Source: Candidatus Latescibacterota bacterium (GTDB lineage Bacteria; Latescibacterota; UBA2968; GCA-2709665). From it: 64,000 bases of DNA. Where the stretch lies: the NCBI GenBank assembly GCA_965116875.1, contig OZ220733.1, forward strand, positions 5,312,001 to 5,376,000, written 5' to 3'. The translations under genes were made by a program, and so were the position numbers. The notes beneath the pieces were generated by a model. That model made no database searches, was not told where the DNA came from, and was given only the letters and a program-made list of their open reading frames with translations. Positions 1 to 64,000 of this stretch are shown one piece after another (within the stretch, counting starts at the first letter, position 1; each line of letters begins with the position of its first letter).

Positions 1-245
1 ACCGCCACCAGTTCCACGACCTTCACAACGGACATGCTCAAGGATGACCCGCTCAACGTCACGCCGTCGCCGGTGTTTCCCCGTGCGATCATCGCGTAGT
101 GGCTGCCGTAGGCATCCGTATAGTCACACGTCTCTGCGCGGGACGATCCGGTTAGCGTTTGCATCATCCACGCCGGCAGGCCGTGTGTGAAGTTGACCTC
201 CTCGACTTCCGCGTGATAGGTCGTGCGAAGCAATCTTCGGTTCAT
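1..245 (-). CDS. hypothetical protein, partial (runs off window start)
   Basis: ATG at 245 preceded by GGGGGAAG; open frame MNRRLLRTTYHAEVEEVNFTHGLPAW... to the window edge. Confidence 0.55.
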   Translation of the reverse strand, partial: MNRRLLRTTYHAEVEEVNFTHGLPAWMMQTLTGSSRAETCDYTDAYGSHYAMIARGNTGDGVTLSGSSLSMSVVKVVELVA

Positions 246-300
246 GGTTCTTCCCCCTGCATCCATATGTTCGATTCAACTCAGTCCTGATTTTCTTCGA

Positions 301-1212
301 CTACTTCCACTCGATCACCGCGGCGTTGATTCCACCGCACAGAAGATAGAGCTTGTCCTCGTGAAACACCGGAAACGGCCAGTGGCCGGATTCGAGCACA
401 CACCCCATATCCTCGTACGGACCGGTCACGTCCGAGCCCTCGGAAAGCGCGCCGGAAAGTCCGCGATCATCATTGAACAGCATCAGCCATCGGTCCCACA
501 GCCGGACGAGAATGGATGCGAACGGCCCCCGGCTGCCCGGCATATTTCCCAGCAGGGGCTTTTTCGACAGTCGCCAGTGGATCCCGTCCACGCTCATCGC
601 CAGGCCGGCCACGGTCGTCACGCCGTTCGCCTGCGCGTTCCATCCGAGTCCGTTGCCCTGAAACGTCCCGATGAACATGGGGCCGTCCTTCACCACCCGG
701 ACGTAACTCACGCTCTGACCGTACCAGTGGTTCTTCAGGTTCGGGTGCGTTGTCATTATGGGGAATACCTTCTGCTTGAAATGCACGCCGTCCCTCGACG
801 TCGCCAGCGCCGTCGGCTGCCTGCCGGTTGTGTGGACGCCATGGAAGTACATGTAGACCTCTCCGTTGTGCATGACGACCGACGGTGAGGAAATGTGCTT
901 CGTGAACGACGTCGCCGAAAGTTCCAGAACGGCATTCTGCCAGGTCCATGGACCCAGCGGGTGCGCCGCCGTCGCGAGCCAGATCTCCGAACCGTCGTGA
1001 GTCGCCACGTACGCATAGTACGCATCGATAGGATCCGGAAGCACGCCCGTCGTCGGCAATACCGAGATATACGTCGCGTCCTGACCGGCGAATTCCTGGT
1101 CGTCCGTCGCCGTCAGCACCGGATTTCCCTCGTACTGCACCGCCTTCGGCAGATGGAACGACATCTGGCCCGCGGCGCCGGCCGCCGTGAACTCCAATGG
1201 AAAGGTCTTCAT
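301..1212 (-). CDS. five-bladed beta-propeller glycoside hydrolase-like protein (GH43/32/68 clan-like)
   Basis: ORF track 301..1248; better start at ATG 1212 after GAAGGAGG; repeated blade motifs SSPSVV..YMYFHG, ATSRDGVHF, AMSVDGIHW. Confidence 0.6.
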   Translation of the reverse strand: MKTFPLEFTAAGAAGQMSFHLPKAVQYEGNPVLTATDDQEFAGQDATYISVLPTTGVLPDPIDAYYAYVATHDGSEIWLATAAHPLGPWTWQNAVLELSATSFTKHISSPSVVMHNGEVYMYFHGVHTTGRQPTALATSRDGVHFKQKVFPIMTTHPNLKNHWYGQSVSYVRVVKDGPMFIGTFQGNGLGWNAQANGVTTVAGLAMSVDGIHWRLSKKPLLGNMPGSRGPFASILVRLWDRWLMLFNDDRGLSGALSEGSDVTGPYEDMGCVLESGHWPFPVFHEDKLYLLCGGINAAVIEWK

Positions 1213-1244
1213 TCTGCCTCCTTCACTGTATACGTTGTATACAC

Positions 1245-1898
1245 TCAATTGCCTTCAATGGCAACAAATAGCAGCCGGTCGACCAAATCCTGGCATGAAT
1301 CATAGATCTCACAGTCCGCGCCGTCAAATCGAAACCTGTCCTGGTGCCCCCGCAATACGACAATGGGACGGCAGCCCACGGCGCGGGCCACCTCCACGTC
1401 GTGGTCCGTGTCGCCTATGAACAACGTTCCGGATGGATCGAGATCGAAATCCGCAATCAGACTGCGGCACCTCCGCTCCTTCGACGCAGCCAATCGATCG
1501 GAGAGCCCGTACACACCCTTGAATCGATCCTGAATACCGTGAATACGCACCCACGAGGCGACCATTTCTTCTTCGGCAGCCGACAGGACGAACTGATCTA
1601 CTCCATGTCTTTCAAAGAACTCGAGCGCCTCCGCGATCCCCGGATTGAGTGAACACGTTCCGATGCCAGCCTGGTATACGCTGTGGAATTCATCGGAAAT
1701 GTCTCGTTGTGCTTCCCTGTTCAGATCGAATCCGAGTTGACGGTAGTAATCGGATACGGGAAACCGGAAGATCTGTCGATGTGTCGCGTTGTCGACCGTC
1801 GGCAGTTCTCTTCTGCGCAACAGTTCGTTCATCGAGCGTGTCGCCAGTTCCACGTCGTTCAGAATGGTGCCGTTGAAGTCCCAAATGACTGATTTCAT
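1245..1898 (-). CDS. HAD family hydrolase (phosphoglycolate phosphatase-like)
   Basis: VIWDFNGT motif I, VLSA motif II, FIGDTDHD motif IV. Confidence 0.85.
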   Translation of the reverse strand: MKSVIWDFNGTILNDVELATRSMNELLRRRELPTVDNATHRQIFRFPVSDYYRQLGFDLNREAQRDISDEFHSVYQAGIGTCSLNPGIAEALEFFERHGVDQFVLSAAEEEMVASWVRIHGIQDRFKGVYGLSDRLAASKERRCRSLIADFDLDPSGTLFIGDTDHDVEVARAVGCRPIVVLRGHQDRFRFDGADCEIYDSCQDLVDRLLFVAIEGN

Positions 1899-2048
1899 TG
1901 CACTTTTGCAAATAACGCACGCCCACCAAGAATACATCCGCTCATGGAACATAATCCCCGCCAGCCGACCGCTCCAACGGGGATTCTCGTACGTACCGAT
2001 TTCAACTGAATTTGACGGACTTCATTGTCCGGACCAACGCTTCAGATG

Positions 2049-2282
2049 TCAGTCATCACCAACGTCGTCTGAATGCGCCGGATTGTTTTCTCTGGTCACC
2101 CGTATCAGGAATCGTAATGCCTCGTTAACGGAATCAGCGTCCGGAAACACTTCAGCAACATCAGGTTCCAACTGCACGACGAATCTGCCAAAGCCCTCTC
2201 GCCCCGGACCCACCTTCCTCACCCGCAGGTTCTTCAAGTCATACTCCGCCCGCATTTCATCCTGCATAGGTACCCTATCCAT
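2049..2282 (-). CDS. small BrnA-like antitoxin-type protein (orphan)
   Basis: DEMRAEYD...VQLEPDVAEVFPDADSVNEALRFLI resembles the small partner found downstream of BrnT toxins; a short BrnT-like C-terminal remnant overlaps its start. Confidence 0.6.
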   Translation of the reverse strand: MDRVPMQDEMRAEYDLKNLRVRKVGPGREGFGRFVVQLEPDVAEVFPDADSVNEALRFLIRVTRENNPAHSDDVGDD

Positions 2283-2367
2283 TTTCAAATACGTCTCTCT
2301 TTCGCAGGGCTTTCGTCAATCCACCTAACCCACGTTCGACGCTATTCCCCCGCAAAATGAGAAGCCA

Positions 2368-2544
2368 TCATCCGGAAGCTTTGGGCTTCATGCCGTCGGC
2401 TTGCTTCGGAAACGTAAGCCTTCCTTTATGTCTCTTCTCTTTCTCGCGAAGTCGTTCTACAATCTGGCGAATATCGTGGTTGCACTCTTTGGCGATCTGC
2501 CTTCGAACCGCGTGAATTTCTTCAACGATCGGGTCCTTCCACAT
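2368..2544 (-). CDS. 58-aa protein MWKDPIVEEIHAVRRQIAKECNHDI..., putative TA-associated partner
   Basis: Below ORF-track cutoff; ATG 2544 with GAAGGAG RBS, TGA at 2368; DPIVEE(I/V)H..R motif is typical of small proteins next to PIN toxins. Confidence 0.6.
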   Translation of the reverse strand: MWKDPIVEEIHAVRRQIAKECNHDIRQIVERLREKEKRHKGRLTFPKQADGMKPKASG

Positions 2545-3242
2545 GATTACGCTCCTTCAGGGACTTCCGATATTTCCTGGTCGCATTCCGCACTTAATAC
2601 ACAATGCCAATATAGATTATTGGCTCTCCCGGTGCAAGGTATTCGAGAGTTCGAAAGTTGATACCTTCAGGAATGTCGCCCGACCGACGAGTTCCAAATC
2701 AGACGCCGCTGTGGGAACGCCTGTGGTTTTGAAGGGCGTCGACGATGCACTGCTGTCCAAGAACCGCGGGATTCCTGGAGATGACGTTCGAAAAGTGGAT
2801 TCCTTTCGCGATTATGGACGGCTTTGACCTCGACAACGAAAACCGGGTTGCCATGGGTTCGCGTCTGTTGCAGGGCTTCTCATTCTGAACGGAGTCGAAG
2901 CATCGTTCGCCGCTTCCGTACCGCGCTGGAGTCGGACGTGCTGCCTCTAGGGCGTCGCCATGTGCAGATCGCGGGGGATGATCCCATGCCGCAGTAGATC
3001 CTTCGTCGGCCTGGGGCTTTCTCTACATGAGAAACTGGTCTCAGGCGAAACGGATGCGATTCCTGGACGTCGCACCCAGGCCTCCTCTGGATGACAGTGG
3101 GAAGCAACGTGCTCGGCTATCAGCCAGCATGTCATTCAGAGCGGAGCGAAGATCTGGCCGGTTCATTTCGCCAATGGTTATTGCAAGTCATGTCATTCGG
3201 AGCGTAGCGAAGAATCTCCCGTCTACTATGTTAAAAGTCAAG

Positions 3243-3630
3243 AGAGAACGACAATTTGTCGGCCTCAGATGCTGGGGTTACTCTGCCATTGTTCGTACCG
3301 ATGCGACGCGTTCATTCCGACACGCTCGACGAGCGTGTCGGAATGAACGAAACAGACGTCATTAAGCCTTGAATGGGTTCCCTGCCACACGACAGCAGTA
3401 GGGACCGGGCGTACGGTGTTCTCTTTTGGATGGCCTCAGATGCTCGGTCAACGCTACCAGTCTACTATTCGTAGTCGCCATTTGCAGGCGCTAACATGCC
3501 ATTTATCCGGAGCCGTGCGAGAGCTGGGGGCGAGCAAACTTCATCGACGTAGTACCTGACGGTCTACAAGACGGGAGGCGCCGTCCCCCGTGCTCCACGA
3601 TCAAGAGCGGTGTGGGCGCAGGCATCTGAT
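3243..3630 (-). ncRNA. putative bridge/seek RNA region of the IS110 element
   Basis: ~400-nt non-coding region downstream of the transposase; 3568-3577 reads CTCCCGTCTT on the minus strand, identical to the reconstructed target, inside a GGGGG/CCCCC-closed internal loop; RNA boundaries inferred. Confidence 0.7.
3309..3349. repeat. perfect 20-bp-arm palindrome
   Basis: CGTTCATTCCGACACGCTCG-A-CGAGCGTGTCGGAATGAACG. Confidence 0.95.
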
Positions 3631-3642
3631 GTGACCGGGTGT

Positions 3643-4713
3643 TCAGCCGGCAAAGAGTCCCAACTGATAGGGCTCTCCATTCAGCAAGATCCTGCGCATG
3701 CGGCAAAGCAGGGATCTGGCAACTCCGACGATGGCGTGTTTACCACCGGCACGAACCCTGATGCGTTCATATTTTTCCTGCATCGCGGGATCTTTCTCGA
3801 TCAGGCGCCAGGCCGCCTGGATGAGTAACGCACGCACCATCGGTTTCCCCTGGCGGGTGATACGCCCGTGCCTCACATGCTCTCCCGACGAGTGCTGGCC
3901 GGGCGTCAGCCCCACGTAGGCCGCCAGCGTCCGTGCGTTTTTGAAGCGCGCCACATCCTGCAGCTCCAGGAGGATCTCCATGGCCGACAGGCATCCCACG
4001 CCCGGGATCGACGTCAGGATGGCCACGCGGTCCCGATACGCATCTGTTTCCGCAAGCTGCCACAGCATCCTCGTCTGGCGATGCACCTGCTCACACAGGT
4101 CAGCGTATTGCTCCAGCATGTTCTCGAAGCTCTCCTGCGCATACGGATCTTCCAGATGCACATCGCCAAGTGCGGTCACGAACTTGCCAGACCACCGCCC
4201 TGTCGATTCTTCGGGCATGTCGATCCCCATATACCGCAACTCGGCCTTGATCCGTAGTTGCACACGCACCCGATCCTTGATGAACTGCCGGCGGCGACGA
4301 CTCACCTGGCGGTGGGATCGCTCTTGAGGCGTTGGCACATAGATCGATGACAAGAGGTCCTTCCTCAGATAATCCGCCAGCTTGAAGCTGTCGATGCGAT
4401 CCGTCTTGACCAGGTTCCCACTCTGGCTCGGGATCAGGCTCGGCGGCGTCACACAAGCATCCACACCCATATCGACGAGAAAATCGTACAGCCCGAACCC
4501 GAAATAACCCGCTTCATACACCGCACAGATCTTCTTCGCTTCGCCGTACCGACTCAACAGCTTATCGATCGCCTCTGTTGTGCCTGCGATGCGATTGGAG
4601 AACAGTCGCAAACCATCCTCGTTGAGAATGGTGATGTGCCACTGCTTCCGATGCATGTCGATGCCCACGAAAAGATCCTTGCCCCGCCACGCTTCAACGG
4701 TATACCTTGCCAT
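3643..4713 (-). CDS. IS110 family transposase/recombinase
   Basis: DEDD RuvC-like motifs FVGIDMH, VYEAG, KTDRIDS; C-terminal SIPGVG...AYVGLTPGQHSSG; ATG 4713 with AAGGAGG. Confidence 0.95.
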   Translation of the reverse strand: MARYTVEAWRGKDLFVGIDMHRKQWHITILNEDGLRLFSNRIAGTTEAIDKLLSRYGEAKKICAVYEAGYFGFGLYDFLVDMGVDACVTPPSLIPSQSGNLVKTDRIDSFKLADYLRKDLLSSIYVPTPQERSHRQVSRRRRQFIKDRVRVQLRIKAELRYMGIDMPEESTGRWSGKFVTALGDVHLEDPYAQESFENMLEQYADLCEQVHRQTRMLWQLAETDAYRDRVAILTSIPGVGCLSAMEILLELQDVARFKNARTLAAYVGLTPGQHSSGEHVRHGRITRQGKPMVRALLIQAAWRLIEKDPAMQEKYERIRVRAGGKHAIVGVARSLLCRMRRILLNGEPYQLGLFAG

Positions 4714-5047
4714 CACGAGCCTCCTTGTGAAAGTGTTTGTTGTGGACAACGGCAAAGTATACTCTCACAAGCTGAGGCTCAACTTCATTTTAACATAGTG
4801 ACTTCTGGCTCGTACGTGTAGCATATGGCCTTCATAGACAAATTCGTGCGCGGACGCTCTGCCAGACTTTCCGCCACCTCTCTATAACATTCGGCCGAAA
4901 GTGTAAAGGCCACATTTCGCCAATGGTTGTGGGCGAATTTTCCATCCGTATATTTCGCACACTTTCGCATCTTTCGTTGGTAACCACACCCGCTTTTGGA
5001 CAGGTGTGTCGACGATGAAAGATGCATTGTAAACAGTAGGCAATAAC

Positions 5048-6403
5048 TCATCTCACTCGAATCATCAATTCGCCGAGGACCTCCAGGCCTTTCTTAAGAA
5101 TTGGTTCTTCCGTTTCGCTCACCGCTTCCGTCATCGGATCGACGGGTACGGAAGGCGTATACGCGCTTCTTGACGACCCGACGAACTCCTGAGACGCCGG
5201 GTCACCCTTCAGGGTCCCGTTGAAGATCTTCTGTCTGGTGCACTGAAATCCGATTCCTGTATTCGGCATCCGCATCGTGTAGACCGAACCCTCCAGTCCC
5301 GCCATCTTCGTTCCCACGACAGTTGCTCGATCCAGTGCGTCCAGACTGATCGTCAGACCCTCGCCCGCGCTTCCCGTCCAGCGGTTCACCAGAATCACCA
5401 GAGGTCGTTCGTACTGCCATTCTCCTCTCGGTCTCACCCGGCTTAGAAACGGCGCTCCGTTGCGAGGCACGGTTCGCTGATAGACCCGTTCCCGGTCGAT
5501 CAGGCGCCCGATGATTCCCTCGACGACCCCCGTATTGCCCCCGCCGGCTTTGCGCAGATCGAGAATCAATCCGGCAGTGTGGCGCAACGCTTCGAGTGCG
5601 ACATCGAAATCCTCCAGGAGTTGACGGCCCGTCAGGGTTCCATTGATGACGACGTATCCGATTTGGTGATCCAGAATCCGGAAATCGAGATTCGATTGGT
5701 ATTCTGATCTGTACGCGACATCAAATTGATCGGGCGGAATGGTGACCGGTCTGGTCTCGCCTCGGTCGCTGAACTCGATTATCCTGGTCTCGTTCCGATA
5801 TCCCGCCAGCACCTTTCTCAGCGTCCAACCCCTAATCTCGTCGCCGGCCTGGACAAAGGAACGCCCCATCCGCTTATGAACGGCGTCTTCGATCGGCATT
5901 CCATTGAAACGAAGGACCTCCATCCCGGGATGCAGACCGGCGGCATCGGCGGGAAATCCCGGTCGGATTCCCGTTACGATTGCCCTGCCGCCAATCCATT
6001 CCGCCCAGACGTCCGTCCGCGAAGGCGCGATGTTCGGAGAAGATGCCGTATGCGTGTTCAAATGAACGTGGTCGTCGTACAGCTCCTCCAAGACCCTCTC
6101 CAGCTGTGCGATGAATTCCGATTTCGTCGAAATCGTTCGGATCTGAGGCCGGTATATCTCTCTGACTCGATCCCAGTCGGTCCGCTTTTCGTCAAAATAC
6201 GCATAGTCCGCACGGAACGTCTCCCACAGAAAATCGAAGTCCTCTTCGTACTGTTGTGAAGTCAGGTCGTTCTGCGCGAACGCGATCGAACAACTCAGGG
6301 AATTGAACGTCAACAGCACGCAGAAGAGGAATACAAGGAGCATCGATTCCGGTCCGGTGTCATGTTCCAGGTGCGCACCCTCGATACCGCGGATCCCTTG
6401 CAC
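5048..6403 (-). CDS. S41 family peptidase with PDZ-like domain
   Basis: LILDLRKAGGG, WTGSAGE, VVGTKMAG motifs; signal-peptide-like segment from Met at 6343 (likely true start). Confidence 0.85.
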   Translation of the reverse strand: MQGIRGIEGAHLEHDTGPESMLLVFLFCVLLTFNSLSCSIAFAQNDLTSQQYEEDFDFLWETFRADYAYFDEKRTDWDRVREIYRPQIRTISTKSEFIAQLERVLEELYDDHVHLNTHTASSPNIAPSRTDVWAEWIGGRAIVTGIRPGFPADAAGLHPGMEVLRFNGMPIEDAVHKRMGRSFVQAGDEIRGWTLRKVLAGYRNETRIIEFSDRGETRPVTIPPDQFDVAYRSEYQSNLDFRILDHQIGYVVINGTLTGRQLLEDFDVALEALRHTAGLILDLRKAGGGNTGVVEGIIGRLIDRERVYQRTVPRNGAPFLSRVRPRGEWQYERPLVILVNRWTGSAGEGLTISLDALDRATVVGTKMAGLEGSVYTMRMPNTGIGFQCTRQKIFNGTLKGDPASQEFVGSSRSAYTPSVPVDPMTEAVSETEEPILKKGLEVLGELMIRVR

Positions 6404-6423
6404 CGGCTCGTCACTGGCCGCGT

Positions 6424-7032
6424 TCAGAGAATCTCACTGCCGAAGTCCGCGTACGTCCCCGCGGCCGAGAGCCGGATCGGGATTTCGGGGCGGTCGAGCT
6501 CGGTAGCGATGGAATCCAGCGCAGCGAAATCGGGGATGGTCCAGACGGCCAGGCCGCCAGGTTCTGGCGCCAGCTTCCCGATTCTCTGTACGAGAAGATT
6601 GAGCGTAAAATCAGGATGTCGTTCCGCACGGTTTTCGAAGAAGCTTCGGACTGCATCCGTGGTGTCCTGGGCGCTGAAAAATTCGGCGTAGTACGTGCCA
6701 TTGCGGGCCGGGACCGGTTCGAGCAGCGGTTCGTAGCAGCCGGCGACGTCGATCCGGGCGACCTGAAAGAACGGCTGTTCCAGATCGTCCGCCTCGCCGC
6801 TGCGAAAGATCCGGTCCCACCCGTCGATCCTATCGAGGCCGGCGTCCCGCGTGTGCCAGACGGTCATGTAACCAGGTTGGGGACCCAGTCGCCACGTGCG
6901 GCCGAGGGACAGAACCAGTTCGTCCTCATAGCCGCTATCCCATCCCTCCTGCCCCTGTGCGGCCCGCGCGCGGAACGTCTCCGGATCGATGCCTGGCAGA
7001 CGGCTGATGTATTCAATGTAGACGAGTCCCAT
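6424..7032 (-). CDS. hypothetical protein (two similar halves, possible dimeric alpha/beta barrel)
   Basis: 202-aa ORF with RBS; halves share GRTWRLGPQPG / QRIGKLAPEPG. Confidence 0.65.
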   Translation of the reverse strand: MGLVYIEYISRLPGIDPETFRARAAQGQEGWDSGYEDELVLSLGRTWRLGPQPGYMTVWHTRDAGLDRIDGWDRIFRSGEADDLEQPFFQVARIDVAGCYEPLLEPVPARNGTYYAEFFSAQDTTDAVRSFFENRAERHPDFTLNLLVQRIGKLAPEPGGLAVWTIPDFAALDSIATELDRPEIPIRLSAAGTYADFGSEIL

Positions 7033-7053
7033 CTTGTGTTCCTTCCTGCTGTA

Positions 7054-8115
7054 TCAGGCTCCTTCGACAGCGACCTCATGTCCACATGACGCCGAGGCGT
7101 AGAGTGCGTCCATGAGCCGCTGGATTCGAACGATCTCGCTGCCGGAAACGGGAGACGTCTCACCCTGACGGACGGCGCCCAGAAATTCGTTGATCAACTG
7201 CCGCATATCGTAGTCGCAAGGCTTCAGGCTGGGAATCTCCTCCCCCCGCCACGATCGTCCGTCGTCGGTCCGGATTCCAAGCGGCGAGACGGACGCGCTG
7301 CCCCGGTCTCCATGAAAGGCCCAACCCTCGTTTCTGTCAGAGGGTCCCTGAAAAAAATCTCCCTCCACGGTCAGAATGGTGTCTCCGGACAGCCGGATAA
7401 AGCCTGCGCCGAAGTCTTCGAAATCCGGGTCGAGCGGAGTTGGATCGACGTCGTCTGCCGGGGGTCCGGCCAGCGGCGGGCATACGGACGCCCTCTGATG
7501 GCGGAATGCGCTGGCGGTCAGCGGTTCGGGGTTGCCAAGAAGCCAAAGTACAAGGTCCAGGTTGTGGATCGTCCAATGCGCCAGTACGCCACCGCCGCAC
7601 GATCCGCGCGAACCGTACGCGATCGCCGGCCGGCCGTACGCGCACCCTCCCCACGTCCGGACGGCGTGTACGTGACCCAGGACACCCTCTGCGATTCGGT
7701 CTCTCAGGTACCGTGACTCATCCCAGGTCCGGTATTCGAAGCAGATACTCAGGAGCCGGTTGCGTGTCTCGGCGGCGCGGACCATGTCCCGGGCCTCGCC
7801 CGTGTCCATCGCCACGGGCTTCTCGCACAGGACGTGACATCCCGCCTCCAGGCACATCACCGCGAGGTCCCGATGACTTGAAGGCAGCGTTGCGATACTG
7901 ACGACGTCGGGCTCTGTCTTTTCAAGCATCGCGTCGGCGTCCTGAAATCCGGCGACTTCAAACTGCCTGCTGGCCTGCGCCATCCGTTCGGGCACCAGAT
8001 CGCATACGCCCACGAGCGAGCAGACCCCGGCATCCGCTGCCTCCCTGTAGGCCGGAAGATGTTGCGAGGTCGCGATCTGACCGCACCCGATCACGGCGAC
8101 TTTCGTCGGACTCAT
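7054..8115 (-). CDS. Gfo/Idh/MocA family oxidoreductase
   Basis: VAVIGCGQIA Rossmann motif; HVLCEKP. Confidence 0.9.
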   Translation of the reverse strand: MSPTKVAVIGCGQIATSQHLPAYREAADAGVCSLVGVCDLVPERMAQASRQFEVAGFQDADAMLEKTEPDVVSIATLPSSHRDLAVMCLEAGCHVLCEKPVAMDTGEARDMVRAAETRNRLLSICFEYRTWDESRYLRDRIAEGVLGHVHAVRTWGGCAYGRPAIAYGSRGSCGGGVLAHWTIHNLDLVLWLLGNPEPLTASAFRHQRASVCPPLAGPPADDVDPTPLDPDFEDFGAGFIRLSGDTILTVEGDFFQGPSDRNEGWAFHGDRGSASVSPLGIRTDDGRSWRGEEIPSLKPCDYDMRQLINEFLGAVRQGETSPVSGSEIVRIQRLMDALYASASCGHEVAVEGA

Positions 8116-8307
8116 AAGGCCCTCGCGGAAGACGGTACATGAAATGCGGGGAGACGGTAGAGGGAAGACGGGAGAAGAAACCCTTGCCGGGTTTGTTTTT
8201 CCTCCTTGCCTTCGGCTCGAGAAGAAACCTCACATGGCAGGCAATCTCTCCCGTCTCCCGTCTTGCGTCTACCCGCCTTTCGCTGAAGGCTGATCGCTGT
8301 TTCTGGC

Positions 8308-8853
8308 TCAGTTCAGAAGCACTGTACCCTGGACACGGAGGATTTCGCACGCAGTGAAACTGCCCTCATCATACGTCAACCTGACCCCCTCGCAGTAATT
8401 GCAGGATGGCCCCCACGATTCGTGGTCCGCATCGGGCATGCAACCGACCGCGCTGGCTTCGATAAATCCTCCGTGAGAGATAATCAGCGCCCGGCCTCCG
8501 TCCGGGAGCGACCGGGCTATATTGACGTGAAACGCGGCCAGTTCTCTGGCGAAATTGGCAACGACGCTGGACGGATGTTGGTGAATCGTTGCGGAGAATC
8601 CTCCAAACCCAACATCGAAAGAGATTTCCGCGTTTGAGGGCATGGAAGCGAGAAGTTCAATCTGACGGTCGACCGCATAGCCCATGGCGATGCCGGTTTC
8701 GAACGCGCGGGGAATGGTACTCGTGTACACTCTGTCGAATGCCGACATCCCCTCCCCCACCCGTCTGGCGAGGTCTACGCCGGCTTGCGATAGATGCTGA
8801 CCGGGTTTCGTTCTCATTGAGTGTCGTCGATGTTCAATGAATCTAACGGGCAT
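8308..8853 (-). CDS. histidine phosphatase (phosphoglycerate mutase-like) family protein
   Basis: RRHS catalytic motif, YTSTIPRAFET, LIISHGG. Confidence 0.8.
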   Translation of the reverse strand: MPVRFIEHRRHSMRTKPGQHLSQAGVDLARRVGEGMSAFDRVYTSTIPRAFETGIAMGYAVDRQIELLASMPSNAEISFDVGFGGFSATIHQHPSSVVANFARELAAFHVNIARSLPDGGRALIISHGGFIEASAVGCMPDADHESWGPSCNYCEGVRLTYDEGSFTACEILRVQGTVLLN

Positions 8854-8892
8854 GTGAGTTACCTCAACGGAGTGACGAATTTATGGGTCTCT

Positions 8893-8921
8893 ATCCTGTC
8901 CATCCTGTGTATCCATGTAAA
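8893..8921. repeat. short intergenic ATCCTGT-type repeat (second copy 57374-57402)
   Basis: ATCCTGTCCATCCTGTGTATCCATGTAA vs ATCCTGTCTATCCTGTCCATCCATGTAA. Confidence 0.6.
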
Positions 8922-8944
8922 TTCCCGCGTTATGTACAATGGGC

Positions 8945-9814
8945 TTATCCCGCATTGCGGAAGAATGCCATCAAATCTTCTCGGACGCTCCTGCTTCCGT
9001 GGACTACGCTGTGGGGTTCGTCCGGATACACCCGGAATTCGGCGCCGGGGATCTTCGCTGCCAGGTCCCTGCCCCAATCCACGGGCACTTCCCTGTCCCT
9101 CGCGCCGTGAACAACCAGCGTTGGCGCTCCCACGCGGCCACATTCGACGGATAAGTTTCTGTCCAGGTACGCGCCAATAGACTTCAATTGGGTCCCGTAC
9201 CATTCAACGCGATCCTGAAAGCTGGATTGTTCTACGAGCCCTTTGACCCGCTCTTCATACTCCTCCAGCGTTCCCCGCTCCTCCATCTCGTCTCGTTCCC
9301 AGAGAACGTCAAGAGAGAGCTCGACACCTTCCGGCCGATTCTCCCATGCGGATGTAGGACCCTGTTTATCAAGAACTTCCGATAGTTTCTTAACAATGCG
9401 GGTAACCGGATCGTCGTCCGGCCATAGATGCGCCGCGGTCCCGGCCAAAACGAGCGTCTCGACTCGCTCGGGGTAGCGCGTTGCAAACAGAATCGCAATC
9501 GGACCCCCGGCGGAGGAACCGATGACGTGCGCGCTTTCGATCTCGAGGTGGTCCAGCAATTCCGCCAGGTCGCGCGCCTGGTTTTCCAGGTCATAGCCCG
9601 ACTCCGGACGGGAAGACAGCCAGCAGCCCCGGCGGTCGTACATCACATACCGGAATTCCGAGGCAAAATCCAACTCCCATCCCCACCCGCCACCCGGTTC
9701 GGCGCGGAGATGCATATCAAGCGAAGGAAATCCACCGTGTACGAACACGATGACTTCGCCTTCCCCGCGCACGTCGTAGAACATCCGAAACCCGTTTATT
9801 GCGGTATACGGCAT
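8945..9814 (-). CDS. alpha/beta fold hydrolase
   Basis: FVHGG, YDRRG, GSSAGG nucleophile elbow, VHGARD. Confidence 0.9.
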   Translation of the reverse strand: MPYTAINGFRMFYDVRGEGEVIVFVHGGFPSLDMHLRAEPGGGWGWELDFASEFRYVMYDRRGCWLSSRPESGYDLENQARDLAELLDHLEIESAHVIGSSAGGPIAILFATRYPERVETLVLAGTAAHLWPDDDPVTRIVKKLSEVLDKQGPTSAWENRPEGVELSLDVLWERDEMEERGTLEEYEERVKGLVEQSSFQDRVEWYGTQLKSIGAYLDRNLSVECGRVGAPTLVVHGARDREVPVDWGRDLAAKIPGAEFRVYPDEPHSVVHGSRSVREDLMAFFRNAG

Positions 9815-9976
9815 GTTGAATGCGGCCTTACAAACCGCTGTCTCTCAGTTTCTCGATTATCTTCCGATCCGTCTCGACCGCCCTGTCTCCGGCCGGTTAT
9901 TTGAGAGGATAAAGCCCGGCTTCGGCCGCGTCGTCACCAGTCGCATCGTCGCCATATAATCAGCGCGAGTGAGCAC

Positions 9977-10007
9977 ATCATATACGCAGGTACGAGTCGC
10001 CTGTCAA
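9977..10007 (-). promoter_or_regulatory. putative sigma70 promoter for leftward genes
   Basis: TTGACA at 10007-10002 followed by TATATG (17-nt spacer) or TATGAT (19-nt spacer). Confidence 0.4.
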
Positions 10008-10063
10008 GGTCAATTCCCCGAATGCGCCGCAATTTCTGCTGCTGCTTTCCGGCTTCCGTTCAC

Positions 10064-10092
10064 TTGACGAAGCCAGCCGTTTACCCTATATT
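10064..10092 (+). promoter_or_regulatory. putative sigma70 promoter of the leader-TonB receptor unit
   Basis: TTGACG-17 nt-TATATT. Confidence 0.6.
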
Positions 10093-10139
10093 CCCAAACG
10101 GATCCCGGTAAGTTCTGTACTCTTCCGGAGACGGTAGGG

Positions 10140-10442
10140 ATGTTATTTTCCTGCAGGCGAATTCATCCGGTTGTCGTTTTCGCCCTGGCAGTTTTCACGG
10201 GATACCTTGCGGCTTTTCTGCTTGCCGCTTTCCCCGAACACGATCACGATCACCATCAACAATGTGGCGATCATGATCAACTATGTACTGTCTGCGGCTG
10301 GTTCAACAATCTGAGTATCAGTCTGCCGGCAGTGCTGGTGTTGCAACTCTGCTTTCTGTACTTCAGGCAGGGGTTTTCCTCGTTCCGTTCCCCGCGACTT
10401 TCCCTCCTTCTGCCAGACGGACGCGCACCTCCCGCGTCCTGA
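10140..10442 (+). CDS. DUF2946/CruR-like leader peptide 1 (TM, His-rich, CxxC, C-terminal RAPP)
   Basis: hydrophobic N-terminus, EHDHDHHQQCGDHDQLCTVC, ends PDGRAPPAS. Confidence 0.8.
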   Translation: MLFSCRRIHPVVVFALAVFTGYLAAFLLAAFPEHDHDHHQQCGDHDQLCTVCGWFNNLSISLPAVLVLQLCFLYFRQGFSSFRSPRLSLLLPDGRAPPAS

Positions 10443-10839
10443 TCCATCCTCACGTGTCTTCATGACACGTCCGCAATATAACTCCAACGTTTCTTTCAGT
10501 CGGGTCAACCCGGGTCTGCCCTGAATTGAATCTGTGCATGCGGAATTGCGCCCCTTTTCTGCGTGAGGGTTGACGCTCGGGACCGCGTATCGCGCATTCC
10601 CGCAGTCTCCGGGTCTGGCTACGCCCGCAATGGCGGATAACCGGTCTCGCGGATTCGGGCCTCGGCAACTTACCGGCACATCCGAAGTTGGTCCGCCACA
10701 CAGGCCGAGGGGGAATTCGCGCCCATTTCGGTGGCGGTCACCGCACCGTAGCAGAAAGCGCGGCAGGTTCGGAAGTTACGTTTCCGGTATAACCATTGCT
10801 GTATCCCGGTTTGTCTTGCGCTCAACTGGAGACCGCAGG

Positions 10840-11136
10840 ATGTTTTATTCCTCCAGACGGACTCATCCATCCGCTCTCTTCGCGCTGGCGATATTCGCGA
10901 CCTACCTGGCTGCGTTTCTGGTTGCCGCCTTCCCCGTACACGATCACGATCACCAGTGTCACGATCACGATCAACAATGTACTGTCTGCGCCTGGTTCAA
11001 CAACCTGAGCGTGAGTCTGCCGGCAGTGCTGGTGTTGCAACTCTGCTTTTTGTATTTCAGGCAGGGTTTTCCCTCGTTCCACTCCCTTCGCTCTTCCCTC
11101 CTTCTGCCACAAGGTCGCGCACCTCCGGCGTCCTGA
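10840..11136 (+). CDS. DUF2946/CruR-like leader peptide 2
   Basis: ATG 10840 after GGAG; paralog of leader 1: VHDHDHQCHDHDQQCTVC, ends PQGRAPPAS. Confidence 0.8.
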   Translation: MFYSSRRTHPSALFALAIFATYLAAFLVAAFPVHDHDHQCHDHDQQCTVCAWFNNLSVSLPAVLVLQLCFLYFRQGFPSFHSLRSSLLLPQGRAPPAS

Positions 11137-11452
11137 TCCACCCTCACGTGTCTCTATGACACGTCCTCGGTACTTCCAGGCTTTATTCAAACAGGTCGTT
11201 CCAGATCGACCCTGAATCGAAACCGTGCATGCGGAAATGCGCCTCGGATCTGCACGCGTGTAGACTCCCGGGACCGCGTATCGCCCATTCCCGCATTCTC
11301 CGGGTCTGACTACGCCCGCGCGGGCGTGTATCCGTCAGGGTGATCCGGCATTTGCCCAGCATTCCGGCAATTCCGCAGTTCGTCCACCGCGTCGGCGGAT
11401 GTTCACGCGAGATTCGGGGCGAATTGAGATTCCGGTACACAGGAGAACACAA

Positions 11453-13795
11453 ATGTTCAACAGGTTAAAAAGAAAGACAACCAGTCAACGGATCGGAGCA
11501 GCGGAGGATTTCGACGTGTTCCTGTCCGTTCGTGGAAAGGAAGACCCCAACCCGGGCGACGGATCCAGCCGGCGTTCCGTCATCCGGTTGCCCATTGTCC
11601 TTGCGGCCCTCGCATTGCTGTCTCTGGGCCTTCTGGCGGAAATCGGCTCGGCAACTCAGGCGGTGTTGATCGAAGGGTATGTCTTCGACGGCGAGACCGG
11701 ACTGCCGGTCTGGAACGTGAACGTCCAATCTGCAGATCACTCCGCGGGCTCGTCTACGGACGAAAAAGGCCGGTTCGTACTCCATCTGTCGCCGGGTGTT
11801 TACCGGCTGACCTTCACGCACGTCGGCTATCAGGAAACGAACCACGAACTGAACGTCTCGGGTGCGAAGCATCCCGTTGTCTATCTGGAACTGGCGCGGC
11901 TGGATCACCGGCTGGACCCCATCGACGTTGTGGCCGAACGCGATGAAACCCGATTTGAAGAACTGCACGAGGCCACCCGTGTGCTTTCGGGCGACGAACT
12001 CAGAAAGAAATACAGCATCACGTTGGCCGAGACCATGAAGAATGAACTCGGCGTCGCCATCCGGAGCATGGGGCCGGCGCCGGCCCGCCCCGTCATCCGC
12101 GGGCTCAGCGGCGACCGGGTACAGATCAACGTCGACGGCATTCAGTCTCAGGACCTTTCCGCAACGTCGGCTGACCATGCGGTAACCGTCGAGACGTTCA
12201 ACGCGGAACGCCTGGAAATCATCCGGGGACCCCGCACGCTGCTGCACACCTCCACGGCCGGCGGCGGCGTGATCAACGTCGTCAAGCACAGGATCCCCGA
12301 AACCCGGCCGGAGCGCTTCTTCGGGAGCGTGGGCGCCTACGGGGAAACAGCGAACCGGGGTTATTTCTCGTCCGCCGCCCTCACCGCGCCCGTGGGTCCG
12401 CTCGCGATGCGCGCCGAGTCCACCTACCGGGATACCCGGGACATCCAGACCCCGGTCGGACGGCTTGCCAACACGCCGATCAACACCCGCACATATGCCC
12501 TCGGCGTGTCCTACGCGGGCGACCGTGGGTACGTCGGCGGATCATTCGATCAATTCGAGACTCAGTACGGCATTCCGGGCGGATTCGTTGGCGCCCATCC
12601 CAATGGCGCGGACCTCGATATTATCCGTCGGGTCTTCGACGGGAAGGCTGTCTTTCGGCTCGACGGCGCGACGGCAGACAGAATCGAGGCCGGCTTTACG
12701 AAGGCCTATTACCGCCACACTGAGTACGAATCCAGCGGCAGCATCGGGTCTGAGTTTCTTTTTCATAACTACAGCGGCGATCTCAAACTCCACCTGAACT
12801 CGGAAAACAGGGAGCAAAACACCGTTCTCGCCGCCGGCTTCGAACACCGCAATCTCAAGCTGGGGGGTTTTGTCTTTACCCCGCCCACCCGAAAGCAGGA
12901 CGTCAACTTCGGACTGTATCACGAAACAACCTGGCGCAATATCGAGCTACAGGCCGCGGCCCGGTACGCCTATGCCACGTTTGACCCGCGCAGCCAGTTG
13001 GAAACCAACAAGAGGCTGGACGTAGACCGTGTCTTTCACACATGGTCCGCGGCGTTCAGCCCGCTGGTGCCGATAACCGGCCAGCTGACAGCTGGCTTCA
13101 GTCTCAGCCGCTCCCAGCGCGCGCCCACCATCGAGGAACTCTACAACGAAGGACCGCACCTGGCCGCTTACACCTTCGAGAAGGGCAACGTGGAACTCAA
13201 TGCCGAACGCAGTTTTGGCGCGGAGGCGTTCTTCCACTACCTGCAGCCGGGATTCGACCTGGTCTTCACCGGATTCTGGAACGAATTCGGCAATTACATC
13301 GCGCCGCGAAATACGGGAGAAATCAACTGGTCCAAACTGCTTCCCATCTACGCCGCTGAAGGGATAGACGCGAGAATGACCGGGGTGGAGACCCACCTGA
13401 AATGGCGTCCAAACGCACGCCTGGAACTGGAGATGAACCTGAGCCACGTGCGCGGAGAAAACCGGGATGACCGTATGCCCCTGCCGGAAATGCCGCCTCT
13501 CAAGTTCGTCGGCAGTGCAACCTACAGGCACCCCTGGCTTACCGGGGGTGGAACCATGGAGTGGACCACGGGACAGGAACGCGTGGATACGTACGAAGAC
13601 CCCACCGACGGTTATTCGGTCTTCGGCATCTTCATTCAGCGCGATTTCCTCGCGAATCAGGCGCGTCACAGCTTTATCCTGTCCCTCGAGAATCTCTTCG
13701 ACGCGGAGTACCGCAACCACCTGTCGCGCGTCCGGTCCGTGATGCCCGAAACCGGCCGGAGCCTTAAACTGAACTACAAGACGGTTTTCTTTTAG
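11453..13795 (+). CDS. TonB-dependent receptor with N-terminal carboxypeptidase-regulatory-like domain, probable metal uptake
   Basis: AGGAGA RBS before ATG 11453; plug motifs RPVIRGLSGDRV, SADHAV, LEIIRGP; ENLFDAEYRNHLS; C-terminal Phe. Confidence 0.9.
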   Translation: MFNRLKRKTTSQRIGAAEDFDVFLSVRGKEDPNPGDGSSRRSVIRLPIVLAALALLSLGLLAEIGSATQAVLIEGYVFDGETGLPVWNVNVQSADHSAGSSTDEKGRFVLHLSPGVYRLTFTHVGYQETNHELNVSGAKHPVVYLELARLDHRLDPIDVVAERDETRFEELHEATRVLSGDELRKKYSITLAETMKNELGVAIRSMGPAPARPVIRGLSGDRVQINVDGIQSQDLSATSADHAVTVETFNAERLEIIRGPRTLLHTSTAGGGVINVVKHRIPETRPERFFGSVGAYGETANRGYFSSAALTAPVGPLAMRAESTYRDTRDIQTPVGRLANTPINTRTYALGVSYAGDRGYVGGSFDQFETQYGIPGGFVGAHPNGADLDIIRRVFDGKAVFRLDGATADRIEAGFTKAYYRHTEYESSGSIGSEFLFHNYSGDLKLHLNSENREQNTVLAAGFEHRNLKLGGFVFTPPTRKQDVNFGLYHETTWRNIELQAAARYAYATFDPRSQLETNKRLDVDRVFHTWSAAFSPLVPITGQLTAGFSLSRSQRAPTIEELYNEGPHLAAYTFEKGNVELNAERSFGAEAFFHYLQPGFDLVFTGFWNEFGNYIAPRNTGEINWSKLLPIYAAEGIDARMTGVETHLKWRPNARLELEMNLSHVRGENRDDRMPLPEMPPLKFVGSATYRHPWLTGGGTMEWTTGQERVDTYEDPTDGYSVFGIFIQRDFLANQARHSFILSLENLFDAEYRNHLSRVRSVMPETGRSLKLNYKTVFF

Positions 13796-13828
13796 CCTCC
13801 ACTCTACGCCAGCAGAAAGACAAATCAA

Positions 13829-13870
13829 CAGCTCCGTGTCACTCGTTGTACACGGGGCTGACCTCCTTTT
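13829..13870 (+). terminator. hairpin after the TonB receptor, possible terminator
   Basis: CAGCTCCGTGT...ACACGGGGCTG stem followed shortly by TTTT. Confidence 0.4.
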
Positions 13871-13891
13871 GGGCTGATCGTCGAACCTTAG

Positions 13892-14051
13892 CAGCCCGTT
13901 GAAAAAGCCCATCCGGTCTACGGCCGGCCCTTGCGGTCGAAATACTGCGTTGCGCTCCCTCGCCGAATCGTTGGATGGGACTCGGTCGCGCGCCTTGTCT
14001 TCGACCACAATGACTCGGCCTCGCCTGCAGAGCGACTTTATCAACGGACTG
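13892..14051. mobile_element. MITE family 2 copy 1 (160 bp)
   Basis: TIRs CAGCCCGTTGAAAAA / TTTATCAACGGACTG; TTAG TSD at 13888-13891 and 14052-14055; 6 differences from copy 2. Confidence 0.9.
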
Positions 14052-14224
14052 TTAGCATACCAACGGCGAGAAGACCTGCTCGCCTTCCTGCCGATCGGCG
14101 TCCCCGTCGTGCACCCTTTCTGGCATCGCCCGTCGTATCACACGCTCCACAACGCGTGGAATCCAGGTACCCCGAACATCCGCCGTTCGGTTTCCGAAAT
14201 CCGGGACAAGGAGACGCGGACGGG

Positions 14225-15011
14225 TCAGACGAGATCCGAGCAGACACTCGTCTCGAGGGTACCGAACTTGAAGGGATCGTGAAACCGATCCAGCAGTCCC
14301 TTTTCCAATTGCCTCTGTAAGGTACGGACGATTGACTTCGCGTGGATGTGATCGTGCCAGATATACCGACGTTAGAGCCTTTGCTTCCGTCCACTGCTCA
14401 CCCTCCTCGCGGGGCACGTTGCGTCCTGAATCGCGCTCATTCAACTCGGTAATCCGCGACAGGCATTCGCGTCTCCGCTCCACGAAAGAACAAGACTCCA
14501 GGATCGGTGTAAGTCCAAGGCACTGCAGATAGTAGCCCTGTACGCGATCCACGTGCTGATACACCTCCCGGATTGAACATGGGGCAATTCCGTAGAATGT
14601 CTCCCGATCTCGATCCGGATCTCTCCAGTCAGGAAGCGTTGCGGCATCGTACAGCTCCTGGAAGCAGGCGCCGGAGAACGAGGCGATCTGACACCACTGG
14701 TCGAACGTAGACCGATCCAGCCGTTCTCTGTCGTAATCCAGGAGGATCTCGTTGTCGGCATCTTCGACACACAACCCGCTTTGATGAATCCTCGTTCGCA
14801 CCAACTCGCAAGAGGCACCGGACTTGAGCCCGAGCCAATGGGCATAGCGCCGAATCTCCCTGTCGACTTTGGACAAGCATATCCCTTCGGCGGGCCCGCG
14901 GACAAAGGCGCCGGGGAGCTCAGCAACGAATCCGATCCATCCTATCCCGTTCGTCTCGAATTCGACGTGTACGAGGTCTGGTACAATGAATTTGATAGCG
15001 CGAGTCGCGAT
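14225..15011 (-). pseudogene. HicB-like N-terminus/DinB-like protein, frameshifted
   Basis: AELPGAFVRG N-terminal motif; removing one base near 14372 restores WTEAKALRRYIWHDHIHAKSI and a stop at 14225; only an ATC follows the GGAGG RBS. Confidence 0.7.
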
Positions 15012-15097
15012 GTGAGGACCTCCGTCACAAATCTGATCTTACAGCCAGGCACCCAAGCTTCCAAATCCAGGTACGCTCACTGCCTATTGGATCTAAG

Positions 15098-15481
15098 TTA
15101 CTCGATGATCTTCCGATCCGCCTCGAACGCCAGGTCTACGGGAGGTTCATCAAGAGTAAACAGTCCGACCTCAGCCGCATCGTCGCCTGCAACGAGGTCG
15201 CCTCCTCTTTCAGTTACGAGAAAGTAAACGCCAACGACGCTTCTCTCCGGCGAGTGATGCGTCGAGAGCACGTCCACCACGTCGCCGACTTCCACGTCCA
15301 GACCGGCCTCTTCCCTGATCTCGCGTTTGACGGCTGTTCGGACGTCCTCTCCAACCTCGACCTTGCCGCAAGGGATACACCATTTGACCCGGTTTGCCCC
15401 ATATTTCCGGCGTACCAGTACGATTCGGTTACCCCATAGGATCACCCCGGCAACACCCGCATTGACGTAATTCGCGGTCAT
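15098..15481 (-). CDS. NUDIX hydrolase
   Basis: Nudix box GKVEVGEDVRTAVKREIREEAGL. Confidence 0.9.
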   Translation of the reverse strand: MTANYVNAGVAGVILWGNRIVLVRRKYGANRVKWCIPCGKVEVGEDVRTAVKREIREEAGLDVEVGDVVDVLSTHHSPERSVVGVYFLVTERGGDLVAGDDAAEVGLFTLDEPPVDLAFEADRKIIE

Positions 15482-15591
15482 TGCTGAACGCTTTCTCGTA
15501 ATGTACTAATGTTGTTTGTACGATGGCTGGGAACTGGCTTGCGTGGCGCACGAGTAAACTTGCCGATGTCCTCGTAAACCCTTGCCCCCAA

Positions 15592-17703
15592 TCACTTCAA
15601 TGCTGACAGGCAACAGAACTTCAACTTTTCTCCTGAGCCGCAAGGGCATGGTGCGTAGGGATTCAATCCGCGGGCTGTCTGGAGTTCATTAAGCAGAACT
15701 CGGCTTCTTCTGCGCCATGCGGCTATTCTTGCTTCACCGTTTCGAAGATCGCCCCAGACGGCGGGTTGCAGAATTGGTCCGCGATTTCGCGGTATGAACA
15801 GTCCGGAGAGTTTATCGCGAGCCTTCTGCAACACCGACATCGGGATCGTCTCTTTCAGTCCGGAATTCACGGCAGCGACCACTTGACCCCCTTCGTTTTC
15901 CACTAGCCGCTCCGCGATCTCGCGCCGAAAGCTGTTCCCGACGGCCGATTCCCTGAATCGCAATACGCCATCGAGAAGGCCGGGCTGTTGTTCTATCAAC
16001 GCTCCAAGATCCGAATTGAACCGGCCAGTCAAAGCGTAACTCGCTGCTTCATCCGCCCATGTGCTTCCGCCAGATGCGGAGAAAGCTACACTCGCCAGCA
16101 TCTCACTGCCCAGCAGCATTCGGGTAGCGGTGGCATTAATATGCCGACAAATCACTCCTTTTCGTATCACCGATGCAAGACGCAATACTGGATAGGCCAG
16201 CCAACGCGGTACCGCGCCCGTCGGTGTCCCACCGCTAATTCCCAAGAGCGTACGAATGGATGGATTCACCATTGAACCGCGCGTCATCTGTCCCAACTGC
16301 TCTGAGGTCAGGGCATCCGTCAGATCTATAGACATTGACGCGAGCCCTTCCATTTGTCTTTCGGCGATCTTCTCCTTTCCGGGAAAGGGGGTCAGCTGCT
16401 GACGAATTATCTCTGCGACTGTCCGCTCCTTGAATGACTCCTCCGTACTGGACTTGGAACCCAACTTTATTGTTGCTATTTCTCCGACTAGCGCACCTGG
16501 TTCTGGAAACCCAACAACCGGCTCGTTCGGCTGCACAATCAGGCGTATCGCCTCAACTTCAACGAATTTCCAGAACCAGAACGAGCCAAGCAGGTCGTGG
16601 AGCCTTCCCAAATGACCGACGGACAGGTACGTAACGTCGAAGCAGATCAGTCCAACGACGACATCGTGCAACGCGGAGTAGTTGTCAAGTGCCACTTCGC
16701 CATCCACATACCCTTCTCCGACAATGAACTGCTGAGTACCCGATTTACCGGTTGCCGTAAACGTCTGCGACGTCGTATATTTCCCCCATGGCAGCAAGTC
16801 CCCTAGGAAGTAGACGCTGTCTCGGTCACGTTGCCCAATCGCGGCACTTCCCGAAGCCGTTGCGGTCGGGCGCTCATGGGCCTGCATATCGGCGACGGCT
16901 TCAAGGGTAAGCAGTGCGCTCCGGTGGTCAGCCGGATCGACCCGATAGCTTATGCGTCTGACATTTGCTTGTACCCGCGAAGATCCTTCCGGCAACACAA
17001 TGAAGTGGGGACCGGTCCCGAACAGCGGGTGGGTTTCCGCTCCACGTTTCAGCGCTGCAATCACATGATCGTCTTGAAGACCGAAGCCTAAAAATAGGAC
17101 GCTACAATTGGCGAAAACCGAACGAAGTGCGTTTACGAACGGTGGGTCGGTTGGCACACCGTCGTAGTCACGTGAGGAAAACACCATCGTCTCGACCGCA
17201 CTGATCGACCCGTGCAGTTTGCATATGAATGCCTTGCGTTGGTCCAGCAACAGGGTTAACCGTTCGATATCTGACCGTTGAACGGCCTCCGGTCCAGACA
17301 GGTGGCGCTCTAGGGACTCGTCGACGTTGGTTGTCAAAACGTTCGTCGGCTTGATCCGATCGAGGGCGCGTACCATTCGCTCGTAGACAGGGGTCGCTTG
17401 TTGTGGTGCGAAGGCGTCAGTCAAACAGGAGTAATACAGCGTGGAGTCGCTCGTCCTCATCTCCTCAAAGAGCTCGGGGTATGACCTTTCCGCTAATAGG
17501 GACGAAGCGGTATCCTTGGCGTAGTTGCCCGCCTCCCTTGCGAATCGCAGGTGCATTCGGTCTGCCAGCGCGTCCCATAGAGGGTAACCCGCCCACGCGC
17601 TCGCACCTGCCCCGAGCCAGACTACCAGTGGACGCCGGCGGGAAACAACCAGCGTTTCGAGAGCGTGAAGCGCTTGTTTGGTCTCAAGATCTTCACAAAA
17701 CAC
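15592..17703 (-). CDS. SIR2-like domain protein with C-terminal SEC-C metal-binding motif
   Basis: LGAGAS, TTNVD, KLHGS, LFLGFGLQD; ends PCPCGSGEKLKFCC. Confidence 0.85.
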   Translation of the reverse strand: MFCEDLETKQALHALETLVVSRRRPLVVWLGAGASAWAGYPLWDALADRMHLRFAREAGNYAKDTASSLLAERSYPELFEEMRTSDSTLYYSCLTDAFAPQQATPVYERMVRALDRIKPTNVLTTNVDESLERHLSGPEAVQRSDIERLTLLLDQRKAFICKLHGSISAVETMVFSSRDYDGVPTDPPFVNALRSVFANCSVLFLGFGLQDDHVIAALKRGAETHPLFGTGPHFIVLPEGSSRVQANVRRISYRVDPADHRSALLTLEAVADMQAHERPTATASGSAAIGQRDRDSVYFLGDLLPWGKYTTSQTFTATGKSGTQQFIVGEGYVDGEVALDNYSALHDVVVGLICFDVTYLSVGHLGRLHDLLGSFWFWKFVEVEAIRLIVQPNEPVVGFPEPGALVGEIATIKLGSKSSTEESFKERTVAEIIRQQLTPFPGKEKIAERQMEGLASMSIDLTDALTSEQLGQMTRGSMVNPSIRTLLGISGGTPTGAVPRWLAYPVLRLASVIRKGVICRHINATATRMLLGSEMLASVAFSASGGSTWADEAASYALTGRFNSDLGALIEQQPGLLDGVLRFRESAVGNSFRREIAERLVENEGGQVVAAVNSGLKETIPMSVLQKARDKLSGLFIPRNRGPILQPAVWGDLRNGEARIAAWRRRSRVLLNELQTARGLNPYAPCPCGSGEKLKFCCLSALK

Positions 17704-18083
17704 TATTGACCCCCTTCGCTTCGGCTGTCGGCGTCAGTTCATTGCTGCAGATCGAAGATGGTTTGCACTAATGGGTAAAGAATGATATCGCACCACCGCG
17801 GCATAGTTCGAAGAAAGCGTTCTAACGGAGCGGAGCGCTTCAAGGCCGCTAGATGTTCTAGCTTGCCCTCGCAAGCGCGAGTAGCGACGTATATTCGGGG
17901 CGCTAAGCGGATGGAGTGCCTGCTAGGCGTGGCACCACTTCCGGAAGTTCCCCCGCAGGATATCTGTACTCGTTATTTCGCCAATGCGCTCTTCCCGATA
18001 CGTCGGAAATCACCTCTAGTTCGCGTTCGTTAGCAGCAGCGATCAGTTCCCGCGTGCGCTCAATCCTGCCCCAGAACCCCTTG

Positions 18084-18983
18084 TCAAACGTCCTCTTCCT
18101 CGGAGCCCGAAAATATGCTTTGTGCATCGCGTGGCAACTTGCTGACGTGCATGAGGAAGGCCAATGCGCTTTCGGCTTTTTCTACCTGAAAACGGTATCC
18201 ATACTCGTTTCCGACGGTCTGCGCCGTCCGAACGAACAGCCTGTGGATCGCCTGCAAAGACTCGGTGATATCGTCATAATCCGATCCTGCATAGGTGCGT
18301 TGGAACTCCCGCCAGTCTTCAGATTCAAGGTGCTCTTCCAGGTCTTTCCCTTCGCTTCCCAGCGATCTCTCGAATCCCTTCCTCACGCCGATGTACCAGC
18401 CCAGCATCAGGACGAGGTCCTGTCGCAGGCGGTCAATATGACACTTCAGCAATGGGAGCTTCCGTCGCCACAAAGCCTTTGGAACGTGCGATCCGAGGCT
18501 GAAGCAGAATGTGTTGCAGCAGTCATTATACCACTTCTGCGTGGGCTCCGTGATGAAGAAACCTCCTTCACTGGAATTCGGGAGATCGGGAATCAGACCG
18601 TCCTTGTCCAGCAGGACCCGGGTGAGACTGTCGAATGGGCGCCTCTTTAGCATTTCGACAGGCAAAAACGCCATATCGATGCGATTGCCGTCTGTAAATT
18701 GGACGTTGTAGGTATAGCGACCGTCTCGGATGCCGGGCCTGTAGACCTGGTCCTCTACCCTTTCAACGAGGAGCGGGACCCCAAAGTACGGAACAACACG
18801 TGTTTCTACTCTGAATGGTTCGACGTTCGTGACAAAAAAGACAATATCGTAGTCCTGGAAAATGTCCTTTTCGGCGTTCGGGTTGACACGAGACCCATTC
18901 ATTACGACCGCCCGAATCCGGTCGTCGGCTCGGGCAAAGCCGAGGATCAGCGCCAGCATTTCTTCTTCGGTTCGCGTCCTCAC
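18084..18983 (-). CDS. aminoglycoside 6-adenylyltransferase (AadK/AadE-like) family protein
   Basis: MRTEEEML...IRAVVMNGSRVNPN..DIFQDYDIV, QFTDGNRID, VLLDKDG. Confidence 0.85.
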   Translation of the reverse strand: MRTRTEEEMLALILGFARADDRIRAVVMNGSRVNPNAEKDIFQDYDIVFFVTNVEPFRVETRVVPYFGVPLLVERVEDQVYRPGIRDGRYTYNVQFTDGNRIDMAFLPVEMLKRRPFDSLTRVLLDKDGLIPDLPNSSEGGFFITEPTQKWYNDCCNTFCFSLGSHVPKALWRRKLPLLKCHIDRLRQDLVLMLGWYIGVRKGFERSLGSEGKDLEEHLESEDWREFQRTYAGSDYDDITESLQAIHRLFVRTAQTVGNEYGYRFQVEKAESALAFLMHVSKLPRDAQSIFSGSEEEDV

Positions 18984-19021
18984 GTGATCCTCACTGCAAA
19001 TGAGACATCATTGAAATGCGT

Positions 19022-19993
19022 TCACACTTCTACGGCATCAGCAATGAACTCCTGATATGCTTCGCGATAGTGAGGCTCCCAATCAGCCCGTTCAGGTTGC
19101 CATTGACGGGCGGCCATCCAGCCCAGCGCGATTCTCGTTGCAACATCCAGATCGGGACCCTCGAGGCTCGCGAGTCCCGCTTCGCGGCGTTTGGCGGCCA
19201 TTCTGGGCACGAGATCCCTGTGGCCGGGTCGATTCCTGTCTCCGGAATTCAGGACCTGGAGATAGGCGGTGTCCAGGATCCACGGTTGATGATTCGGGTG
19301 GACGTCGATCAGGACCGCGCGCTCCCCTTCCGGCGGCGGATCTCTCATCAAGCCGTTGCACAGGTGAAAGTCTTCGAAGCAGGTCTCGGATCCACACTTC
19401 GCGAGGATGAACACCCAATGGTCGTCGAGTCTCGACAGAAGCGCATCGACGGGCCCTGGACAACGCCGCCGGACCGCACCCTCAAACCAGGCGGAAACTC
19501 CAGCTTTTGTCGTAACATCCAATGCAGGGTCATTGATCCGCTTCGCCTGCTGATAGAAACGAACCCCCGCGTCCAGCATCAACTCGAACTCCCTCCCGTT
19601 CCAGGAATTTCCCAGTGGGCCATACGGAATGGCTTCCGATGCCAGCCAATGCACGTCAACCTCTCCCAGACGTGATCCGGAGGCACAGACTCTCGGGACC
19701 AGGTTCGGACAAAGGCGATGAAGTTCAGTACACCAGAAATTCTCCCGTGCGCTGGTTCCGACCTTTATGATGACGACCAGACCTGTCTCTCGATGCAACC
19801 CACGAAGATGGACCGCTCTCAATCCGTATTCCTGGACGAACAGCTCGATGTCGCTGACGATTGAAGTGATTTCCTCAGTCTGATTGACGGCGTCGAGGAT
19901 TGCACGCAAGACCGCGTCCGATCTCGAAACTCGTCCATAGTCTCCGAAGATTGTCACAGTCGAACTCCATTCCGGTCCTGGGTGAATTTCCAC
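19022..19993 (-). CDS. phosphotransferase (APH/kinase-like fold) family protein
   Basis: IIKV, CFEDFHLCN (HGDxHxxN-like), VLID. Confidence 0.6.
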   Translation of the reverse strand: MEIHPGPEWSSTVTIFGDYGRVSRSDAVLRAILDAVNQTEEITSIVSDIELFVQEYGLRAVHLRGLHRETGLVVIIKVGTSARENFWCTELHRLCPNLVPRVCASGSRLGEVDVHWLASEAIPYGPLGNSWNGREFELMLDAGVRFYQQAKRINDPALDVTTKAGVSAWFEGAVRRRCPGPVDALLSRLDDHWVFILAKCGSETCFEDFHLCNGLMRDPPPEGERAVLIDVHPNHQPWILDTAYLQVLNSGDRNRPGHRDLVPRMAAKRREAGLASLEGPDLDVATRIALGWMAARQWQPERADWEPHYREAYQEFIADAVEV

Positions 19994-20067
19994 AGACGAT
20001 CCTGGAACTCAGCAATCCGTGAAGCGGATTGAGGATGGTTGAGAATGGATCAGCCCGGCCCGGCGTT

Positions 20068-20415
20068 TCAATCCTCGAAGACCTCAGCCGACAGGTCAAA
20101 AGCGGGGGTATGGATCAGCGAAAGGATCGCCTTCGCTTCAGTGTCGTTCCGGTACCCAAATGGCACACCTTTCGGCACCAGACAGGAGTCCCCTTCTTCG
20201 AGACGGTATTCGTCTGAGCCCAGCACAAAGCTTATCTTCCCCTCAATCACGTAGTAGTACTTGTCCGATCGCGTCGACCGTGCTTTTCGGTGCAGCATTC
20301 CCGGAGGGATCTCGACTATTGCAAGCGAGGAACTATGGTTTTGATCCGGGGTATAGTCTCGAATCTCAAGGCCTTCGAATGCGACACGCTTCGCTGCGCT
20401 GGACTTGACAATCAT
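20068..20415 (-). CDS. cupin domain protein
   Basis: YYYVIEG...GDSCLVPKGVPFGYRN. Confidence 0.85.
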   Translation of the reverse strand: MIVKSSAAKRVAFEGLEIRDYTPDQNHSSSLAIVEIPPGMLHRKARSTRSDKYYYVIEGKISFVLGSDEYRLEEGDSCLVPKGVPFGYRNDTEAKAILSLIHTPAFDLSAEVFED

Positions 20416-20528
20416 CGGAGTCCCCCACGCGTTGTTTGAATGTGGACTCTATTTTGAAATTGTGAGCAACACTTGTCAGATGACCCGTATTCGTGCCAGC
20501 GTCGAGGAACTGATCGGCCGCAGGAACA

Positions 20529-21620
20529 TCAGAAGTGGTCGGGCGCCCAGAAGATGACCTCGCGGCGGGGGAACCAGGCCTCGAGCCGGCGAACGTCGCC
20601 AGCATCCAGCGAGACACCTCGTGCGCGAAGGATGGGTTCCAGGTCGCGGCCGGAGGACTCGCCAAACAGAAGCCGGCACACCCAATCGACGGGCAGCCTG
20701 CCTGCCAACGCCACCGCTTCGGGTGCGGCCATGGCGATCAGGGAATCGAGATCGAAAGGCAGGACCATCATCGAGTTGTCGCCGCCGAGTTCCAGATCGG
20801 CGTCAGCGGCGGCGACCAGAGCGTCCACGAAGGGGTGGTTGTGGGGGATCTCTCCAACGATCTGCGCCACCCCGTCCCTGGCGCACTCGTGGAGCAGGCG
20901 ATCCACCAGGGCCTCAAGGGCGGGGCCGCCCTCATACGCGACCTCATACACCGCGGCCTCCTCACCGCCGCTCTCCCAGTTGATATAACCGCAGAGTCCC
21001 TCGTCGCCTCGCACGACGTTGGTCGGCAACACACCCCGCACCCTAGACGGGACGTAGTCCCAGTACGGCCGCGGACGCAGCATGGTCCCGCTGCGACCGG
21101 CGTTGTGACGCTGATAGAGTGCGACCGTCTCCTCCAGGTCGCGATCCTCGTCGAATGGCAGGACCTCGAACGCGGACCGTCTCGGGGGCGGCGGACGGCG
21201 CAACTCTGCCTGAAAACCCATGAGCGGAACGCAATACCAGCCGAGGCGCCGGTAGAAGCGCGCCGGGATCTCCGTGAACAGCAGACCCAGGTCAAAGCCA
21301 TCGTCGCGCATGTACTCCGCCGCATGCGCCATCAGCCGCGTGGCGATTCCGCGCTTCCGGTATTCGGGATGGGTGGTGACGCCGCCGATGCCGCCCATGC
21401 GTACGGGCGAGACGCCGAGGTGGACCTGCCGGTCCCAGATGCGCAGCGTGGAAACGATCCGGTTTTCCACGACGACGACGGGCGTATGGGACGGGCGCCA
21501 CGTCGGATCGCCTGAGATGTAGCCCCGGTACCGCTCGCGGCCGTCGGGGTTGTGCACGGCGCAGATAAGATCGAGGAGTTCCTCGAGTTCCCACTCGCGG
21601 ATGGGACGAATTTCTTCCAT
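20529..21620 (-). CDS. GNAT N-acetyltransferase, Eis-like tandem GNAT
   Basis: GGIGGVTTHPEYRKRGIATRLM, FYRRLGW. Confidence 0.85.
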   Translation of the reverse strand: MEEIRPIREWELEELLDLICAVHNPDGRERYRGYISGDPTWRPSHTPVVVVENRIVSTLRIWDRQVHLGVSPVRMGGIGGVTTHPEYRKRGIATRLMAHAAEYMRDDGFDLGLLFTEIPARFYRRLGWYCVPLMGFQAELRRPPPPRRSAFEVLPFDEDRDLEETVALYQRHNAGRSGTMLRPRPYWDYVPSRVRGVLPTNVVRGDEGLCGYINWESGGEEAAVYEVAYEGGPALEALVDRLLHECARDGVAQIVGEIPHNHPFVDALVAAADADLELGGDNSMMVLPFDLDSLIAMAAPEAVALAGRLPVDWVCRLLFGESSGRDLEPILRARGVSLDAGDVRRLEAWFPRREVIFWAPDHF

Positions 21621-21672
21621 GGTATCCTTTTCAGCCTGTCGAGCACAGCCTCCGCGCCACGTTTCCCCGAAC

Positions 21673-22539
21673 TCATTCGTCGATTGTCAACGTCAATCCG
21701 TCGTACGCGATTCGGTATCCGTTTGCCGCGGCATACGCGTCGAGTTCGTCGTGCTCCAGGTATCCTTCGTGTGAAATGTGCGTCGCGTAGACGCTCGCAC
21801 CGTCCTTGAGCAGGCCGCTGCGCCGGAAGCGGTCCACGTGACCGATGACGTCAACGGCGGCAAGATGATCTGGCGGGCTGAGTTCGATGCCGACGCCGTA
21901 CGTCTGGTCCAGGATGAGCAGATCGAACCGCGTGCCGGCACGCAGCAGATGCTCCCACACGTGCTCCGGGAGAACCGACGTATCGGTGCCGTAGAAAATC
22001 GAATTCGGTCCCTGCTCGATCGCGTATAGCAGGGCGCCCTCTACCGTTCCGTGGTTCGCGGGATAACCTTTGACCCGATAATTGCCGACAGCCTGCTTCT
22101 CGAACGGCTCGAGGGGCATCGGGTCGATCCGAAGCGCACCGCGGATTTGTTCGCCGAAGATGCTCCCGTACGAGCATCGTCCGGCAAGATCCTCGTCGAT
22201 AGAACTCAGTGTATCGTTCGAACCCGCCAGAATCATGTGCCTGTCGAGAACGGTCCCGTAATCCTCGTGCCTGGCCATGAGGAATTCGGGATCGAAGTGG
22301 TCCTCGTGGGCATGCGTCAGGAGACAGACTTCGATTCCGGTGAGACTGATGCCGAAATCGAACGACGCGGTCGCGACGTCCGGGCCGAAATCCACCATCA
22401 GGTCATCGTTGACAACGATTGACGATCGCCTGCGAAGGTTCTTTCCGCCCGCCCGCCTGGCGCCCGTGCAGGCCTCGCACGTGCAAAAGGGGTTCGGCAT
22501 CGAAGGCGCGGCCGCTGTTCCCAGAAACGTGACTCGCAT
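21673..22539 (-). CDS. MBL-fold metallo-hydrolase, PhnP-like
   Basis: FLGTAA..PNPFCTCEAC, THAHEDH, ATHISH. Confidence 0.85.
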   Translation of the reverse strand: MRVTFLGTAAAPSMPNPFCTCEACTGARRAGGKNLRRRSSIVVNDDLMVDFGPDVATASFDFGISLTGIEVCLLTHAHEDHFDPEFLMARHEDYGTVLDRHMILAGSNDTLSSIDEDLAGRCSYGSIFGEQIRGALRIDPMPLEPFEKQAVGNYRVKGYPANHGTVEGALLYAIEQGPNSIFYGTDTSVLPEHVWEHLLRAGTRFDLLILDQTYGVGIELSPPDHLAAVDVIGHVDRFRRSGLLKDGASVYATHISHEGYLEHDELDAYAAANGYRIAYDGLTLTIDE

Positions 22540-22585
22540 TTCTTATTCAGTCTGATTTGGTACGAACGCAGCAAGCTCAATTCAG

Positions 22586-22630
22586 CCGGAACCCGGAGCC
22601 GCTCCCTGAGCTTGTCGAAGGGTCGGCGAG
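22586..22630. repeat. CTGAGC(C/T)TGTCGAAG palindromic repeat (REP-like); further copies near 27820-27925, 34255-34292, 35394-35500, 39058-39420, 47930-48070
   Basis: recurrent CCCTGAGCTTGTCGAAGGG / CTTCGACAGGCTCAG units in intergenic DNA. Confidence 0.8.
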
Positions 22631-22739
22631 GGACAATAAAAGGCGCTAAACGATCCGTCCGTTTTGCCCACCGGGTATGCCGAGTATCAGATCCACACAT
22701 TTGTGGCTAAGTAACGGACACCCGGGAGATTCCCGCAAA

Positions 22740-23642
22740 TCACTTCAGATGCTCCGTTCGCAGTTCCCGCGACCACTCGAAGTAATCGTACAGCCGTACC
22801 AGTTCGAACTCATCGACAATGTCGGCCGCGGTGCGCTCCTCGGTCTCGCTGTAGATCACCGATGTGCCCACCTCCCCGGTGATGACAATACGTACGTCCT
22901 TGCCGTATTTTCGATGGATATCGTCGAACCTGGCCCGATTCTTGTCGAGATGCACCACTTCGAAGTCCAGATTGATGCGAGCGGAAGCCCAGCTTCTGTA
23001 GTTATTGCTCGTGTCCAGGGTGGTCCCCTGCGGGTCGATGATGGTGCAGGGCGTCCCCCTGTACACCGAGCCCACGAAGTAGGCCTGCACGTCCAGCGCC
23101 CAGAAATTCTGCACCAGCCCGCCGTGGTACATGGAACTGAAGAGGAGCAGTTTCGGCCTGAGCTTCTTGTATTGCGCCCGAAGCTCACCGAAGTTCAGGT
23201 CGAAGCAGATCACTCCACCCACCGGCCCGAATTCGGTGCGGATCAGCGTCGCGCCCGGACCCGGACGGGTGCCGTGATCGAACTCCGGGTATACCGGAAT
23301 GTACTTGCGGTAGATACCGGCCAGTTCCCCACGCCGATCAAGCAGCCCGAGGACGTTGAAGACCGCCTCGCTCTTGGGTTCCTTCTGATGCACCGGCACG
23401 GTGATGTAGCAGTTGTATTCCCGGGCCAGTCCGGCCAGCAGTTGCGTCGTCGGCCCCTCCGGCACTTCTTCGTCGCAGGTGCGGCAAATGGTCTCGGGAA
23501 GGACGATTAGGTCGGGCGTGGTCGCGCGGGCGACCTGTCCCACCAGGTTCGTCAGGTCCTTATGGGTCTGCGCCATCACCTTCTCATCGTCCCCACTGAT
23601 CGGGGCGTACGAAATGCTCGATACAACGATGTAATTGCTCAT
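22740..23642 (-). CDS. carbon-nitrogen hydrolase (nitrilase) family protein
   Basis: E-K-C triad: IVLPE, YRK, ICFD. Confidence 0.9.
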   Translation of the reverse strand: MSNYIVVSSISYAPISGDDEKVMAQTHKDLTNLVGQVARATTPDLIVLPETICRTCDEEVPEGPTTQLLAGLAREYNCYITVPVHQKEPKSEAVFNVLGLLDRRGELAGIYRKYIPVYPEFDHGTRPGPGATLIRTEFGPVGGVICFDLNFGELRAQYKKLRPKLLLFSSMYHGGLVQNFWALDVQAYFVGSVYRGTPCTIIDPQGTTLDTSNNYRSWASARINLDFEVVHLDKNRARFDDIHRKYGKDVRIVITGEVGTSVIYSETEERTAADIVDEFELVRLYDYFEWSRELRTEHLK

Positions 23643-23731
23643 GGGATGGTCCTTTCGTCAGTCGATTCGTGGGACTTGAATACCGTAGTCCATCATCGTG
23701 GATCGTTATCGGACCCGTTCCGGGAGCAGCC

Positions 23732-24100
23732 TCAGGAACGCTTCTCAGGACCGGCACGCGCGCCGACCCAGACCCGATTCCCGTCGGGATCCCGCACTCT
23801 GAATTCCGTCATGCCGTAGAAAGTTTCGCCGATGGTGTCGGGGTCGAATCCGGCGGCAATCAGGCGACCTCGTACCGATTCAATCTCGGACGTATAGTAG
23901 TAAACGACAGTTGCGGCGTTCGATTCCGCGCGTATCGATCGGTCGATCATCACCTGGCAGCCGTGTTCTCCTTCGAGTATGGCGTGGCCCCAATCATCCC
24001 TGCGGCGGACGACCCTCAGACCCAGCCCTCGCGAGTAGAAGGATATCGCCTGATCCAGATCGGTAATCGGAACCATCGCGGTGATGCGATGTATACTCAC
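23732..24100 (-). CDS. VOC/glyoxalase family protein
   Basis: DLDQAISFY...YGMTEFRVRDPDGN. Confidence 0.9.
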   Translation of the reverse strand: MSIHRITAMVPITDLDQAISFYSRGLGLRVVRRRDDWGHAILEGEHGCQVMIDRSIRAESNAATVVYYYTSEIESVRGRLIAAGFDPDTIGETFYGMTEFRVRDPDGNRVWVGARAGPEKRS

Positions 24101-24642
24101 AGTTTTCGCCTCTCTGCTGATTGCTTCAAGGTGGTCAGGCCATGCCTTAAGCGGATCTGCCGCCCGTCATCCCGGACGCCCCCATCGCGGCGCCACCCGA
24201 AGGCCTCGTAGAAAGCAATTCCACGCTCATAGCCCTCTACGGTCCACACGATCGCCTCGTTGTACCCGTCCGCAGCCAGATGACGCAGTGCGACGGACAT
24301 TAATGCCGTGCCTATTCCTGTTCGCCAGTGCAACGGATCGACAGCGATCGTATCGAGTTCGCCCAGGCGCACATCCACCGGATCCCGGCTGGGTCCGATG
24401 CCGGCGACCCCCGCAATTATACCAGAGTCTTCAGCGACCCACCAGCGACGTGGGACGGGTTGAGCGAGATCATGACGCCAGCGTTCAACGAGCGCTGGTG
24501 TCACGGTTCTATCCGCCCGTGATAGCAGCGCGCCAAATCCGGCGTTCCAGGAATCGATGTAAATGCGCGCGACAGTCTCCGCGTCAGCAGAGGTAGCCGA
24601 ACGGATCGTCGGGCGCATTCTTCGTGTCGTGTGAGGATTCAT
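24097..24642 (-). CDS. GNAT N-acetyltransferase
   Basis: IAVDPLHWRTGIGTALM, FYEAFGW. Confidence 0.9.
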   Translation of the reverse strand: MNPHTTRRMRPTIRSATSADAETVARIYIDSWNAGFGALLSRADRTVTPALVERWRHDLAQPVPRRWWVAEDSGIIAGVAGIGPSRDPVDVRLGELDTIAVDPLHWRTGIGTALMSVALRHLAADGYNEAIVWTVEGYERGIAFYEAFGWRRDGGVRDDGRQIRLRHGLTTLKQSAERRKL

Positions 24643-24715
24643 CTGATGGTTTTTTTTTCGCGTAGCCGGTGTCTTTCGAATTATACGAATTCAGCCGAAA
24701 CGCTGTGATCGCCGA

Positions 24716-25237
24716 TCACGTCTGATAGGAAAAGACGACACCAGCGTCCTTGAGATTCCTCGACAGTTCGGACACGGAGTTGACAGGAATAAGCTGGATG
24801 CTCCATCTACGCAAGATCTCAGGCATCGCATAGGTCTCAGAACCGATGGCTTCAACCGGTTCTCTGGAGATGAACTCGTTGCTGGGCGTCTTCGTGAAAT
24901 GGCGCCCCTCGAAAATATAGACATTGGCCACAAACTCCATTATCCGCGTCACATCCTCACGATTCACGAAGATGTAACACTTCCTGGCCAGATCTGTATC
25001 TATGCCGAGGATCGACAGCTTTCGCCTGAACTCATCGGAGTTCCTGACTCTTATTCGATGTATCTTTGGGAACAGGTGTATTGAAATCTCTTCAAAGTCG
25101 CCGGCATAGAGCAGGCAGTCCGGGATGTAGCCTGGTTTGGGCCGTCTGCCGCTGCTCCGGAAGTCATGAGTACGGTAGAATTTCGTTGGATGGAACACCA
25201 AACTCTCGCGTGGAGCAGACACCTTATATAGATGCAT
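24716..25237 (-). CDS. hypothetical protein
   Basis: 173-aa ORF co-oriented with neighbours; no confident motif. Confidence 0.6.
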   Translation of the reverse strand: MHLYKVSAPRESLVFHPTKFYRTHDFRSSGRRPKPGYIPDCLLYAGDFEEISIHLFPKIHRIRVRNSDEFRRKLSILGIDTDLARKCYIFVNREDVTRIMEFVANVYIFEGRHFTKTPSNEFISREPVEAIGSETYAMPEILRRWSIQLIPVNSVSELSRNLKDAGVVFSYQT

Positions 25238-25476
25238 TGTGTCGACACCTGTCTTGCAGCGAAATCAAGCTTCGGACGGTCTTTTTTTGATCGGAACTCA
25301 CAGGGTTCCAAAATTGCCCTTTTCAAATAAACGAGGACAGCGGTGATCGGACCTGGAATTCTCTCCTTACGGGTGGCCGCAGAACGTGGCAAAACCCCGA
25401 AAAACGCTACACCGGACGCAAGCGCCCTGCGACCGAAGGCAATCTGACCGCTATCACGACAAGATCCACCTTAACT

Positions 25477-25625
25477 GGAGCGAGGGCATCCTGCCCTCGA
25501 ATTTCGAACAACCGACGGACTTCCACACCAGGGGCCAATTACTTCCCTTCCATCCGAAGCCACACCTGGAATGGTAACGCAAGGACCCCTCCTATTCGCC
25601 ATCGAGGGCAGGATGCCCTCGCTCC
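25477..25625. repeat. REP doublet (REPIN-like)
   Basis: perfect 24-bp inverted pair GGAGCGAGGGCATCCTGCCCTCGA (25477-25500) / 25602-25625, each with an internal hairpin. Confidence 0.85.
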
Positions 25626-25737
25626 CGGGGACGCCAACCACATCGAACACAAATCAGTTCTTGTCCTGGACAGCCGTGAACGGGAATACACTGATTTATT
25701 CCATTTTTTCATAAATCGGGCGGTTTTGGAATTCAGC

Positions 25738-26192
25738 TCAGGTCCCGGCAGGTCGCATCCGGGTCCGACGCGGTTCTTCGACGGGATCTGAGTTCGGCCA
25801 TCCCGTATATTTGGGGATTCCATCCGACAGATCGAGTACGGCCTCGTCGCAATGAATATGATGCCTTGCTTCGTGGACATAGCCCGACTCGGCCAGCGCC
25901 ATGGCGAAACGACCGTCCTGTCGTTCGCCAGCCGGTTCAACAGTCCGGACCCGCAATGGCTGCACCAATGACGATTGCTTCGTCTATCCTGGTAACTTTC
26001 CAGTAGTTCCTCGCCTTCCGTTATATGTACGGCCTTGTCAGGCCAGGTCGCATAGGCATTGAGGGGCGCCGCGTGCCAGACTCTGCAGGTCTTGCAATGG
26101 CAATATCCCGCAGAAATGGGCGGTCCTGTCACCTGGATTCTAATCTGACCGCAGAGACAGCTGCCTTCGTACGTCACAGCACTCGGTGACAT
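25738..26192 (-). pseudogene. GFA (CENP-V) family protein, frameshifted
   Basis: GSCLCG, CHCKTCR, CSHCGS; C-terminal HIHCDEAVLDLSDGIPKY lies in another frame, consistent with one missing T near 25910. Confidence 0.75.
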
Positions 26193-26351
26193 GTCGCCTC
26201 CCGTTTCATTGGGCATCCGATCCGCTCAGCGTTTTTCAATTGAGAATAGTGCGCAAAATGGCTCCAGTGCAAGCTTCTTCACGAATTTATCCGGACTACC
26301 AATCAACGTCTTCCAGGCGTCGATGCTGTCAGTCACGAGATCGGTCAATAA

Positions 26352-26992
26352 CACAACTGTCCAATAACCGGTTTGATTCACTACGTAGGCCGGGAAAGTG
26401 CGCAAAATAAACGGATGGAAAAACCGTCCACAGCCAGGGCGAAATGTATCCTTTACAAGTGAGCGCAAATGCTATGCAGGGGAGGCCGATAGGCTGGCCA
26501 GTTGTTCGCGCACAAGTTCTTCTACAAAGGGCGCGTACTAAACGTACATTCGAGAATAAGGGAGATTCTTCGCTGCGCTATGATTGGCATATCTTGCGAT
26601 AACACATTGGCGAAACGTGTCGGCCAGGTGACGGCAAAAACTGTCATCCAGAGGAGGCCTGGGTGCAACATCCACGAAGTGCATCGGTTTCACTTGACGC
26701 CAGACTTTCATCCAGGGCCGGCACTCAGGCCGACGAAGGATCTACTGCAGCATGTGATTATCCTTGTGCGGTTTTCACATTTCGATACCTGAGAGGCAGC
26801 ACGTGCGCCACCAACGCGGGACGGAAGCGGCGAACGATGCTTCGACTCCGCTTAGAATGCCAAGTGTTGAAAAAAACGCGAACCCCTGGCAACCTGATTT
26901 TCGTTAACCAGGTCAAACCCGTCCAAAATCGCCAATAGAATCCACTCTCCGAACCTCATCTCCAGGAATCCCCCGGTTCTTGGACAGCAGTG
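26352..26992 (-). mobile_element. MITE family 1 copy B (641 bp)
   Basis: TIRs CACAACTGTCCAATAACCGG / CCGGTTCTTGGACAGCAGTG (17/20); degenerate 9-bp flanks GGTCAATAA / GGGCAATTT. Confidence 0.85.
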
Positions 26993-27240
26993 GGGCAATT
27001 TGAAAAACACCTTGGTGATCTATTCCAGAAAGGAATATATATCGGTTGCGTCAGAAGAATCCCAATTCTCTCGGCAATTGAGCGTACGCGCTCCGAACAC
27101 GAAGGCTGCAACCCCTTATGTTGACTGTTTCATTGCGTAAAATTGTCCTCTTGCAACCATATACGCCGACAGCCCCCTTCGCTCCAGGCAATAAGAGGGC
27201 TGTTGTCAAGGTCGCGCAATCGCCTTGTCTTTTCAATTCG

Positions 27241-27426
27241 CTACACCGATGTCTTCCGGCGTTCTCCACTGTAAAATCCAACCCGCTCGTCCTGGGACAT
27301 ATCTTTCGTCTGCCGATAATGCATCTGGCGAATGAAATGCAATTCCTGCATCATTTCATCATTTGGAAATTCCTTCCGAACTTCCTCCCAAATCTTCTCC
27401 TTCTCAGAAGGTGTTATTTCCTCCAT
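27241..27426 (-). CDS. small hypothetical protein, probable partner of the PIN remnant
   Basis: AGGAG RBS; MEEITPSEKEKIWEEVRKEFPNDEMMQELHFIR. Confidence 0.6.
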   Translation of the reverse strand: MEEITPSEKEKIWEEVRKEFPNDEMMQELHFIRQMHYRQTKDMSQDERVGFYSGERRKTSV

Positions 27427-27436
27427 CGCCGATCTC

Positions 27437-27694
27437 CTACAATTCAGGCGGGGCGATCCGCTATATCGGCCCATAGCCTGTCATCGCATTGATCAAGTTA
27501 ACTTCTCTGCGAATATTCACCCTTACAAGGAGCTTGAAGTTCCAACTGCAAAAATACCCGATTCCATTGGCAACCGCAACTGCAACATGATTGGCATCAT
27601 CTACATGTCTCTCGGAAAAGACACCTCTAACGACGTATTCTCGTGCCAGCGCGTCGGCTTTGCAAAGAATGGGTATTCCCTCCTGAACTCGCAA
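27437..27694 (-). pseudogene. PIN-domain toxin C-terminal remnant
   Basis: DDANHVAVA..YFCSWNFK...NAMTGYGPI*RIAPPEL; N-terminus missing, internal TAG. Confidence 0.7.
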
Positions 27695-27785
27695 TCATCT
27701 GAGAAGCACCATTGATGTTTTACAGCAAAACCTCGACCCAATCTGTGTGCATAATTATTCGCATAACCTGGTTACCGTAAGGCGC

Positions 27786-27985
27786 TAGGGTCCCCCCACC
27801 GCATCAGCCGTCGCCGGTCCCTTCGGCCCTTCGACAATCCTTCGGCAGGCTTGCTTCGACAGGCTCAGCACAAGCAGGACAACGGCTCAGGGACCGCTGG
27901 CTCAGGGCAAGTGTCAGGGGACCGGCTCGGCTTCTGCGACTCCCCCTCAAGGGGGGAGTAATCCGGAGGCGCTGCGAGCCGAGGC
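27786..27985. repeat. composite palindromic repeat (CCCCCCACC...CTCCCCCTCAAGGGGGGAG) with nested CTTCGACA units
   Basis: hairpin CTCCCCC-TCAA-GGGGGGAG; several nested REP half-units. Confidence 0.65.
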
Positions 27986-28212
27986 GGGCGAATGTCAGGC
28001 CGAGCATTATTCGATTTGCTTGTGAAACGCTGCCGTGGCGCGACGTTCTCGACGACGGCGGGGATGAACACAACATCAACCCGCGATCGAGGCGAGTACG
28101 CAACCATCAGATCAATCCTATTACCGGACGCGATGCGTCTGTAAGGTACTTTATTGGGACACCAGGTTTAACACATCGACGCCGAACGTGTCCGTCGATA
28201 CGCAACCCTTAG

Positions 28213-28372
28213 CAGCCCGTTGAAAAAGACCATCCGGGCTACGGCCGGCCCTTGCGGTCGAAATACTGCGTTGCGCCCCCTCGCCGAATCGCTGGATGGG
28301 ACTCGGTTGCGCGCCTTGTCTTCGACCACAATGGCTCGGCCTCGCCTGCAGAGCGACTTTATCAACGGACTG
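28213..28372. mobile_element. MITE family 2 copy 2 (160 bp)
   Basis: same TIRs as 13892-14051; TTAG TSD at 28209-28212 and 28373-28376. Confidence 0.9.
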
Positions 28373-28377
28373 TTAGG

Positions 28378-29103
28378 TCAGTCCTTGGGCTTCGATCGAT
28401 GAAAGTACCACACGTTGGGTTCTCGATACGTGCCTCGATTCGTCTCAAGATCTATCGAGACAGGCGCCAGTCCGTCCGGAATGCAGTAGGATCCCGATGT
28501 TGAAAATCGCATTCCCGTCCATTTCTCCCAGTCCTGGATCGTTGCAGTCACCGTAACCGATTCGTGCATGAAACCCAGTCTCTCGCCACCCAGTTCCTCG
28601 TGGACACGCAGCCACGGATCCAGCAAACGACCCTTCCCATCCCGACGGTTGGCGTACGTTTCAATTGACTCTTCCGGAAAGACGTGCTTCCGACTCGGCC
28701 TTACTGGCGCCAGAAAGCCGCGCAATCCCTTTGCTTCCGACAGAGATCGCATTTCGGAAAGGATCTTTCGACTGAGTCCCTTACGGCGATACATCGGCCG
28801 CACGAGAACGCCGACAGCACAGAGTACACCCGCGGTCCTCAAGGGCCAATGGGCCGGATCAACCACCTCGTCAATCGAAGAAGGCAAACGACCGTCGTGT
28901 ATCCACTCGAGCGGAACGGACAGGCCCGCGGCCACCAGGGCATTGTGTTCGAGGACGAGGATCTGGAAGCCCTGAAACTCGGTGTAAATGGAAGACCAGT
29001 TCCTTACGTCCGAGCGCAATAGAAACTCGGGCCAGGTGGCATCGTTGAGTTCCTTCAAGGCGCCGGACATCTCGGGCATACGGTCAAGCGTAACCAGTTC
29101 CAT
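28378..29103 (-). CDS. GNAT N-acetyltransferase
   Basis: VRPMYRRKGLS, APVRP, DPWLRVH..LGG, YREPNVW. Confidence 0.85.
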   Translation of the reverse strand: MELVTLDRMPEMSGALKELNDATWPEFLLRSDVRNWSSIYTEFQGFQILVLEHNALVAAGLSVPLEWIHDGRLPSSIDEVVDPAHWPLRTAGVLCAVGVLVRPMYRRKGLSRKILSEMRSLSEAKGLRGFLAPVRPSRKHVFPEESIETYANRRDGKGRLLDPWLRVHEELGGERLGFMHESVTVTATIQDWEKWTGMRFSTSGSYCIPDGLAPVSIDLETNRGTYREPNVWYFHRSKPKD

Positions 29104-29172
29104 TAACGAGATCGCATTGCAAGAAATCGAGGACGCCGTTATCTTCAGACGTTGATGTGTGCAGCCAAAAGT

Positions 29173-29652
29173 TCAACCATGCTGATCTGATTCATCCATC
29201 AATGCCATCCGAACGAACTCGAACATGCCTCCGTTCGTCCGGTTCATGAAATGTTCGACTTCCCTGAAACCGATTCGATGATAGACCATGATCGCGCGTT
29301 TGTTGAATGTTGCGACCCGAAGCTGGATGGTCTTCGGGGAGAATCGGGTTCTTGCGAAGTCCAGGCCCGCTCGGGCAAAGTCCGCCCCCAAACCCCTTCC
29401 CGTAAGATCCGGTCGAAGCCCCAGACCGAAATCCACCACGCCGTCCGCGACCTGGAATGCGAAGAAACCGACCAGGTCGCCTGCGCAGTCCCGAACGCCA
29501 AACATCGAGTCGCCTCTTAGCGCTGGATCCAGAAGCTCCTCAAGATCTTCGGGATCCGCTTCCGCGTCATAGAAGGCATACTCGCCCTCGTAATGCCACG
29601 TGGCGATCGTCTCGGCATCCGACTGAGTCAGAGGTTCAATGCGGAATTGCAC
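29173..29652 (-). CDS. GNAT N-acetyltransferase (RimJ/RimL-like)
   Basis: GLGLRPDLTGRGLG, LRVATFNKRAIMVY; GTG start inferred. Confidence 0.85.
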   Translation of the reverse strand: MQFRIEPLTQSDAETIATWHYEGEYAFYDAEADPEDLEELLDPALRGDSMFGVRDCAGDLVGFFAFQVADGVVDFGLGLRPDLTGRGLGADFARAGLDFARTRFSPKTIQLRVATFNKRAIMVYHRIGFREVEHFMNRTNGGMFEFVRMALMDESDQHG

Positions 29653-29684
29653 CGGATTTGCTCCATTCTTCTTCGATTTGGCGT

Positions 29685-30155
29685 TTAACCCGTTTTCGCC
29701 TCCCGACGGCGCAGGCGCTCCAGGCTCTCCTGAGGCCACACTTCGTTCCTGTCGTATCCCTTTTCAAACTGTGGAACGTCAGCTGGCAACTCGAGCCAGG
29801 CGTGCTTGTCCTCGGTCCAGATGTGTGCGCCAATCTCGAGTACCCTGACGTCATCCAGCGTTCTCGATTTCAGAAGCGCCGTTGCCGGGTGATTCGTGGC
29901 AGTCCTGTAAATGACATCACCGCAGGACTTGCAGATGAATTCCGTTCGTTGCGTCGATATCTTCCTGGAGGAAACGTTGCCCTGATTGATCATGATGTCG
30001 CTTTCCAGGACGATCGTTGTAATTCGGAAGGCGGAACCGGAAGCCTTCTGGCAATCGAGGCAGTGACATGCATGCACGAATAGTGGCGTGTTCAGAAGTC
30101 TGTATCGGACCTCTCCGCAACTGCATCCGCCGGTGAAGCGGGAGCACCTGTTCAC
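29685..30155 (-). CDS. GFA family protein
   Basis: GGCSCG, CHCLDCQ, CKSCG, AHIW; GTG 30155 after GGAG. Confidence 0.85.
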   Translation of the reverse strand: MNRCSRFTGGCSCGEVRYRLLNTPLFVHACHCLDCQKASGSAFRITTIVLESDIMINQGNVSSRKISTQRTEFICKSCGDVIYRTATNHPATALLKSRTLDDVRVLEIGAHIWTEDKHAWLELPADVPQFEKGYDRNEVWPQESLERLRRREAKTG

Positions 30156-30177
30156 ATGTTTCTCCAATCGCGTTGCT

Positions 30178-31116
30178 TTATTGGCAACCGGCGAGGCCCG
30201 CATCAAAGTAGCTCCTTAGTCGGGGATAGGCCATCCGTTTGTATTCATCGGGAAAGCTGTGACCGCATTTTTGCACGGTAAGCAGCAGGTGATCGGACAG
30301 ACCCTCCGGTTCGTAGAACTCGCGCCGGGCCTCCTCGAAATATCCTCGAATCTGCGCGATCGTCTCAGGGGTTTTCTCCAGAGATTGCAGCACGGTCATC
30401 AGATAGCGCGGCGCGATCGCAAGAAGGTTCTTCTTTGTCACTCGCCCGGTTACGAGCGCCACTTTGACGCGCGGATCCCGAGCCATCGTACTGGCAGCCT
30501 GCGCCGATCCCATCGAATGACCGATCACGCCGATGCGTTCCGAATCCACAAAATCCAGTGCTGAAAGAACATCGACCGCGCGGATGCCATCGTACGCGTG
30601 CTTGAACCAGAAAGGCCGTCCCAGAGGTTCGCTCAGAATCTGATGGCAGTGCCTGTTCTCATAGGGATGTCTGACAGCGGGAACACTGCGCTCTCCGCAA
30701 TTTATCGCATCGGGCGCCAGAACGACAAATCCTTGAATAACAAGCTCATAACCATAGGCTTGATCGGGGCGTTGGACGGCCTTTCCAACAACGGCATCCT
30801 TTGCAATGATGCAGTCCGTGTTGCACTGATGAAAGGCAACCATTGCCGGGTAGGGTGGTGAGAATCGCTCATCTTTAGGGATCAGGAGATATGCCGGAAC
30901 TCGTCGTCCCGACAACTGAGGCATCGTTTCTTCCGTCTCAACGCGGTAATTGATCTTCCATTCTTCGTAAACGTGTTCACGATCAGACCGATAGTGCTTG
31001 TCCAGAACCTGCACGTCGAGCGGAGGAGGAACAGGATATTCAGCCATTTCCTCCTTAATCTGCCCTATGAAATGTTCACGTTCCTGTCTGATGGACATGA
31101 TCATGATATGGCTCAA
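30178..31116 (-). CDS. dienelactone hydrolase-like alpha/beta hydrolase
   Basis: PAYLLIP, GFVVLAPD, IGHSMG. Confidence 0.8.
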   Translation of the reverse strand: MSHIMIMSIRQEREHFIGQIKEEMAEYPVPPPLDVQVLDKHYRSDREHVYEEWKINYRVETEETMPQLSGRRVPAYLLIPKDERFSPPYPAMVAFHQCNTDCIIAKDAVVGKAVQRPDQAYGYELVIQGFVVLAPDAINCGERSVPAVRHPYENRHCHQILSEPLGRPFWFKHAYDGIRAVDVLSALDFVDSERIGVIGHSMGSAQAASTMARDPRVKVALVTGRVTKKNLLAIAPRYLMTVLQSLEKTPETIAQIRGYFEEARREFYEPEGLSDHLLLTVQKCGHSFPDEYKRMAYPRLRSYFDAGLAGCQ

Positions 31117-31132
31117 TCACCATGGGTCGTGA

Positions 31133-32569
31133 TCAACGTTTGTTCCGGTCACGGGGGTTAATGCCTGACGCCAACTCCCGCAGCACGTCGACCGCTATGA
31201 GTACGTCTTCTCTTCGACAGTCGAACTGTCCGACCTGGAAGCGAATGACGAACTGTCCCTCGTGGATTGTATGCGTCAGGTAAATCCGGCCGTCGTCATT
31301 CACGGCGCGGAGCAGGCGTCTGGTGGCGTCGCTGGCATCCTCTCCGACGGGCGCATACTGGAACGTGAATAGCGACAGGCGGCAATCCGTCGTCAGGCGA
31401 AATCCGTCCAGCGATGCGATCTCCGCGGCCGCCTCCTCGGCCCACGCAATATGGTTCCGGATCCGCCGGCGGAGATCTTCCAGGCCGTGGGCTCGAAGCA
31501 AAAACCAGAGCTTGAGCGCACGGAACCTGCGCCCCAGCGGGATCGTCCACTCGCTGTAGTTGGTGACCTCGGACTGCCCGAGTGTCTCCAGGTATTCCGG
31601 CCGGATCCCCAGGGTGCGGACCTGCGGTTCCGGGTCCGCGAGAAACTGAATCGAGCAGTCGAACTGTGCACCGAGCCACTTATGGGGATTGAATACGATG
31701 CTGTCCGCGCTCTCGACGCCGTCCCACAATCCACGTAGCTCGGGACAGATCATTGCCGAACCGGCCCACGCGGCGTCCACGTGGACGTAGAGGTCGAACT
31801 CCCGTGCGACTTCGACGGCCGGACGTACATTGTCGGACGCGCCGACCGACGTGCCGCCGACACAGAGGACGACGCCGGCCGGAAGGAGCCCCGCGGCCCG
31901 GTCGTCGCGGACCGACTCGCGAAGCGCCTCCGGGTCGAGCGCGCCGGACCGTTCCGTGGGCACTTTGACGAGGTTCCGCTGGCCGATCCCGGCGATTCGC
32001 ACCGCCTTGTCGATGGACGAGTGGGTCTCGGGCGAGGCGTAGATCCGTATCGGCGTCTCCCCGGCCATACCGGAATCGATCCCTCGCCAATTCAGCGCGC
32101 GTTCGCGCATCGTCAGCACGGCACAGAGATTGGCCGCCGTCGCCGTGTCCTGGATGACACCCTGGAATCCCCCAGGAAGACCGAGCGCCCGACGCATCCA
32201 GTCCACCATCCGCGTCTCGATTTCCGTGGCCGCGGGCGAGGTCTGCCAGAGCATGCACTGCGCCGCCATCACCGCCGTCAGATTCTCGGCAATCATCGAA
32301 ACAGGCGCCGCGCTGGCGGGGAAGTACGCGAAGAAGCGCGGGTGTTGCCAGTGGGTCATGCCGCCCGGAACGATACGCTCGAATTCGGCGAAGATCGTCT
32401 CCATGTCCTCCGGCAATTCGGGCGGCGCTTCAGGAAGCATCGCTGCGATCTCACCCGGCGCGGTCTGCGCGCGAACGGGCCGATTTTCGAGCGTCGACAG
32501 GTATTCGGCGCCCCACCGCGCGGCCCGCTCGGCCCATCTGTAGTAGTCTTCTCGTCTCATAGCCATCAA
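31133..32569 (-). CDS. PLP-dependent group II decarboxylase (aromatic L-amino acid decarboxylase-like)
   Basis: THWQHPRFFAYFP, HVDAAWAG, NPHKW, LGRRFRALKLW. Confidence 0.92.
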   Translation of the reverse strand: MMAMRREDYYRWAERAARWGAEYLSTLENRPVRAQTAPGEIAAMLPEAPPELPEDMETIFAEFERIVPGGMTHWQHPRFFAYFPASAAPVSMIAENLTAVMAAQCMLWQTSPAATEIETRMVDWMRRALGLPGGFQGVIQDTATAANLCAVLTMRERALNWRGIDSGMAGETPIRIYASPETHSSIDKAVRIAGIGQRNLVKVPTERSGALDPEALRESVRDDRAAGLLPAGVVLCVGGTSVGASDNVRPAVEVAREFDLYVHVDAAWAGSAMICPELRGLWDGVESADSIVFNPHKWLGAQFDCSIQFLADPEPQVRTLGIRPEYLETLGQSEVTNYSEWTIPLGRRFRALKLWFLLRAHGLEDLRRRIRNHIAWAEEAAAEIASLDGFRLTTDCRLSLFTFQYAPVGEDASDATRRLLRAVNDDGRIYLTHTIHEGQFVIRFQVGQFDCRREDVLIAVDVLRELASGINPRDRNKR

Positions 32570-32903
32570 TATAACACAATCGCTACAAATCCCCTATATT
32601 TCGAGATTCCAACTGCGAAAACGGCCTTGGGGTATAGAACTTGAAACGGAGACGCGGATTGTATAGCTTGATAGCAAAGGTGTCGAATCCGTCTCACCTT
32701 TTGCCTGTTTCAAGGAACACGCCGTAGGCAGGGAATTTGGGGAGATGTGGATTTTGAATCTGGTTTTCGGGTTACTGGTTCAAGCTGACTGCTGATGGCT
32801 GATGGCTGACCGCTAAAGGATGGGTGGCGGGGCGGGGTGTGTTCCTCTACCCTCTCCCGGCTCACGTCTTCCCGTTCCTACACTTTATCGACAGGACTTC
32901 CCT

Positions 32904-34178
32904 ATGGACACCCTTCCACTCCCTGCCCGTCCCGATCTTGCAGACTACACAAAGCTCGCGCAAGAACTCGTCGAAGCCTCGGAATCGGACGATTCAAACG
33001 CCGTTCGCGATCGGTGCGGCGAATGGCTGGAGTCTATCGAACGCCAATCGGGGTCCGACCTGACGGACTTTGTGCGGAGCAGCTACGAACGGGCCGTCGG
33101 CGAGGTCGAAAAAGGCGTCCTTGAGATGTCGGAGAATGCGGGTGAGGATGGCCGGGGATTCACGCTGGCCGGCGCACAGTCGCTGATTGCTGGAGCCCAC
33201 AGCTTCGAGAGCTGGAATGCATTCGCCAGGTTCTGCGACGAGGATACAAGCCAGACGCCCGATGGGGCCGAGTTCGAGGTCGCCTCCGACGCCGTGGTCG
33301 ATGGAAACCTCGCGAGACTCCAGTCGCTCTTGCGCGAAAACCCGGCTTTGGCCCACGCCCGTTCGGCGCGGATCCACCGGGCGACGCTGTTGTATTACCT
33401 GGCGGCCAACGGCATCGAGGACTTCCGCCAGCGGTCCCCCGCCAACGCGCCCGAAATCGCGCGGTTTCTGCTGGATGCCGGCGCGGAGGTGGACGCCCTG
33501 TGCGGGGTGGGCAATTCGGATGACACGCCCATGCTGGCGCTCGTAACCAGCGTACATCCGCATTCTATGGGTGTGGCGACGGAGCTGATCGAAATATTCG
33601 TAGAGGCGGGCTCTAAAGTGGATGGCGTGAACGGAGACGGGGCGCCTGTACGGCTGGCACTCAAATTCGGCTATCCCGAATCGGCAGCCGCCCTGGCGCG
33701 CCTGGGGGCGGAGGTGAAAACGGTCGCGATGGCCGCGGGTCTGGGCCGGCTGGACCTGACGAAGGCGTTCGTCGAAGAACGCGGCGTATCCGGGGCGGAA
33801 CTGGCAGACGCGTTTGAAGACGCCTGCCGGTTCGGACGGACGGATATCGCCGAATACCTCCTGGCAAACGGCGCCGACGTGGATGGACAGGGCACGTGGA
33901 AGATGACGGCCCTGATGTGGTCCGCTTCCCAGGGGCATCTCGACACCATGGCCCTGATCCTCGATCGCTGTCCATCGCTCGAATTGCGGAACGAGTTCGG
34001 AGGCACCGCGATGGGCACGACCCTGCATTTCGCGATCCATTCACCCAGGCCCGGCGCCGACTATCCTGCCGTTGTCGAAATGCTACTCGACGCGGGATTG
34101 AAATTCGAGGGAACCAGGAAGGGAACGGGGCTGGATGATGTTGACGCCGTACTTCGCAGGCACGGAAAGATCGATTAG
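32904..34178 (+). CDS. ankyrin repeat domain protein
   Basis: LPARPDL N-terminus; repeats ending LLDAGAEVD, LLANGADVD, TALMWSA. Confidence 0.85.
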   Translation: MDTLPLPARPDLADYTKLAQELVEASESDDSNAVRDRCGEWLESIERQSGSDLTDFVRSSYERAVGEVEKGVLEMSENAGEDGRGFTLAGAQSLIAGAHSFESWNAFARFCDEDTSQTPDGAEFEVASDAVVDGNLARLQSLLRENPALAHARSARIHRATLLYYLAANGIEDFRQRSPANAPEIARFLLDAGAEVDALCGVGNSDDTPMLALVTSVHPHSMGVATELIEIFVEAGSKVDGVNGDGAPVRLALKFGYPESAAALARLGAEVKTVAMAAGLGRLDLTKAFVEERGVSGAELADAFEDACRFGRTDIAEYLLANGADVDGQGTWKMTALMWSASQGHLDTMALILDRCPSLELRNEFGGTAMGTTLHFAIHSPRPGADYPAVVEMLLDAGLKFEGTRKGTGLDDVDAVLRRHGKID

Positions 34179-34421
34179 AACGGCAATCTCAGCACCAACA
34201 GTATCCAAGACAAATCAAGGCGCGGCCATCACGGCGGCGTCTTTTTGTTGCGCCCGTGACCAGAGCCTGTCGAAGGATCGAAGGGGCCGCGACGTAAATT
34301 GACGAAATGTGCGGAATATCTGGCAAACCCAAAGTGCCGGGAACACCCAAAGAACCAGCATATCTGCACTCTCTGTAGCTGTGATTTCTGTGCCGAAATT
34401 TCATTCAGCATCAACACACAA

Positions 34422-35276
34422 CTATTCCCCGTCGGACGCTGGATTCATTCGTTTGACTTCCATCAGCCACTCCCTCCACTTATCTAAAACCACTTTTTCG
34501 AGAAACCTCCGACTGTTATCCTGGTCAAGACAATTCAAAGCCGTGTCAACATTGTAGTCGAAAACTCCCAGCATATGTACTGGAGTCCTACCTGTCTTGT
34601 CACTAGGTATCGAATCCAGGGATGGGAGCTTCATAGGCCTATAACCATCTGGCGCCAAGAAATGGATGATCTCACCCTGCTCATTCAACATTTCGAGCCG
34701 GGGCACGTCTCTAGAGTCAACAAGAACGCGTAGACGCTCGATACCCCGACTATCGCAGAGAGATATCTTGGCTTCACGATTCAGCCAGCGACCAACAAAG
34801 ACACGGTCAAGTTCAAACTCCTTAATAGCAGGCTTTCTTCCGTATTGCTTTTCGAATTTTTCCATAAACTCTTCACGTGGTCCAGGAGGTCTATCCCAAA
34901 CATATAATCCTCTTATACTCTCATTGTCCACCAATCCCACTACATCGGATGAGTGATGTTGGTCGAATCTCAGCCCAACCGTGTTCTGGATAGTCAGACC
35001 GCCAATCTCATCACCATCCTCCGCGAAGAATAGCATTCCGGCAGAAGACCCTCCCCTTCGCTCAGGGAAAGTGGGCATGCGCTCTTTATTGTGAATACTC
35101 ATCCTGACGGTACCGTCCTTTTCTACAATCTTGATCTGCTGGACCTCAATCTCTTTCGATCTTATCCTCTGGTGAGTTGATGTCTGAGTTTCCTGCTCGT
35201 TCACCAATTCCTTGATCTGATTCTCAAGTTCTTTAACCCGGCGCTCCAGATTCTCGATCCGATCGACTCTATTCAT
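34422..35276 (-). CDS. hypothetical protein (coiled coil plus beta-rich domain)
   Basis: 284-aa ORF, visibly more AT-rich than neighbours. Confidence 0.65.
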   Translation of the reverse strand: MNRVDRIENLERRVKELENQIKELVNEQETQTSTHQRIRSKEIEVQQIKIVEKDGTVRMSIHNKERMPTFPERRGGSSAGMLFFAEDGDEIGGLTIQNTVGLRFDQHHSSDVVGLVDNESIRGLYVWDRPPGPREEFMEKFEKQYGRKPAIKEFELDRVFVGRWLNREAKISLCDSRGIERLRVLVDSRDVPRLEMLNEQGEIIHFLAPDGYRPMKLPSLDSIPSDKTGRTPVHMLGVFDYNVDTALNCLDQDNSRRFLEKVVLDKWREWLMEVKRMNPASDGE

Positions 35277-35516
35277 CGAATTTACCCCCGCCATCTTGAC
35301 GAAACGAAGTCTCATTCAACCACGTTAGTTGGTGCGATCTGTTTCTTTCGCTGCTGATTGCTCCCACTGTGGTATTGTCAATGAGATACCCTGCCCCTTC
35401 CACGCTTCGACAATCCTTCGACAGGCTTGCCGCGACAAGCCACTTCGACAAGCTCAGTGCAAGCAGCACAGGCAGAGCAAGTGCTCAGGGCAGCGTCTTC
35501 GACTCTTCGACTACAT

Positions 35517-35903
35517 CTACTGCTGCATGATCTGAATGAGATTGCCGCAGGTATCGTCAAAGACGGCCATGATGATGTCCTCCCACTCTGTCGGCTCCAG
35601 CGTAAATCTTACGCCGAGTTCGCTTAATCGCTCATGCTCCGCGCGGACGTCGTCAACGCCGAAGCATGTTGCGGCGATGCCCTGTTCGAAAATCCCTTTC
35701 TGATATGTCTTCGCTACCGGGTTTTCGTTCGGCTCGAGCAAGAGTTCAGTCCCGTCCCGGTCACCGGGCGAGACGACCGTGAGCCATCTGTGTTCGCCAA
35801 CGGGAACGTCGTGTTTCTTTTCGAAACCAAGGACCTCAGTATAGAACTTCAACGCTTTGTCCTGGTCTTCAACAAAAACGCCATTGAGTATGATTCTCAT
35901 CAT
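35517..35903 (-). CDS. VOC/glyoxalase family protein
   Basis: DQDKALKFYTEVLGF, AVFDDTCGNLIQI. Confidence 0.9.
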   Translation of the reverse strand: MMRIILNGVFVEDQDKALKFYTEVLGFEKKHDVPVGEHRWLTVVSPGDRDGTELLLEPNENPVAKTYQKGIFEQGIAATCFGVDDVRAEHERLSELGVRFTLEPTEWEDIIMAVFDDTCGNLIQIMQQ

Positions 35904-35974
35904 TGTATCGCCCCTTTCGGTTGTCAGTTTCAGTTGTGGTTAACGAGAACGTATCTATTGGTTTTCTTCACTAT

Positions 35975-36611
35975 CACTGCTGTCCGAGATCGGTGAGATT
36001 CTCAGAGAAGAGGTCGGGCAAGAGGCTTCGATTGGCGATATAGTACGGGCTGAACCTGGATCATGCAAATCAGGTTGCCATGGTTTCGGTCTTGTTGCAA
36101 TTCATGTCACTCAGATTGGAGTCGAAGCATTTTTCGCCGCTTCCGTCCCGCGCTGGGGCCGGACGTGCCGCTTCTCAGGTATCGATACGTGCAAACCGAA
36201 CGGGGATAATCCCATGCCGCAGTAGATCCTTCGTCGGCCTGCTCTGCATGGCAGTGTGCTCTTACGTGTAACGGACGCGTTTCGCCGACGTTGTACGCAG
36301 GCCTCCTCTGGATGACAGTATTGGCGAAGGTGTGGGCTACGCGTTTCACCAGTGGCTATTGCGAAACATGTCATTCTGAGCGGAGTCGAAGAATCTCCCG
36401 TATTCTCGATTGGACGTGTCGCACATGCCCGTTGAAGACGAACCTGTGCGCGGACGTCTGGCCAGTCTTTCGGCCTCTTCTGAAGTACATTCGGGCTAAG
36501 GTGTGAAGGATACATTTCGCTAATGACTGCGGACGATTTTTCCATCGTCCGGACACTTCGCGCACTCTTGCGAATTTCGTAGTGAATCAAACCCGTTTTT
36601 GAACAGGTCTA
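35975..36611 (+). mobile_element. MITE family 1 copy C (637 bp)
   Basis: starts CACTGCTGTCC, ends TTTTGAACAGGTCTA; degenerate flanks CTTCACTAT / CTTCGTGAT; colinear with copies A and B. Confidence 0.8.
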
Positions 36612-36625
36612 CTTCGTGATAATCC

Positions 36626-37426
36626 TCACGTAGCCATGAATTCGGCAAACGTACTGCCCCGTGGATGGCAATAGCTGTACCTGAAGTACGACTTGAAACC
36701 GATCTTCCGGTAGACCGGCTCTCCCATCTTCGACGCCTGCAGGACGGCGATCCCGTACTCCATTTGACGGGCATCCTCCATCGGGGCCAGCGTCAGCGCC
36801 GTCCCAATTCCCTTCCTCCGATGTTCCGGCGAAACTTCCACCTGATACAGCCCGGCAACGCCCGATGAGAGAAACATCATCGAAGTCCCGATCGCTTCGC
36901 CGTCGATCCTCCCCAGATAGAGCCTCACTTCGGGCGATTCCATAAGAACCCTGAACATATCAAACTCGAACAGGGGGAAAAAGGACAGCCATTCGTGCAG
37001 TCCGGCGTCATCGACCACACGTTCGATCCGGAGGTCGTCCTGGAACGAATGCCCATCATTGACATCATCCAGTCGGATCGCCATCCCCGGCGGATCGTGA
37101 TCCATCGCCACGAACCCGCTTTTCAAGAGATGCATCCTCAGATTCTCAGGCTCCGGGTTCGGACCAAACTTCAGGATGGGTGGCAGTTTCCTCTGCTCGA
37201 TACCCTCGCGGATCTCATGGATTCGGTTTTCGAGGGTCTCTTCGCTGAAACACGGTTCGACCAGATAGTTCGGCCACCACGGCTTGCCGATGACCGCGGT
37301 GACGTCTTCTTCACGCAATATGGTCCTACCGCCGCGTTCCGCGGAGAAGACGAACAGATCGACGTTGTTCCGCTCAATGGCAGCAATGATAGCAGGTTCC
37401 GAATCGTCTTCCAGGACAGAAACCAT
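36626..37426 (-). CDS. GNAT N-acetyltransferase
   Basis: VSPEHRRKGIGTALT, LQASKMGEPVYRKIGF. Confidence 0.9.
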   Translation of the reverse strand: MVSVLEDDSEPAIIAAIERNNVDLFVFSAERGGRTILREEDVTAVIGKPWWPNYLVEPCFSEETLENRIHEIREGIEQRKLPPILKFGPNPEPENLRMHLLKSGFVAMDHDPPGMAIRLDDVNDGHSFQDDLRIERVVDDAGLHEWLSFFPLFEFDMFRVLMESPEVRLYLGRIDGEAIGTSMMFLSSGVAGLYQVEVSPEHRRKGIGTALTLAPMEDARQMEYGIAVLQASKMGEPVYRKIGFKSYFRYSYCHPRGSTFAEFMAT

Positions 37427-37436
37427 CTATCGGTCC

Positions 37437-38024
37437 TCAGCGCGTGATTTCGTTGCGGAGTTTCGACAGCAAGACCGTGTCGACGTCGGGAAACTTACAC
37501 AATTCCGATAGCAAGGTCTCAACATTCTCAACCGAGTATTTGAGCCGGGGTCGACCCAGTTTCTCGCATGCGCTGATCATGAAATGGCTGGAATCACCCT
37601 CGCCGCGCCTGGCTCGTTTTACCGCCCAGACGACATTCCAGAACGCGGACGTAGCGACAGACCAGTCCGGGAACGGCGAAGGCCATTTATGTGGTGTATC
37701 CCGGTCTGATCTGATATCGAGCTCTACCCTCCAGAACACCGGAAAGTCGAGGAAATTGACCATTATGTTCTGCGCTATCCCGTCGTCCTTCTGCTCAGGA
37801 TCAAACCGCATGGTGAATGCGCCGAAATGCTTTTTCAGGCACGCCGATAAGGAATCGAAAAATCCCTGCGTGAGTTCGACATGGACGTTGACCTCGAGGT
37901 CAACGTCGCTATAATCGTCGACCTTTCCCGATTCGAATGAACCGCGGAAGCTGACCCTTCCGGAAGCAAAATGCCTCCGAAGGACATCCAGGACCTCATT
38001 TCCGAATTGATGTATGGTCATCAC
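37437..38024 (-). CDS. nucleotidyltransferase domain protein
   Basis: GS..SG..DDYSDVD. Confidence 0.75.
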   Translation of the reverse strand: MMTIHQFGNEVLDVLRRHFASGRVSFRGSFESGKVDDYSDVDLEVNVHVELTQGFFDSLSACLKKHFGAFTMRFDPEQKDDGIAQNIMVNFLDFPVFWRVELDIRSDRDTPHKWPSPFPDWSVATSAFWNVVWAVKRARRGEGDSSHFMISACEKLGRPRLKYSVENVETLLSELCKFPDVDTVLLSKLRNEITR

Positions 38025-38095
38025 TGATACGCATCGCTGTCAGACGCCGCTCCGGATGTCGAACCCGTCTTCACTTTCCCATTCTTCTTCGAATC

Positions 38096-38458
38096 TCACG
38101 ACGCGGGTTCCCAGAGCTCGATGGGGTTTCCTTCGGGGTCGTGGATGCGGGCGAAGCGGCCGATGCCCTCCATCTCGCTTTCGTGGCTCACCTCTATATC
38201 GGCGGACTTCAGTTGTGCGATCATCGCGTCCAGATCGGCCACACGGAAATTCAGCATGAAAGACTTATCCGCCGCGAAATAGTCCGTGTCGACGTCGAAA
38301 GGTGAGAAAACCGTGACCCCGGACTCGGTCACCCATGGCGTCATCTCCATGTTCGTCGGAGCAAGATTGATGCCGAGATGATCGTGGTACCACTTCGCGA
38401 GTCGTTCCGGGTCCTTTGCCCGAAAGAAGAACCCGCCGAATCCCTGAACCCTTTGCAT
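38096..38458 (-). CDS. VOC/glyoxalase family protein
   Basis: GGFFFRAKDP, MLNFRV, DPEGNPIELWE. Confidence 0.9.
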   Translation of the reverse strand: MQRVQGFGGFFFRAKDPERLAKWYHDHLGINLAPTNMEMTPWVTESGVTVFSPFDVDTDYFAADKSFMLNFRVADLDAMIAQLKSADIEVSHESEMEGIGRFARIHDPEGNPIELWEPAS

Positions 38459-38569
38459 GCTGCGCCCCTCTCTGCGCTAAGAAGTTGTGGGATGCTGCCT
38501 CGTTTGTCTGCCCTGGAGCAAGAAACGGTGGATTGAGGAGAGTTTCCGGTCCTTTGAATGTAGGGCTAC

Positions 38570-39237
38570 CACTTCTGCCCAAGAACCGTGGAACTCTCAG
38601 AAATATGGTTCGAAGAATGGCTTCAATTCGCGATCATTGACGTGTCTGACCGGGAAACCAGGTTGTCATCGGTTCGTGTTTGTTGTTACGCATGTCTTGC
38701 TGAGCGGATTCGAAGGATCTTTCGCCGCTTCCATCCCGCGCTGCAGGCAAACGTGCTGCCTCTCAGGTATCGACACGTGAAAGTCGCACTGGGTTGATCC
38801 GATGCTGCAGTAGATCCTTCGTCGGCCTGAAGGCTTCCTGTGGATTACAGCGGGAAGCCACGTGCATGACAATCGTAAAACATGTCATTCTGAGCGCGCT
38901 GGCCTCCTCAGGATGACATGTTCTGCGAAGGTGTGGGCCCAGCGTTTCGCCAATGGTTATCGCAAAACATGTCAATCCGAGCGCAGCGAAGAATCTCCCG
39001 TATTCTCGATTGTACGTGTCGCATATGGTCTTTGTAGATGAACTTGTGCGCGGACACATCGACAGGCTCAGGGCAAGCCCTCAGGATGACAGTCTTAGTG
39101 AAGGGAGGACCGACTCGTCTCGCCAATGACTCTGGACAATTCTTCCAGCCGTTCATTTCGCGTATTTTCGTGACTCTTGTAGTTTATCAAATCCCTGAGA
39201 TGCGGACGACAGTCCTCGTGCAATCCCTGGTTGGTCG
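38570..39237 (+). mobile_element. MITE family 1 copy D (right end approximate)
   Basis: starts CACTTCTGCCCAAGAACC; shares internal blocks AGATCCTTCGTCGGCCT and GCGAAGAATCTCCCGTATTCTCG. Confidence 0.75.
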
Positions 39238-39464
39238 AAGGGCTGTTGAATAGCGGGCATTTCGACAAGCTCGCTTCGACAGGCTCAGCACACGCAATGA
39301 CCACGCGTTATTTTTTTCATCGGACGTCATCAATCCGCGGTTCGGAGATCCAGAATCTGCTCTAAGTCTTGTCCTAAGCTTGGTTGCATTGAGCCTGTCG
39401 AAATGTTGAAGGGCCGGCGACGCCTGATGCTGTGGGGAGATTGCAACACCATGATGAGTTCGTA

Positions 39465-40250
39465 TTACCGCCGTTTCAGAAGGAAGATCATCTCAGGCAT
39501 GTCGGGCCCGATCGGTTTCCGGTCAAAAGAACCGAATTCACCCACGCTCTCGAGACCGGCCGCGCAAAACAACGCCTTGAGGTGAGGATACGTATAGACG
39601 CTCATCTTGAAGTCCTCCATCTCCTCGGATAGAACCTCGTCGCCGTCGCAGAGCCGGAAGATAAACCTGCCCGACAGAACCAGGTTGACCGGGTCGTACC
39701 CGTCCTTCACGAAATACCGCCGGATGATCCGACCGTTCCCGTCCTGAGCGGGCCACTCCAGTTCCAGGTGTTCTTCGCCGTCGCCGGAAAACAGCTTGTC
39801 GAAACGGGGATTGAAGACATCGAACGCTAGGATGCCACCGACTGTCAGATGTCTCCCGGCATTCCTCAGGGCCGCCAGTTGGTCTTCCGCGGTGTACATA
39901 TGCTGCATGGGTCTGAACGGAATCACCACCAGGGGAAAGCAATCACCCAATTGAAAGGTTCTGAAATCACCCTCAACGACTCTTACCCGGCGTCGTACCT
40001 CTGCAGGTTCTTCGGCGAGCTTTGCCCGCAAGACCGTCAGCATCGAACGAGAAGCATCAACCCCTGTGACATCAAGACCCTTTCGGGCAAGCGGTAACGT
40101 GATTCTACCGGTCCCGCAGCCAAGCTCGAGGACCGGCCCGCCATACTCCCCGGCCAGATCAAGATAGAAGACCCTGTCGACCAGGTCCTCTTTGACGCTG
40201 TACGCCGCGTCGTAGTGCTTCGCCGCCAGAGTGTAGGAATCTTCGGTCAT
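39465..40250 (-). CDS. class I SAM-dependent methyltransferase
   Basis: VLELGCGTGR. Confidence 0.9.
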   Translation of the reverse strand: MTEDSYTLAAKHYDAAYSVKEDLVDRVFYLDLAGEYGGPVLELGCGTGRITLPLARKGLDVTGVDASRSMLTVLRAKLAEEPAEVRRRVRVVEGDFRTFQLGDCFPLVVIPFRPMQHMYTAEDQLAALRNAGRHLTVGGILAFDVFNPRFDKLFSGDGEEHLELEWPAQDGNGRIIRRYFVKDGYDPVNLVLSGRFIFRLCDGDEVLSEEMEDFKMSVYTYPHLKALFCAAGLESVGEFGSFDRKPIGPDMPEMIFLLKRR

Positions 40251-40259
40251 TGCGAGAAC

Positions 40260-41066
40260 CTATCCAACCAGTTTTCCCCTCAAAACGGCTGCTGTTCGAT
40301 TTGCATCGGCAAGAAACTCAGCGGGCGGCTGAGAGGGATCCTCGGGCACTGCCTCGATCATGACCGGGCCCGGGTGCGATGCAGGAAACGCACTCGCAAC
40401 GGCATCCCAATCCACGATTCCTTTCATTGGCAGCCAGTGAACGTCGGCCTTTCCGTCCGTGTCCGAGAAGTGCGTCGTGCTGAGACGATGGGCCCATCTC
40501 CCGAGCACAGCGCCGGGAGTTCCCGAATACAGGGAGTCGTGCGAACTGTCATAGCACAAGCCCAGACTGTCCAGAGGCAACTCATCCAGAATGAAATCCA
40601 GGCGATCGTTAAACCTTGTATTCTCAAGAGCGAACGCGACGCCACTTTTTGCCGCCGCCTCGCCCAATCGACGAAAGATATCCAGGCCTTCCGGATTGGG
40701 CGGGGGCGGTGTGGGCCCCCTCGTTACGTGAAGCACGATGCAGAAAATGGAATGCCGGCTGCAGAACTCGATCAGCTTAAGGTTCTCATCGACGATTGCA
40801 TCGCGTTCGGCGGGACTGTCGGACCAGAACCCATTCGCATTTTCGAATGGCGCGTGGACGTGATCGACAGTGAGCCCGGCATCTGCAGCCATTCCCGGCA
40901 TTTCTTTCGCCCGACCGGCTCTCACCAGGGGTTCCTCACTTCCCATCCAGAGTAACGTGTGACTGAAACCACTCTTCCTGATCAGCCTCAGACGATCAGA
41001 AAGCGGCAGATCGTAACCGAACCAGGAAAATGTGCCGAGAGAGGGTGCCGTTTCAGACGAAGTCAT
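40260..41066 (-). CDS. sugar phosphate isomerase/epimerase (AP endonuclease 2 TIM barrel) family
   Basis: ALEN, CYDSSH, THFSD..G..DVHWLP..G.VDW. Confidence 0.85.
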   Translation of the reverse strand: MTSSETAPSLGTFSWFGYDLPLSDRLRLIRKSGFSHTLLWMGSEEPLVRAGRAKEMPGMAADAGLTVDHVHAPFENANGFWSDSPAERDAIVDENLKLIEFCSRHSIFCIVLHVTRGPTPPPPNPEGLDIFRRLGEAAAKSGVAFALENTRFNDRLDFILDELPLDSLGLCYDSSHDSLYSGTPGAVLGRWAHRLSTTHFSDTDGKADVHWLPMKGIVDWDAVASAFPASHPGPVMIEAVPEDPSQPPAEFLADANRTAAVLRGKLVG

Positions 41067-41084
41067 CGGTTGCTTTTCTCAACC

Positions 41085-41456
41085 TCAAGCGGCCGCAGTC
41101 CGGGTGGTCTGCCTGAATAACCATGCCGACACGATCCATAGCGCGATGAAGAACCCGTTCAGGAACAAGAGCTCCAGCGGGCCGTTTGCCGGGTAGCCCA
41201 ACCCTCCGATTACCGCCACGAGGGTCACGAGCGCCTGGGCGAGCGCCGTGGCGAACAGCGCGAATGCCATGCCGCGCGGCTCAAAGCGAGCAATGACCGC
41301 GCCGACGATTCCGACGGCCAGCACCCCAAAATACATCATGTTCGCTTCGTTGTTCTCGGATCCGATCACGCCGACGGCGCCATTCACCCAGAGGAGGATG
41401 AACGCTGTCGCGATCGCGACCCCGACGGCAGACCGGTAGGGTTTACGAATCTTCAT
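41085..41456 (-). CDS. small membrane protein (about 4 TM)
   Basis: hydrophobic segments, LWVNGAVGVIGSE. Confidence 0.75.
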   Translation of the reverse strand: MKIRKPYRSAVGVAIATAFILLWVNGAVGVIGSENNEANMMYFGVLAVGIVGAVIARFEPRGMAFALFATALAQALVTLVAVIGGLGYPANGPLELLFLNGFFIALWIVSAWLFRQTTRTAAA

Positions 41457-41680
41457 TGTCGCTCCCTTCGTCCCGGCGTGGTTATTGGGACATCAAACAA
41501 TGGGGCGTCGTGGTTTCGATACACCGCACAGTGATAATTGGAGAAATCCTCGATATGACGTTTGATTTCGTCGAATTGGGCCGCTGTGCCCGGACTCAAA
41601 CGTGTGGAAGGACCGGCGAGGTTACTCGCGGGCTTACGCAAAGCCGGGCATGGGAGTAGTCGTCCGTCGTGAATTTCTCC

Positions 41681-42238
41681 CTATCTGTTCTTCTGAACCG
41701 AAATATAGTCCCGCAGTATCTCGATGGCCGGAAGGTCCACATCTCTTGGCGGCGCCCCGGCAGGATGTTTGTGGAAGTTGACCTTCTCGTCCAATTGGGC
41801 CTCGGCACTGAGGATCGGGCAGGAAATGTCACCAAGCCGCCCCTCCGGCGCAAGAAAGGAGCCTTGCGGATAAGGCCAATCGGTCCAGCGGCCGGAGGTT
41901 ACCACTTCACCGGAGTGATTCTTCTCGAGTAACCCAAAACTGACATATTGATCGAGTTTGTAAAAGCCGATATGCTCTTCGGGATGCCGAACTTTCTGGC
42001 TGGAATACCCAAGCGTTCCAAGGCATGCAGTCACGTCCGGCACGTCTGTTTTCCAAATCGCCCAATCGACGTCGCCGTGGACGCGTGTAACCTCACCCAG
42101 TAGAAAGTCCAGCGCCCAACCCCCGCTCAGCCAGTGTGGGATCGAACGGGCGGTCAATGCACCATGAATCTCCCGGATCAGCCCAAGCTGAACGGGATTC
42201 GGATCGTCGAGGCATCCATCGATTGGAGTCTCAGACAT
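41681..42238 (-). CDS. aminoglycoside/lincosamide nucleotidyltransferase-like protein
   Basis: WLSGGWALDFLLGEVTRVHGDVD, CPILSAEAQL. Confidence 0.8.
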   Translation of the reverse strand: MSETPIDGCLDDPNPVQLGLIREIHGALTARSIPHWLSGGWALDFLLGEVTRVHGDVDWAIWKTDVPDVTACLGTLGYSSQKVRHPEEHIGFYKLDQYVSFGLLEKNHSGEVVTSGRWTDWPYPQGSFLAPEGRLGDISCPILSAEAQLDEKVNFHKHPAGAPPRDVDLPAIEILRDYISVQKNR

Positions 42239-42424
42239 AGGTCTGTTTCATTGAAGAATTCGCGAATCGAAACACTGATGCATTGTAGCCGCCAACCGAT
42301 CACCGACTCCAAACCGATGATTGGGGTTGCGAAGGGCGGAAACACCTGAACGGTGTAGTTGTCTTTAGACCTTACACGCGCTATTCGCCGGCAGCCGCTG
42401 AACCAATTGAAGTCGAGTTCTTCA

Positions 42425-42829
42425 TTATGGCTGAATTCCACCAGCTTTTGCTACAATCGATCGCAAATCAGGGTCGGAAAACCGATTTGACTTCATCACT
42501 TTGCCGTCGTTCCTGAATATCGGTTTACCCTGTTCATCCAGCTTGCTCATGTTGCTCCGGTGGACCTCATCGAAGAGCTCTTCGGCAATATCCTGCAGAC
42601 CGTGAGCGATAAACGTACCAAGAAGCACGTATAGCATGTCGGTAAGGGCGTCCGCGATTTCGACGATGTCACAGTCACGCACGGCCGCTCGATATTCCTC
42701 TAACTCCTCCAATAACATTCGGATACGCCATTGGCTTGTCTCCCCTGGCAACTCTGCAACAGGCGCGTCCTCCCTGTGACACTGGAACACCTCGTGAAAA
42801 CGTCTCACGCGATCGAGCTGATCTTTCAT
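42425..42829 (-). CDS. MazG-like nucleoside triphosphate pyrophosphohydrolase
   Basis: EELEEY, EIADALTDMLYV, EVHRSNMSK. Confidence 0.9.
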   Translation of the reverse strand: MKDQLDRVRRFHEVFQCHREDAPVAELPGETSQWRIRMLLEELEEYRAAVRDCDIVEIADALTDMLYVLLGTFIAHGLQDIAEELFDEVHRSNMSKLDEQGKPIFRNDGKVMKSNRFSDPDLRSIVAKAGGIQP

Positions 42830-43030
42830 CTGGCATCTCCTGATAATTACGCCTAAGACGTTTCCTGGCAGTCAATTGGTGTTGGTTCGCCATTGTCGCG
42901 CCGACATTTGCATAGATTCGCCCAGGTTCGCGCTTTCTCGCCTTGCCTGTCCTGGCCCAATTCTGCCGATCTTGCATTGGTCGCACTATGCCGATCCCGT
43001 ATTGGCCACATATCGGCGATCATTAACATT

Positions 43031-43055
43031 GTAGGGGCGTCCCTTGTGGGCGCCC
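43031..43055 (+). repeat. single GTAG-class REP
   Basis: GTAG-GGGCGTCC-CTTGT-GGGCGCCC. Confidence 0.65.
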
Positions 43056-43105
43056 GATGTTTCGTGATCGTCTAGCCGCGGGTTCGGGACAGTGAATGCT
43101 CGTGT

Positions 43106-43906
43106 TCATGAGTCGCAGAGCCAGCTATCCCTGTCGTACTCGAAGGCTTCGAAGTCGTCGCGGTAGAGGTCATAGGTCAGAGCCGCCAACTCGCGACTGT
43201 ACGCCACGTCCAGTGGTACGTGTGCCGATACGTTCCGTCGTTCCGAGACTAGCGCGACCGTTTCCTCCCGAGCGCCGAGCCGCCTCAGGACCGCCCTGCA
43301 ATCGACTGCGAAGTTCTCAAATCGGCCGATGAAATCATAATCGATCAAGTCCCGCCTGAGAATCCGTGACTGAGCATTAAAATGTCCGTCATAGATGGCG
43401 TCCGGCTTGAGCTCGTATCGTACCTTTCCGCCGCAGTCTGACAGGAAATGAACGAAGTCTGCAAAGGTTACCGTGACCGCATCGCGTCCATCCCCGGCAG
43501 GGGAGTTGAATCTCTCCCGAATCGCATTCTGTAACCACGCATATTGGGTGTCCCGTGTGTTCCCGATCTTCGACTTGTAAGCCGAGTGCAGCCGATGGTA
43601 CGGATTGCGTACAAAGCAGAATCTCACCCATTCCGGCGAGGTCAGAATATCGATGATCTCTTCAGTGCTGTATTTCCCGAGGAATAACCCGACATCGAGA
43701 CCGTGGACGCCGTTCGGTTTCGCCGGCGCCGGGTTTCCAGCCAGATCGAAGAGCGTTACTTTTACCGTAGTACAGGCAACCTTGGGTAAAGTCATGCACA
43801 GGCACCTGTACTCGGGCACGACCCATCCGTGGTAAGAGAAACTCTGGTTGGCATCATTCGCCCGTGCATTCTCGATGAGCGATGCCAGTTGTTTCGCTTC
43901 GACCAT
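43106..43906 (-). CDS. sulfotransferase family 2 protein
   Basis: PKVACTT (5'-PSB), FVRNPYHRLHSAY (3'-PB), DFIGRFE, Y..DFEAFEY. Confidence 0.88.
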   Translation of the reverse strand: MVEAKQLASLIENARANDANQSFSYHGWVVPEYRCLCMTLPKVACTTVKVTLFDLAGNPAPAKPNGVHGLDVGLFLGKYSTEEIIDILTSPEWVRFCFVRNPYHRLHSAYKSKIGNTRDTQYAWLQNAIRERFNSPAGDGRDAVTVTFADFVHFLSDCGGKVRYELKPDAIYDGHFNAQSRILRRDLIDYDFIGRFENFAVDCRAVLRRLGAREETVALVSERRNVSAHVPLDVAYSRELAALTYDLYRDDFEAFEYDRDSWLCDS

Positions 43907-44058
43907 TACTGCCTCAGACCGGGGCTCTTCAAGCCGTATCGAAAGGGTCAGACTAAACCAAAGCCTGGAAAGAAAGGCGTCCGTGACCCGAATCAGGACC
44001 CGTGAATTGGGTTGCCGATTTCCAATGCCTGAGAGCGCCACAGCGCAAGACAGGAAAT

Positions 44059-44826
44059 TCAACTTTCCAACATTCGATCAGGTGCTGCCCTGCGAACCCA
44101 TTCGACTTCGCCGAGGACGAATGTTTCTACCTCCCTACAGTAACGCGTGACGTCCCCCGGATGATCTGTCTCTTGATTAAGGTACATTCTGATCGGGGTC
44201 AACATTTCCAGAATCGAGTCAATACCCGGCAGGTTCGAAAACGCCGGAAGGACATTACGTTTGCCAAGTACATATTTGCCAGTTCGGTCCCAAACAAAGA
44301 TTCGAAGCCAGTAGATGATGTTGTTGACGCGAGCATCGGAGACGTCAATTGGGGCCGGAAAGTCGCGTTTCCAGGCCCCGAGAAGGTCTGGTACAAGATC
44401 GGCCAGTGACCGCTTCATATCCTCCTTCGAAGGATCCGGAATCGCCGACAGGTCCAGATGTCCCAGGATTACCCGTCCTTGCTGCTTGAGCTGAAGAATC
44501 TCATAGACCATATCGTGGAGTCTGCCGAATGGAGGGCTGAGATCGGATTCATGAATGCCATATCCTCCGAATCCCTTTGAGAATCCGTACTTCACCCAAT
44601 ATCGCTTGGCCATCTCCTTGATTTCAGACAGAAGGCCTTCCGGGCAAGCGTCCCTTGCGACCACGACCAAATCAATATCACTTCTGCCCGGGACGTAGGA
44701 ACCTGCAGGCAGCGATCCCACCGCCACAACCGCCATCAGGTGAACACCCAAGACCTCACGGCTCTCTGCAGCGAAAGTGTCTGCGATTTCCCACGCCTGG
44801 TCATCGGCAATTACAGGTGCTGACAT
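44059..44826 (-). CDS. nucleotidyltransferase domain protein
   Basis: VGSLPAGSYVPGRSDIDL. Confidence 0.8.
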   Translation of the reverse strand: MSAPVIADDQAWEIADTFAAESREVLGVHLMAVVAVGSLPAGSYVPGRSDIDLVVVARDACPEGLLSEIKEMAKRYWVKYGFSKGFGGYGIHESDLSPPFGRLHDMVYEILQLKQQGRVILGHLDLSAIPDPSKEDMKRSLADLVPDLLGAWKRDFPAPIDVSDARVNNIIYWLRIFVWDRTGKYVLGKRNVLPAFSNLPGIDSILEMLTPIRMYLNQETDHPGDVTRYCREVETFVLGEVEWVRRAAPDRMLES

Positions 44827-45373
44827 AGCTACGACGCTCCGAGGCAGCTATACGATGCGCGGTTTCACCCAATGGTTCGCTGGCGCACGGTGTCGTTCAC
44901 CTGCCATGAGCCATGAAACCAGGGTTCTCTGATGATGCAAATGCGGCGGAGCCGCGTCCCAGCTTTTTTGTTATCGAAATCCTCGCGCAGCGAAGGTGGC
45001 TCCTGGTTCGCGAGTCCCGAACTGTACCATTAAGCTGTCACCCGGGTTCTGCCAAAGAACTGTCGACCGGTGGTGAGAGCATGCTTGAGGTCAGGCACCG
45101 ACGCTGAGCCAGCGAACACTCTCGCCGATGCCGCGGCCGTCCGTTCAATAAACTCATATACCGAAGCAGCGCCTTCTAATGCCAGCTCCGACACCTGTGG
45201 TCGCTGTTTCATGTCTACTCGCCATCCCAGTCTCGTGGCACTCAATTTGCAGACAGTAAATCTCGAATCCGGTTTCAGGCGAGGGTCTTGGGTGATCGCG
45301 GTCTCGCCACAGTCAAGTTGGGCCGGATGAGGTTTTACCGAAGCCCTTTCGATCGTGTTGAGGGACACGTCCC

Positions 45374-46762
45374 TCAATCGGCTTGCGGCTTTAGCTGCTC
45401 TTCAGAAAGTAGCTGGCTGATTCTGATTTTGCCTGAGTCGTCGATGATTTGAAGATAGACTTCCCGGCTGCCTTTCTCTCCAACGAACCTCAAAAGGCCG
45501 AAGTTGTAATCTCTGACGTATGGCGCCGCCGATTGAGGGCCTCCACCCCAAAGGGCTCCTCCACCGGGCGTGGGATCCGGGTTGCGTCGTCGGACCGCCA
45601 GATTCGAACTCAGAAGTTCATAGAGAGGATAATCAAACCCCGGTCGGTCCAGGCGATGGAGTCCACCGACGTGCCAATCTCCTGCAAGAAAAAAGACGCC
45701 GGTGATGTCTTCGGAAAAGAGCCATGCAAAAAACTCATCGCGTTCATTTCCAAAATTCGCCCATGTTTCCCCGGTTCCGTCAACAACCGCCGTGCCGCCG
45801 GAAGCGATCACCTTGAAGGTGGCCGTGCTGCTTTTCAGTTTGGCCTTGAGCCATTTGAGCTGGCCTTCTCCAAGCATCGTGGACCTATCCTCCGCTTCGT
45901 TCGGGTCCCTGTGAGAACGGTTGTCGAGCATGAAGAATTCAACGTCTGCGATCCTGAACCTGTGGAAGACGCCAGGCCCACCCGAGGTCTCGGCGTATGG
46001 GTTCGGCCAGTAACGGCGGAACGACTCGATTGCGAGATCCCGCCACTTGAATGTCCGGTCGGAGTTGTTCGGTCCGAAGTCGTGGTCGTCCCAGATGCCG
46101 TAGCTCGGTGTCGTGGCCACGATGCCTCTGAGCCCGGGGACCTGCCGGAATCTGCGATGGTAGAGGGACATGATCTCTCTGGCACCGGCTTCGGGGAGAT
46201 CGAATCCTTCCGCTCTGCCCGGCATGTAATTGTTGTCGCCGATAAACAGAAAGGCGGCAGGGCGGAACCTCGCAACCTGCGACCAGATCGATTGAACAGG
46301 CACTCTCGCGGGCAGATTGCACGATCCAAAGGCGACTGTGAATTCAGTGATTCGTTCGGGATCTGTTTCCAAGATCGATTCGGGCGGCATGAGTGGAAAA
46401 ACCTGGACGGTCTGGGGACGTACTATCTTACCGTCGACATAGACATCGTAATAGACCAGCCGCCCAGGTGGCAACCCGGAAAGTTCGATGGCGCACGTAT
46501 ATGGCGTCGTCGATTCCGTTCTTCCTTCCGCTGAACCCCTGAACATGGGTTCTCTGAGTGTACGGTGAAACATGATCCGGGGCTCAATCCAGTAGTCAAT
46601 TCGAACCGTCGCGGCGGCGTCCGTTTCTACCCAGATTGTCGATGACGTCGTCGTGGTATGCCCCACAAGCGGTCCTGAAATCAGGTTTGCGGTTTGCGCG
46701 GGTGCCGATATACTATGGAAAACAAGCGCCAGGGTCAGGACAGTAAGAAATCGAAGCTGCAT
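45374..46762 (-). CDS. alkaline phosphatase D (PhoD) family protein
   Basis: signal peptide; AFGSC, IGDNNY, IWDDHD, LAGDWH. Confidence 0.9.
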   Translation of the reverse strand: MQLRFLTVLTLALVFHSISAPAQTANLISGPLVGHTTTTSSTIWVETDAAATVRIDYWIEPRIMFHRTLREPMFRGSAEGRTESTTPYTCAIELSGLPPGRLVYYDVYVDGKIVRPQTVQVFPLMPPESILETDPERITEFTVAFGSCNLPARVPVQSIWSQVARFRPAAFLFIGDNNYMPGRAEGFDLPEAGAREIMSLYHRRFRQVPGLRGIVATTPSYGIWDDHDFGPNNSDRTFKWRDLAIESFRRYWPNPYAETSGGPGVFHRFRIADVEFFMLDNRSHRDPNEAEDRSTMLGEGQLKWLKAKLKSSTATFKVIASGGTAVVDGTGETWANFGNERDEFFAWLFSEDITGVFFLAGDWHVGGLHRLDRPGFDYPLYELLSSNLAVRRRNPDPTPGGGALWGGGPQSAAPYVRDYNFGLLRFVGEKGSREVYLQIIDDSGKIRISQLLSEEQLKPQAD

Positions 46763-46834
46763 TGACTCCTCCTTCTTCGGAAGTAACATTCCCACACGAT
46801 TCATCTCCTCCTGAAAGTCATTTGCCAGCACGTT

Positions 46835-47809
46835 TCAAACTTCTGCAAACGAAGCTAACACGGCGTCCCAGGCCAGTTCAGAAGCTATGAATCCTATATC
46901 AAGCTCATCCAGTGTTTTTGTCGTAACTTCGTTTGTCGTAACGGCATACAGGATATCGCCGTCATATTGGGTGTGGAAGGGCTGGATGGCCTGCGCCATC
47001 GAGCTATGGACCTGTTTTGCCAACTGATGAAGAGATCCCGCGTCCAACTTGCGGTTGGTAACCACCAATGTCAGGGTGGTGTTTTCGCGTGAAGGCTTGC
47101 GCCCTGTCGACTTACCGGATCGACGTTGGACCCGATCCCGTATGTGAAGCCGGTTTCCTGTACTCGGATCCAGATTCCCTCGAACGACCTGCCCTTCACG
47201 ATTGACAATTGCGCCGAGCGCATTCACAACGGTAAATACCGCAATCCTGGTACGACCGATCTGTCGAAAGGCGGCGCCCTGTCCGGATGATTCTCGAACA
47301 CCCAGCCCGGATCCGCCGCCAACGTGAGCCGAACGACCGGCTCCTCGTGCGCCCAGAGGAAAGACGCCAGTACGGGCTGCTCGCAAAGCCGCCCGGCCCA
47401 ATTGCATATCCGGATAGATAGCGTTGTTCCTGCCTCGCCAATCCCATATTATGGCGCCGGAAACGAGGGGAATATTCTCCCAGTTTATGGAATATTCCTG
47501 CAGCGCGAGAAGTTCAGCGCGTACACCAAGCGCCGCTTCAAGACCGTAAAGAGATCCGCCGGCGAAGCAAATGGCGTGATACCAGCCATAACCGGTCTCA
47601 CTGGCGCCAACGCTTCCCCCTCGAATATCGACAGCCGTGGTGACTCCCTTTGGAAAATGGAAGACGGTACAACCGGTTGGACCCTCTTCGTATTCGGCGA
47701 TACCGACCTTCATATCCTGGATGTTGAATTCGAGGGTTGGACCTCCAAAAGTCGTCATCGGCGTCAATTGTACGCTATCGTGTGAAACCGGTTTTCTTCG
47801 CCTGCCCAT
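46835..47809 (-). CDS. P1/S58 (DmpA-like) peptidase family protein
   Basis: PTGCTV, DIRGG, VVNALG, NTTL, PFHTQYDGD. Confidence 0.88.
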   Translation of the reverse strand: MGRRRKPVSHDSVQLTPMTTFGGPTLEFNIQDMKVGIAEYEEGPTGCTVFHFPKGVTTAVDIRGGSVGASETGYGWYHAICFAGGSLYGLEAALGVRAELLALQEYSINWENIPLVSGAIIWDWRGRNNAIYPDMQLGRAALRAARTGVFPLGARGAGRSAHVGGGSGLGVRESSGQGAAFRQIGRTRIAVFTVVNALGAIVNREGQVVRGNLDPSTGNRLHIRDRVQRRSGKSTGRKPSRENTTLTLVVTNRKLDAGSLHQLAKQVHSSMAQAIQPFHTQYDGDILYAVTTNEVTTKTLDELDIGFIASELAWDAVLASFAEV

Positions 47810-48162
47810 AGTTCTTACCTGTCTGGAAGTGGATTTCGTCTGAGGATATTGCAGGTAGCGAGCTTATAGTTTACATCCTCCCCTGCCGCCGCTCCGCTTG
47901 TCGAAGCGGTCGTTAAGCCAGTCGAAACGTGGTCACTGAGCATGCCTGCATTGAGCTTGTCGAAATGTCGAAGTGCCCGCGTTTCGACGTCCTTTTTCCT
48001 TCGCCGACCCTTCGACCCTTCGACAGGCTCAGGGACCGCAAGCTCAGGGAGCGGCTCAGGGTGCCCGGTCAATATTGTGGTAAAAGGTAAATTACCGGGT
48101 GCTCCCCGCAATACCTGTCTGGATAGGGATTATGTCGAAAGTTAAGAGACCATCCTGGAAAT

Positions 48163-48855
48163 TCAGTTGGATTCGGCGATCACCTGGACCGCCGAGGACA
48201 GATCTTCCAGGTTAGTAATCGCCACATCGGGAATTTCATCCGGTTCCCGTGGTTCCAGTGCCGCATATCTCCCCTGCCGGAACCAGATGGTCCGGATGCC
48301 CAGCTTCATTGCCGGGATGATGTCGTTATCGAGCCGATCGCCGATCATGATCGCCTCGGAAGGGGTGAACCCGGCCTTGTCGAGGATTGTCAGGAAGAAA
48401 CGCTCATCGGGCTTCTTGATCCCGATACTTCCCGAAACCTCTCTATAGCGAAACCAGCGGAGCACGCCAAGATCGTCCAGCACGTCCGTGATACTCGCCG
48501 GCGCGTTGCCGGCCAGCGCAAGTGTGTATTTTTCGGCCAACTGTTCGAGTATCACAGCGGCTCCTGGATACAGCCGGAACCCGAGAGATCGAATCTCCGG
48601 ATAGTGAGATCGCACCTCCGTCGTAATCTCGTCGAAGAGGGACGCGTCAGATCCGGCAAAGTGCCGGGTGATGGCGTGCAAGGGACTCGGAACGAACTCT
48701 GATATCTTGTCACTGTCCAGAAGCCGATACTCTTTAACGGACAACTCGAATCCGAATCTGGCAAGCGTGGTTCGATGCACTTCCATCAGGGCATCCTGCT
48801 GACCTTCGGCGTCGAGGATGGTCTCCCCGACGTCGAACAACAATACGTTAATCAT
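48163..48855 (-). CDS. HAD family hydrolase
   Basis: FDVGET, KPD, MIGDRLDND. Confidence 0.9.
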   Translation of the reverse strand: MINVLLFDVGETILDAEGQQDALMEVHRTTLARFGFELSVKEYRLLDSDKISEFVPSPLHAITRHFAGSDASLFDEITTEVRSHYPEIRSLGFRLYPGAAVILEQLAEKYTLALAGNAPASITDVLDDLGVLRWFRYREVSGSIGIKKPDERFFLTILDKAGFTPSEAIMIGDRLDNDIIPAMKLGIRTIWFRQGRYAALEPREPDEIPDVAITNLEDLSSAVQVIAESN

Positions 48856-48886
48856 CTCAGTCTCACACGGATCGCGAACTCACTTT

Positions 48887-49921
48887 TCAGAGCATTTCCG
48901 TCGTCTCTCTCAATGTCTGAAGCAGCCGTCTCACCTCGGATTCGTACGATCCGCCTCCGTGCCCAATGGGCTTTCGCGCAGTCATCGTCCAGATGATTTC
49001 CTGAACAGTGTAAAGGAGATGAACCGACTCCCACGACGGCCCGCGAAGTCCCCTCACGTCCAAATACTCACTCCAGAGAGCCGCTCGAAATACTGAGAAA
49101 TCGTCCCGGCAACGCCAGATCTCCTCGCCCCACTCACCGAAGTTGAACTCAAGTGCGGGATGTCCAATACCGGCATTTCCCCAATCCAGAATCCCGGTCA
49201 CGTCCAGGTCTCGTTCTGACCGCACCAGAATCTGGTCTTCGTGGATATCGCCGTGAAGCAGCACGTCGTCCATCCCCGCCAGTTCTGACAACGCCCGTTG
49301 CCACTTGTCTATAGTCGAGGCGGAGTTCAGGTCACGGAATTCTTCCGCGCCGAATCCGGCAGCCAATTCCCCGACCGAAGAAGCGATCGAATCCTGCACT
49401 TCGCCCGGCGAACCCGATCGCAGCGCCTCATACATCCATCGATACGAGTCGCCGTGATCGCCGTCGAGATCCTGAGACAGAGGTCCCAGGAAGCCTGTTT
49501 CCGGTCCCAGTCGAACGCTATGCCAGACACCTGCGAGCCGTCCAACCGAACGAAGCACCTGCTCATAGTCTCCAGAACGTAAGGACCGTTCGATCGAGCC
49601 GAGCAGCACCCCGTGAAGACGCGTGACAACCCCGAACCGGTACGGGCTCAATTCGCTATTCTCGATCGCCCTAACGAGCCTGGGCGCCAGCAATCCGTCG
49701 CGCTCGCCCAGGAATTTATATAGTTCCAGTTCGGTATTCACGGAACATTGGTGCCTCGGATGTCTTGGAAACAGAAAGACATGATCCGGAGACTTGATGA
49801 TGTGCTTGGTCCATCCAGTGAAGTCGGGTTCGAGCTCTCCAGGTGTCAGCTCGAAGGCTTCACAGAAACGATCCAGGTAAGGTTTGCTCAATATGGCTTC
49901 GATTGCAGCGGAGTTTTCCAT
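48887..49921 (-). CDS. aminoglycoside phosphotransferase family protein
   Basis: LLHGDIHEDQIL, GILDWG. Confidence 0.85.
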   Translation of the reverse strand: MENSAAIEAILSKPYLDRFCEAFELTPGELEPDFTGWTKHIIKSPDHVFLFPRHPRHQCSVNTELELYKFLGERDGLLAPRLVRAIENSELSPYRFGVVTRLHGVLLGSIERSLRSGDYEQVLRSVGRLAGVWHSVRLGPETGFLGPLSQDLDGDHGDSYRWMYEALRSGSPGEVQDSIASSVGELAAGFGAEEFRDLNSASTIDKWQRALSELAGMDDVLLHGDIHEDQILVRSERDLDVTGILDWGNAGIGHPALEFNFGEWGEEIWRCRDDFSVFRAALWSEYLDVRGLRGPSWESVHLLYTVQEIIWTMTARKPIGHGGGSYESEVRRLLQTLRETTEML

Positions 49922-50237
49922 CGTTGGGTTATCCGGGCATGTATGCCCTATCAAGAATTAGCCGATCGGAAAGCGTGTTTGAACGTCGGACAGATATTCT
50001 ACGCTGCGTTATCGGGACTTCAGACGCCCCACCTTGATTTGCAAATATCCGGGCACCTGAATGTCGAATATATACAGAAAAACAAAGGCGAAATGACGTC
50101 AAAGGTCCCGGTCACTTGAGGTCACTGGATGTGAGGGGAGATTTCATCCACTTGAACGACCTCAATACCCCGTTTTGGCACCGTCACCTTTTGTGCTTTT
50201 TGCGGTAAATCAACCGTTGTCTTTTTTCGTATTGAGG

Positions 50238-51554
50238 CTAATCCTTTCCGTTTTCTCTCTTTGCCAGGCTGGCGCAGACCAGTTCCTCGTCGTTTCGGGC
50301 AAACACGTGCTTATAGGCAAATGCAGGATGCGACCACGCGACGCCGCCCCTGCGGTTCAACTGGTCTCGGGTCGGCTCGATCAGTTTCGCACGGCTGATG
50401 ATATTCAGCCCGTCCGGCGAAAGCGTGGTGATCAACAGTTCACCCCGTTCATTGAACATCCAGACCCTGTCGCCGTTCCGGATAAAATGGATATTGCTCC
50501 AGCGGGCTTTGGGAACCGCCGTGAGGTCTTCCCAGATCCGATCGCCGTTGCGGGCATTCAGACAACGGAGTTCGCCGTAGCTGTCCACGCCGTAGATGAA
50601 CTCGCCAATTCGGACGGGGGTCGACATCGTCGAATGGAGCGCGTCCGTGTTTCTTTCACTCTCTCCCCTTCGGTGCCAGCCGAGGCTCATCTTTGGTTCT
50701 TCCGGATTCAGTTTCAGCAGCAGCGAACCGTCAAAGAAGTCAGTAAAAAACAACTCGTTCCGGTAAAGGACGGGACTTGCGATCCCTACTTCCATGCGAT
50801 TCGGCGGAAACGGATGGCGCCAATATACGCCGCCGGTCTGCGGGCTGAGACCGGCGATGCTCTCAGCTGTCCGAATGACCAGCACGCGTTCGTTTCCCTG
50901 TGTAATCACAATGGGCGCCGAGTAAGACGCCTTTTCGTCAAGAGCCTTCCATTTCTCGGCTCCCGTTTCCCGGTCGAACGCGACAATACACGCGCCGGGC
51001 GTGCCGCCGATCTGGACGATCAGGTTCGAATCTTCAACAATCGGCGCGCTGGCGATGCCCCACGTCGGCATCTCGATATTGTATTCGGTGTTCAGATCTC
51101 TTTTCCACTTCAATTCGCCCGTCGCCGCGTCGAAACAGTGGAGATGGCCCATCGCCCCGAGGGCGTAGGCGAGACCTTTGTGCACGGTAACCGTCGCGCG
51201 GGGACCCGCGACGTAGTTGATCCTGTACTCGCAGTCGTACGTGTAGGACCAGATCCGTTCGCCCGTTTCCCACGCGAAACACTGTACCCGCTCGACCTGT
51301 TTCGGTTTCGCAAGCCGGTCGGTGACGTAGACACGACCATCGGCGACGCTCGGACCACTGTAGCCGCTGCCGATCGGCACCCGCCATCGGGTGGGGACCT
51401 CCGGTCCGTCGAACGCCTCGAGGATCCCGGTTTCACGCCATACACCGTCCCGGTTCGGCCCTCGCCACTGCGGCCACTCGTCGGCCGAAACCGAGGAAAC
51501 GGGGATCAGCACAGCAAGCAACATTAGCGCAATGATCGATTGGATCTTATTCAT
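50238..51554 (-). CDS. PQQ-binding-like beta-propeller protein
   Basis: signal peptide then DEWPQWRGPNRDG; repeated G..W blades; WSHPA. Confidence 0.9.
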   Translation of the reverse strand: MNKIQSIIALMLLAVLIPVSSVSADEWPQWRGPNRDGVWRETGILEAFDGPEVPTRWRVPIGSGYSGPSVADGRVYVTDRLAKPKQVERVQCFAWETGERIWSYTYDCEYRINYVAGPRATVTVHKGLAYALGAMGHLHCFDAATGELKWKRDLNTEYNIEMPTWGIASAPIVEDSNLIVQIGGTPGACIVAFDRETGAEKWKALDEKASYSAPIVITQGNERVLVIRTAESIAGLSPQTGGVYWRHPFPPNRMEVGIASPVLYRNELFFTDFFDGSLLLKLNPEEPKMSLGWHRRGESERNTDALHSTMSTPVRIGEFIYGVDSYGELRCLNARNGDRIWEDLTAVPKARWSNIHFIRNGDRVWMFNERGELLITTLSPDGLNIISRAKLIEPTRDQLNRRGGVAWSHPAFAYKHVFARNDEELVCASLAKRENGKD

Positions 51555-51951
51555 CGATAGCCCTCTCCTTTCGTCCGTCACATCTTGCTGCTTTAGGGAA
51601 AGCTTCCGTGGCCTACGTGTCCGAATGAGCCTGACGTGTCCCCGGGTTGCCGGACGGTCTGGAAACCCGAAATCGGATGCCCGGGACAAGGAACCGTCGT
51701 GATTGCAGCACACGCCGGCTTACGCGGGATGTACCCGTTTTTTTTAATAGAAGAAAGGCGCTGTCACCGGCTGCCGAAACTTCCGTGAAAACCCTGGATG
51801 CGGCAGGTAAGTCACGAACCTCTTTTTCTGTACATCAAGGTAACAGAAAGATGGATGTCCGACAAACCGGGTCAAGTCCAATAAACCCCAGGCGCCGTAT
51901 GGCGCAGCGTAGATGAATATGCCAGAGGGAGTTGGAATATTCACATATGAC

Positions 51952-52740
51952 TCAGCCCGACAAGGGCGTTATGACTGTTTCATTATTGATTCTATCAATT
52001 TCGCAGAACAATAACTCCTCCTCAGTGTATGAAGCTCTCACCAGAATCCGTCCCGAAGCATCACAAATGATTGTACTTCCCAATATGCGATCTTCAGCCA
52101 TCGCACTAATCTGAGCGACATAATTTGACTGAATCACGGGAACACCAAACGTCTGAGATATCGTCCGGGCTCCGTCGCCGCATCCGTCCTTGGTAATGCG
52201 CCCGTCCGAATCTATGGTACTTGTCGATACCGATGGCCATAAGATCACATCGCTATCCTCGATGCCTCTACCCTTCACTCGACCAAGAAAGCTCGACTCC
52301 GCGCAGAAAACAGAACCGAAGCGAAATGGACCAATTCGGATGGGCGAACGATCTTCCGCCTCAACAAATGCCCATACCTTCTTCCAGCCTTCAACGAGAA
52401 AAGTCCTGGCTCCCCCTAATGCGTGTGCCTTTCCGGGCTTGAGCAGCAACAACGCATTGAGATAGCCCTTTCCCGATGTATACGGCGCCCCGATGAGGGT
52501 TCTGACATTTATTTTGCAAGCAACATCGTCTAATTCCGCTATCGCATTCTCGACGTACTGATACCAATTGGGTTCTCCAAAAAAGCTGTGCAGGTGGAAA
52601 TCATAGCCTACAAGCATCATCTCCGGAAAGACAATTAACTCTGCATTGTGCTCCGATGCTTTCTTCATCCATCTTTTAATAGTAGCAACATTTTCGTCTA
52701 TGGTCGCTGACATCACCGGCTGGACTGAGCAGACCTTCAT
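51952..52740 (-). CDS. carbon-nitrogen hydrolase family protein (atypical)
   Basis: IVFPE and VFCAE present; Arg at the usual Lys position. Confidence 0.8.
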   Translation of the reverse strand: MKVCSVQPVMSATIDENVATIKRWMKKASEHNAELIVFPEMMLVGYDFHLHSFFGEPNWYQYVENAIAELDDVACKINVRTLIGAPYTSGKGYLNALLLLKPGKAHALGGARTFLVEGWKKVWAFVEAEDRSPIRIGPFRFGSVFCAESSFLGRVKGRGIEDSDVILWPSVSTSTIDSDGRITKDGCGDGARTISQTFGVPVIQSNYVAQISAMAEDRILGSTIICDASGRILVRASYTEEELLFCEIDRINNETVITPLSG

Positions 52741-52828
52741 TTGTACACCACCATATGGAAGTATTCCAATATCCCCTAACGATCTTGCTGCCTCCGACCG
52801 GGCGCAGACGGCCTGTACACGCACTTGG

Positions 52829-53650
52829 CTATACTGCGTTTACGATCTCACTGTAGCCGGCCGTCACGTGTCTCTCGAAGGCGGAACTGAGCCGTTCCGA
52901 ATCCCACAATGCGCCTCGTCTCCGGATGGAGTCCACGAGGACTGCCGAGAAACCGTAGCAGATGTAATTCCGGAATTCACCGACGTCGGTGTTGATGAAA
53001 CCGGCATCCCTCAAGCCGCGGAAGATCCGGGCAGCCGGCCAGACGGGATTGTGAAGCAGGATTCCGGCCAGGATCGCTCTGGTTCCAATAAACGCCTGCT
53101 CGAAGTCGATGAATCTGTGGATCCTGCCGTTCAGGAGGAAGACGTTTTCGACATTCCAATCGAGCTTGATCAGGAGTTCCGTATCAGGCTCGATCCTTGA
53201 AACCGAACCGCGAAGATCGGCTATGATCGGGTTCTCATCGTACCTGGAGTACAACCATTCCAGTCGTTCAAGCACCAACGCAAGGTTCTCCTCCGCGCCC
53301 AGCCCATCGTAGTACTCCGCTCTGGTTCTGCCGCCTATGCCGGCTGAGACCTCGAAGAGTTCCATCAATTTCCGAATGTAGTCTTCCGCAAGCGACTCCA
53401 TCTCCTCGCACTTGAGGGGCAGGACGTCTGCAAGTCTCTGGCCTTCAACCTTTTCGATCGTGATGTGTTTATCCTGCGCGTATCCCACAAGTCTCGGAAT
53501 CAGTCCGGATTCGGCATAGTGCGTGTAGAATCCAATCTCCCTGCGATACTTTTCCGCGGATACTCCACTCTCGTTGTACGTCTTCCTGACCCCGCTCCCG
53601 TCCGGAAGAACATCGATCCTGCTCTTCCTTCCCTGCCGAAATTCCTGCAT
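52829..53650 (-). CDS. kinase-like/phosphotransferase fold protein
   Basis: VRK..REI, KLDWNVENV, FIDFE. Confidence 0.65.
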   Translation of the reverse strand: MQEFRQGRKSRIDVLPDGSGVRKTYNESGVSAEKYRREIGFYTHYAESGLIPRLVGYAQDKHITIEKVEGQRLADVLPLKCEEMESLAEDYIRKLMELFEVSAGIGGRTRAEYYDGLGAEENLALVLERLEWLYSRYDENPIIADLRGSVSRIEPDTELLIKLDWNVENVFLLNGRIHRFIDFEQAFIGTRAILAGILLHNPVWPAARIFRGLRDAGFINTDVGEFRNYICYGFSAVLVDSIRRRGALWDSERLSSAFERHVTAGYSEIVNAV

Positions 53651-53821
53651 TGAGTTGTACCCGGGTGTAGGCAGCTCACGCTAAGTGCTCGTCGAATCAG
53701 GCGGCGCGAATTCTGAAGACATTCTTATGTTCTAAGGAGCCCGGACAACTCAGAAAAAGCGGACGCGTCAGCTGAAGTTCAGGTCTGAGACGTGGCGAAC
53801 GCGCAGGTTCCGGAGTTGCGA

Positions 53822-54676
53822 TCACAAGATTTCAATGACCCGGTCAAATCTGTCATGAATTTCCCCCGTCTCTACGAGTTCGAGACTCGCCTTTGCCCAC
53901 GAAGGAAACCCGGGCCGTCGAAATGCCTCTACGAGAGCACACAGCGGCGCGACCAGATCGTCCAGAACTTCCTCCCGGGGATCCGTCTCGCCGTATGAGG
54001 ACCGGAATGCATCCGCGGCGTCTGGCCCAAGAGAACCGGTTACGTTTCTATAATCAGAATACCGCATACCCAACCCGAGCAGGTGATAGTCGAACACAAC
54101 GGCTCGGATCGGCTTCCCGTCCCGCGACAAAGCCAGATTCGTCCAGTGAAAGTCATTGTAGGTCAAGGTCTCCTCGGAAGCCATCACCGCGTATCTGACA
54201 CTCTCGATGTTGTCGGCAAGTGTGAACCACTTCGATGAATCTGATTCACTGACCCTGGTGGCAACTTCCAGGATCGAAGCGCGAGTCAACGCATCGATCT
54301 CACGCCACAAGAACGAAGATCGGGGATCGTCTCCCAACCGCACTGTCGAGCCTGCATTGTGAAGGTTGCGATACCATTGCGCCAGAGCGACACCGCCTTC
54401 AGCTTTCTCTATATCTCCCTCATGGGCAAGTTTCAGATACTTGCTGACGTCAAGATCCTCAAGGAGTAGCGCATCATCCGTCCTCGCAATGACACGGAGG
54501 GTGGGAACTCCAAGATCCTTGAGGAGCGAGTACGCCAATACTTCCCTCGCAGGCTCCGGATCTGCGAATTCCTTGAGGATATACGAGGAACCTTCAAGAG
54601 TGATCCTTAGTAATCGCTTCCCCTGTCTTTCCCGGATTTTCCTGGCATCTCCGAGAAGACAGGTATCAAACCCCAT
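53822..54676 (-). CDS. phosphotransferase family protein
   Basis: YILK, LLLEDL, TYNDFHWTN, VVFDY. Confidence 0.75.
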   Translation of the reverse strand: MGFDTCLLGDARKIRERQGKRLLRITLEGSSYILKEFADPEPAREVLAYSLLKDLGVPTLRVIARTDDALLLEDLDVSKYLKLAHEGDIEKAEGGVALAQWYRNLHNAGSTVRLGDDPRSSFLWREIDALTRASILEVATRVSESDSSKWFTLADNIESVRYAVMASEETLTYNDFHWTNLALSRDGKPIRAVVFDYHLLGLGMRYSDYRNVTGSLGPDAADAFRSSYGETDPREEVLDDLVAPLCALVEAFRRPGFPSWAKASLELVETGEIHDRFDRVIEIL

Positions 54677-54793
54677 CTTCTCCAGGGTGGCGCGCGCGAT
54701 TTCATCGGAGTTCGTCAGATCGTCGCTCCCGAGGCGTCGTTTGAGAGACGCAGACCGCAGCCGGGTTTCAACCCTATACAGCGGGGTGCGCCG

Positions 54794-55744
54794 CTACTTC
54801 GATGCGGTCGTATCGTAGCCGGCCAATTCATCCAGCAACTCGGCAGCAGTCTGCTGGCTGCCCTCGATAAAAACAGCGGCCATCGCGCCACGGCCGTGGA
54901 TTGCGTGCAGCAGACTGTCGATCTCTATCATCTTCGCCTGCGAAGTCTTCGCGGTTTTCCAATGCGATACAAACGCACGAATCCCGGATGTATTCCCGGT
55001 GCGTATGTTTGCGTCGCTGTGTTCTCGTCGCCACGTGTGCCAGGTGAAGCTGTGGCCGCATTCGCTGCACTCCAGATGTTCGTCCTTCCTTCTCAGCATC
55101 CTGGCAAATGCGCGCCAGGGGCGTTCGTAACGGCAGTGAGCGCATCTGAATTTTCCCTCGCCGCGTGCGCCCGATTTGCCGCACCTGGGACACGTCAACT
55201 CACCCGATTCGCCTTCAGATGTTGCCTGATTCGGCTTCGGGCTGTCTCGCTTTGGACGCCGGATGATATCTCCGCAATGCGGGCATGGAAGTCTGGTCTG
55301 CCGCTTGGGTGACTTGCTGTACGCATTCCAATTCCACTCCCCATTACATTGAGTACACGACAGCGTGTTCGAGGAATAGTGCCATTTCAACGGGTCCCAG
55401 CAGCGGAGGCACCTGGGCTTCTTCGTCAGCGGACTCGCACATTCCGGCCACGAAGTGGTTCGGCCGCAGGACGGACATGGAAACCGCCGGGTTCGTGCTT
55501 CCTCGGCTCTCCTCGTGTGAAGCTGCCGGCCGCGTATTGAGCGATGGACAATGGACCGGCATTTGTCACACGTAACTTCGCCTCGGAGCGCGCGTTGAAA
55601 CGCCAGTACATCCTGCCCGCGGGCAAAGAGCCCCCAACCAACCTCGAGGAGCAGGTCATCGTCGTAGATGCCCTGCCGGTCCAGCATATACAACCGGCGA
55701 ATTCGCCAAGGTTTCACGCGTTCAGAGGTCATTTTCGTTGACAT
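54794..55744 (-). CDS. multi-zinc-ribbon hypothetical protein
   Basis: eight CxxC motifs between helical N- and C-terminal segments. Confidence 0.75.
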   Translation of the reverse strand: MSTKMTSERVKPWRIRRLYMLDRQGIYDDDLLLEVGWGLFARGQDVLAFQRALRGEVTCDKCRSIVHRSIRGRQLHTRRAEEARTRRFPCPSCGRTTSWPECASPLTKKPRCLRCWDPLKWHYSSNTLSCTQCNGEWNWNAYSKSPKRQTRLPCPHCGDIIRRPKRDSPKPNQATSEGESGELTCPRCGKSGARGEGKFRCAHCRYERPWRAFARMLRRKDEHLECSECGHSFTWHTWRREHSDANIRTGNTSGIRAFVSHWKTAKTSQAKMIEIDSLLHAIHGRGAMAAVFIEGSQQTAAELLDELAGYDTTASK

Positions 55745-55758
55745 CGTTCGCGTCCATT

Positions 55759-56130
55759 CTAAACCTGCACATTGGCATAGAAGTTGACGATGTTCCGGTC
55801 CGGGTCCCGAAACCAGACGGACCGTCGTCCCCACGGCTGGGTTGTGGGCGGTTTGACAACCTCGACATTCATGGCCGTCAGGCGTTCGAATTCGAGGTCG
55901 ACGTCTTCTACTTCGAACTCGATCGTATACTTGCCGTTTCCGGACCCCTCCAGGCATCCAGGCGCTGCTTTCTCCGTGCGTTCCGATGAATAGACCGACA
56001 ATTCCGCTCCCTCCATCGGGATAATCTCGAAGATATTCGCTTCTTCAGGTTCAAGCTTCAAGATTTCCCTGTAGAAGGCGCACAGTCGAGGCACATTTTC
56101 TGTAACGATACAAATGCCGTTGAATCGCAT
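55759..56130 (-). CDS. VOC/glyoxalase family protein
   Basis: PWGRRSVWFRDPD. Confidence 0.9.
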   Translation of the reverse strand: MRFNGICIVTENVPRLCAFYREILKLEPEEANIFEIIPMEGAELSVYSSERTEKAAPGCLEGSGNGKYTIEFEVEDVDLEFERLTAMNVEVVKPPTTQPWGRRSVWFRDPDRNIVNFYANVQV

Positions 56131-56207
56131 CGCGAACCTCCGTCAAACATCTCATATCAGGGGCGTGGCGCGGACGTGCCCGCCAATGAATGGTAAATTC
56201 TGATTGT

Positions 56208-57227
56208 TCACCGGTCGATCTCCGGTCCCCAATCGGGTGCAAAGTCGTTGGCAGGACTGTTGGACAGGTTGATCAGGTTCCCGCCGTCGAAATCGACTCG
56301 ATAAATCTGCTGGCGGCCGTCTTCTTTTGCCGTGAAGACCATCTGATGACCGTTCGGAGACCATGAGACCTCGCCAACACCACCCTCGAGATTCGTGAGG
56401 CGTCTGGCGCCTGTCCCGTCCGCTTTCATCACGTATACCTGCGTTTCACCGTCCCGGTCCGATTTGAAGGCAATCCACCTGCCGTCCGGCGACCAGGCAG
56501 GATCGTCGTCGTCGCCGTGCGAAACGTGGAGTCGTCGCTGCCGGCTGCCATCTGGGTCCATCGCGTAGATCTGCGATTTGCCGTCACGGTCCGAGGTGAA
56601 CGCAATCCGGGAGCCGTCGGGAGACCAGGTCGACTCAAGTTCTCGCGCCGGATGATTGGTCAGGTTTCGCTGGTTGGAGCCGTCACGGTTCATCGCGTAG
56701 ATTTCGACGTTGTCATCGCGACCCGTGGTAAAGATGAGCGTCTGCCCGTCCGGCGACCAGTGCGGACGTAGATCCGGAGCCGAATTGTGAGTCAGTCGTC
56801 TCGGTCGACCCCCATCGGCATCGATCAGGTAAATCTCGCCTTTGCCGTGACGCCGGTCGCAGTACGCAATCCTCTTACCGTCGGGCGACCATCGCGGGTG
56901 ATCCTCCTCCCATTCCGGGGTGCGGGTAATGTTCGTCTGATTGCTTCCGTCCGCATCCATAACGAAGAGATCGAAGGTCCCATCCCGATCGCTGACAAAC
57001 GTGATCTTCGAAGATTTCAGAGATGTTCTCTTTCGGATGATCAGTGTGACATTGCGACGCGTAAAACGTCCCGGTTGGTCCGTCCGCGCGCCCGCCGCGT
57101 TTATTGCGGAATGGTGATGGGTTTCAATTGGAGAGTGATCCAAGGTGAATGAATCACGAAGACCGGTGGTTGTGTCATATAACCGGTTGCATTCCAATAA
57201 ACTCAGCGCAGTCTTGTACGACAGCAC
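56208..57227 (-). CDS. TolB-like PD40-repeat beta-propeller protein (start uncertain)
   Basis: repeated WSPDG..IAF.SDRDG..IY.M..DG. Confidence 0.85.
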   Translation of the reverse strand: MLSYKTALSLLECNRLYDTTTGLRDSFTLDHSPIETHHHSAINAAGARTDQPGRFTRRNVTLIIRKRTSLKSSKITFVSDRDGTFDLFVMDADGSNQTNITRTPEWEEDHPRWSPDGKRIAYCDRRHGKGEIYLIDADGGRPRRLTHNSAPDLRPHWSPDGQTLIFTTGRDDNVEIYAMNRDGSNQRNLTNHPARELESTWSPDGSRIAFTSDRDGKSQIYAMDPDGSRQRRLHVSHGDDDDPAWSPDGRWIAFKSDRDGETQVYVMKADGTGARRLTNLEGGVGEVSWSPNGHQMVFTAKEDGRQQIYRVDFDGGNLINLSNSPANDFAPDWGPEIDR

Positions 57228-57448
57228 CTAAAGAAACATGGAATCTGATGGGTCAGTGTGATGTTGCGCGGACTACAGAGAAAAGGATTCATCGCTTTAG
57301 TCACGAAAAGAGAACATCTGATTTGCTCTTGCCTTCGAATCCTGCTTAATCCGGTTCATCCTGGTCGGTTTTTATCCTGTCTATCCTGTCCATCCATGTA
57401 AGTTCGGGTTTTTGAATTTGAGAGGATAAGTCATTGGAGAAAAAGAAT

Positions 57449-58129
57449 CTATGCCTCGTATTTCCTCAGCACGAGAAGCTCGTCTTCCATTGAAGCTTCA
57501 AGGGTAAAGTTGAAGCGGTCGACGTCGAGGCACATTTCGACGTCTCTCGTATTTATCCCAGGGTAGCCCTCTGCCGCTGCCTGACGGATATCGACCGCCG
57601 CTTTGGATTCGGATGCCCTCCGGATATATGGGGCGGGATCGGCATCGGGATTTCGAACGAGAGCATCGATGTATTCGGCGCACGCGAGATCCTCTTCAGC
57701 CGTTCCGTCCTCGCCCGTCACGACAAAGTTCAATTCATCGGGGGCTAAATCGCGCAATCTCCGGGCGACAGCCGACGCGCAGACGAATCCCGTGCAAATG
57801 AGTGGTTTGCAATGACGTACGGCGACCGCCCCGATCGTCCCGGCGGTGGTCCGCTGCACGATGGTTTTGCCCCGGATGTCCGCGTCCTGCAGGTCCGCGG
57901 GTGAATTGTACAGATCGAAACCCTCTGCCGGCGCCCCATCTTTCAACGCGAGGGATCCCGGTAACCCTGACTTGAGCTCCAGGGCGACATCAAGGTCGTC
58001 AACCAGAATCATCCGGGACACATCCAGATGCATCGCCCAGGCGGCAACGGTATACGCCCTCATCACGTCGATAACCACCGCTGCGCCCGATACGGATTTG
58101 CACTCGGTGATACCTATGAACTTTGCCAT
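57449..58129 (-). CDS. 2-phosphosulfolactate phosphatase (ComB-like) family protein
   Basis: VVIDVMRA, FDLYNSP, RTTAGT, EEDLACA. Confidence 0.85.
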   Translation of the reverse strand: MAKFIGITECKSVSGAAVVIDVMRAYTVAAWAMHLDVSRMILVDDLDVALELKSGLPGSLALKDGAPAEGFDLYNSPADLQDADIRGKTIVQRTTAGTIGAVAVRHCKPLICTGFVCASAVARRLRDLAPDELNFVVTGEDGTAEEDLACAEYIDALVRNPDADPAPYIRRASESKAAVDIRQAAAEGYPGINTRDVEMCLDVDRFNFTLEASMEDELLVLRKYEA

Positions 58130-58141
58130 GAAACTGTCACC

Positions 58142-58948
58142 TCATTGAACGTGTTCAGGATATGGATTATCGCAAAGTCTGACACCGCCTACCCAGCATA
58201 CGTGGTGCGTGGTTTCGATCTCACCGGACGAGGTCGAGTTGCGTTCAGCGAACAGCTTCAACCGAGGGTCATCAAAACGCGGAAGCGATCCTCCACCCCA
58301 GGCCCAGATGGAACATTGGAACTGCAGCCACTCGTAGACGTCCGGATAGATTCGCTTTTCGATTACGTCGGCTGCGAATCGAATGCCCACACCGTTCCTT
58401 TCCATTGCAACCCGCATCTGGTCCTGAACGGTTATCGTCTGGGACAGCCGCGAATGATCGCCGAAGACTTCGCGCACCTCCTGATGGTGCAGCTCACCGA
58501 TCAATTCGCAGAAGACGAGGCCGCCAGGTTTCAGGACCCGGAGGGCGGCCTGCACACCGAAGCTGTCGTATCCGATCGGCGAACGTTCTGAGTAGACGAA
58601 GTCGAACGACTCAGGCTCCAGGGCATTGCCTTCCGCAAGGAAGTCGAGAAGTCTGAATTCCACGTTCCGGACCTGTCTCGTCTCACGTTCTTTTTCAGCC
58701 AATTCGATGTGTGTGCGGTCGCTGTCTATGCCGAGCGCCGAGCCAATGCGATCAGCATTCTGCAATAGCGTCGCACCATTCCCGCAACCGATGTCCAGCA
58801 CCCGCATCTCCGTGTCAAACTGCGAAGCAATTATCTCCCCCGTCCGAGGGGCGATATTTCCGTCGGTGCGGTACTTCGCCGGTTTTGAGCCGTAGTAGGA
58901 ATGGTCCTGATTCAGGATTGACTTCAGGCGTTTGCGGTCGATTTCCAC
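58142..58948 (-). CDS. class I SAM-dependent methyltransferase
   Basis: VLDIGCGNG, RVLKPGG; GTG start inferred. Confidence 0.85.
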   Translation of the reverse strand: MEIDRKRLKSILNQDHSYYGSKPAKYRTDGNIAPRTGEIIASQFDTEMRVLDIGCGNGATLLQNADRIGSALGIDSDRTHIELAEKERETRQVRNVEFRLLDFLAEGNALEPESFDFVYSERSPIGYDSFGVQAALRVLKPGGLVFCELIGELHHQEVREVFGDHSRLSQTITVQDQMRVAMERNGVGIRFAADVIEKRIYPDVYEWLQFQCSIWAWGGGSLPRFDDPRLKLFAERNSTSSGEIETTHHVCWVGGVRLCDNPYPEHVQ

Positions 58949-59043
58949 AGATCGGGTCTCCACTCTCCTGGCACTGAACGGAAGCGGGGGGACGGTGCAA
59001 GGCGTCGGCAGCACGCCAAACGAGAATGACCTGATCAAGACAT

Positions 59044-59700
59044 TCAGTTTCTAACGGCAAAGAAAAAGGGATGCACCTCTATCTGCCCATCTACGTCCGC
59101 ACGCCCGCCTCCCACAATCCCTTCCTGTTCAACCTCAAACCCGGTTTCATGGAGAATCTTCCTGTACGTCTCAGGGCCAAAGTTGCTCCAGTACATGGTC
59201 TCGCCGTAGAAGTCGTCTTCAGTATATCCCGGTCCGTCGTCATACCTTGCAACTGTAATCAGAAGGAGGCCACCGGGCCGGAGCCACCTTGCGAATCGCT
59301 GAAATAGTTCCCGATGCTTCTGCCGCGGGATATGGAAGACGGAGTAATAGCCGACTATGGCATCAAAACTGCGATTTGGGAATTCGGTCTCCATAACGTC
59401 GGCGTGGATGAACCTGGCGGTAGGGATGTTTTTCCTGGCCATGGCGATCATGCTGGAAGAGATGTCGATCCCTGTAACTGAAAAATTATCAGCAAGTTCC
59501 TTCACAACGGGGACACCTGAGCCACAGCCGACGTCAAGAATCCTTGAACCCGGTTCCATGCGCTCCGCGATCAGGTTGAGTTCCGCCCCGGCCCTGGCGC
59601 TACGTTGGCTCGCATATTCCATCGCGCATCGGTCATAGGCCGCCCTGACAAACGCTCGATAATCGACCTGGGGATCGTCTGCAATCTTGAATGACATCAC
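59044..59700 (-). CDS. class I SAM-dependent methyltransferase
   Basis: ILDVGCGSG, WLRPGG. Confidence 0.9.
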   Translation of the reverse strand: MMSFKIADDPQVDYRAFVRAAYDRCAMEYASQRSARAGAELNLIAERMEPGSRILDVGCGSGVPVVKELADNFSVTGIDISSSMIAMARKNIPTARFIHADVMETEFPNRSFDAIVGYYSVFHIPRQKHRELFQRFARWLRPGGLLLITVARYDDGPGYTEDDFYGETMYWSNFGPETYRKILHETGFEVEQEGIVGGGRADVDGQIEVHPFFFAVRN

Positions 59701-59843
59701 ACCTGCCTTAAAACGGATTTGATTGTCTATGAAAATCGTGAAGGTGCACGAAACATACGGATGGGAAAATGGTCCACAGCAATTGGCGAAACGAGTCGGT
59801 CCTGCCTTCGCTCTGAGAATTCCACGGTTTCTGGACAGCAGAG
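59698..59843 (-). mobile_element. MITE family 1 minimal copy E (146 bp)
   Basis: minus strand starts CTCTGCTGTCCAGAAACC, ends AAGGCAGGTGTG; body matches the 3' part of copy D; internal REP modules absent; no TSD. Confidence 0.7.
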
Positions 59844-59847
59844 TCCA

Positions 59848-62229
59848 TTACTCTTCGCGAATGGCGTCTGCAGGATTCAGCCTGGCCGCCCGAAGGGTTT
59901 GTCCGGCGACAATGAATACTACGATCGACAACGCGAGCAACGTCGAATAGACAAACACATCGGCAGTCATCTGAATCCTGAAGGCGAAATCCTGCAGCCA
60001 TCGGGACATCACAAGATATGCGACAGGCCACGCCAGGAAACCGGCCAGGAGACCCATAGGCGCGAACTTTCTCAATTGCATCGCCACAACGCGCCATTTC
60101 GACGCACCCAGAACTCGACGAACGCCTATCTGCTTCGTGTCCCGTTCAACCGTCGATTTGACGAATCCCGCCAGACCCATTCCAGCCAACAACAGCGTGA
60201 TGCAGCCGCAGATGCCAACAATTCCCATCAACGCAGTTTCTTTTGCGCGCAGCCGTTCAAACCGATCTGCCAGGAATCCGCTATTTGATGGGAATGCCGT
60301 CCGGGGAGCAACTCGGGCCCACGTCTGACGAATCCAGTCTACGGCATCCTCTGTTCGTTCCGGATGGATTCTTGCCAATATGCCAGGGCCGCTTTCAACG
60401 AGGAAAATGCCAAGTGGTTCGACCGGATTTCTCGGTGACATAAAATGGAAATCCCTGACCACACCCACAACGGTTCGACGTTGCCTCCACCAGGTGATTT
60501 CCTCCCCGATCGGCGAATTCAGTCCCAGCAGTCTTGCGGCTGTTTCATTGAGCAGACAGGTGCGCAGGGTTTCATCCTGGACGGAAAAATCGCGTCCCTT
60601 TTCGATTTCAATGCCCAGGGTCTCCAGGTAGCGACGGCTCGCCGCGAGACTTCGAATGGATACATTGCCGGAGACGGAACGACCCCGTGCCGTGTAGCTT
60701 TGCAGATTTCCTCCCGGGATGCCGCCGGATGCAACATCGAGAATGGATGGAGATCGTTTCAACTCCCGCTCGATCGTCAGCCGTTGGGAAGCCGACAGTC
60801 CCGGAGTCGAAAAATAGAAGACCTGCTCGGGCGACAGACCCAGGCTCCTTTTGTCGATGTGATTCAACTGCAGGAATACGATTGACGCGCCAATCAGCAG
60901 AAACGTGGAAGCTGCAAATTGAAACACGAACAGGACGTTCCGGAGCCATGCCGCCGTGCTGAATTTCAACCAGCCCGCCGCAATTTGAGGCGGCTGTGCC
61001 CCGTGCAGCCAGAGAGCGGGAGACGTCCCAATCCCAACGAACAGAAAGAGGAGAAGCACGAAACACGTTGCCATTACGCCGGCAACCTGTTCAACCTCGT
61101 AGGATTGGACCGTGAGCGTGACGCGATTCAACCAGGGCAGACACAAGGTTGCGATTGCGACAGAGGCCAGCAGCGCCACTGTGACGATCAAGACTGAATC
61201 TGCCGCCATCTGAAAAACCGGTTCGGATCGCCTTGCCCCGAAAACCTTCCTTGCTCCGATTTCCCTCGAGCGGTCCTGAAATCGGACCGTGTTGAAATTC
61301 ACAACATTGGTACCGACGCCGACCAAAATGAAAAACACCAGGACTGCAGGGACGTAGATATAGATGGATCGGCTGCGGCTCACGTTCGCCGAGAACTGTT
61401 GATTTTGCGATGGGTCAAGATGGATATCCGTCAATGGCTGGAGAGAGAGCAGAAAGCGTTTGGCGTCTCGATTTCCGTAGAATCCCCGGATGAATTCGCG
61501 TTCCTGCGCAACAAAGTCACCGGGTGTATAGCCTTCATCAAGCAGCACGTACGTGTAGACGGACATCCAGCCCCTGGAATTGAGATAGGTCGGGAGATGG
61601 CTGGTAACAGTGTTCATTGAGAACAGATAGTCAAAGGAGATGTGCGAATTCCGTGGAACGTCCTTCAGGACACCGGTTACCGTCAAGAAATACGCTTTGC
61701 CCTTGAATTCCCCCGCTTTGATAACCTTGCCCACGGGATCGGAATCCCCGAACAGCCTTCTTGCCAGGGATTCTGCAATCACAATCGAAAAGGGCTTTGC
61801 GAGCGCATTCCGGACGTCTCCCCTGTCCAGTGGAAACGTGAAAATATCGAATATGTTGGCATCCACGCAAAAACCCGACGCGCGGATTTTACGGTCCTGG
61901 TACTCAACAACCCGGTTAAAGCGGAAAAACCGGACGTAGTCAAGGACAAAGGGAAATTCTTCAGCCAGACGCGGTCCCATGAACCACGCGGACTGATGCC
62001 AGATGCGTTCACCATTATCGAATTTCTGACGTACTGTCAGACGAAACATCCGTTCTGCATTCTTGTGAAACCGGTCATAGCTGCGTTCATTCTGCACGTA
62101 GATTGCGATCAATAATACGGCAGCGATACCTGCCGCCATCCCAGAGATGTTTACTATTGAAGCGACCTTGTGTCTCGAAAGACTGCGCCACGTAACGGCA
62201 AGGTTCGATTTCAACATTCTGTTGCTCAA
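59848..62229 (-). CDS. ABC transporter permease with duplicated MacB/FtsX domains
   Basis: ERSYDRFH, LQPLTDIHL, REIGARKVFGA, KQIGVRRVLGAS, AARLNPADAIREE. Confidence 0.9.
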   Translation of the reverse strand: MSNRMLKSNLAVTWRSLSRHKVASIVNISGMAAGIAAVLLIAIYVQNERSYDRFHKNAERMFRLTVRQKFDNGERIWHQSAWFMGPRLAEEFPFVLDYVRFFRFNRVVEYQDRKIRASGFCVDANIFDIFTFPLDRGDVRNALAKPFSIVIAESLARRLFGDSDPVGKVIKAGEFKGKAYFLTVTGVLKDVPRNSHISFDYLFSMNTVTSHLPTYLNSRGWMSVYTYVLLDEGYTPGDFVAQEREFIRGFYGNRDAKRFLLSLQPLTDIHLDPSQNQQFSANVSRSRSIYIYVPAVLVFFILVGVGTNVVNFNTVRFQDRSREIGARKVFGARRSEPVFQMAADSVLIVTVALLASVAIATLCLPWLNRVTLTVQSYEVEQVAGVMATCFVLLLFLFVGIGTSPALWLHGAQPPQIAAGWLKFSTAAWLRNVLFVFQFAASTFLLIGASIVFLQLNHIDKRSLGLSPEQVFYFSTPGLSASQRLTIERELKRSPSILDVASGGIPGGNLQSYTARGRSVSGNVSIRSLAASRRYLETLGIEIEKGRDFSVQDETLRTCLLNETAARLLGLNSPIGEEITWWRQRRTVVGVVRDFHFMSPRNPVEPLGIFLVESGPGILARIHPERTEDAVDWIRQTWARVAPRTAFPSNSGFLADRFERLRAKETALMGIVGICGCITLLLAGMGLAGFVKSTVERDTKQIGVRRVLGASKWRVVAMQLRKFAPMGLLAGFLAWPVAYLVMSRWLQDFAFRIQMTADVFVYSTLLALSIVVFIVAGQTLRAARLNPADAIREE

Positions 62230-62321
62230 TCGAAAGTGGCAATGCCGGGACTTCGCACTCGCCGAACGCTTCTGTCATTTCGAGAGTCGGATTTTCGGTG
62301 GTCGATCCCGAGGGCTGAATG

Positions 62322-62690
62322 CTAGCCGTTTTTGTCCTGCGCAATACACAGGCTGTTTCCGTCGGGGTCCTCGAAGCTGAACTCGATATTTCCCCAACTC
62401 TGGTCCCAGAGTTTTCCAACCGCGATACCGGCTTGCCCATACTCCGCGTAGACGGCCGCCGCGTCTTCGACGTAGATCTGAACAGTCCGCGCCCCGGGTG
62501 GACCGTCGCCGGGAAATGAAGAAATGACGACGTGGGCCCCATCCCGGACGACGCCCATGTAGCAGGGGTCGAGTTTTTCCGGATGGGGTCGCCAGGCGTA
62601 CACCCGGCGGAACCCGAGCTTTCGGCAGTAGAACTCCTCGGCGACCTCCGAACTCGAAACGCCCAGAATGGGTACCGCTTCTTTAAACAC
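62322..62690 (-). CDS. VOC/bleomycin-resistance family protein
   Basis: FYCRKLGF, WGNIEFSFEDPDGN. Confidence 0.88.
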   Translation of the reverse strand: MFKEAVPILGVSSSEVAEEFYCRKLGFRRVYAWRPHPEKLDPCYMGVVRDGAHVVISSFPGDGPPGARTVQIYVEDAAAVYAEYGQAGIAVGKLWDQSWGNIEFSFEDPDGNSLCIAQDKNG

Positions 62691-62748
62691 GATATACTCT
62701 CCATCTTTTGAAGCCTGTGTTCAGTCTTCGATATTTCTCCAGTCCAGA

Positions 62749-63243
62749 TCAATCCAACTCGCCAACGTCCAGTGACCGGACCGTCACGGTCGACCCCCAG
62801 CCCGGTCCGATGCACACCGGACCCATCAGACCCCGATAGTCGATCCGGTGAGACTCATCTCCGCTTTCACCCTCATTGCTAAACCTGAGTTCATCGTCGA
62901 CCAACACACGCATAAAATCCCGTTCGATTACCCACGACACCCTTACCCAGGAGTCCTGGGGAATCCGTCCCTGTCCTCTGACATGGAACGGATGCCCGTA
63001 CACCGGCTCATAACAGGCCATCTGATCCGGCACGGCTTCCCAGTTCAATATAACGTGCCCCTTGGCGTAATGGAGACGCAGATTTGTCGAATCCGTCTTC
63101 GCCACCGCTTTGATCGTCAGCGGTACCTCGTATACCTCGGGGGTGCGGACGTAGCCGTATCCGGATAGAACAAGATGTTCACTGTCGCATTTTGCAACAC
63201 ATTGGCTGACTGGCAGCATATCAGCGAGTGGAATCTCTTTCAT
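62749..63243 (-). CDS. hypothetical protein (beta-sandwich-like)
   Basis: 164-aa ORF with GAGGAG RBS. Confidence 0.65.
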   Translation of the reverse strand: MKEIPLADMLPVSQCVAKCDSEHLVLSGYGYVRTPEVYEVPLTIKAVAKTDSTNLRLHYAKGHVILNWEAVPDQMACYEPVYGHPFHVRGQGRIPQDSWVRVSWVIERDFMRVLVDDELRFSNEGESGDESHRIDYRGLMGPVCIGPGWGSTVTVRSLDVGELD

Positions 63244-63405
63244 CGTCTTCTCCTCTCATTTCAAACCAACTTCCAGGGCACGACCCGGATTTCATCAAGT
63301 CAATCCACAATGGCAGGGATCATCAGGTTTTATTGCGCCAGCACGCAGGACCGGCAGAAGAATTCCCGAACGTCTGGGTACGTTTCGCACGTGACTCTAC
63401 TGTCT

Positions 63406-63792
63406 TCAATCCGTTTCGAATACATGCTCGGTCAACCATTCGACCAGACTCTCTCTTGAAACCTGGCCGGAAGCAACACCTATAATAAGGGTCTCTTGTT
63501 CATCCACGCTGGCCCTGATTTCATGCCCATTCAGAATCAGGAATACTTCCATCGCCGCATGGCCCAATCTCTTGTTCCCATCGACAAAGGGATGGTTTTG
63601 CACCAGGGAAAAGCATAGCGCGCCGGCTTTCTCGATCAGCGAAGGATATAGATCCCGCCCCCCAAAAGAAATACGGGGCTGCGCAACGGCCGACTCTAAT
63701 CTGCCTGTATCGCGCAACCCCGGTGAACCGCCACTTTGATCAACGACACGTCTGTGAAGTTCAATCACCTCTGCCAGAGAGAGATACCTCAT
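63406..63792 (-). CDS. Fic/Doc (death-on-curing) family toxin
   Basis: [10 protein letters not shown]. Confidence 0.92.
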
Positions 63793-63986
63793 TAACTCAG
63801 CCTTCTATAGAGTTCCTCATTCTTGCTTAAGACACGCTGTGCTGCGGCTTCGAAATCTTCTTGAAGCTTATCAAGCAAATCCTCCAACGCAGCTCTTGCA
63901 AGCTCCTCCGGACGTATTCCAAGTCGTCTGGCGGTTAAATCCAACTTTTCGTTTTGTGAATCTGTGAGTTCCAGAAAAAGCTTCAT
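63792..63986 (-). CDS. ribbon-helix-helix-type antitoxin
   Basis: 64 aa, overlaps the toxin start, ends [10 protein letters not shown]. Confidence 0.8.
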
Positions 63987-64000
63987 TTCAGTTCCTCCGT

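Follow-up and report, generated by a model that had tools for sequence, protein, structure and literature searches.

How a complete insertion sequence (IS) of the IS110 family came to lie inside a palindromic repeat module, itself lying inside a MITE, is the question raised by a locus in the genome of a Candidatus Latescibacterota bacterium. The locus was found in a 64,000-nucleotide stretch of contig OZ220733.1 (positions 5,312,001 to 5,376,000; hereafter the window), and unless stated otherwise coordinates are those of the window. The MITE might have brought the IS along as cargo, or each element might have arrived separately. The analysis described below makes it very probable that two independent insertions are stacked here, with an IS4-ended MITE at TCGACGATG and, presumably later, an RNA-guided IS of the IS1111 type in the last module of that MITE.

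The outer element and its empty site

The outer element spans positions 2748 to 5008 and is inserted at an intergenic site, TCGACGATG, of which identical copies (9/9) lie at 2739-2747 and 5009-5017. Its left TIR, CACTGCTGTCCAAGAACCG (2748-2766, + strand), is identical in nine other genomic copies, and its right TIR (4990-5008, − strand) reads CACACCTGTCCAAAAGCGG as the reverse complement. These 19-nt ends match each other at 14 of 19 positions, are conserved across copies, and agree with the family consensus at 19/19 and 18/19 positions. Without the IS the MITE measures 682 bp, with the IS the composite reaches 2.26 kb, and only short ORFs are present across the element. The IS separates a 5ˊ part (2748-3222, + strand), which also aligns with other family copies (nhmmer HMM positions 1-424 and 364-438), from a 3ˊ part (4802-5008, + strand; HMM positions 434-640). 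The former begins with ~106 bp homologous to an IS4-family element of the congener G011, showing 72% identity to positions 1-106 of that element, and continues as a cluster of REP-like modules. The latter starts with the second copy of a CT core dinucleotide and the right half of the IS landing pad (CT-TCTGGCTCGTACGTGT; hyphens here and below set off the core). A sub-threshold match to the Rfam family mir-981 over the MITE end (20.3 vs 51 bits) was taken as chance.

The initial annotation had described a TIR-bounded element with a perfect 9-bp TSD, and both TSD copies and both TIRs were verified at these coordinates. It had also allowed that the 9-mer might be no duplication at all. In a comparison with 14 congeners, three (G006, G007, and G009) exhibit an empty site, ...ttgaaggg[c/t]g TCGACGATG a[a/g]agatgca..., in which the 9-mer occurs once and the element is missing; two carry a different insert of ~270-300 bp nearby, and the rest are not alignable across the joint. 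Because three congeners carry the single 9-mer without the element, the duplication is genuine rather than a chance match. The element is a genuine MITE.

The MITE family and its IS4-family relative

A genome-wide count by MITE ends, as had been proposed, yielded 13 two-ended copies and about a dozen truncated ones. The 9-bp flanks match at seven or more positions in 7 of the 13 two-ended copies and perfectly in four, where random pairs of 9-mers reach at least 7/9 with a probability of 0.0016. All five family members previously reported for the window were located as described: the IS-bearing copy at 2748-5008, copies of 641 bp (26352-26992) and 637 bp (35975-36611), a copy that has lost its right TIR (38570 to ~39194), and a 146-bp remnant (59698-59843). 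Their TSDs range from perfect at the first to none left at the last. A search detected the family in all 14 congeners but in none of 16 genomes from beyond the genus; judged by these sequence matches, it is genus-wide.

The congener G011 harbors a 1,428-bp element (locus L050, 1212-2639) that has its termini in common with the MITE and encodes an IS4-family transposase (NF033592, 272-273 bits vs a cut-off of 115). Its left end, CATTGCTGTCCAAGAACCG, matches the MITE left TIR. Identity to MITE left ends is 69-79% over the first 106 bp of the element, and identity to the right ends of other MITE copies is 92-100% over its last 19-25 bp. The element is flanked by a 9-bp TSD (TGCTCGCAG and TGCTGGCAG) matching at 8/9 positions, and its ORF contains Y-x2-R-x3-E-x6-K, the signature of IS4-type DDE transposases. 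The IS4-like DDE source suggested in the initial annotation fits the shared termini and the 8/9 TSD, and the G011 element is likely an autonomous relative of the MITE. It may be merely a relative of the true source, since it occurs in only one of 15 genus genomes and the MITE query has fewer matches in G011 (7) than in any other congener.

An autonomous transposase with MITE ends was thus found in a congener, but none was found in the genome that contains the window. Here, neither a PF01609 profile search nor tblastn detected the IS4 transposase, and all 14 PF01609 matches are IS1380, IS1182, or IS5 types without MITE ends. Because the cognate transposase is absent, the MITE is frozen in this genome. 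A scan for TIR pairs gave three long candidates for an autonomous partner, all of which were ruled out: one (genome positions 2062163-2064228) is an IS1380-family IS (NF033539, 396 bits) inside a 362-bp sister MITE, and the other two hold non-transposase ORFs and have no TSD. ISAs1 was rejected as the source family (0/15 genus genomes), and many matches to positions 1-106 in G001 and G009 proved to be a ~290-bp MITE with no IS.

Like other bacterial MITEs derived from the IS4 family, this one has CA-starting TIRs and a 9-bp TSD, is non-coding and multi-copy, and shares its termini with a DDE IS carrying Y-x2-R-x3-E-x6-K. It differs from them in its interior, which is a REP-like cluster rather than what an internal deletion of the IS would leave; IS-derived sequence is confined to ~106 bp at the left end and ~25 bp at the right end.

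REP-like modules inside and outside the MITE

The REP-like palindrome of the window copy lies at 3085-3141 (+ strand) with arms CTCTGGATGACA and TGTCATTCAGAG, such that GGATGACA at 3085-3096 pairs with TGTCATTCAGAG at 3130-3141. The equivalent region of an empty MITE copy (copy A) folds into the palindrome hairpin with a modest z of −1.96. Two module units follow the pattern GTCATTC.GAGCG..GCGAAG. Unit 1, GTCATTCAGAGCGGAGCGAAG (3131-3151, + strand), lacks a pad and continues into ATCTGG, and unit 2 (3192-3222, + strand) bears the left half of the pad (...GCGAAGAATCTCCCGT). Arms, units, and the IS boundary thus confirm the earlier description of palindromic modules in the MITE, the last of which is interrupted by a complete IS.

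Module motifs are highly enriched in the genome, where GTCATTCNGAGCG occurs 53 times (0.8 expected), AGCGAAGAATCTCCCGT from unit 2 occurs 26 times (~0 expected), and CTCNGGATGACA occurs 48 times (2.6 expected). REP-like clusters are also found without TIRs elsewhere in the genome, and the number of modules differs among MITE copies, with an extra 74-bp unit in the window copy relative to copies A, B, and C. The genome encodes a single RAYT-like ORF of 153 aa, which scores 33.2 bits against NF047646 (cut-off 80) and 23.7 bits over 43 positions of PF01797. Five tandem ~800-aa paralogues at 1.778-1.793 Mb, for instance, have modules without MITE ends in all of their spacers.

A complete IS110-family insertion sequence

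The IS occupies positions 3223 to 4801 (− strand) and is 1,579 bp long including one copy of the CT core, with the second CT at 4802-4803. Its boundaries were set from MITE copy A, in which CTCCCGTCTTC is uninterrupted, and from a comparison of six copies. The five further genomic copies (IS_1775, IS_1777, IS_3382, IS_3391, and IS_3415) are 87-89% identical to the window IS, which is a singleton variant with no same-variant donor in the genome. In all six copies the IS is flanked on both sides by CT (AG in transposase orientation) at the site CT[C/A]CCGT-CT-TC, and insertion is site-specific, with the same core dinucleotide on either side and no conventional multi-bp TSD. Perfect 12-bp subterminal inverted repeats (sTIRs) are present, ACTATGTTAAAA at 3225-3236 (the RE side in transposase orientation) and TTTTAACATAGT at 4788-4799 (the LE side); the former sTIR recurs in a relative from genome G058.

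The DEDD transposase gene (3643-4713, − strand) encodes 356 aa from an ATG, or 370 aa from an upstream TTG, and includes the sequence GLTPGQHSSG. The protein matches PF01548 (73 bits), PF02371 (97.9 bits), and NF033542 (222.5 bits, cut-off 140), and it keeps every invariant column of 20 homologues, including G268, L269, P271, and S275. With both domains present and the family model above its cut-off, the IS is a complete IS110-family element, as the initial annotation had it. The sTIRs, the downstream non-coding region, and the GL-P----SG motif together suggest the IS1111-type label, with the transposase marginally longer than the 330-350 aa published for that group. The closest match to plasmid-borne IS110-family genes is at most 39% identical. 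At E≤1e-60 the lineage comprises 1,053 homologues, most of them from short metagenome contigs, and it was not found in the 14 congeners at E≤1e-40. Relatives were recovered with an alignment query; a single-protein locus search found none.

Downstream of the transposase gene are 418 nt of non-coding sequence (3225-3642, − strand), compared with 88 nt upstream of the ATG (4714-4801), and this longer region is the predicted source of a seekRNA or bridge RNA. It also includes a 41-bp near-perfect palindrome (97.6% self-match) at 3309-3349. A candidate −35 element (TTGACT) in RE and a candidate −10 element (TATGTT) in LE would be placed 17 nt apart if the ends were joined on a circular intermediate. 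A contig joint that skips exactly 3223-4801 was observed in runs X1-X3, where the sides measure 22-54 nt and other empty pads could give the same joint.

A predicted guide RNA and its targets

Within the non-coding region, a predicted target-binding stem-loop (3515-3590, − strand) consists of an outer stem, an internal loop with two guide strands, and an inner hairpin. The candidate T guide, CUCCCGUCUU (3568-3577, − strand), is identical at 10/10 positions to the pad CTCCCGT-CT-T on the + strand of the window. The B-guide slot, GAUGAAG (3539-3545, − strand), ends in the core AG, which is conserved in the alignment, and matches the left target flank at 4/7 positions. Another segment, CGAAUAGUAGAC (3460-3471, − strand), might correspond to the donor end (ATAGTAG plus AC equals the RE end plus flank), and its G058 counterpart, CGAATAGTAGG, matches that element's own RE and flank.

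Differences among the six genomic copies are informative. The window IS and IS_1777 carry the guide CTCCCGTCTT ~65 nt past the stop codon and occupy CTCCCGT-CT-T sites, and IS_3382, IS_3391, and IS_3415 carry CTACCGTCTT and occupy CTACCGT-CT-T sites, with 10/10 matches in each case. The remaining copy, IS_1775, has an A-type guide but a C-type pad (9/10), and thus either recognition tolerates a mismatch or something else contributes. On the B side, the module-borne copies match at 4/7 (window IS), 5/7 (IS_1775), and 3/7 (IS_1777) positions, and the three copies in another repeat family match at 6/7.

The same correspondence is seen in distant relatives. The G058 element (58% aa identity) holds TGTCATCCT in the guide slot and adjoins AG-GATGACA, and its B slot, GGCTCAG, has the sequence of its left flank. 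An ATAGYAG-based RE finder left 18 of 45 relatives' loci unevaluable; in 14 of the other 27, a segment of at least 8 nt matches the element's own flank, compared with 22 of 690 non-self pairs. The homologous guide slot holds 13 of these 14 matches, representing eight distinct guides. A search for exact inverted repeats returned an IR for 16 of 45 loci, mostly false ends, and of 12 loci examined for LE, eight yielded no end and three of the other four an unreliable one; B-guide pairing is therefore documented for G000 and G058 only. The possibility that the IS clade tracks one cross-phylum REP motif was rejected, as the flanks in other lineages are unrelated.

A consensus structure for 12 relatives contains 14 base pairs, with 88% of cells paired vs 78% in shuffled alignments (0/500). 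Compensatory changes occur in 8 of the 14 pairs, as counted on the same alignment from which the structure was predicted. Folded as a single sequence, the RNA does not exceed shuffled versions in stability (z = −0.22), and no bridge RNA or seekRNA family in Rfam was matched. At the sequence level, then, changes in the guide go together with changes in the target, both across the six genomic copies and in distant relatives. Presumably, an RNA is made from the non-coding region of the IS and is bound.

Distribution of the landing pads

The initial annotation proposed that the MITE spreads landing pads for an RNA-guided element. One part of this proposal holds, in that the 10/10 match and its co-variation support the module site as a true RNA-matched pad. 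The other part is not supported, because the exact pad CTCCCGTCTTC occurs in just two of the 13 two-ended MITE copies, the window copy (W) and copy A, and most pads are located elsewhere. At the pad position, most MITE copies instead read CCCGT-AT-TCT. Of ~10 empty module pads, nine are in clusters from which at least one MITE end is missing. A second, unrelated repeat family accounts for another ~35 C-type pads and for the majority of the 15 A-type pads. The MITE is one pad carrier among several.

Order of events and alternative explanations

We infer that a ~680-bp MITE, with termini derived from an IS4-family IS and an interior of clustered REP-like modules, entered TCGACGATG by cut-and-paste DDE transposition, which would have duplicated 9 bp. 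The G011 IS4 element or a relative might have supplied the transposase. Subsequently, the DEDD recombinase would have integrated the IS1111-type IS at the CT core of CTCCCGT-CT-TC, just 3ˊ of the palindrome of the last module, at a site chosen by base-pairing with a guide in RNA from the 3ˊ non-coding region of the IS itself (a seekRNA or bridge RNA).

The suggestion that the MITE carries the IS as cargo would have the IS enter a MITE elsewhere, after which an IS4 transposase acting on the TIRs moved the 2.26-kb composite to TCGACGATG. The near-consensus TIRs and perfect TSD would suit this route, as would the singleton status of the window IS. Nevertheless, just one of six IS copies lies between MITE TIRs, a search for other IS-containing MITE copies with a different TSD returned none in the genome, the IS lineage is missing from the congeners at the threshold given above, the IS4 transposase was not found in this genome, and two sequential insertions explain everything. 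Because IS4-family transposition is cut-and-paste, the missing second composite is not decisive, and we judge transport as cargo to be improbable. It is similarly doubtful that the composite is or was mobilisable to arbitrary 9-bp targets by an IS4 transposase provided in trans, as in G011. If it were, a site-restricted RNA-guided IS would gain a site-unrestricted route, and the C- and A-type guides that serve two repeat families would combine with the IS4 route to give the IS two orthogonal means of dispersal.

Two further alternatives concern the modules. Targeting by protein alone, in which the recombinase recognizes the REP hairpin and the 10-nt identity is incidental, seems highly implausible. 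The IS does adjoin a palindrome, and the module-borne copies pair poorly on the B side; however, the two repeat families used are unrelated and have only CT[C/A]CCGTCTTC in common, the guide reflects whether the target has C or A, and relatives with different guides adjoin correspondingly different flanks. By contrast, a true three-level nesting, in which a REP/BIME-type module was itself mobilized by a RAYT-like enzyme and entered the MITE before the IS, is conceivable, if on balance unlikely. It would accommodate the many module sites without MITE ends, the variable module number with the extra 74-bp unit, and the presence of a RAYT-like ORF, but that ORF is short and scores below its cut-off, and duplication, deletion, or recombination between repeats could explain the module variation equally well. 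No pair of empty and filled sites came to light at the module level. The stacking of two independent insertions is the account that we favor.

Relationship to known systems

The architecture has a direct precedent in Coxiella burnetii, where the account of QMITE2, GTAG REP, and IS1111 elements (Wachter et al. 2018, BMC Genomics 19:247; PMC5896051) describes a MITE with TIRs and direct repeats of 7-11 nt (mostly 9 nt), a REP inside QMITE2 that is the insertion target of IS1111, and only one IS insertion in a MITE that is full-length and has a recognizable TIR at each end. According to that account, a MITE containing a REP containing an IS1111 element is already published, and our locus shares both the three-layer architecture and the single IS in a two-TIR MITE. 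Our locus is from another phylum, its MITE, REP, and IS sequences are unrelated to those of Coxiella, its ~640-bp MITE has an identifiable IS4-family relative of its source, its pad is 3ˊ of the palindrome, and it offers an explicit guide-target match with two guide alleles in one genome.

Among RNA-guided elements, the IS1111 group (ISEc11, ISPa11, ISKpn4, and ISPst6), as described by Siddiquee et al. 2024 (PMC11187229), uses a seekRNA and has transposases of 330-350 aa. Features in common with the window IS, as far as that description goes, are the DEDD transposase, sTIRs, a long non-coding region downstream of tnp, the motif GL-P----S(t)G, and, as predicted for the window IS, two short target-matching segments of which the one for the top strand (T) is located 5ˊ of the one for the bottom strand (B). 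In contrast, the window IS has a 356-aa transposase, no named close relative, and a seekRNA predicted from its sequence. IS621 of E. coli and ISPpu9 of P. putida are reported to undergo bridge RNA-directed, site-specific insertion at a core dinucleotide in or next to REP/BIME repeats, as predicted here, and to form a junction promoter on a circular intermediate (PMC12288879). Unlike the window IS, they have no inverted repeats, and their RNA is encoded upstream of tnp. Similarity of the window transposase to IS621 and ISCro4 is confined to the C-terminal domain (E ~1e-14).

Because the Coxiella architecture is already published, what this locus adds is a further instance, together with an IS4-derived MITE family identified here, and no new principle. 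It is a clean natural example of an RNA-guided recombinase finding dispersed repeats, in which a one-base C/A difference in the 10-nt guide goes along with the equivalent difference in the target and sets apart the insertions in two unrelated repeat families of one genome. In relatives from other phyla, the guide slot holds eight further distinct guides that match their flanks, and together these constitute a ready set of natural guide/target pairs for a little-studied IS1111-like lineage.

A nested MITE and its empty site

The Candidatus Latescibacterota genome (5.45 Mb on a single contig, 59.6% G+C) carries a MITE, copy W, at window positions 2748-5008. Directly inside the 9-bp TSD TCGACGATG (2739-2747 and 5009-5017) lie imperfect 19-nt inverted repeats, the left TIR CACTGCTGTCCAAGAACCG at 2748-2766 and the right TIR at 4990-5008, whose reverse complement is CACACCTGTCCAAAAGCGG. 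The interior contains a palindrome in which CTCTGGATGACA (3085-3096) pairs with TGTCATTCAGAG (3130-3141), and two GTCATTC.GAGCG..GCGAAG units at 3131-3151 and 3192-3222. The second unit is broken by an IS110-family element, and the MITE measures 682 bp once this IS is subtracted. Both the perfectly duplicated TIR element and the IS110 interrupting its last module, as described in the initial annotation, are borne out. The locus orthologous to the insertion site is present in 14 of 14 congeners. In three of them (G006, G007 and G009) the flanks adjoin at a single TCGACGATG without the element, and this empty-site comparison identifies the 9-mer as a true duplication. G002 and G010 carry a different insert of ~270-300 bp a few bases upstream, and the other nine were not alignable across the joint. 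The MITE is real.

The IS spans 3223-4801 (1,579 bp including one CT, with the second CT at 4802-4803), as delimited by the empty MITE copy A (G000:C1 964141-964761) and a comparison of six IS copies. Its DEDD transposase gene (3643-4713, minus strand) encodes 356 amino acids (PF01548, PF02371; NF033542 at 222.5 bits). The perfect 12-bp subterminal inverted repeats, the non-coding flanks of the gene (418 nt downstream versus 88 nt upstream) and the motif GLTPGQHSSG agree with features described for the IS1111 group, namely subterminal inverted repeats, a long non-coding region downstream and a GL-P----S(t)G-type motif (Siddiquee et al., PMC11187229), although the protein is slightly longer than the 330-350 aa range given in that description. 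Amino-acid identity of the transposase peaks at 58% among genome representatives, 92% among metagenome proteins and 39% among plasmid-borne genes. Joining the right and left ends through one AG places -35 TTGACT and -10 TATGTT 17 nt apart. Junction promoters have been described for the IS family (PMC12288879), and we infer that this predicted pair would fit the junction promoter of a circularised IS.

The MITE family and the source of its ends

BLASTN, together with an nhmmer profile trained on ten copies, yielded 91 MITE matches in the genome, including 13 two-ended elements of 146-727 bp and about a dozen truncated ones. TSDs match at 7/9 or better in seven of the 13 (P = 0.0016 for random 9-mer pairs at the same spacing) and are perfect in four copies (D, E, G and W). 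The list of five members in the window stands; the right TIR is missing from the fourth, and no TSD remains at the 146-bp member. The family occurs in all 14 congeners and in none of 16 genomes examined from other genera. In G001 (at least 18 copies) and G009 (L024-L028, ~201-490), a ~290-bp MITE family shares its first ~106 bp with the studied MITE; thus, several MITE families with IS4-type ends in common exist in the genus.

No autonomous partner was found in this genome through TIR pairs, DDE_Tnp_1 matches or tblastn. A 2,066-bp TIR pair (G000:C1:2062163-2064228, L033) looked promising but was rejected: it consists of a 362-bp sister MITE, whose TIRs are of the same type and whose TSD matches at 7/9 (CCTCAAGAT / CCTCTAGAC), and a 1,707-bp IS1380-family IS inside it (453-aa transposase; NF033539, 396 bits). 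This locus is a second nested case, and an identical IS1380-family copy lies outside any MITE at 589797-591503. All 14 DDE_Tnp_1 matches were likewise rejected, since they belong to the IS1380, IS1182 or IS5 types and their ends differ. A 1,684-bp stretch between TIR-like ends of the same type (G000:C1:1895929-1897612) lacks a TSD, and its two ORFs, one HTH/antitoxin-like (108 aa) and one of 200 aa, include no transposase; it may be a chance TIR pairing or a cargo-bearing derivative.

Within the genus, an IS4-family transposase is present in one genome, G011 (NF033592 at 272-273 bits versus a cut-off of 115). Its 1,428-bp element has the termini CATTGCTGTCCAAGAACCGTGGGAT and ...CCGTTTTTGGACAGGTGTG, and the flanking 9-mers TGCTCGCAG / TGCTGGCAG match at 8/9 positions. 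Identity to MITE left ends is 69-79% over the first 106 bp of the element, and identity to right ends is 92-100% over its last 19-25 bp. These ends, together with the transposase, support the proposed IS4-like source, and the middle ~500 bp of the MITE is not IS-derived. The G011 transposase has no tblastn match in the studied genome. The MITE query has fewer matches in G011 (7) than in any other genome of the genus, so the IS there may be a relative of the true source and not the source itself.

REP-like modules and landing pads

The REP-like region of the MITE (HMM positions ~185-520) also stands alone, without TIRs, at many places in the genome, and the motif GTCATTCNGAGCG occurs 53 times versus 0.8 expected. 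Module content differs among MITE copies, with an extra 74-bp unit in W. The sole RAYT-like ORF (153 aa, G000:C1:2123471-2123932; L035 1195-1656) has an HUH-like PTHVHGLI motif. With its weak resemblance to REP-associated tyrosine transposases (33 bits versus a cut-off of 80), it could represent a truncated RAYT. Because this only candidate is short and falls below curated cut-offs, the suggested three-level nesting holds as anatomy and not as demonstrated triple transposition.

Several other repeats were observed. REP-like modules occupy every spacer among five tandem paralogous ORFs (790-834 aa, minus strand, G000:C1:1778413-1792854), just upstream of which two IS copies lie head-to-tail (1774058-1775649 and 1776390-1777980). 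Another type of short repeat, CCTTCGACAATCCTTCGGCAGGC... / GGCTCAGGGACCGC..., lies at window positions 27814-27928, 35390-35440 and 48026-48070. It recurs within MITE copies D, E and G as an extra module, and is present in the G002 and G010 inserts at the orthologous locus. The window also contains two tandem ~694-bp units with 75-87% identity (10138-11334; repeat families D2, D5 and D8) and a 170-bp direct repeat pair with 96% identity, 14.3 kb apart (13886-14055 and 28207-28376).

The IS target, or pad, surrounds a CT core. Pad CTCCCGTCTTC occurs 53 times in the genome versus 3.8 expected, and CTACCGTCTTC occurs 15 times versus 2.6 expected; the six occupied pads come on top of these. Approximately 35 C-type pads and most A-type pads fall in a second family of palindromic repeats, GGGCAAGG..TTCTTCT[C/A]CCGTCTTCCCTCTACC, which hosts most genome pads as well as three of the six IS copies. 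One member in the window (~8140-8200, ..GGCAAGGGTTTCTTCTCCCGTCTTCCCTCTACCGTCTCCCC..) bears an unoccupied C-type pad (11-mer at 8164-8174, minus strand). About 10 empty pads lie in REP-like modules, only one of them (copy A) in a two-ended MITE, and ~8 pads are seemingly unique. Among aligned MITE copies, the exact pad is present only in W and A, with variants in B and C, and five copies read CCC[G/T]T-AT-TCT without the CT core. The MITE is therefore one minor pad carrier.

This distribution also bears on the proposal that the MITE spreads landing pads and could carry the IS as cargo. The pad does match the predicted guide at 10/10 positions, but the spreading role is unsupported. A MITE and IS composite mobilised as a unit would be consistent with the intact TIRs and perfect TSD of W, and with its IS being a singleton variant (87-89% identity to the other five copies). 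However, a check for further IS-containing MITE copies with different TSDs recovered no second composite in the genome, and searches for the IS lineage in the 14 congeners (E<=1e-40) and in the other 130 genomes of the class (E<=1e-80) found it only in G058. Read-laying did reveal a contig joint skipping exactly the IS, a joint not assignable to the W locus. With pads mostly outside two-ended MITEs and no second composite, co-mobilisation is unsupported.

A predicted guide in the non-coding region

The IS non-coding region contains, approximately 65 nt downstream of the stop codon, a 10-mer identical to the target, a predicted guide for RNA-directed insertion. In W and IS_1777, the guide CTCCCGTCTT matches the C-type target CTCCCGT-CT-T at 10/10, and in IS_3382, IS_3391 and IS_3415 the guide CTACCGTCTT matches the A-type target CTACCGT-CT-T, in a different repeat family, also at 10/10. 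IS_1775 has the A-type guide CTACCGTCTT at a C-type pad (9/10). By our own arithmetic, comparing 420 nt of sequence with a target of 32 nt on both strands would yield ~0.02 matches of 10 nt by chance. The nearest genomic relative, in G058 (58% aa identity, two copies, same sTIR), has TGTCATCCT in the same guide slot and adjoins AG-GATGACA; the GGCTCAG in its second slot is identical to its own left flank. A survey of 45 loci from other phyla, not all independent because several come from one genome, gave 27 evaluable cases. The non-coding region matched its own right flank over at least 8 nt in 14 of these, against 22/690 non-self pairs; 13 of the 14 matches, representing eight distinct guides, fall in the homologous slot.

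Twelve diverse sequences share one architecture, with an outer stem, an internal loop whose two strands vary, and an inner hairpin. Its cells are 88% paired versus 78% in shuffles (0/500) and 32-58% in slid controls, compensatory changes occur in 8 of 14 pairs, and in every sequence the core AG closes the 3' loop strand. Two results weigh against a simple guide reading: B-side pairing reaches only 3-5/7 in the three module-borne copies (6/7 in the other three), and the fold predicted from the single sequence does not stand out (z = -0.22).

Relation to known systems

Targeting of REP/BIME repeats by IS110/IS1111 elements through bridge RNA or seekRNA is established (IS621, ISPpu9, ISPa11; PMC12288879, PMC11187229). 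As described for Coxiella burnetii, the MITE QMITE2 has TIRs and direct repeats of mostly 9 nt and contains the REP target of IS1111, with only 1 of 20 IS1111 copies in a full-length MITE (PMC5896051). That account presents the exact architecture, of which the present case is an instance in an unrelated lineage. Judged by sequence comparison, the IS appears to be new, though closer relatives may stand in published target-site tables, and the IS4-derived MITE family is newly recognised. Overall, the nested elements are confirmed, and their earlier interpretation is partly supported. What this case also adds to the known ones is an unusually explicit covariation of guide and target within a single genome.

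Follow-up and report, generated by a model that had tools for sequence, protein, structure and literature searches.

Positions 3223-4803 of the window, by which we mean the whole 64-kb stretch of DNA analysed, most probably hold an intact insertion sequence of the IS110 family, IS1111 group, equipped with a guide RNA system. From the sequence comparisons described below we put the probability of this reading at roughly 0.88. The features of the locus are as follows.

3223..4803, minus strand: insertion sequence (1579 bp, and a single CT core in addition), with identical ends in six full genome copies
4788..4799: TTTTAACATAGT, the subterminal inverted repeat of the end upstream of the recombinase gene, with GA and then the CT core after it
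4797-4792, minus strand: -10-like TATGTT of the junction promoter, inside the upstream-end repeat 4788..4799
3643..4713, minus strand: gene for the recombinase (356 aa, then a stop), carrying a DEDD RuvC-like domain and a Tnp domain
3451..3598, minus strand: predicted bridge (seek) RNA gene, about 150 nt, with a target-binding loop and then a donor-binding loop
3526..3590, minus strand: closing stem of the target loop, 3590-3586 with 3530-3526 and 3583-3579 with 3536-3532
3569..3577, minus strand: long target guide CUCCCGU-CU, 7 nt plus core, in the same sense as the plus-strand flank CTCCCGT-CT
3548..3568, minus strand: hairpin between the target guides (U-GUAG..CUAC-G), pairs kept in 23-24 of 24 sequences, one pair with compensatory changes
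3539..3542, minus strand: GAAG, the short target guide, made up of the core and 2 nt and complementary to plus-strand CT-TC
3457..3510, minus strand: closing stem of the donor loop, CCGG 3510-3507 with CUGG 3460-3457
3496..3503, minus strand: first donor guide as proposed here, AAUGGCAU, within which UGGC(A)U at 3501-3496 matches the element's own end
3476..3490, minus strand: donor-loop hairpin CGCC/GGCG, only 4 bp in the window copy and our own pairing of the window sequence
3462..3469, minus strand: second donor guide AAUAGUAG (AAUAGU-AG), reading in the same sense as CATAGT-AG, the element end when viewed in recombinase orientation
3261..3444: segment particular to this genome's copies, 171 nt, between 13-nt direct repeats (3261-3273 and 3432-3444)
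3225..3236: subterminal inverted repeat at the recombinase-downstream end, ACTATGTTAAAA, with a -35-like TTGACT at 3241-3236 on the minus strand

The CT core is found at each junction (3223-3224 and 4802-4803), where the sequence reads ...CCCGT-CT(3223-3224)-ACTATG... and ...ATAGTGA-CT(4802-4803)-TCTGG. The subterminal inverted repeats lie 0 and 2 nt from the core; at 12 bp they fall within the 7-17 bp given for the IS1111 group in the available text of PMC11208160. The non-coding ends measure 88 nt upstream (4801-4714) versus 418 nt downstream (3642-3225) of the recombinase gene; a longer non-coding end 3' of the transposase gene is a feature of the IS1111 group, as is site-specific insertion without duplication beyond the core dinucleotide. 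The first-pass annotation, a reading of this DNA alone, held that excision at the CT core rebuilds the target. An uninterrupted GAATCTCCCGT-CT-TCTGGCTCGTACG is indeed present at other places in the genome, 1790185 among them, and every other string cited in that annotation was also found in place. In two runs, read contigs pass directly from 3222 to 4802, the two sides sharing 2 letters. Because the shorter side covers only 22 letters and the likeness threshold was 85%, these joins most likely represent paralogous empty copies of the repeat and not excision at this locus.

The recombinase has a match to PF01548 (E 2.8e-20) and to PF02371 (E 4.1e-28) in Pfam, and scores 222.7 bits against a cut-off of 140 with the NCBIfam model NF033542, 'IS110 family RNA-guided transposase'. 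Its closest solved relatives are IS621, the top PDB match (E 6.7e-15), and then ISCro4. When a 2-residue offset in the PDB chain is assumed, D19, D105, D108 and S276-G277 align with D11, D102, D105 and S241-G242 of IS621 (paper numbering), and E67 falls one residue off the IS621 glutamate, beside an alignment gap. The sequence GLTPGQHSSG is aligned with GLTPRRYESG of IS621; the C-terminal Tnp serine motif of the family is written GL-P----S(T)G in the text of PMC11187229 at hand. The N-terminal DEDD domain, the C-terminal serine motif and the score against the curated model all place the predicted protein in the family. The 356-aa frame is open in all six genome copies. Among plasmid-borne relatives the best is less than 40% identical, and no named relative is close.

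A scan of genome contigs with the single recombinase protein gave no relative, and a scan with a 4-sequence alignment gave 58 loci. A match at E <= 1e-30 was present in 5 of the 101 related genomes scanned, the window's own included. By their record titles, the loci of the relatives come from Latescibacterota, Ignavibacteriota, Desulfobacterota-type, Zixibacteria and Gemmatimonadales MAGs. An exact inverted-repeat search for the ends of these elements returned mostly chance repeats, and pairwise blastn boundaries with end motifs were used instead. The six genome copies and the 33 of the 58 loci with usable ends make up the covariation set, which falls into 24 guide lineages; structural and guide covariation were both read across these, with guide positions set by hand in 4 of the 24 because the anchors failed there.

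The covariance model R1 matches the window at 3451-3597 with an E value of 1e-18. It has 6 matches in the whole genome, all inside the six elements, so that a genome-wide search with R1 for orphan RNA genes found none outside them. The consensus structure has 23 pairs in 4 helices, with compensatory changes in 16 of the 23 pairs, and in 9 of the 11 pairs of the helix that closes the target loop. Paired cells amount to 92.0%, versus 78.7% in shuffles (none of 500 reached the observed value) and 37-44% when the partners were slid. The minimum-energy fold of the single sequence 3645-3430 was no better than shuffled sequence (z = -0.18), and in Rfam no family rose above noise, the four matches (E 0.017-10) being to microRNA or cis-regulatory models far below their gathering scores. 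The covariation points to a conserved RNA structure with two internal loops, as bridge RNAs and seekRNAs have. The hairpin GUAG-ACC-GUCA-GGU-A-CUAC, the GAAG at 3542-3539 and the GGGGG/CCCCC stem, which had been picked out from the window sequence alone, sit at homologous places of this structure in the relatives.

The target guides match their own site at 9 of 9 (3577-3569) and 4 of 4 positions (3542-3539), and would pair with opposite strands while overlapping at the core, as the two guides of a bridge RNA or seekRNA do. A 10-nt match to the target at 3568-3577 had been noted before. This string, CTCCCGTCTT on the minus strand, finds 3 perfect matches in the 64-kb window, where 0.14 would be expected, and none of 100 shuffles reached 3; in the relatives the homologous position follows the flanks, and the position homologous to GAAG likewise holds a flank-matching guide. 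Of 36 insertions, 18 have a long guide that agrees with its own flank at all 7 positions; 12 agree at 6 positions, 4 at 5, and one each at 4 and at 2. The last is L049, whose long guide fits only with a 1-nt shift. Three elements outside the model seed, scored by eye, gave 7/7 (L074), 6/7 (L040) and 6/7 (L076), and the fragmentary L069 gave 3/7. Over 23 of the 24 lineages the long guide has a mean of 6.09/7 with its own flank versus 2.14 across 506 cross pairings, and the short guide has 4.17/5 versus 1.60; in neither case did any of 10,000 shuffles reach the observed total, although these tests overstate independence because related lineages share guides through descent (TGGCA-AG is common to eight of them). 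Covariation of guide with target among homologous ends, which the first-pass annotation had proposed as a check, is seen here, as is covariation of the stems.

These comparisons bear on the idea that the protein reads the repeat directly and that the RNA-like matches are by-products, arising by chance or as carried pieces of the target. Copies of the target motif abound in this genome (CTCCCGTCT 245 times, CTACCGTCT 159 times), so a copy of it inside the element is less surprising here than it would be elsewhere. Relatives with unrelated targets, however, change the same two RNA positions to match, with the totals just given, and the scaffold stems around the guides are conserved with compensatory changes. 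Closely related pairs of elements, L035/L036 (87% identical) and L056/L057 (92% identical), differ in their guides and correspondingly in their flanks, and in the donor loop one guide tracks the end of its own element in all 38 elements. We regard direct reading by the protein as highly improbable, and return to an RNA-guided element.

In the donor loop, the first-pass annotation had read AUAGUAG (3468-3462) as a guide to the donor end, and rightly so by the comparison of relatives: the second donor guide has the form AAUAG[N]AG, and its variable base, which takes the three states T, C and G, equals the base of the element's own end in all 38 of these related elements. The annotation had flagged the loop as the less certain of the two, and this caution was justified for its other half. 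The 7/9 match of AUGGCGACU (3481-3473) to the other donor flank, ATAGTGACT, is present, but the homologous columns ignore the element end in the relatives; L050, for example, has GUGACUAC in these columns, whereas its left end would require AGCCACU. By our own arithmetic about 0.5 such matches are expected by chance in the ~410-nt non-coding end, and on both grounds we treat the match as probably due to chance. As a donor guide AUGGCGACU would also overlap the 3' arm of the donor hairpin and the conserved A(C/U)CACG motif, and it was rejected. It is best replaced by UGGC(A)U at 3501-3496, in which UGGC pairs with the end sequence beside the core with one G-T wobble, followed by one bulged A and then U. 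The 4-mer of this guide tracks four end states, exactly in 17 of 24 sequences, with one wobble in 4 and with one mismatch in 3; the geometry with a bulged base is what we infer from the window sequence. The two donor guides would then match the joined ends of the element, again as in bridge RNAs and seekRNAs. Handshake guides, as defined in IS621, favour pairing after strand exchange. To look for an analogue, the 2 nt following the second guide of each loop were compared with their expected partner. The donor loop scored 19/48 (mean of shuffles 16.5; 2037 of 10,000 shuffles did as well) and the target loop 27/48 (mean of shuffles 23.8; 240 of 10,000 did as well), which did not amount to a significant handshake signal.

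The genome itself provides a second comparison. The sites of the other copies, which had been suggested as the place where the reading might fail, are not unrelated to the target. All six full copies have the same ends and occupy two related sequences with CT at both junctions, and the empty sites have a single CT. Sites of class A, with the context GAAGAATCTCCCGTCTTC, are empty in 10 cases and occupied in 3, and 19 class B sites are empty. The guide base at 3575 is C in the window copy and A in copies c2-c5, and the C or A of the guide agrees with the C or A of the target in 5 of the 6 copies. The A-guide copies in class B sites are all three at A-allele sites, though 9 of the 19 empty class B sites have C. 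The exception is copy c4, which has an A guide at a C target and thus one mismatch, and which sits 750 bp from a copy with the matching guide; either the RNA of one element may act in trans on another, or a mismatch may be tolerated. The core of the first-pass annotation, an intact recombinase with a downstream RNA whose target and donor guides are arranged around a 2-nt core and whose target is a repeat, is borne out by the guide-target and structural covariation and by this natural C/A switch. That the system may be reprogrammable is suggested by the natural guide changes among relatives, namely the 24 lineages and the C/A switch.

When the ends of the element are joined they create TTGACT, 17 nt and TATGTT. 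Such a junction promoter across the joined ends is present in 25 of 36 elements, including all six genome copies, and no sigma-70-like promoter was found in the integrated element. The sequence potential for a circular intermediate with a junction promoter is thus present; among the sequencing runs compared, the single raw-read run gave no reads at this locus, and no read across a circle junction was seen. In the mechanism that we propose, the recombinase, with its DEDD RuvC-like domain and its serine-bearing Tnp domain, would work with the ~150-nt bridge RNA or seekRNA encoded directly downstream. The first loop would have CUCCCGU-CU pair with the left target half and the CT core on one strand, and GAAG with the core and 2 nt on the opposite strand; UGGC(A)U and AAUAGU-AG of the second loop would pair likewise with the joined ends of the excised circle. 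Recombination at the CT core would insert the circle at CTCCCGT-CT-TC within the dispersed repeat, and the junction promoter would boost expression of recombinase and RNA only after excision. By analogy with IS621, ISEc11 and related work, the RNA would be made, processed and bound by the recombinase, the element would pass through a circular intermediate, and the window copy may still be mobile. The in silico support covers the anatomy, the complementarity of the guides with target and donor, the covariation of guides and stems, the intact genes and the near-identical sister copies.

It is also conceivable, but in our judgement unlikely, that this is the right kind of element and that the window copy has become an immobile relic, in which the guide matches record a past insertion and no working RNA-protein complex is formed. 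The window copy stands alone in its sub-lineage, with 89% identity to the other five, and as its only member leaves nothing to indicate recent movement of that sub-lineage. Its short target guide agrees with the target at no more than 2 of the 5 bases outside the core (1 of 5 in copy c6), yet IS621 naturally functions with a four-base right target guide, according to the part of PMC11208160 available. The donor hairpin has only 4 bp, the first donor guide contains a wobble, and the integrated state has no detected promoter; against this, the frame is open with its catalytic residues kept, the long guide matches at 9 of 9 positions, and the window copy shares its two ends and its junction promoter, letter for letter, with near-identical copies that seem to have moved recently. 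The 171-nt insert, which contains a perfect hairpin (3309-3349), separates the RNA from the end of the element, but it is common to all six copies, including c2, c3 and c4, which differ from one another at only 2-4 of ~1580 positions. An intact element is the reading that we retain.

Among the nearest known systems is the IS621 bridge RNA system of the IS110 group (PMC11208160, Durrant et al. 2024; PMC11208158, Hiraizumi et al. 2024). As far as the available text of these papers goes, the window element resembles IS621 in its DEDD and serine recombinase, its CT core, its target loop followed by a donor loop and its genomic-repeat target, in a 9-base left-sense guide (7 plus core) with a 4-base guide complementary to the core and right target (in CT orientation), and in a promoter rebuilt at the joined ends. 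It differs in that its RNA lies 3' of the recombinase gene, whereas the IS621 RNA lies 5', and in that gene and RNA are transcribed the opposite way relative to the CT core, so that the core reads AG in gene orientation. The inverted repeats of the IS110 group are 2-3 bp, in contrast to the 12-bp subterminal repeats found here. Unlike IS621 as described there, the window RNA has a hairpin between the guides in each loop and A(C/U)CACG ahead of the second guide of each loop. The similarity to the IS621 protein is low, with two local matches only.

Also near are the IS1111-family elements with seekRNAs, ISEc11, ISPa11, ISKpn4 and ISPst6 (Siddiquee et al. 2024, PMC11187229). In the portions of that paper at hand, these share with the window element a long non-coding region 3' of the transposase, subterminal inverted repeats, the GL-P----SG motif and a junction promoter as the only promoter. 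Their seekRNAs are likewise ~80-150 nt long, and in them the top-strand match precedes the bottom-strand match in the 5' to 3' direction and the two overlap at the insertion point. Natural redirection between relatives is described for ISEc11/ISXne4, and a repeat (REP) as target for ISPa11. The window recombinase, known here from its sequence, is at 356 aa slightly outside the 330-350 aa given for IS1111 transposases. ISPpu9 of Pseudomonas putida, an IS110-family element in repetitive extragenic sequences with the small-RNA gene Ssr9 3' of its transposase gene (PMC12288879, available text), is similar in its insertion into a repeat and its downstream small-RNA gene. It has extra orphan copies of the RNA gene, unlike the window RNA, whose 6 genome matches are confined to the six elements. 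Since the mechanism was published in 2024 and bridge RNAs are predicted in 93% of catalogued IS1111 elements (PMC11208160, as far as its available text goes), another example was to be expected. The element is a well-supported further example of the RNA-guided mechanism described that year, and no new kind of system.

The reading accounts for six insertions in this genome and marks 29 further repeat sites as potential landing sites. For this clade, sequence by itself is enough to read the four guides, the stems of the scaffold and the junction promoter. With two alleles each of guide and target in one genome, nature would offer a clean test of how well single bases are told apart. The phyla in which the clade occurs are poorly studied, and its 24 natural guide sets are a ready comparison set. 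It is possible, although we would put the odds somewhat short of even, that the genome is a natural specificity experiment, in which two sub-lineages with a single-base guide difference (C/A at 3575) occupy sites that differ alike, and that together with the relatives its 24 guide sets on a conserved ~150-nt scaffold could be put to use as a compact, as yet unstudied family of programmable recombinases.

The element at 3223-4803 of the window (1579 bp, with a CT dinucleotide at both junctions) encodes a recombinase between short inverted repeats:

4713-3643, minus strand: recombinase gene, 356 aa
3225-3236 and 4788-4799: subterminal inverted repeats, 12 bp

The protein carries both IS110-family domains (PF01548, E 2.8e-20; PF02371, E 4.1e-28) and scores 222.7 bits with the NCBIfam model NF033542 'IS110 family RNA-guided transposase' (cut-off 140), and its closest solved structures are IS621 (E 6.7e-15) and ISCro4 (E 1.9e-14). 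Residues D19, D105, D108 and S276-G277 align with the IS621 catalytic residues named in PMC11208158, and E67 falls one residue off the IS621 catalytic position, adjoining an alignment gap. The non-coding ends measure 88 nt upstream of the gene versus 418 nt downstream; this asymmetry and the 12-bp subterminal inverted repeats are features of the IS1111 group, as described in both 2024 papers. The IS110/IS1111 identity proposed in the first-pass annotation is supported.

The long downstream end holds the predicted bridge RNA (seekRNA, 3451-3598, minus strand), whose parts on the recombinase strand are as follows:

3590-3579 with 3536-3526: closing stem of the target loop
3577-3569: long target guide, CUCCCGU-CU
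3568-3548: hairpin between the target guides
3542-3539: short target guide, GAAG, in the 3' side of the loop
3510-3507 with 3460-3457: closing stem of the donor loop
3503-3496: AAUGGCAU, enclosed by the donor-loop stem
3490-3476: short donor-loop hairpin
3475-3462: ACUACG-AAUAGU-AG

With the core read as CT, the long guide (9 bases) is identical in sense to the left target and the core, and the short guide (4 bases) is the complement of the core plus two right-target bases, exactly the layout and lengths of the left and right target guides of IS621 in PMC11208160. Transcription of gene and RNA runs opposite to the orientation in which the core reads CT, which fits the reversed order of top- and bottom-strand matches between the two families given in PMC11187229.

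A single-sequence fold of the RNA region was no better than that of shuffled sequence, so that the case for the RNA is a comparative one and not one of folding energy. Across 24 sequences, the 23 pairs of the four helices were 92.0% paired, against 78.7% in shuffles (0/500 reached the observed value) and 37-44% when partners were slid. Changes on both sides were found at 16 of the 23 pairs (15/22 by the RNAalifold count). The covariance model built from these 24 bridge RNA sequences, a check that the first-pass annotation had proposed together with guide/target covariation, gave 43 matches among the 65 related loci searched. In this genome it matched exactly the six full copies of the element, and there are thus no orphan RNA genes.

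To compare guides with targets, a recombinase-alignment scan with one genome per species yielded 58 loci (32-62% protein identity), and ends could be defined in 33 of them from copy-to-copy boundaries and end motifs. They share a common plan, here written in the direction of the gene: left flank, AG, T(A/C)ACTATG ... (A/C/T)ATAG-N, AG, right flank. Together with the six local copies, 36 insertions that have a right flank made up the test set; they fall into 24 guide lineages, in four of which the guides were placed by hand. At the seven non-core positions, the long guide matched its own flank 7/7 in 18 insertions, 6/7 in 12, 5/7 in 4, 4/7 in one and 2/7 in one (L049, a related locus that fits with a 1-nt shift). 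Per lineage, the long guide averaged 6.09/7 on its own flank versus 2.14 on those of other lineages, and the short guide 4.17/5 versus 1.60. When flanks were reassigned at random, 0/10,000 shuffles attained the observed total for either guide, a figure that overstates independence because the lineages are related and one short guide is common to eight. In two close pairs of relatives (L035/L036 and L056/L057) the guides differ and the flanks differ correspondingly. Outside the model seed, three elements read by eye fit at 7, 6 and 6 of 7, and the fragment L069 at 3/7 only. These results support the claim that the RNA carries a guide to its own insertion site. In L056 (2592-2735) the long guide ends in AU instead of CU at the core, and its seven non-core bases match the flank.

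The same correspondence was followed within the genome, a single 5.45-Mb contig. Besides the window copy (W), it holds five full copies (c2-c6) that are 89% identical to W, and the frames are open in all six. Copies c2, c3 and c4 mutually differ at 2-4 positions; c5 differs from these at 8-10, and c6 is ~95% identical to them. All six are inserted at two classes of site with related sequences:

Class A (W, c4, c6): GAATCTCCCGT-CT-TCT(G/C)GCTCG, within a dispersed repeat of ~280 nt
Class B (c2, c3, c5): TCTACCGT-CT-TCCCTCT, within heptad-like repeats

W and c6 carry C as the third base of the long guide, and c2-c5 carry A. The corresponding target base in class A sites is C, and in the three class B sites that are occupied it is A; compared copy by copy, guide and target bases match in 5/6. 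The exception is c4, which has an A guide yet lies at a class A site, 750 bp from c6 with its C guide. Both a tolerated single mismatch and guidance in trans are possible. AGUGAAG, the short guide of the c2 type, agrees with class B at 6/7 positions, which suggests that class B is the proper target of this lineage. Genome-wide, the variable base is C in all 10 empty class A sites, and A in 10 and C in 9 of the 19 empty class B sites. Contigs joining across the position of W are evidence for the existence of empty repeat copies and for nothing more. The class A repeat (window 2960-3222 and 4804-4940) contains two CATGTCATTCA-N-AGCGGAGCGAAGA sub-repeats, and five of its 10 empty copies (3 more are occupied) cluster at 1.776-1.793 Mb. 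Two more exact copies of CTCCCGTCTT occur in the window, at 8165-8174 (minus strand) and 8255-8264 (plus strand); the former is a class B site, unoccupied and carrying the C allele, where elements of the C-guide lineage could hence land.

In the donor loop, the N of the internal AAUAG-N-AG is identical, in 38/38 elements and across three states, to the base that precedes the core at the end of the element itself. A 4-mer on the 5' side of the loop corresponds to the complement of the core G and of the three bases that begin the other end. Of the 24 sequences, 17 fit exactly, 4 (among them W) have a single G-T type wobble and 3 a single mismatch, and the correspondence spans four end states. 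Between the 4-mer and the U that is predicted to pair with A of the core lies one extra base. Discontiguous pairing is likewise described for one donor guide of IS621 in PMC11208160. The first-pass annotation had assigned the other donor flank to AUGGCGACU. This stretch coincides with the 3' arm of the hairpin and the conserved A(C/U)CACG motif, and in relatives it does not follow the element end; the assignment was rejected. The first-pass observation holds with this one guide assignment corrected, and the AAUAG-N-AG part of the donor loop stands.

When the ends are joined, TTGACT and TATGTT come to lie on either side of the junction, 17 nt apart, and this is so for each of the six local copies and for 25/36 elements overall; a search of the integrated element for a sigma-70-like promoter found none. 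The logic is that of the ISEc11 and IS621 junction promoters. Rare read-through expression would lead to excision, the circle would then switch on recombinase and RNA, and insertion would follow. Just inside the downstream end, at 3249-3261 (minus strand), there is a hairpin with a T-rich tail that resembles a terminator. It precedes the -35-like box by 8 nt and could be the end of the recombinase/RNA transcript.

Between the RNA and the element end, all six local copies carry a 171-nt segment (within 3261-3444) that relatives are without, and donor guide and element end are 238-239 nt apart in the local copies versus 44-120 nt in relatives. A 13-nt direct repeat bounds the segment (3261-3273 and 3432-3444), which gives it the look of an insertion or a duplication. 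Inside it, 3309-3349 forms a perfect hairpin with a long stem, which a C-G to U-A double change in c5 keeps; since a T-run follows on neither strand, it is not a standard terminator. In the related element L038 (2670-3000) the bridge RNA is interrupted in its second donor guide by sequence opening with a different IS110-like transposase frame, and it looks like one IS110-like element landed in the guide of another. In L034, another relative, the right flank of the element begins exactly with a further, incomplete bridge RNA (2773-2880) that comprises the donor loop alone, suggesting that the element inserted beside what is left of a related one, or into it.

As far as sequence comparison reaches, the analysis supports the interpretation of an intact and potentially reprogrammable recombinase-RNA pair targeting a repeat. 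The element belongs to a known kind of system and is not a new one. Most useful are the local C/A switch of guide and target and a uniform scaffold with 24 natural guide sets.

Follow-up and report, generated by a model that had tools for sequence, protein, structure and literature searches.

Positions 3243–3629 of the window (the whole 64,000-nt stretch of DNA that was analysed) are the 3' non-coding end of an IS1111-type element of the IS110 family, with the RNA on the minus strand. Taken as a whole, this end probably consists of an ordinary two-loop guide RNA and a lineage-specific 171-nt add-on, which is not a third loop and which bears a constrained palindrome.

To place the element, we analysed its transposase, its ends and its insertion site. 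The transposase matched the Pfam families PF01548 (73.1 bits; DEDD RuvC-like N-terminal domain) and PF02371 (98 bits; C-terminal domain), and it matched NCBIfam NF033542 (IS110 family RNA-guided transposase) with 222.7 bits against a cut-off of 140. A GL-P----S(T)G sequence in the C-terminal domain is the motif of the IS1111 group, according to the available text of PMC11187229; the translation reads GLTPGQHSSG at this place, and residues G268, L269, T270 and P271 were invariant among 56 relatives. The parts of the element and of its site are as follows.

3643–4713, minus strand: transposase gene, 356 aa, with the ATG at 4713
3225–4801, minus strand: body of the insertion sequence, from six genomic copies aligned end to end
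3223–3224, no strand: left copy of the CT core dinucleotide, from occupied versus empty site; the right copy is at 4802–4803
3225–3236, no strand: ACTATGTTAAAA, the right-end copy of the subterminal inverted repeat, with TTTTAACATAGT at 4788–4799 as its partner
3225–3260, minus strand: terminal 36 nt of the right end, with a conserved CTTGAC; aligns with the last 36 nt of the relative L048
3000–3222, no strand: left part of the multi-copy repeat that holds the element; the two flanks adjoin at unoccupied copies elsewhere; the right part is at 4804–5000

The element is 1,579 bp long, counting one copy of the shared CT dinucleotide, which is AG in the transposase orientation. Comparison of the copies gave an empty site of CCCGT-CT-TCT, and the occupied site equalled the empty site plus the element and a CT, with no longer duplication. 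Contigs from three runs (X1, X2 and X5) joined 3222 to 4802, skipping 1,579 nt with 2 nt ambiguous at the joint. The subterminal inverted repeats were present in 6/6 copies, and their length of 12 bp lies within the 7–17 bp range of IS1111 elements; two relatives, L048 and L049, share the same 14-nt repeat at their ends. The non-coding sequence measured 418 nt downstream of the transposase gene versus 88 nt upstream, so that the longer side is downstream, as in the IS1111 group. The Pfam and NCBIfam matches, the copies and the ends thus bore out the original prediction of an IS110-family non-coding RNA end in this region. The six copies, which sit in two related target types, all bear the extra block described below; they are close kin, with at least 86% protein identity in this genome, and conservation among them rests on about three lineages. 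The CTTGAC near the right end recurs ahead of the end in many relatives and is a candidate −35 box of a promoter that would be formed by the joined ends; these read TTGACT, 17 nt, TATGTT, which is no more than a match to the consensus.

An ordinary two-loop bridge (seek) RNA, itself predicted from sequence, is encoded in the 3' end. Two covariance models, R1 and R2, were built from relatives and located its loops.

3525–3589, minus strand: target-binding loop; model R2 (from 55 relatives), 31 bits, E 7.2e-8
3568–3577, minus strand: 5' target guide CUCCCGU-CU-U, identical in sequence to the plus-strand target TCTCCCGT-CT-T
3537–3548, minus strand: GA-AG-UU, the target loop's 3' guide region, placed by alignment with the family consensus CCAC-G-N-AG-NN-UG
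3446–3522, minus strand: donor-binding loop; model R1 (from 72 relatives), 37.7 bits, E 5.2e-10
3457–3468, minus strand: donor guide, core and handshake positions AUAGU-AG-AC(UGG), copying the junction of right end, core and flank

With filters off, the donor loop was the sole R1 match at E up to 10 within 3000–5000. Both predicted loop structures are backed by covariation among relatives: the R1 structure had 79.9% standard pairs in the relatives versus 31–49% when the partners were slid, and the R2 structure had 86.2% versus 35–54%. In the target loop (3589–3525), the 5' guide would spell the target through the CT core, and it matched the reverse complement of the core plus 7 nt of flank at 9/9 positions; the match of the 3' guide to the flank was 2 nt plus the core only. 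Copies c3–c6 carry CUACCGUCU as the guide, and the targets of c4–c6 are TCTACCGT-CT; the guide changed from CUCCCGU to CUACCGU in step with the target change in c4–c6. In the donor loop (3522–3446), the 3' guide would spell the element's right end and the core, followed by the initial bases of the target. This donor guide is a 12-nt direct repeat of 3218–3229 (92% identical), and no match to the left end could be made for the 5' guide of the donor loop.

The same guide rule was examined across the relatives. The 5' guide matched the reverse complement of core and flank at at least 8/9 positions in 47/79 elements, whereas 200 re-pairings as a control gave a mean of 2.1 and a maximum of 8. The motif GAAYAG-N-AG-NN-TGG was found in 88/160 relatives' loci, and in 85 of these 88 an end ATAG-N-AG with the same N lay downstream, the search being keyed on the variable base of each relative's own donor motif. 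On these 79 elements, a clear guide rule was shown for this clade of two-loop guide RNAs, which are encoded 3'. A closing helix between the start of the non-coding sequence and the stretch after the donor loop was not general in the relatives (median z 0.1; 4/53 below −2), and its z in this element was −1.48.

The region had been described as unusually long, with an apparent extra module, and both points held. The non-coding end measured 418–419 nt versus a median of 216.5 nt in 78 relatives, exceeding 74 of them, and the distance from donor motif to end was 232 nt versus a median of 54. In 55/78 relatives this distance was at most 63 nt, and none of the 78 had sequence similar to the extra unit at this place; the other 23 had 80–267 nt between donor motif and end, unrelated in sequence to the unit. 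After removal of 171 nt, the distance here is about 60 nt, near the 58 nt of L048, which has the same ends. The excess length is therefore one discrete module, without which the spacing is that of the relatives. The module and the sequences related to it are listed here.

3261–3431, minus strand: extra unit, 171 nt; its distal 28 nt (3261–3288) repeat 3432–3459, and the remainder has no detectable relative
3432–3459, minus strand: proximal 28-nt repeat copy, including the 13-mer at 3432–3444, directly 3' of the donor loop
3622–3629, minus strand: 8-nt complement of the 13-mer, right after the stop codon
3309–3349, no strand: palindrome, perfect over 20 bp around a 1-nt centre; the part of the extra unit that is under constraint

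The extra unit is flanked by the donor loop on one side and by the terminal 36 nt of the element on the other. As claimed from the sequence, the 13-mer GGCCTCAGATGCT occurs twice (3261–3273 and 3432–3444) at a spacing of 171 nt, and 3622–3629 (GCATCTGA) is the exact reverse complement of 8 nt within it. A scan of the window for the 13-mer with at most one mismatch gave 2 matches versus 0.10 expected, and 2/100 shuffles reached 2. In the minimum-energy fold of the whole 3' end, the pairing with the proximal 13-mer copy grew to about 12 pairs. Similarity had also been claimed to continue beyond the 13-mer; one 28-nt block did so, with 22/28 positions identical (79%), but a second pair of 15-mers was at chance level, as 22 15-mer pairs with at least 10 identities were found between the units versus a mean of 18.7 (maximum 48) when one unit was shuffled. 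The observed score of the 3' strands of the two units was reached by 0/2000 shuffles, and the alignment of the 5' strands was no better than 1050/2000 shuffles. Elsewhere the two units showed no detectable similarity (z 0.33 global, 0.62 local), and Tandem Repeats Finder returned nothing for the repeat. We considered the unit as a decayed copy of the whole guide RNA and rejected this reading: the 171-nt period fits it, and sequence outside the 28-nt block gave it no support. For a candidate second inverted repeat, between the left end of the element (GCCTCAG) and the 13-mer, the left end could be placed in 2 loci only.

The extra block travels with the element. Both units were kept in 6/6 genomic copies, and contigs from two further studies span the extra unit. 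Cover of 3286–3409, within the extra unit, in run X3 was below that of the rest of the element, and no contig among the mapped contigs joined across the unit; a form without the unit is neither supported nor opposed by them. The repeated 13-mer would be the stretch 3' of the donor loop, and the block (3431–3261, 171 nt) would have come in behind this loop, ahead of the final 36 nt, with about 28 nt duplicated by the addition. As a result of this duplication, one 13-mer keeps the old loop-side neighbour and the other the old end-side neighbour.

The palindrome had been predicted as perfect over 20 bp, and this was confirmed: the arms 3309–3328 and 3330–3349 are 100% complementary, with 1 nt between them. 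Its centre base is A in three copies and T in three, and in copy c6 both arms have changed together from C-G to T-A, a compensatory change. Only 1/41 positions of the palindrome differed, versus 28/154 4-fold sites (p 0.012), and this 41-nt palindrome is the sole clearly constrained part of the extra block. Outside the hairpin, this copy and c3 differed at 12/129 positions of the block versus 28/154 4-fold sites (p 0.04), and some constraint on the block beyond the hairpin is possible on this count. The donor loop of c2 and c3 differed at 1/91 positions. The fold of the block beat all but 2/200 shuffles (z −2.85), mostly owing to the hairpin. From these results we tentatively infer that the palindrome could be a structural hairpin in a long transposase-plus-guide transcript, acting as a stability or processing element 3' of the bridge RNA; it may instead act at the DNA level or have no role. 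Two terminator candidates were tried and rejected. There is no U-run after the palindrome, as a classical terminator would have, and a weak terminator-like site at 3261–3249 was not kept in the other copies.

The extra module had been proposed to be a third binding loop or part of an alternative guide RNA, through which the recombinase would reach another DNA partner. We regard this as very unlikely, and the unit does not resemble the guide loops of this family. With filters off and E up to 10, R1 gave no match to the unit and the best R2 match had 5.1 bits (E 1.4, noise), although models of this kind would not pick up a loop in which the inner hairpin has expanded to a large, branched domain. 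The proposed shape AUGACGU-CU/AAUGGC-AG stood in part: both strings are present on the minus strand (3362–3354 and 3290–3283), with CU just ahead of the hairpin and AG behind it as in the family's loops, but the CU core was not kept, being UU in 5/6 copies and CU in this copy only. The 3'-side AG follows the hairpin at about 26 nt rather than the 8–10 nt or so of the family's loops, and the unit is without the conserved GAAYAG-N-AG motif. Immediately 3' of the supposed core, the bases of the two strands have changed in concert (G/C here, A/U in each of the five other copies), as they would in a retargeted guide pair; this paired change is a single event, for which an RNA helix between the strands is an equally good explanation. 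The retention of the block in all copies and in the contigs of other studies agrees with a working loop, and a truncated target-loop RNA that cooperates with the bridge RNA of another IS110 element, as given in the available text of a preprint, makes extra guide RNAs conceivable. A second partner was not found in the 5.45-Mb genome, however: the proposed 15-nt site had 0 matches at up to one mismatch and 12 at up to two, versus about 10 by a rough chance estimate, and the real targets have 9 and 13 exact matches. The 14-nt strands of the unit had 0 exact matches, with 2 and 4 matches at one mismatch versus 1.75 expected, and no insertion of this element was located at any such site, all six copies being in the target types of the proximal loop. 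It is also quite unlikely that the unit works within a natural bridge RNA as an accessory domain, either a branched third guide loop whose partner is absent from this genome or a hairpin switch. In the case of a switch, the 5' strand 3636–3622 would pair with one or the other copy of the 13-mer and so close the two-loop RNA alone or together with the extra domain, and this alternative closing would tune recombination.

Other readings give the unit no part in guiding. It might be a functionless, tolerated relic of a partial tandem duplication or local expansion, with a palindrome kept perfect by self-templated correction rather than by selection, which we consider improbable. The addition is bracketed by the 28-nt repeat, its 171-nt period is about the length of the target loop, the donor loop and the following stretch together (3602–3432), and 23/78 relatives have unrelated sequence of 80–267 nt at the same place; in addition, the block outside the hairpin changed between c2 and c3 at a neutral-like rate (11/129 versus 16/173). 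Yet the hairpin is unchanged, bar its centre base, between lineages that differ at 18% of 4-fold sites, and self-correction alone should still pass paired changes. The whole unit, too, differed at only 13/170 positions versus 28/154 4-fold sites between this copy and c3 (p 0.007), and it was retained through retargeting to a second repeat family. Far less probable still, the unit could be of foreign origin: a small mobile element, or a piece of some other element, inserted into the right end. An 11-nt inverted repeat (3239–3249 and 3418–3428, 91% complementary) roughly brackets the unit, whose interior is without similarity to the proximal unit, but this bracketing repeat was not retained in copies c2–c6 and copies of the unit or palindrome in the genome were found only within the six element copies. 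The unit showed no similarity to the 160 relatives' loci (best match 13 nt, E 0.46), and no Rfam family matched it. With no solo copies and no conserved bracketing repeat, we rejected the unit as a small mobile element.

Searches for the block in families and closer relatives gave little. Rfam over 2600–5400 yielded nothing relevant, only microRNA-like noise on the palindrome, and nothing relevant at the loci of 11 relatives. No similarity was found between the extra unit and the long extensions of relatives. A single-protein scan of genome contigs for the DNA of closer relatives gave none, as did viral contigs, and among the matches listed in a metagenome scan none was above 58% identity. A DNA search of 61 related genomes returned end fragments only (in G008 and G010), and a protein search of 168 genomes of the phylum returned only G058 and G083. 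Relatives of the transposase at 67–92% protein identity sit on contigs of about 1.4–2.0 kb.

The add-on to the two-loop guide RNA bears on how such RNAs vary. Bridge and seek RNAs are under development for programmable recombination, and their natural architectural variants reveal what the scaffold can tolerate: the stretch between donor loop and element end accepts large additions (80–267 nt in 23/78 relatives). In this lineage, a perfect 20-bp hairpin has been kept at that place through a change of target to a second repeat family. Should the hairpin govern the stability or processing of the RNA, it would offer a simple natural means to set the dosage of the guide RNA; if it does nothing, the element is an ordinary insertion sequence with a passenger.

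Among the closest known systems are the IS1111-group elements ISEc11, ISPa11 and ISKpn4, which have a 3' seekRNA (Siddiquee et al., 2024; PMC11187229). As far as the available text of that report goes, this element shares with them a DEDD transposase with the GL-P----SG motif (here GLTPGQHSSG), subterminal inverted repeats, a long non-coding region downstream of the gene, an RNA in which the top-strand match is 5' of the bottom-strand match, and insertion into a repeated extragenic sequence. The IS1111 seekRNAs described there are 82–96 nt in the short form and 154 nt in the long form, measured for ISEc11, unlike the non-coding end of 418 nt here; the extra 171-nt block with its perfect 20-bp hairpin, placed after the guide RNA, is a further difference from these three elements as they are presented in that text.

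The bridge RNA of IS621 is similar in several features, by the available accounts (Durrant et al., 2024, PMC11208160; Hiraizumi et al., 2024, PMC11208158). It has two internal loops and a CT core, a left guide of the same sense as the CT-core strand, and a right guide complementary to the CT-core strand, followed by the core and two handshake positions. Unlike in those accounts of IS621, the RNA here is 3' of the gene on the strand opposite to the CT-core strand, long inverted repeats and the extra unit are present, the right target guide matches 2 nt only, and the left guide of the donor loop was not found. ISPpu9, with its ssr9 module, is likewise an IS110 element that targets repeated extragenic sequences, with AG/CT at its ends and, downstream of its transposase gene, an additional non-coding module (Pares-Guillen et al., 2025; PMC12288879). 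In what is available of that report, ssr9 has its own copies of both end boxes, occurs solo in the genome and forms its own circles, whereas the unit here is without a left-end-like box and without solo copies.

Expanded IS110 loci also carry extra non-coding sequence on the same strand beside the transposase module, bracketed by a repeat of sequence from the element itself (Hu et al., bioRxiv 10.64898/2026.08.14.744561). The arrays in the available part of that preprint have at least 95% identity and units of at least 50 bp, and the repeat here is 28 nt at 79%; unlike those arrays, no donor half-site was found at the borders of the unit, which is old and fixed and moves with the element.

The element belongs to the IS1111 group, of which it is a new member, and its guide RNA has the canonical two loops. 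Its transposase carries the GL-P----SG motif, and the gene is followed by a long non-coding region; taken with the other properties of the element given below, these are the features set out for the group in section 6 of Siddiquee et al. (PMC11187229). The genome contains six full copies, and this copy showed approximately 89% DNA identity to the other five (c2–c6). At the point where the locus holds the element, flanking-repeat copies without an insertion read CCCGT-CT-TCT, indicating an element of 1,579 bp including one CT. In contigs from three public runs, 3222 was joined to 4802, the joint being ambiguous by 2 nt. The gene and ends are as follows.

4713–3643, minus strand: transposase, 356 aa; both IS110-family domains and the NCBI model for IS110 family RNA-guided transposases passed
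3225–3236 and 4788–4799: 12-bp subterminal inverted repeat; same ends in all six copies

The element is hosted by a repeat of about 400 bp (3000–3222 and 4804–5000) with many genome copies. A 2-kb query of the genome gave 81 matches, mostly to the flanks of the element, and unoccupied repeat copies lie in the window at about 26360–26739, 36228–36601 and 38945–39001. A dense array at 1.774–1.793 Mb holds c2 and c3, approximately 0.7 kb apart. The motif GTCATTC-N-GAGCG-N-AGCGAAGAATCTC precedes the insertion point. In G010, a genome of the same genus, at least four contigs ended in the left end of the element and four in the right end, 43–59 nt deep, and the copies in that genome evidently escaped assembly.

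The guide RNA was defined from 160 loci encoding transposase relatives (transposase identity up to 58% among the matches listed). GAAYAG-N-AG-NN-TGG was found downstream of the gene, always on its strand, in 88 of them. We searched each locus for an end of the form ATAG-N-AG, with N fixed to the variable base of its own donor motif, and located one with matching N in 85 of these 88. Of the two bases after the donor-motif core, the first agreed with the base that opens the flank in 57 of 78. A second loop, approximately 100 nt upstream of the donor motif, contains a 9-mer that is the reverse complement of the core plus 7 flanking bases. At least eight of the nine positions matched the flank in 47 elements out of 79, of which 23 were perfect; over 200 re-pairings of guides with flanks, a mean of 2.1 and a maximum of 8 elements reached that level. 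Covariation supported both hand-drawn loop structures, with 86.2% standard pairs in the target loop (slid partners, at most 54%) and 79.9% in the donor loop (at most 49%). Covariance models built from the relatives were then run over 3000–5000 with filters off.

3525–3589, minus strand: target loop (target-loop model, 31 bits, E 7.2e-8)
3446–3522, minus strand: donor loop (donor-loop model, 37.7 bits, E 5.2e-10)
3577–3568, minus strand: 5' target guide CUCCCGU-CU-U, equal to the plus-strand target
3468–3460, minus strand: donor guide AUAGU-AG-AC, a repeat of the junction at 3222–3230

The match of the 3' target guide was limited to 2 nt plus the core, and no left-end guide was found in the donor loop. 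Copies c3–c6 carry the guide CUACCGUCU, and c4–c6 sit in a different repeat reading TCTACCGT-CT, indicating that guide and target were altered together; c3 combines the old target with the new guide (8/9 match). As judged from these sequences, c4–c6 look like a natural one-base retargeting of the guide. They form a near-identical trio (G000:C1, this genome, 3382695–3384286, 3391291–3392882 and 3415440–3417031), and their host repeat, TCTACCGT-CT-TCCCTCT, differs from the first.

The original prediction of an unusually long 3' end was borne out: it measures approximately 418 nt (median of relatives, 216.5) and exceeds that of 74 of 78 relatives. The donor motif lies 232 nt from the end; the median of this distance across the 78 non-identical relatives is 54 nt. 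The 13-mer GGCCTCAGATGCT indeed occurs twice on the plus strand, at 3261–3273 (distal) and 3432–3444 (proximal), with an 8-nt reverse complement at 3622–3629, and a perfect 20-bp palindrome is present at 3309–3349. The claimed similarity beyond the 13-mer held for a 28-nt repeat (79% identity) and not for the remaining sequence: the second 15-mer pair was at chance level (22 pairs versus a mean of 18.7), and no similarity was detectable in the rest of the two 171-nt units (z 0.33 and 0.62). Between the units, the 3' strands were more alike than in every one of 2000 shuffles, and the 5' strands no more alike than chance (1050 of 2000 shuffles). Tandem Repeats Finder reported nothing on the repeat.

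Taking out exactly 171 nt (the extra unit, 3261–3431) leaves approximately 60 nt between donor motif and end; in L048, a relative with the same ends, the figure is 58 nt, and 3260–3225 align with the final 36 nt of that element. Thus, each 13-mer copy retains the neighbour it had ancestrally: the donor loop beside the proximal copy, the terminal 36 nt beside the distal one. Two observations point to an origin of the extra unit by duplication or expansion within the non-coding end: the 28-nt repeat brackets it, and the period equals the combined length of target loop, donor loop and the stretch after them. No donor half-site was seen at its borders. Spacings of 80–267 nt also occur in 23 of 78 relatives. 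Among nine examined with at least 140 nt, L096 and L176 carry perfect stems (15 and 19 bp) that no shuffle reached and that are unrelated in sequence to the extra unit; the hairpin-bearing unit is a lineage-specific variant. The long 3' extensions of L073, L089, L096 and L176 share the motif UCCGACG-R-N-CUAC ... CCCAUUCUC, for which Rfam held no family; in L096 and L176 it sits in the loop of the long perfect hairpin.

In copy-against-copy comparisons covering about three lineages, with 4-fold sites as the baseline (28/154), this copy and c3 differed at 13/170 positions of the whole extra unit (p 0.007), at 1/41 of the palindrome, its centre (p 0.012), and at 12/129 of the rest (p 0.04). Between c2 and c3 (4-fold, 16/173), the rest differed at 11/129 (p 1.0) and was indistinguishable from neutral; the donor loop differed at 1/91 (p 0.008) and was clearly constrained. 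In c6, both palindrome arms were altered jointly, from C-G to T-A. Position 3329, the centre, carries A in three copies (this one, c4, c5) and T in the other three (c2, c3, c6), differing even within the near-identical c3–c6; repeated palindrome flipping or a mutation hot spot would fit this pattern. Together, these observations indicated that the palindrome is the constrained part of the extra unit, the remainder being weakly constrained at most.

The extra unit had been proposed as a third binding loop specifying a second DNA partner, which we consider very improbable. Neither loop model scored it: the best match (5.1 bits, E 1.4) was one of 15 comparable noise matches. Both models could overlook a loop with an inner hairpin expanded into a branched domain, and the predicted fold of the unit suggests such a domain. 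A shorter, different string occupies the place of the family's donor motif, the supposed CU core before the hairpin reads UU in five of six copies, and the AG lies approximately 26 nt behind the hairpin. In this copy the base after the supposed core is G on the 5' strand and C on the 3' strand; the other five have A and U there. Such a paired change is expected of a retargeted guide pair, but a plain RNA helix would show it likewise, and it represents one event. The composite site of the supposed partner had no genome match at up to one mismatch and 12 at up to two, versus approximately 10 by a rough chance estimate; the real 13-nt targets gave 9 and 13 exact matches and 75 and 174 at up to one mismatch (TCTACCGT type: 13 and 174). 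The 14-nt strands of the unit matched elsewhere in the genome at chance level.

A classical terminator was rejected, as no U-run follows the hairpin. Joining the ends creates a promoter-like TTGACT-17-TATGTT, which fits, by sequence match, the family's junction promoter as given in section 8 of PMC11187229. A transcript from it would pass through gene, guide RNA and extra unit. Our best guess is that the hairpin either stabilises this long transcript or, lying 3' of the guide RNA, serves as a mark for processing; the palindrome may instead act at the DNA level or have no role. At the left end (4714–4801, minus strand), GAGCCUC near the start of the 5' untranslated region is complementary, by eye, to GAGGCUC, which sits at the ribosome-binding site immediately ahead of the ATG. 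A longer version of the pair, UUGAGCCUC and GAGGCUCAA, occurs in L048, and CUGAGGC within the 13-mer could pair with the left-end stretch (both by eye). The left-end pairing may possibly serve translational control.

The donor-motif arrangement in the clade is that of IS621, whose right donor guide, core and handshake positions follow in the same order in the account of PMC11208158. A 2026 preprint (bioRxiv 10.64898/2026.08.14.744561) describes IS110 loci that expand by tandem non-coding repeat units (n = 468); by the calling criteria it gives, the extra unit here would not be included. The phrase 'third loop' occurred in none of the papers listed by one literature search. The nearest extra non-coding module described in an IS110-family element is ssr9 of ISPpu9, which, as presented in PMC12288879, carries end boxes of its own and also occurs as solo copies, unlike the unit here.
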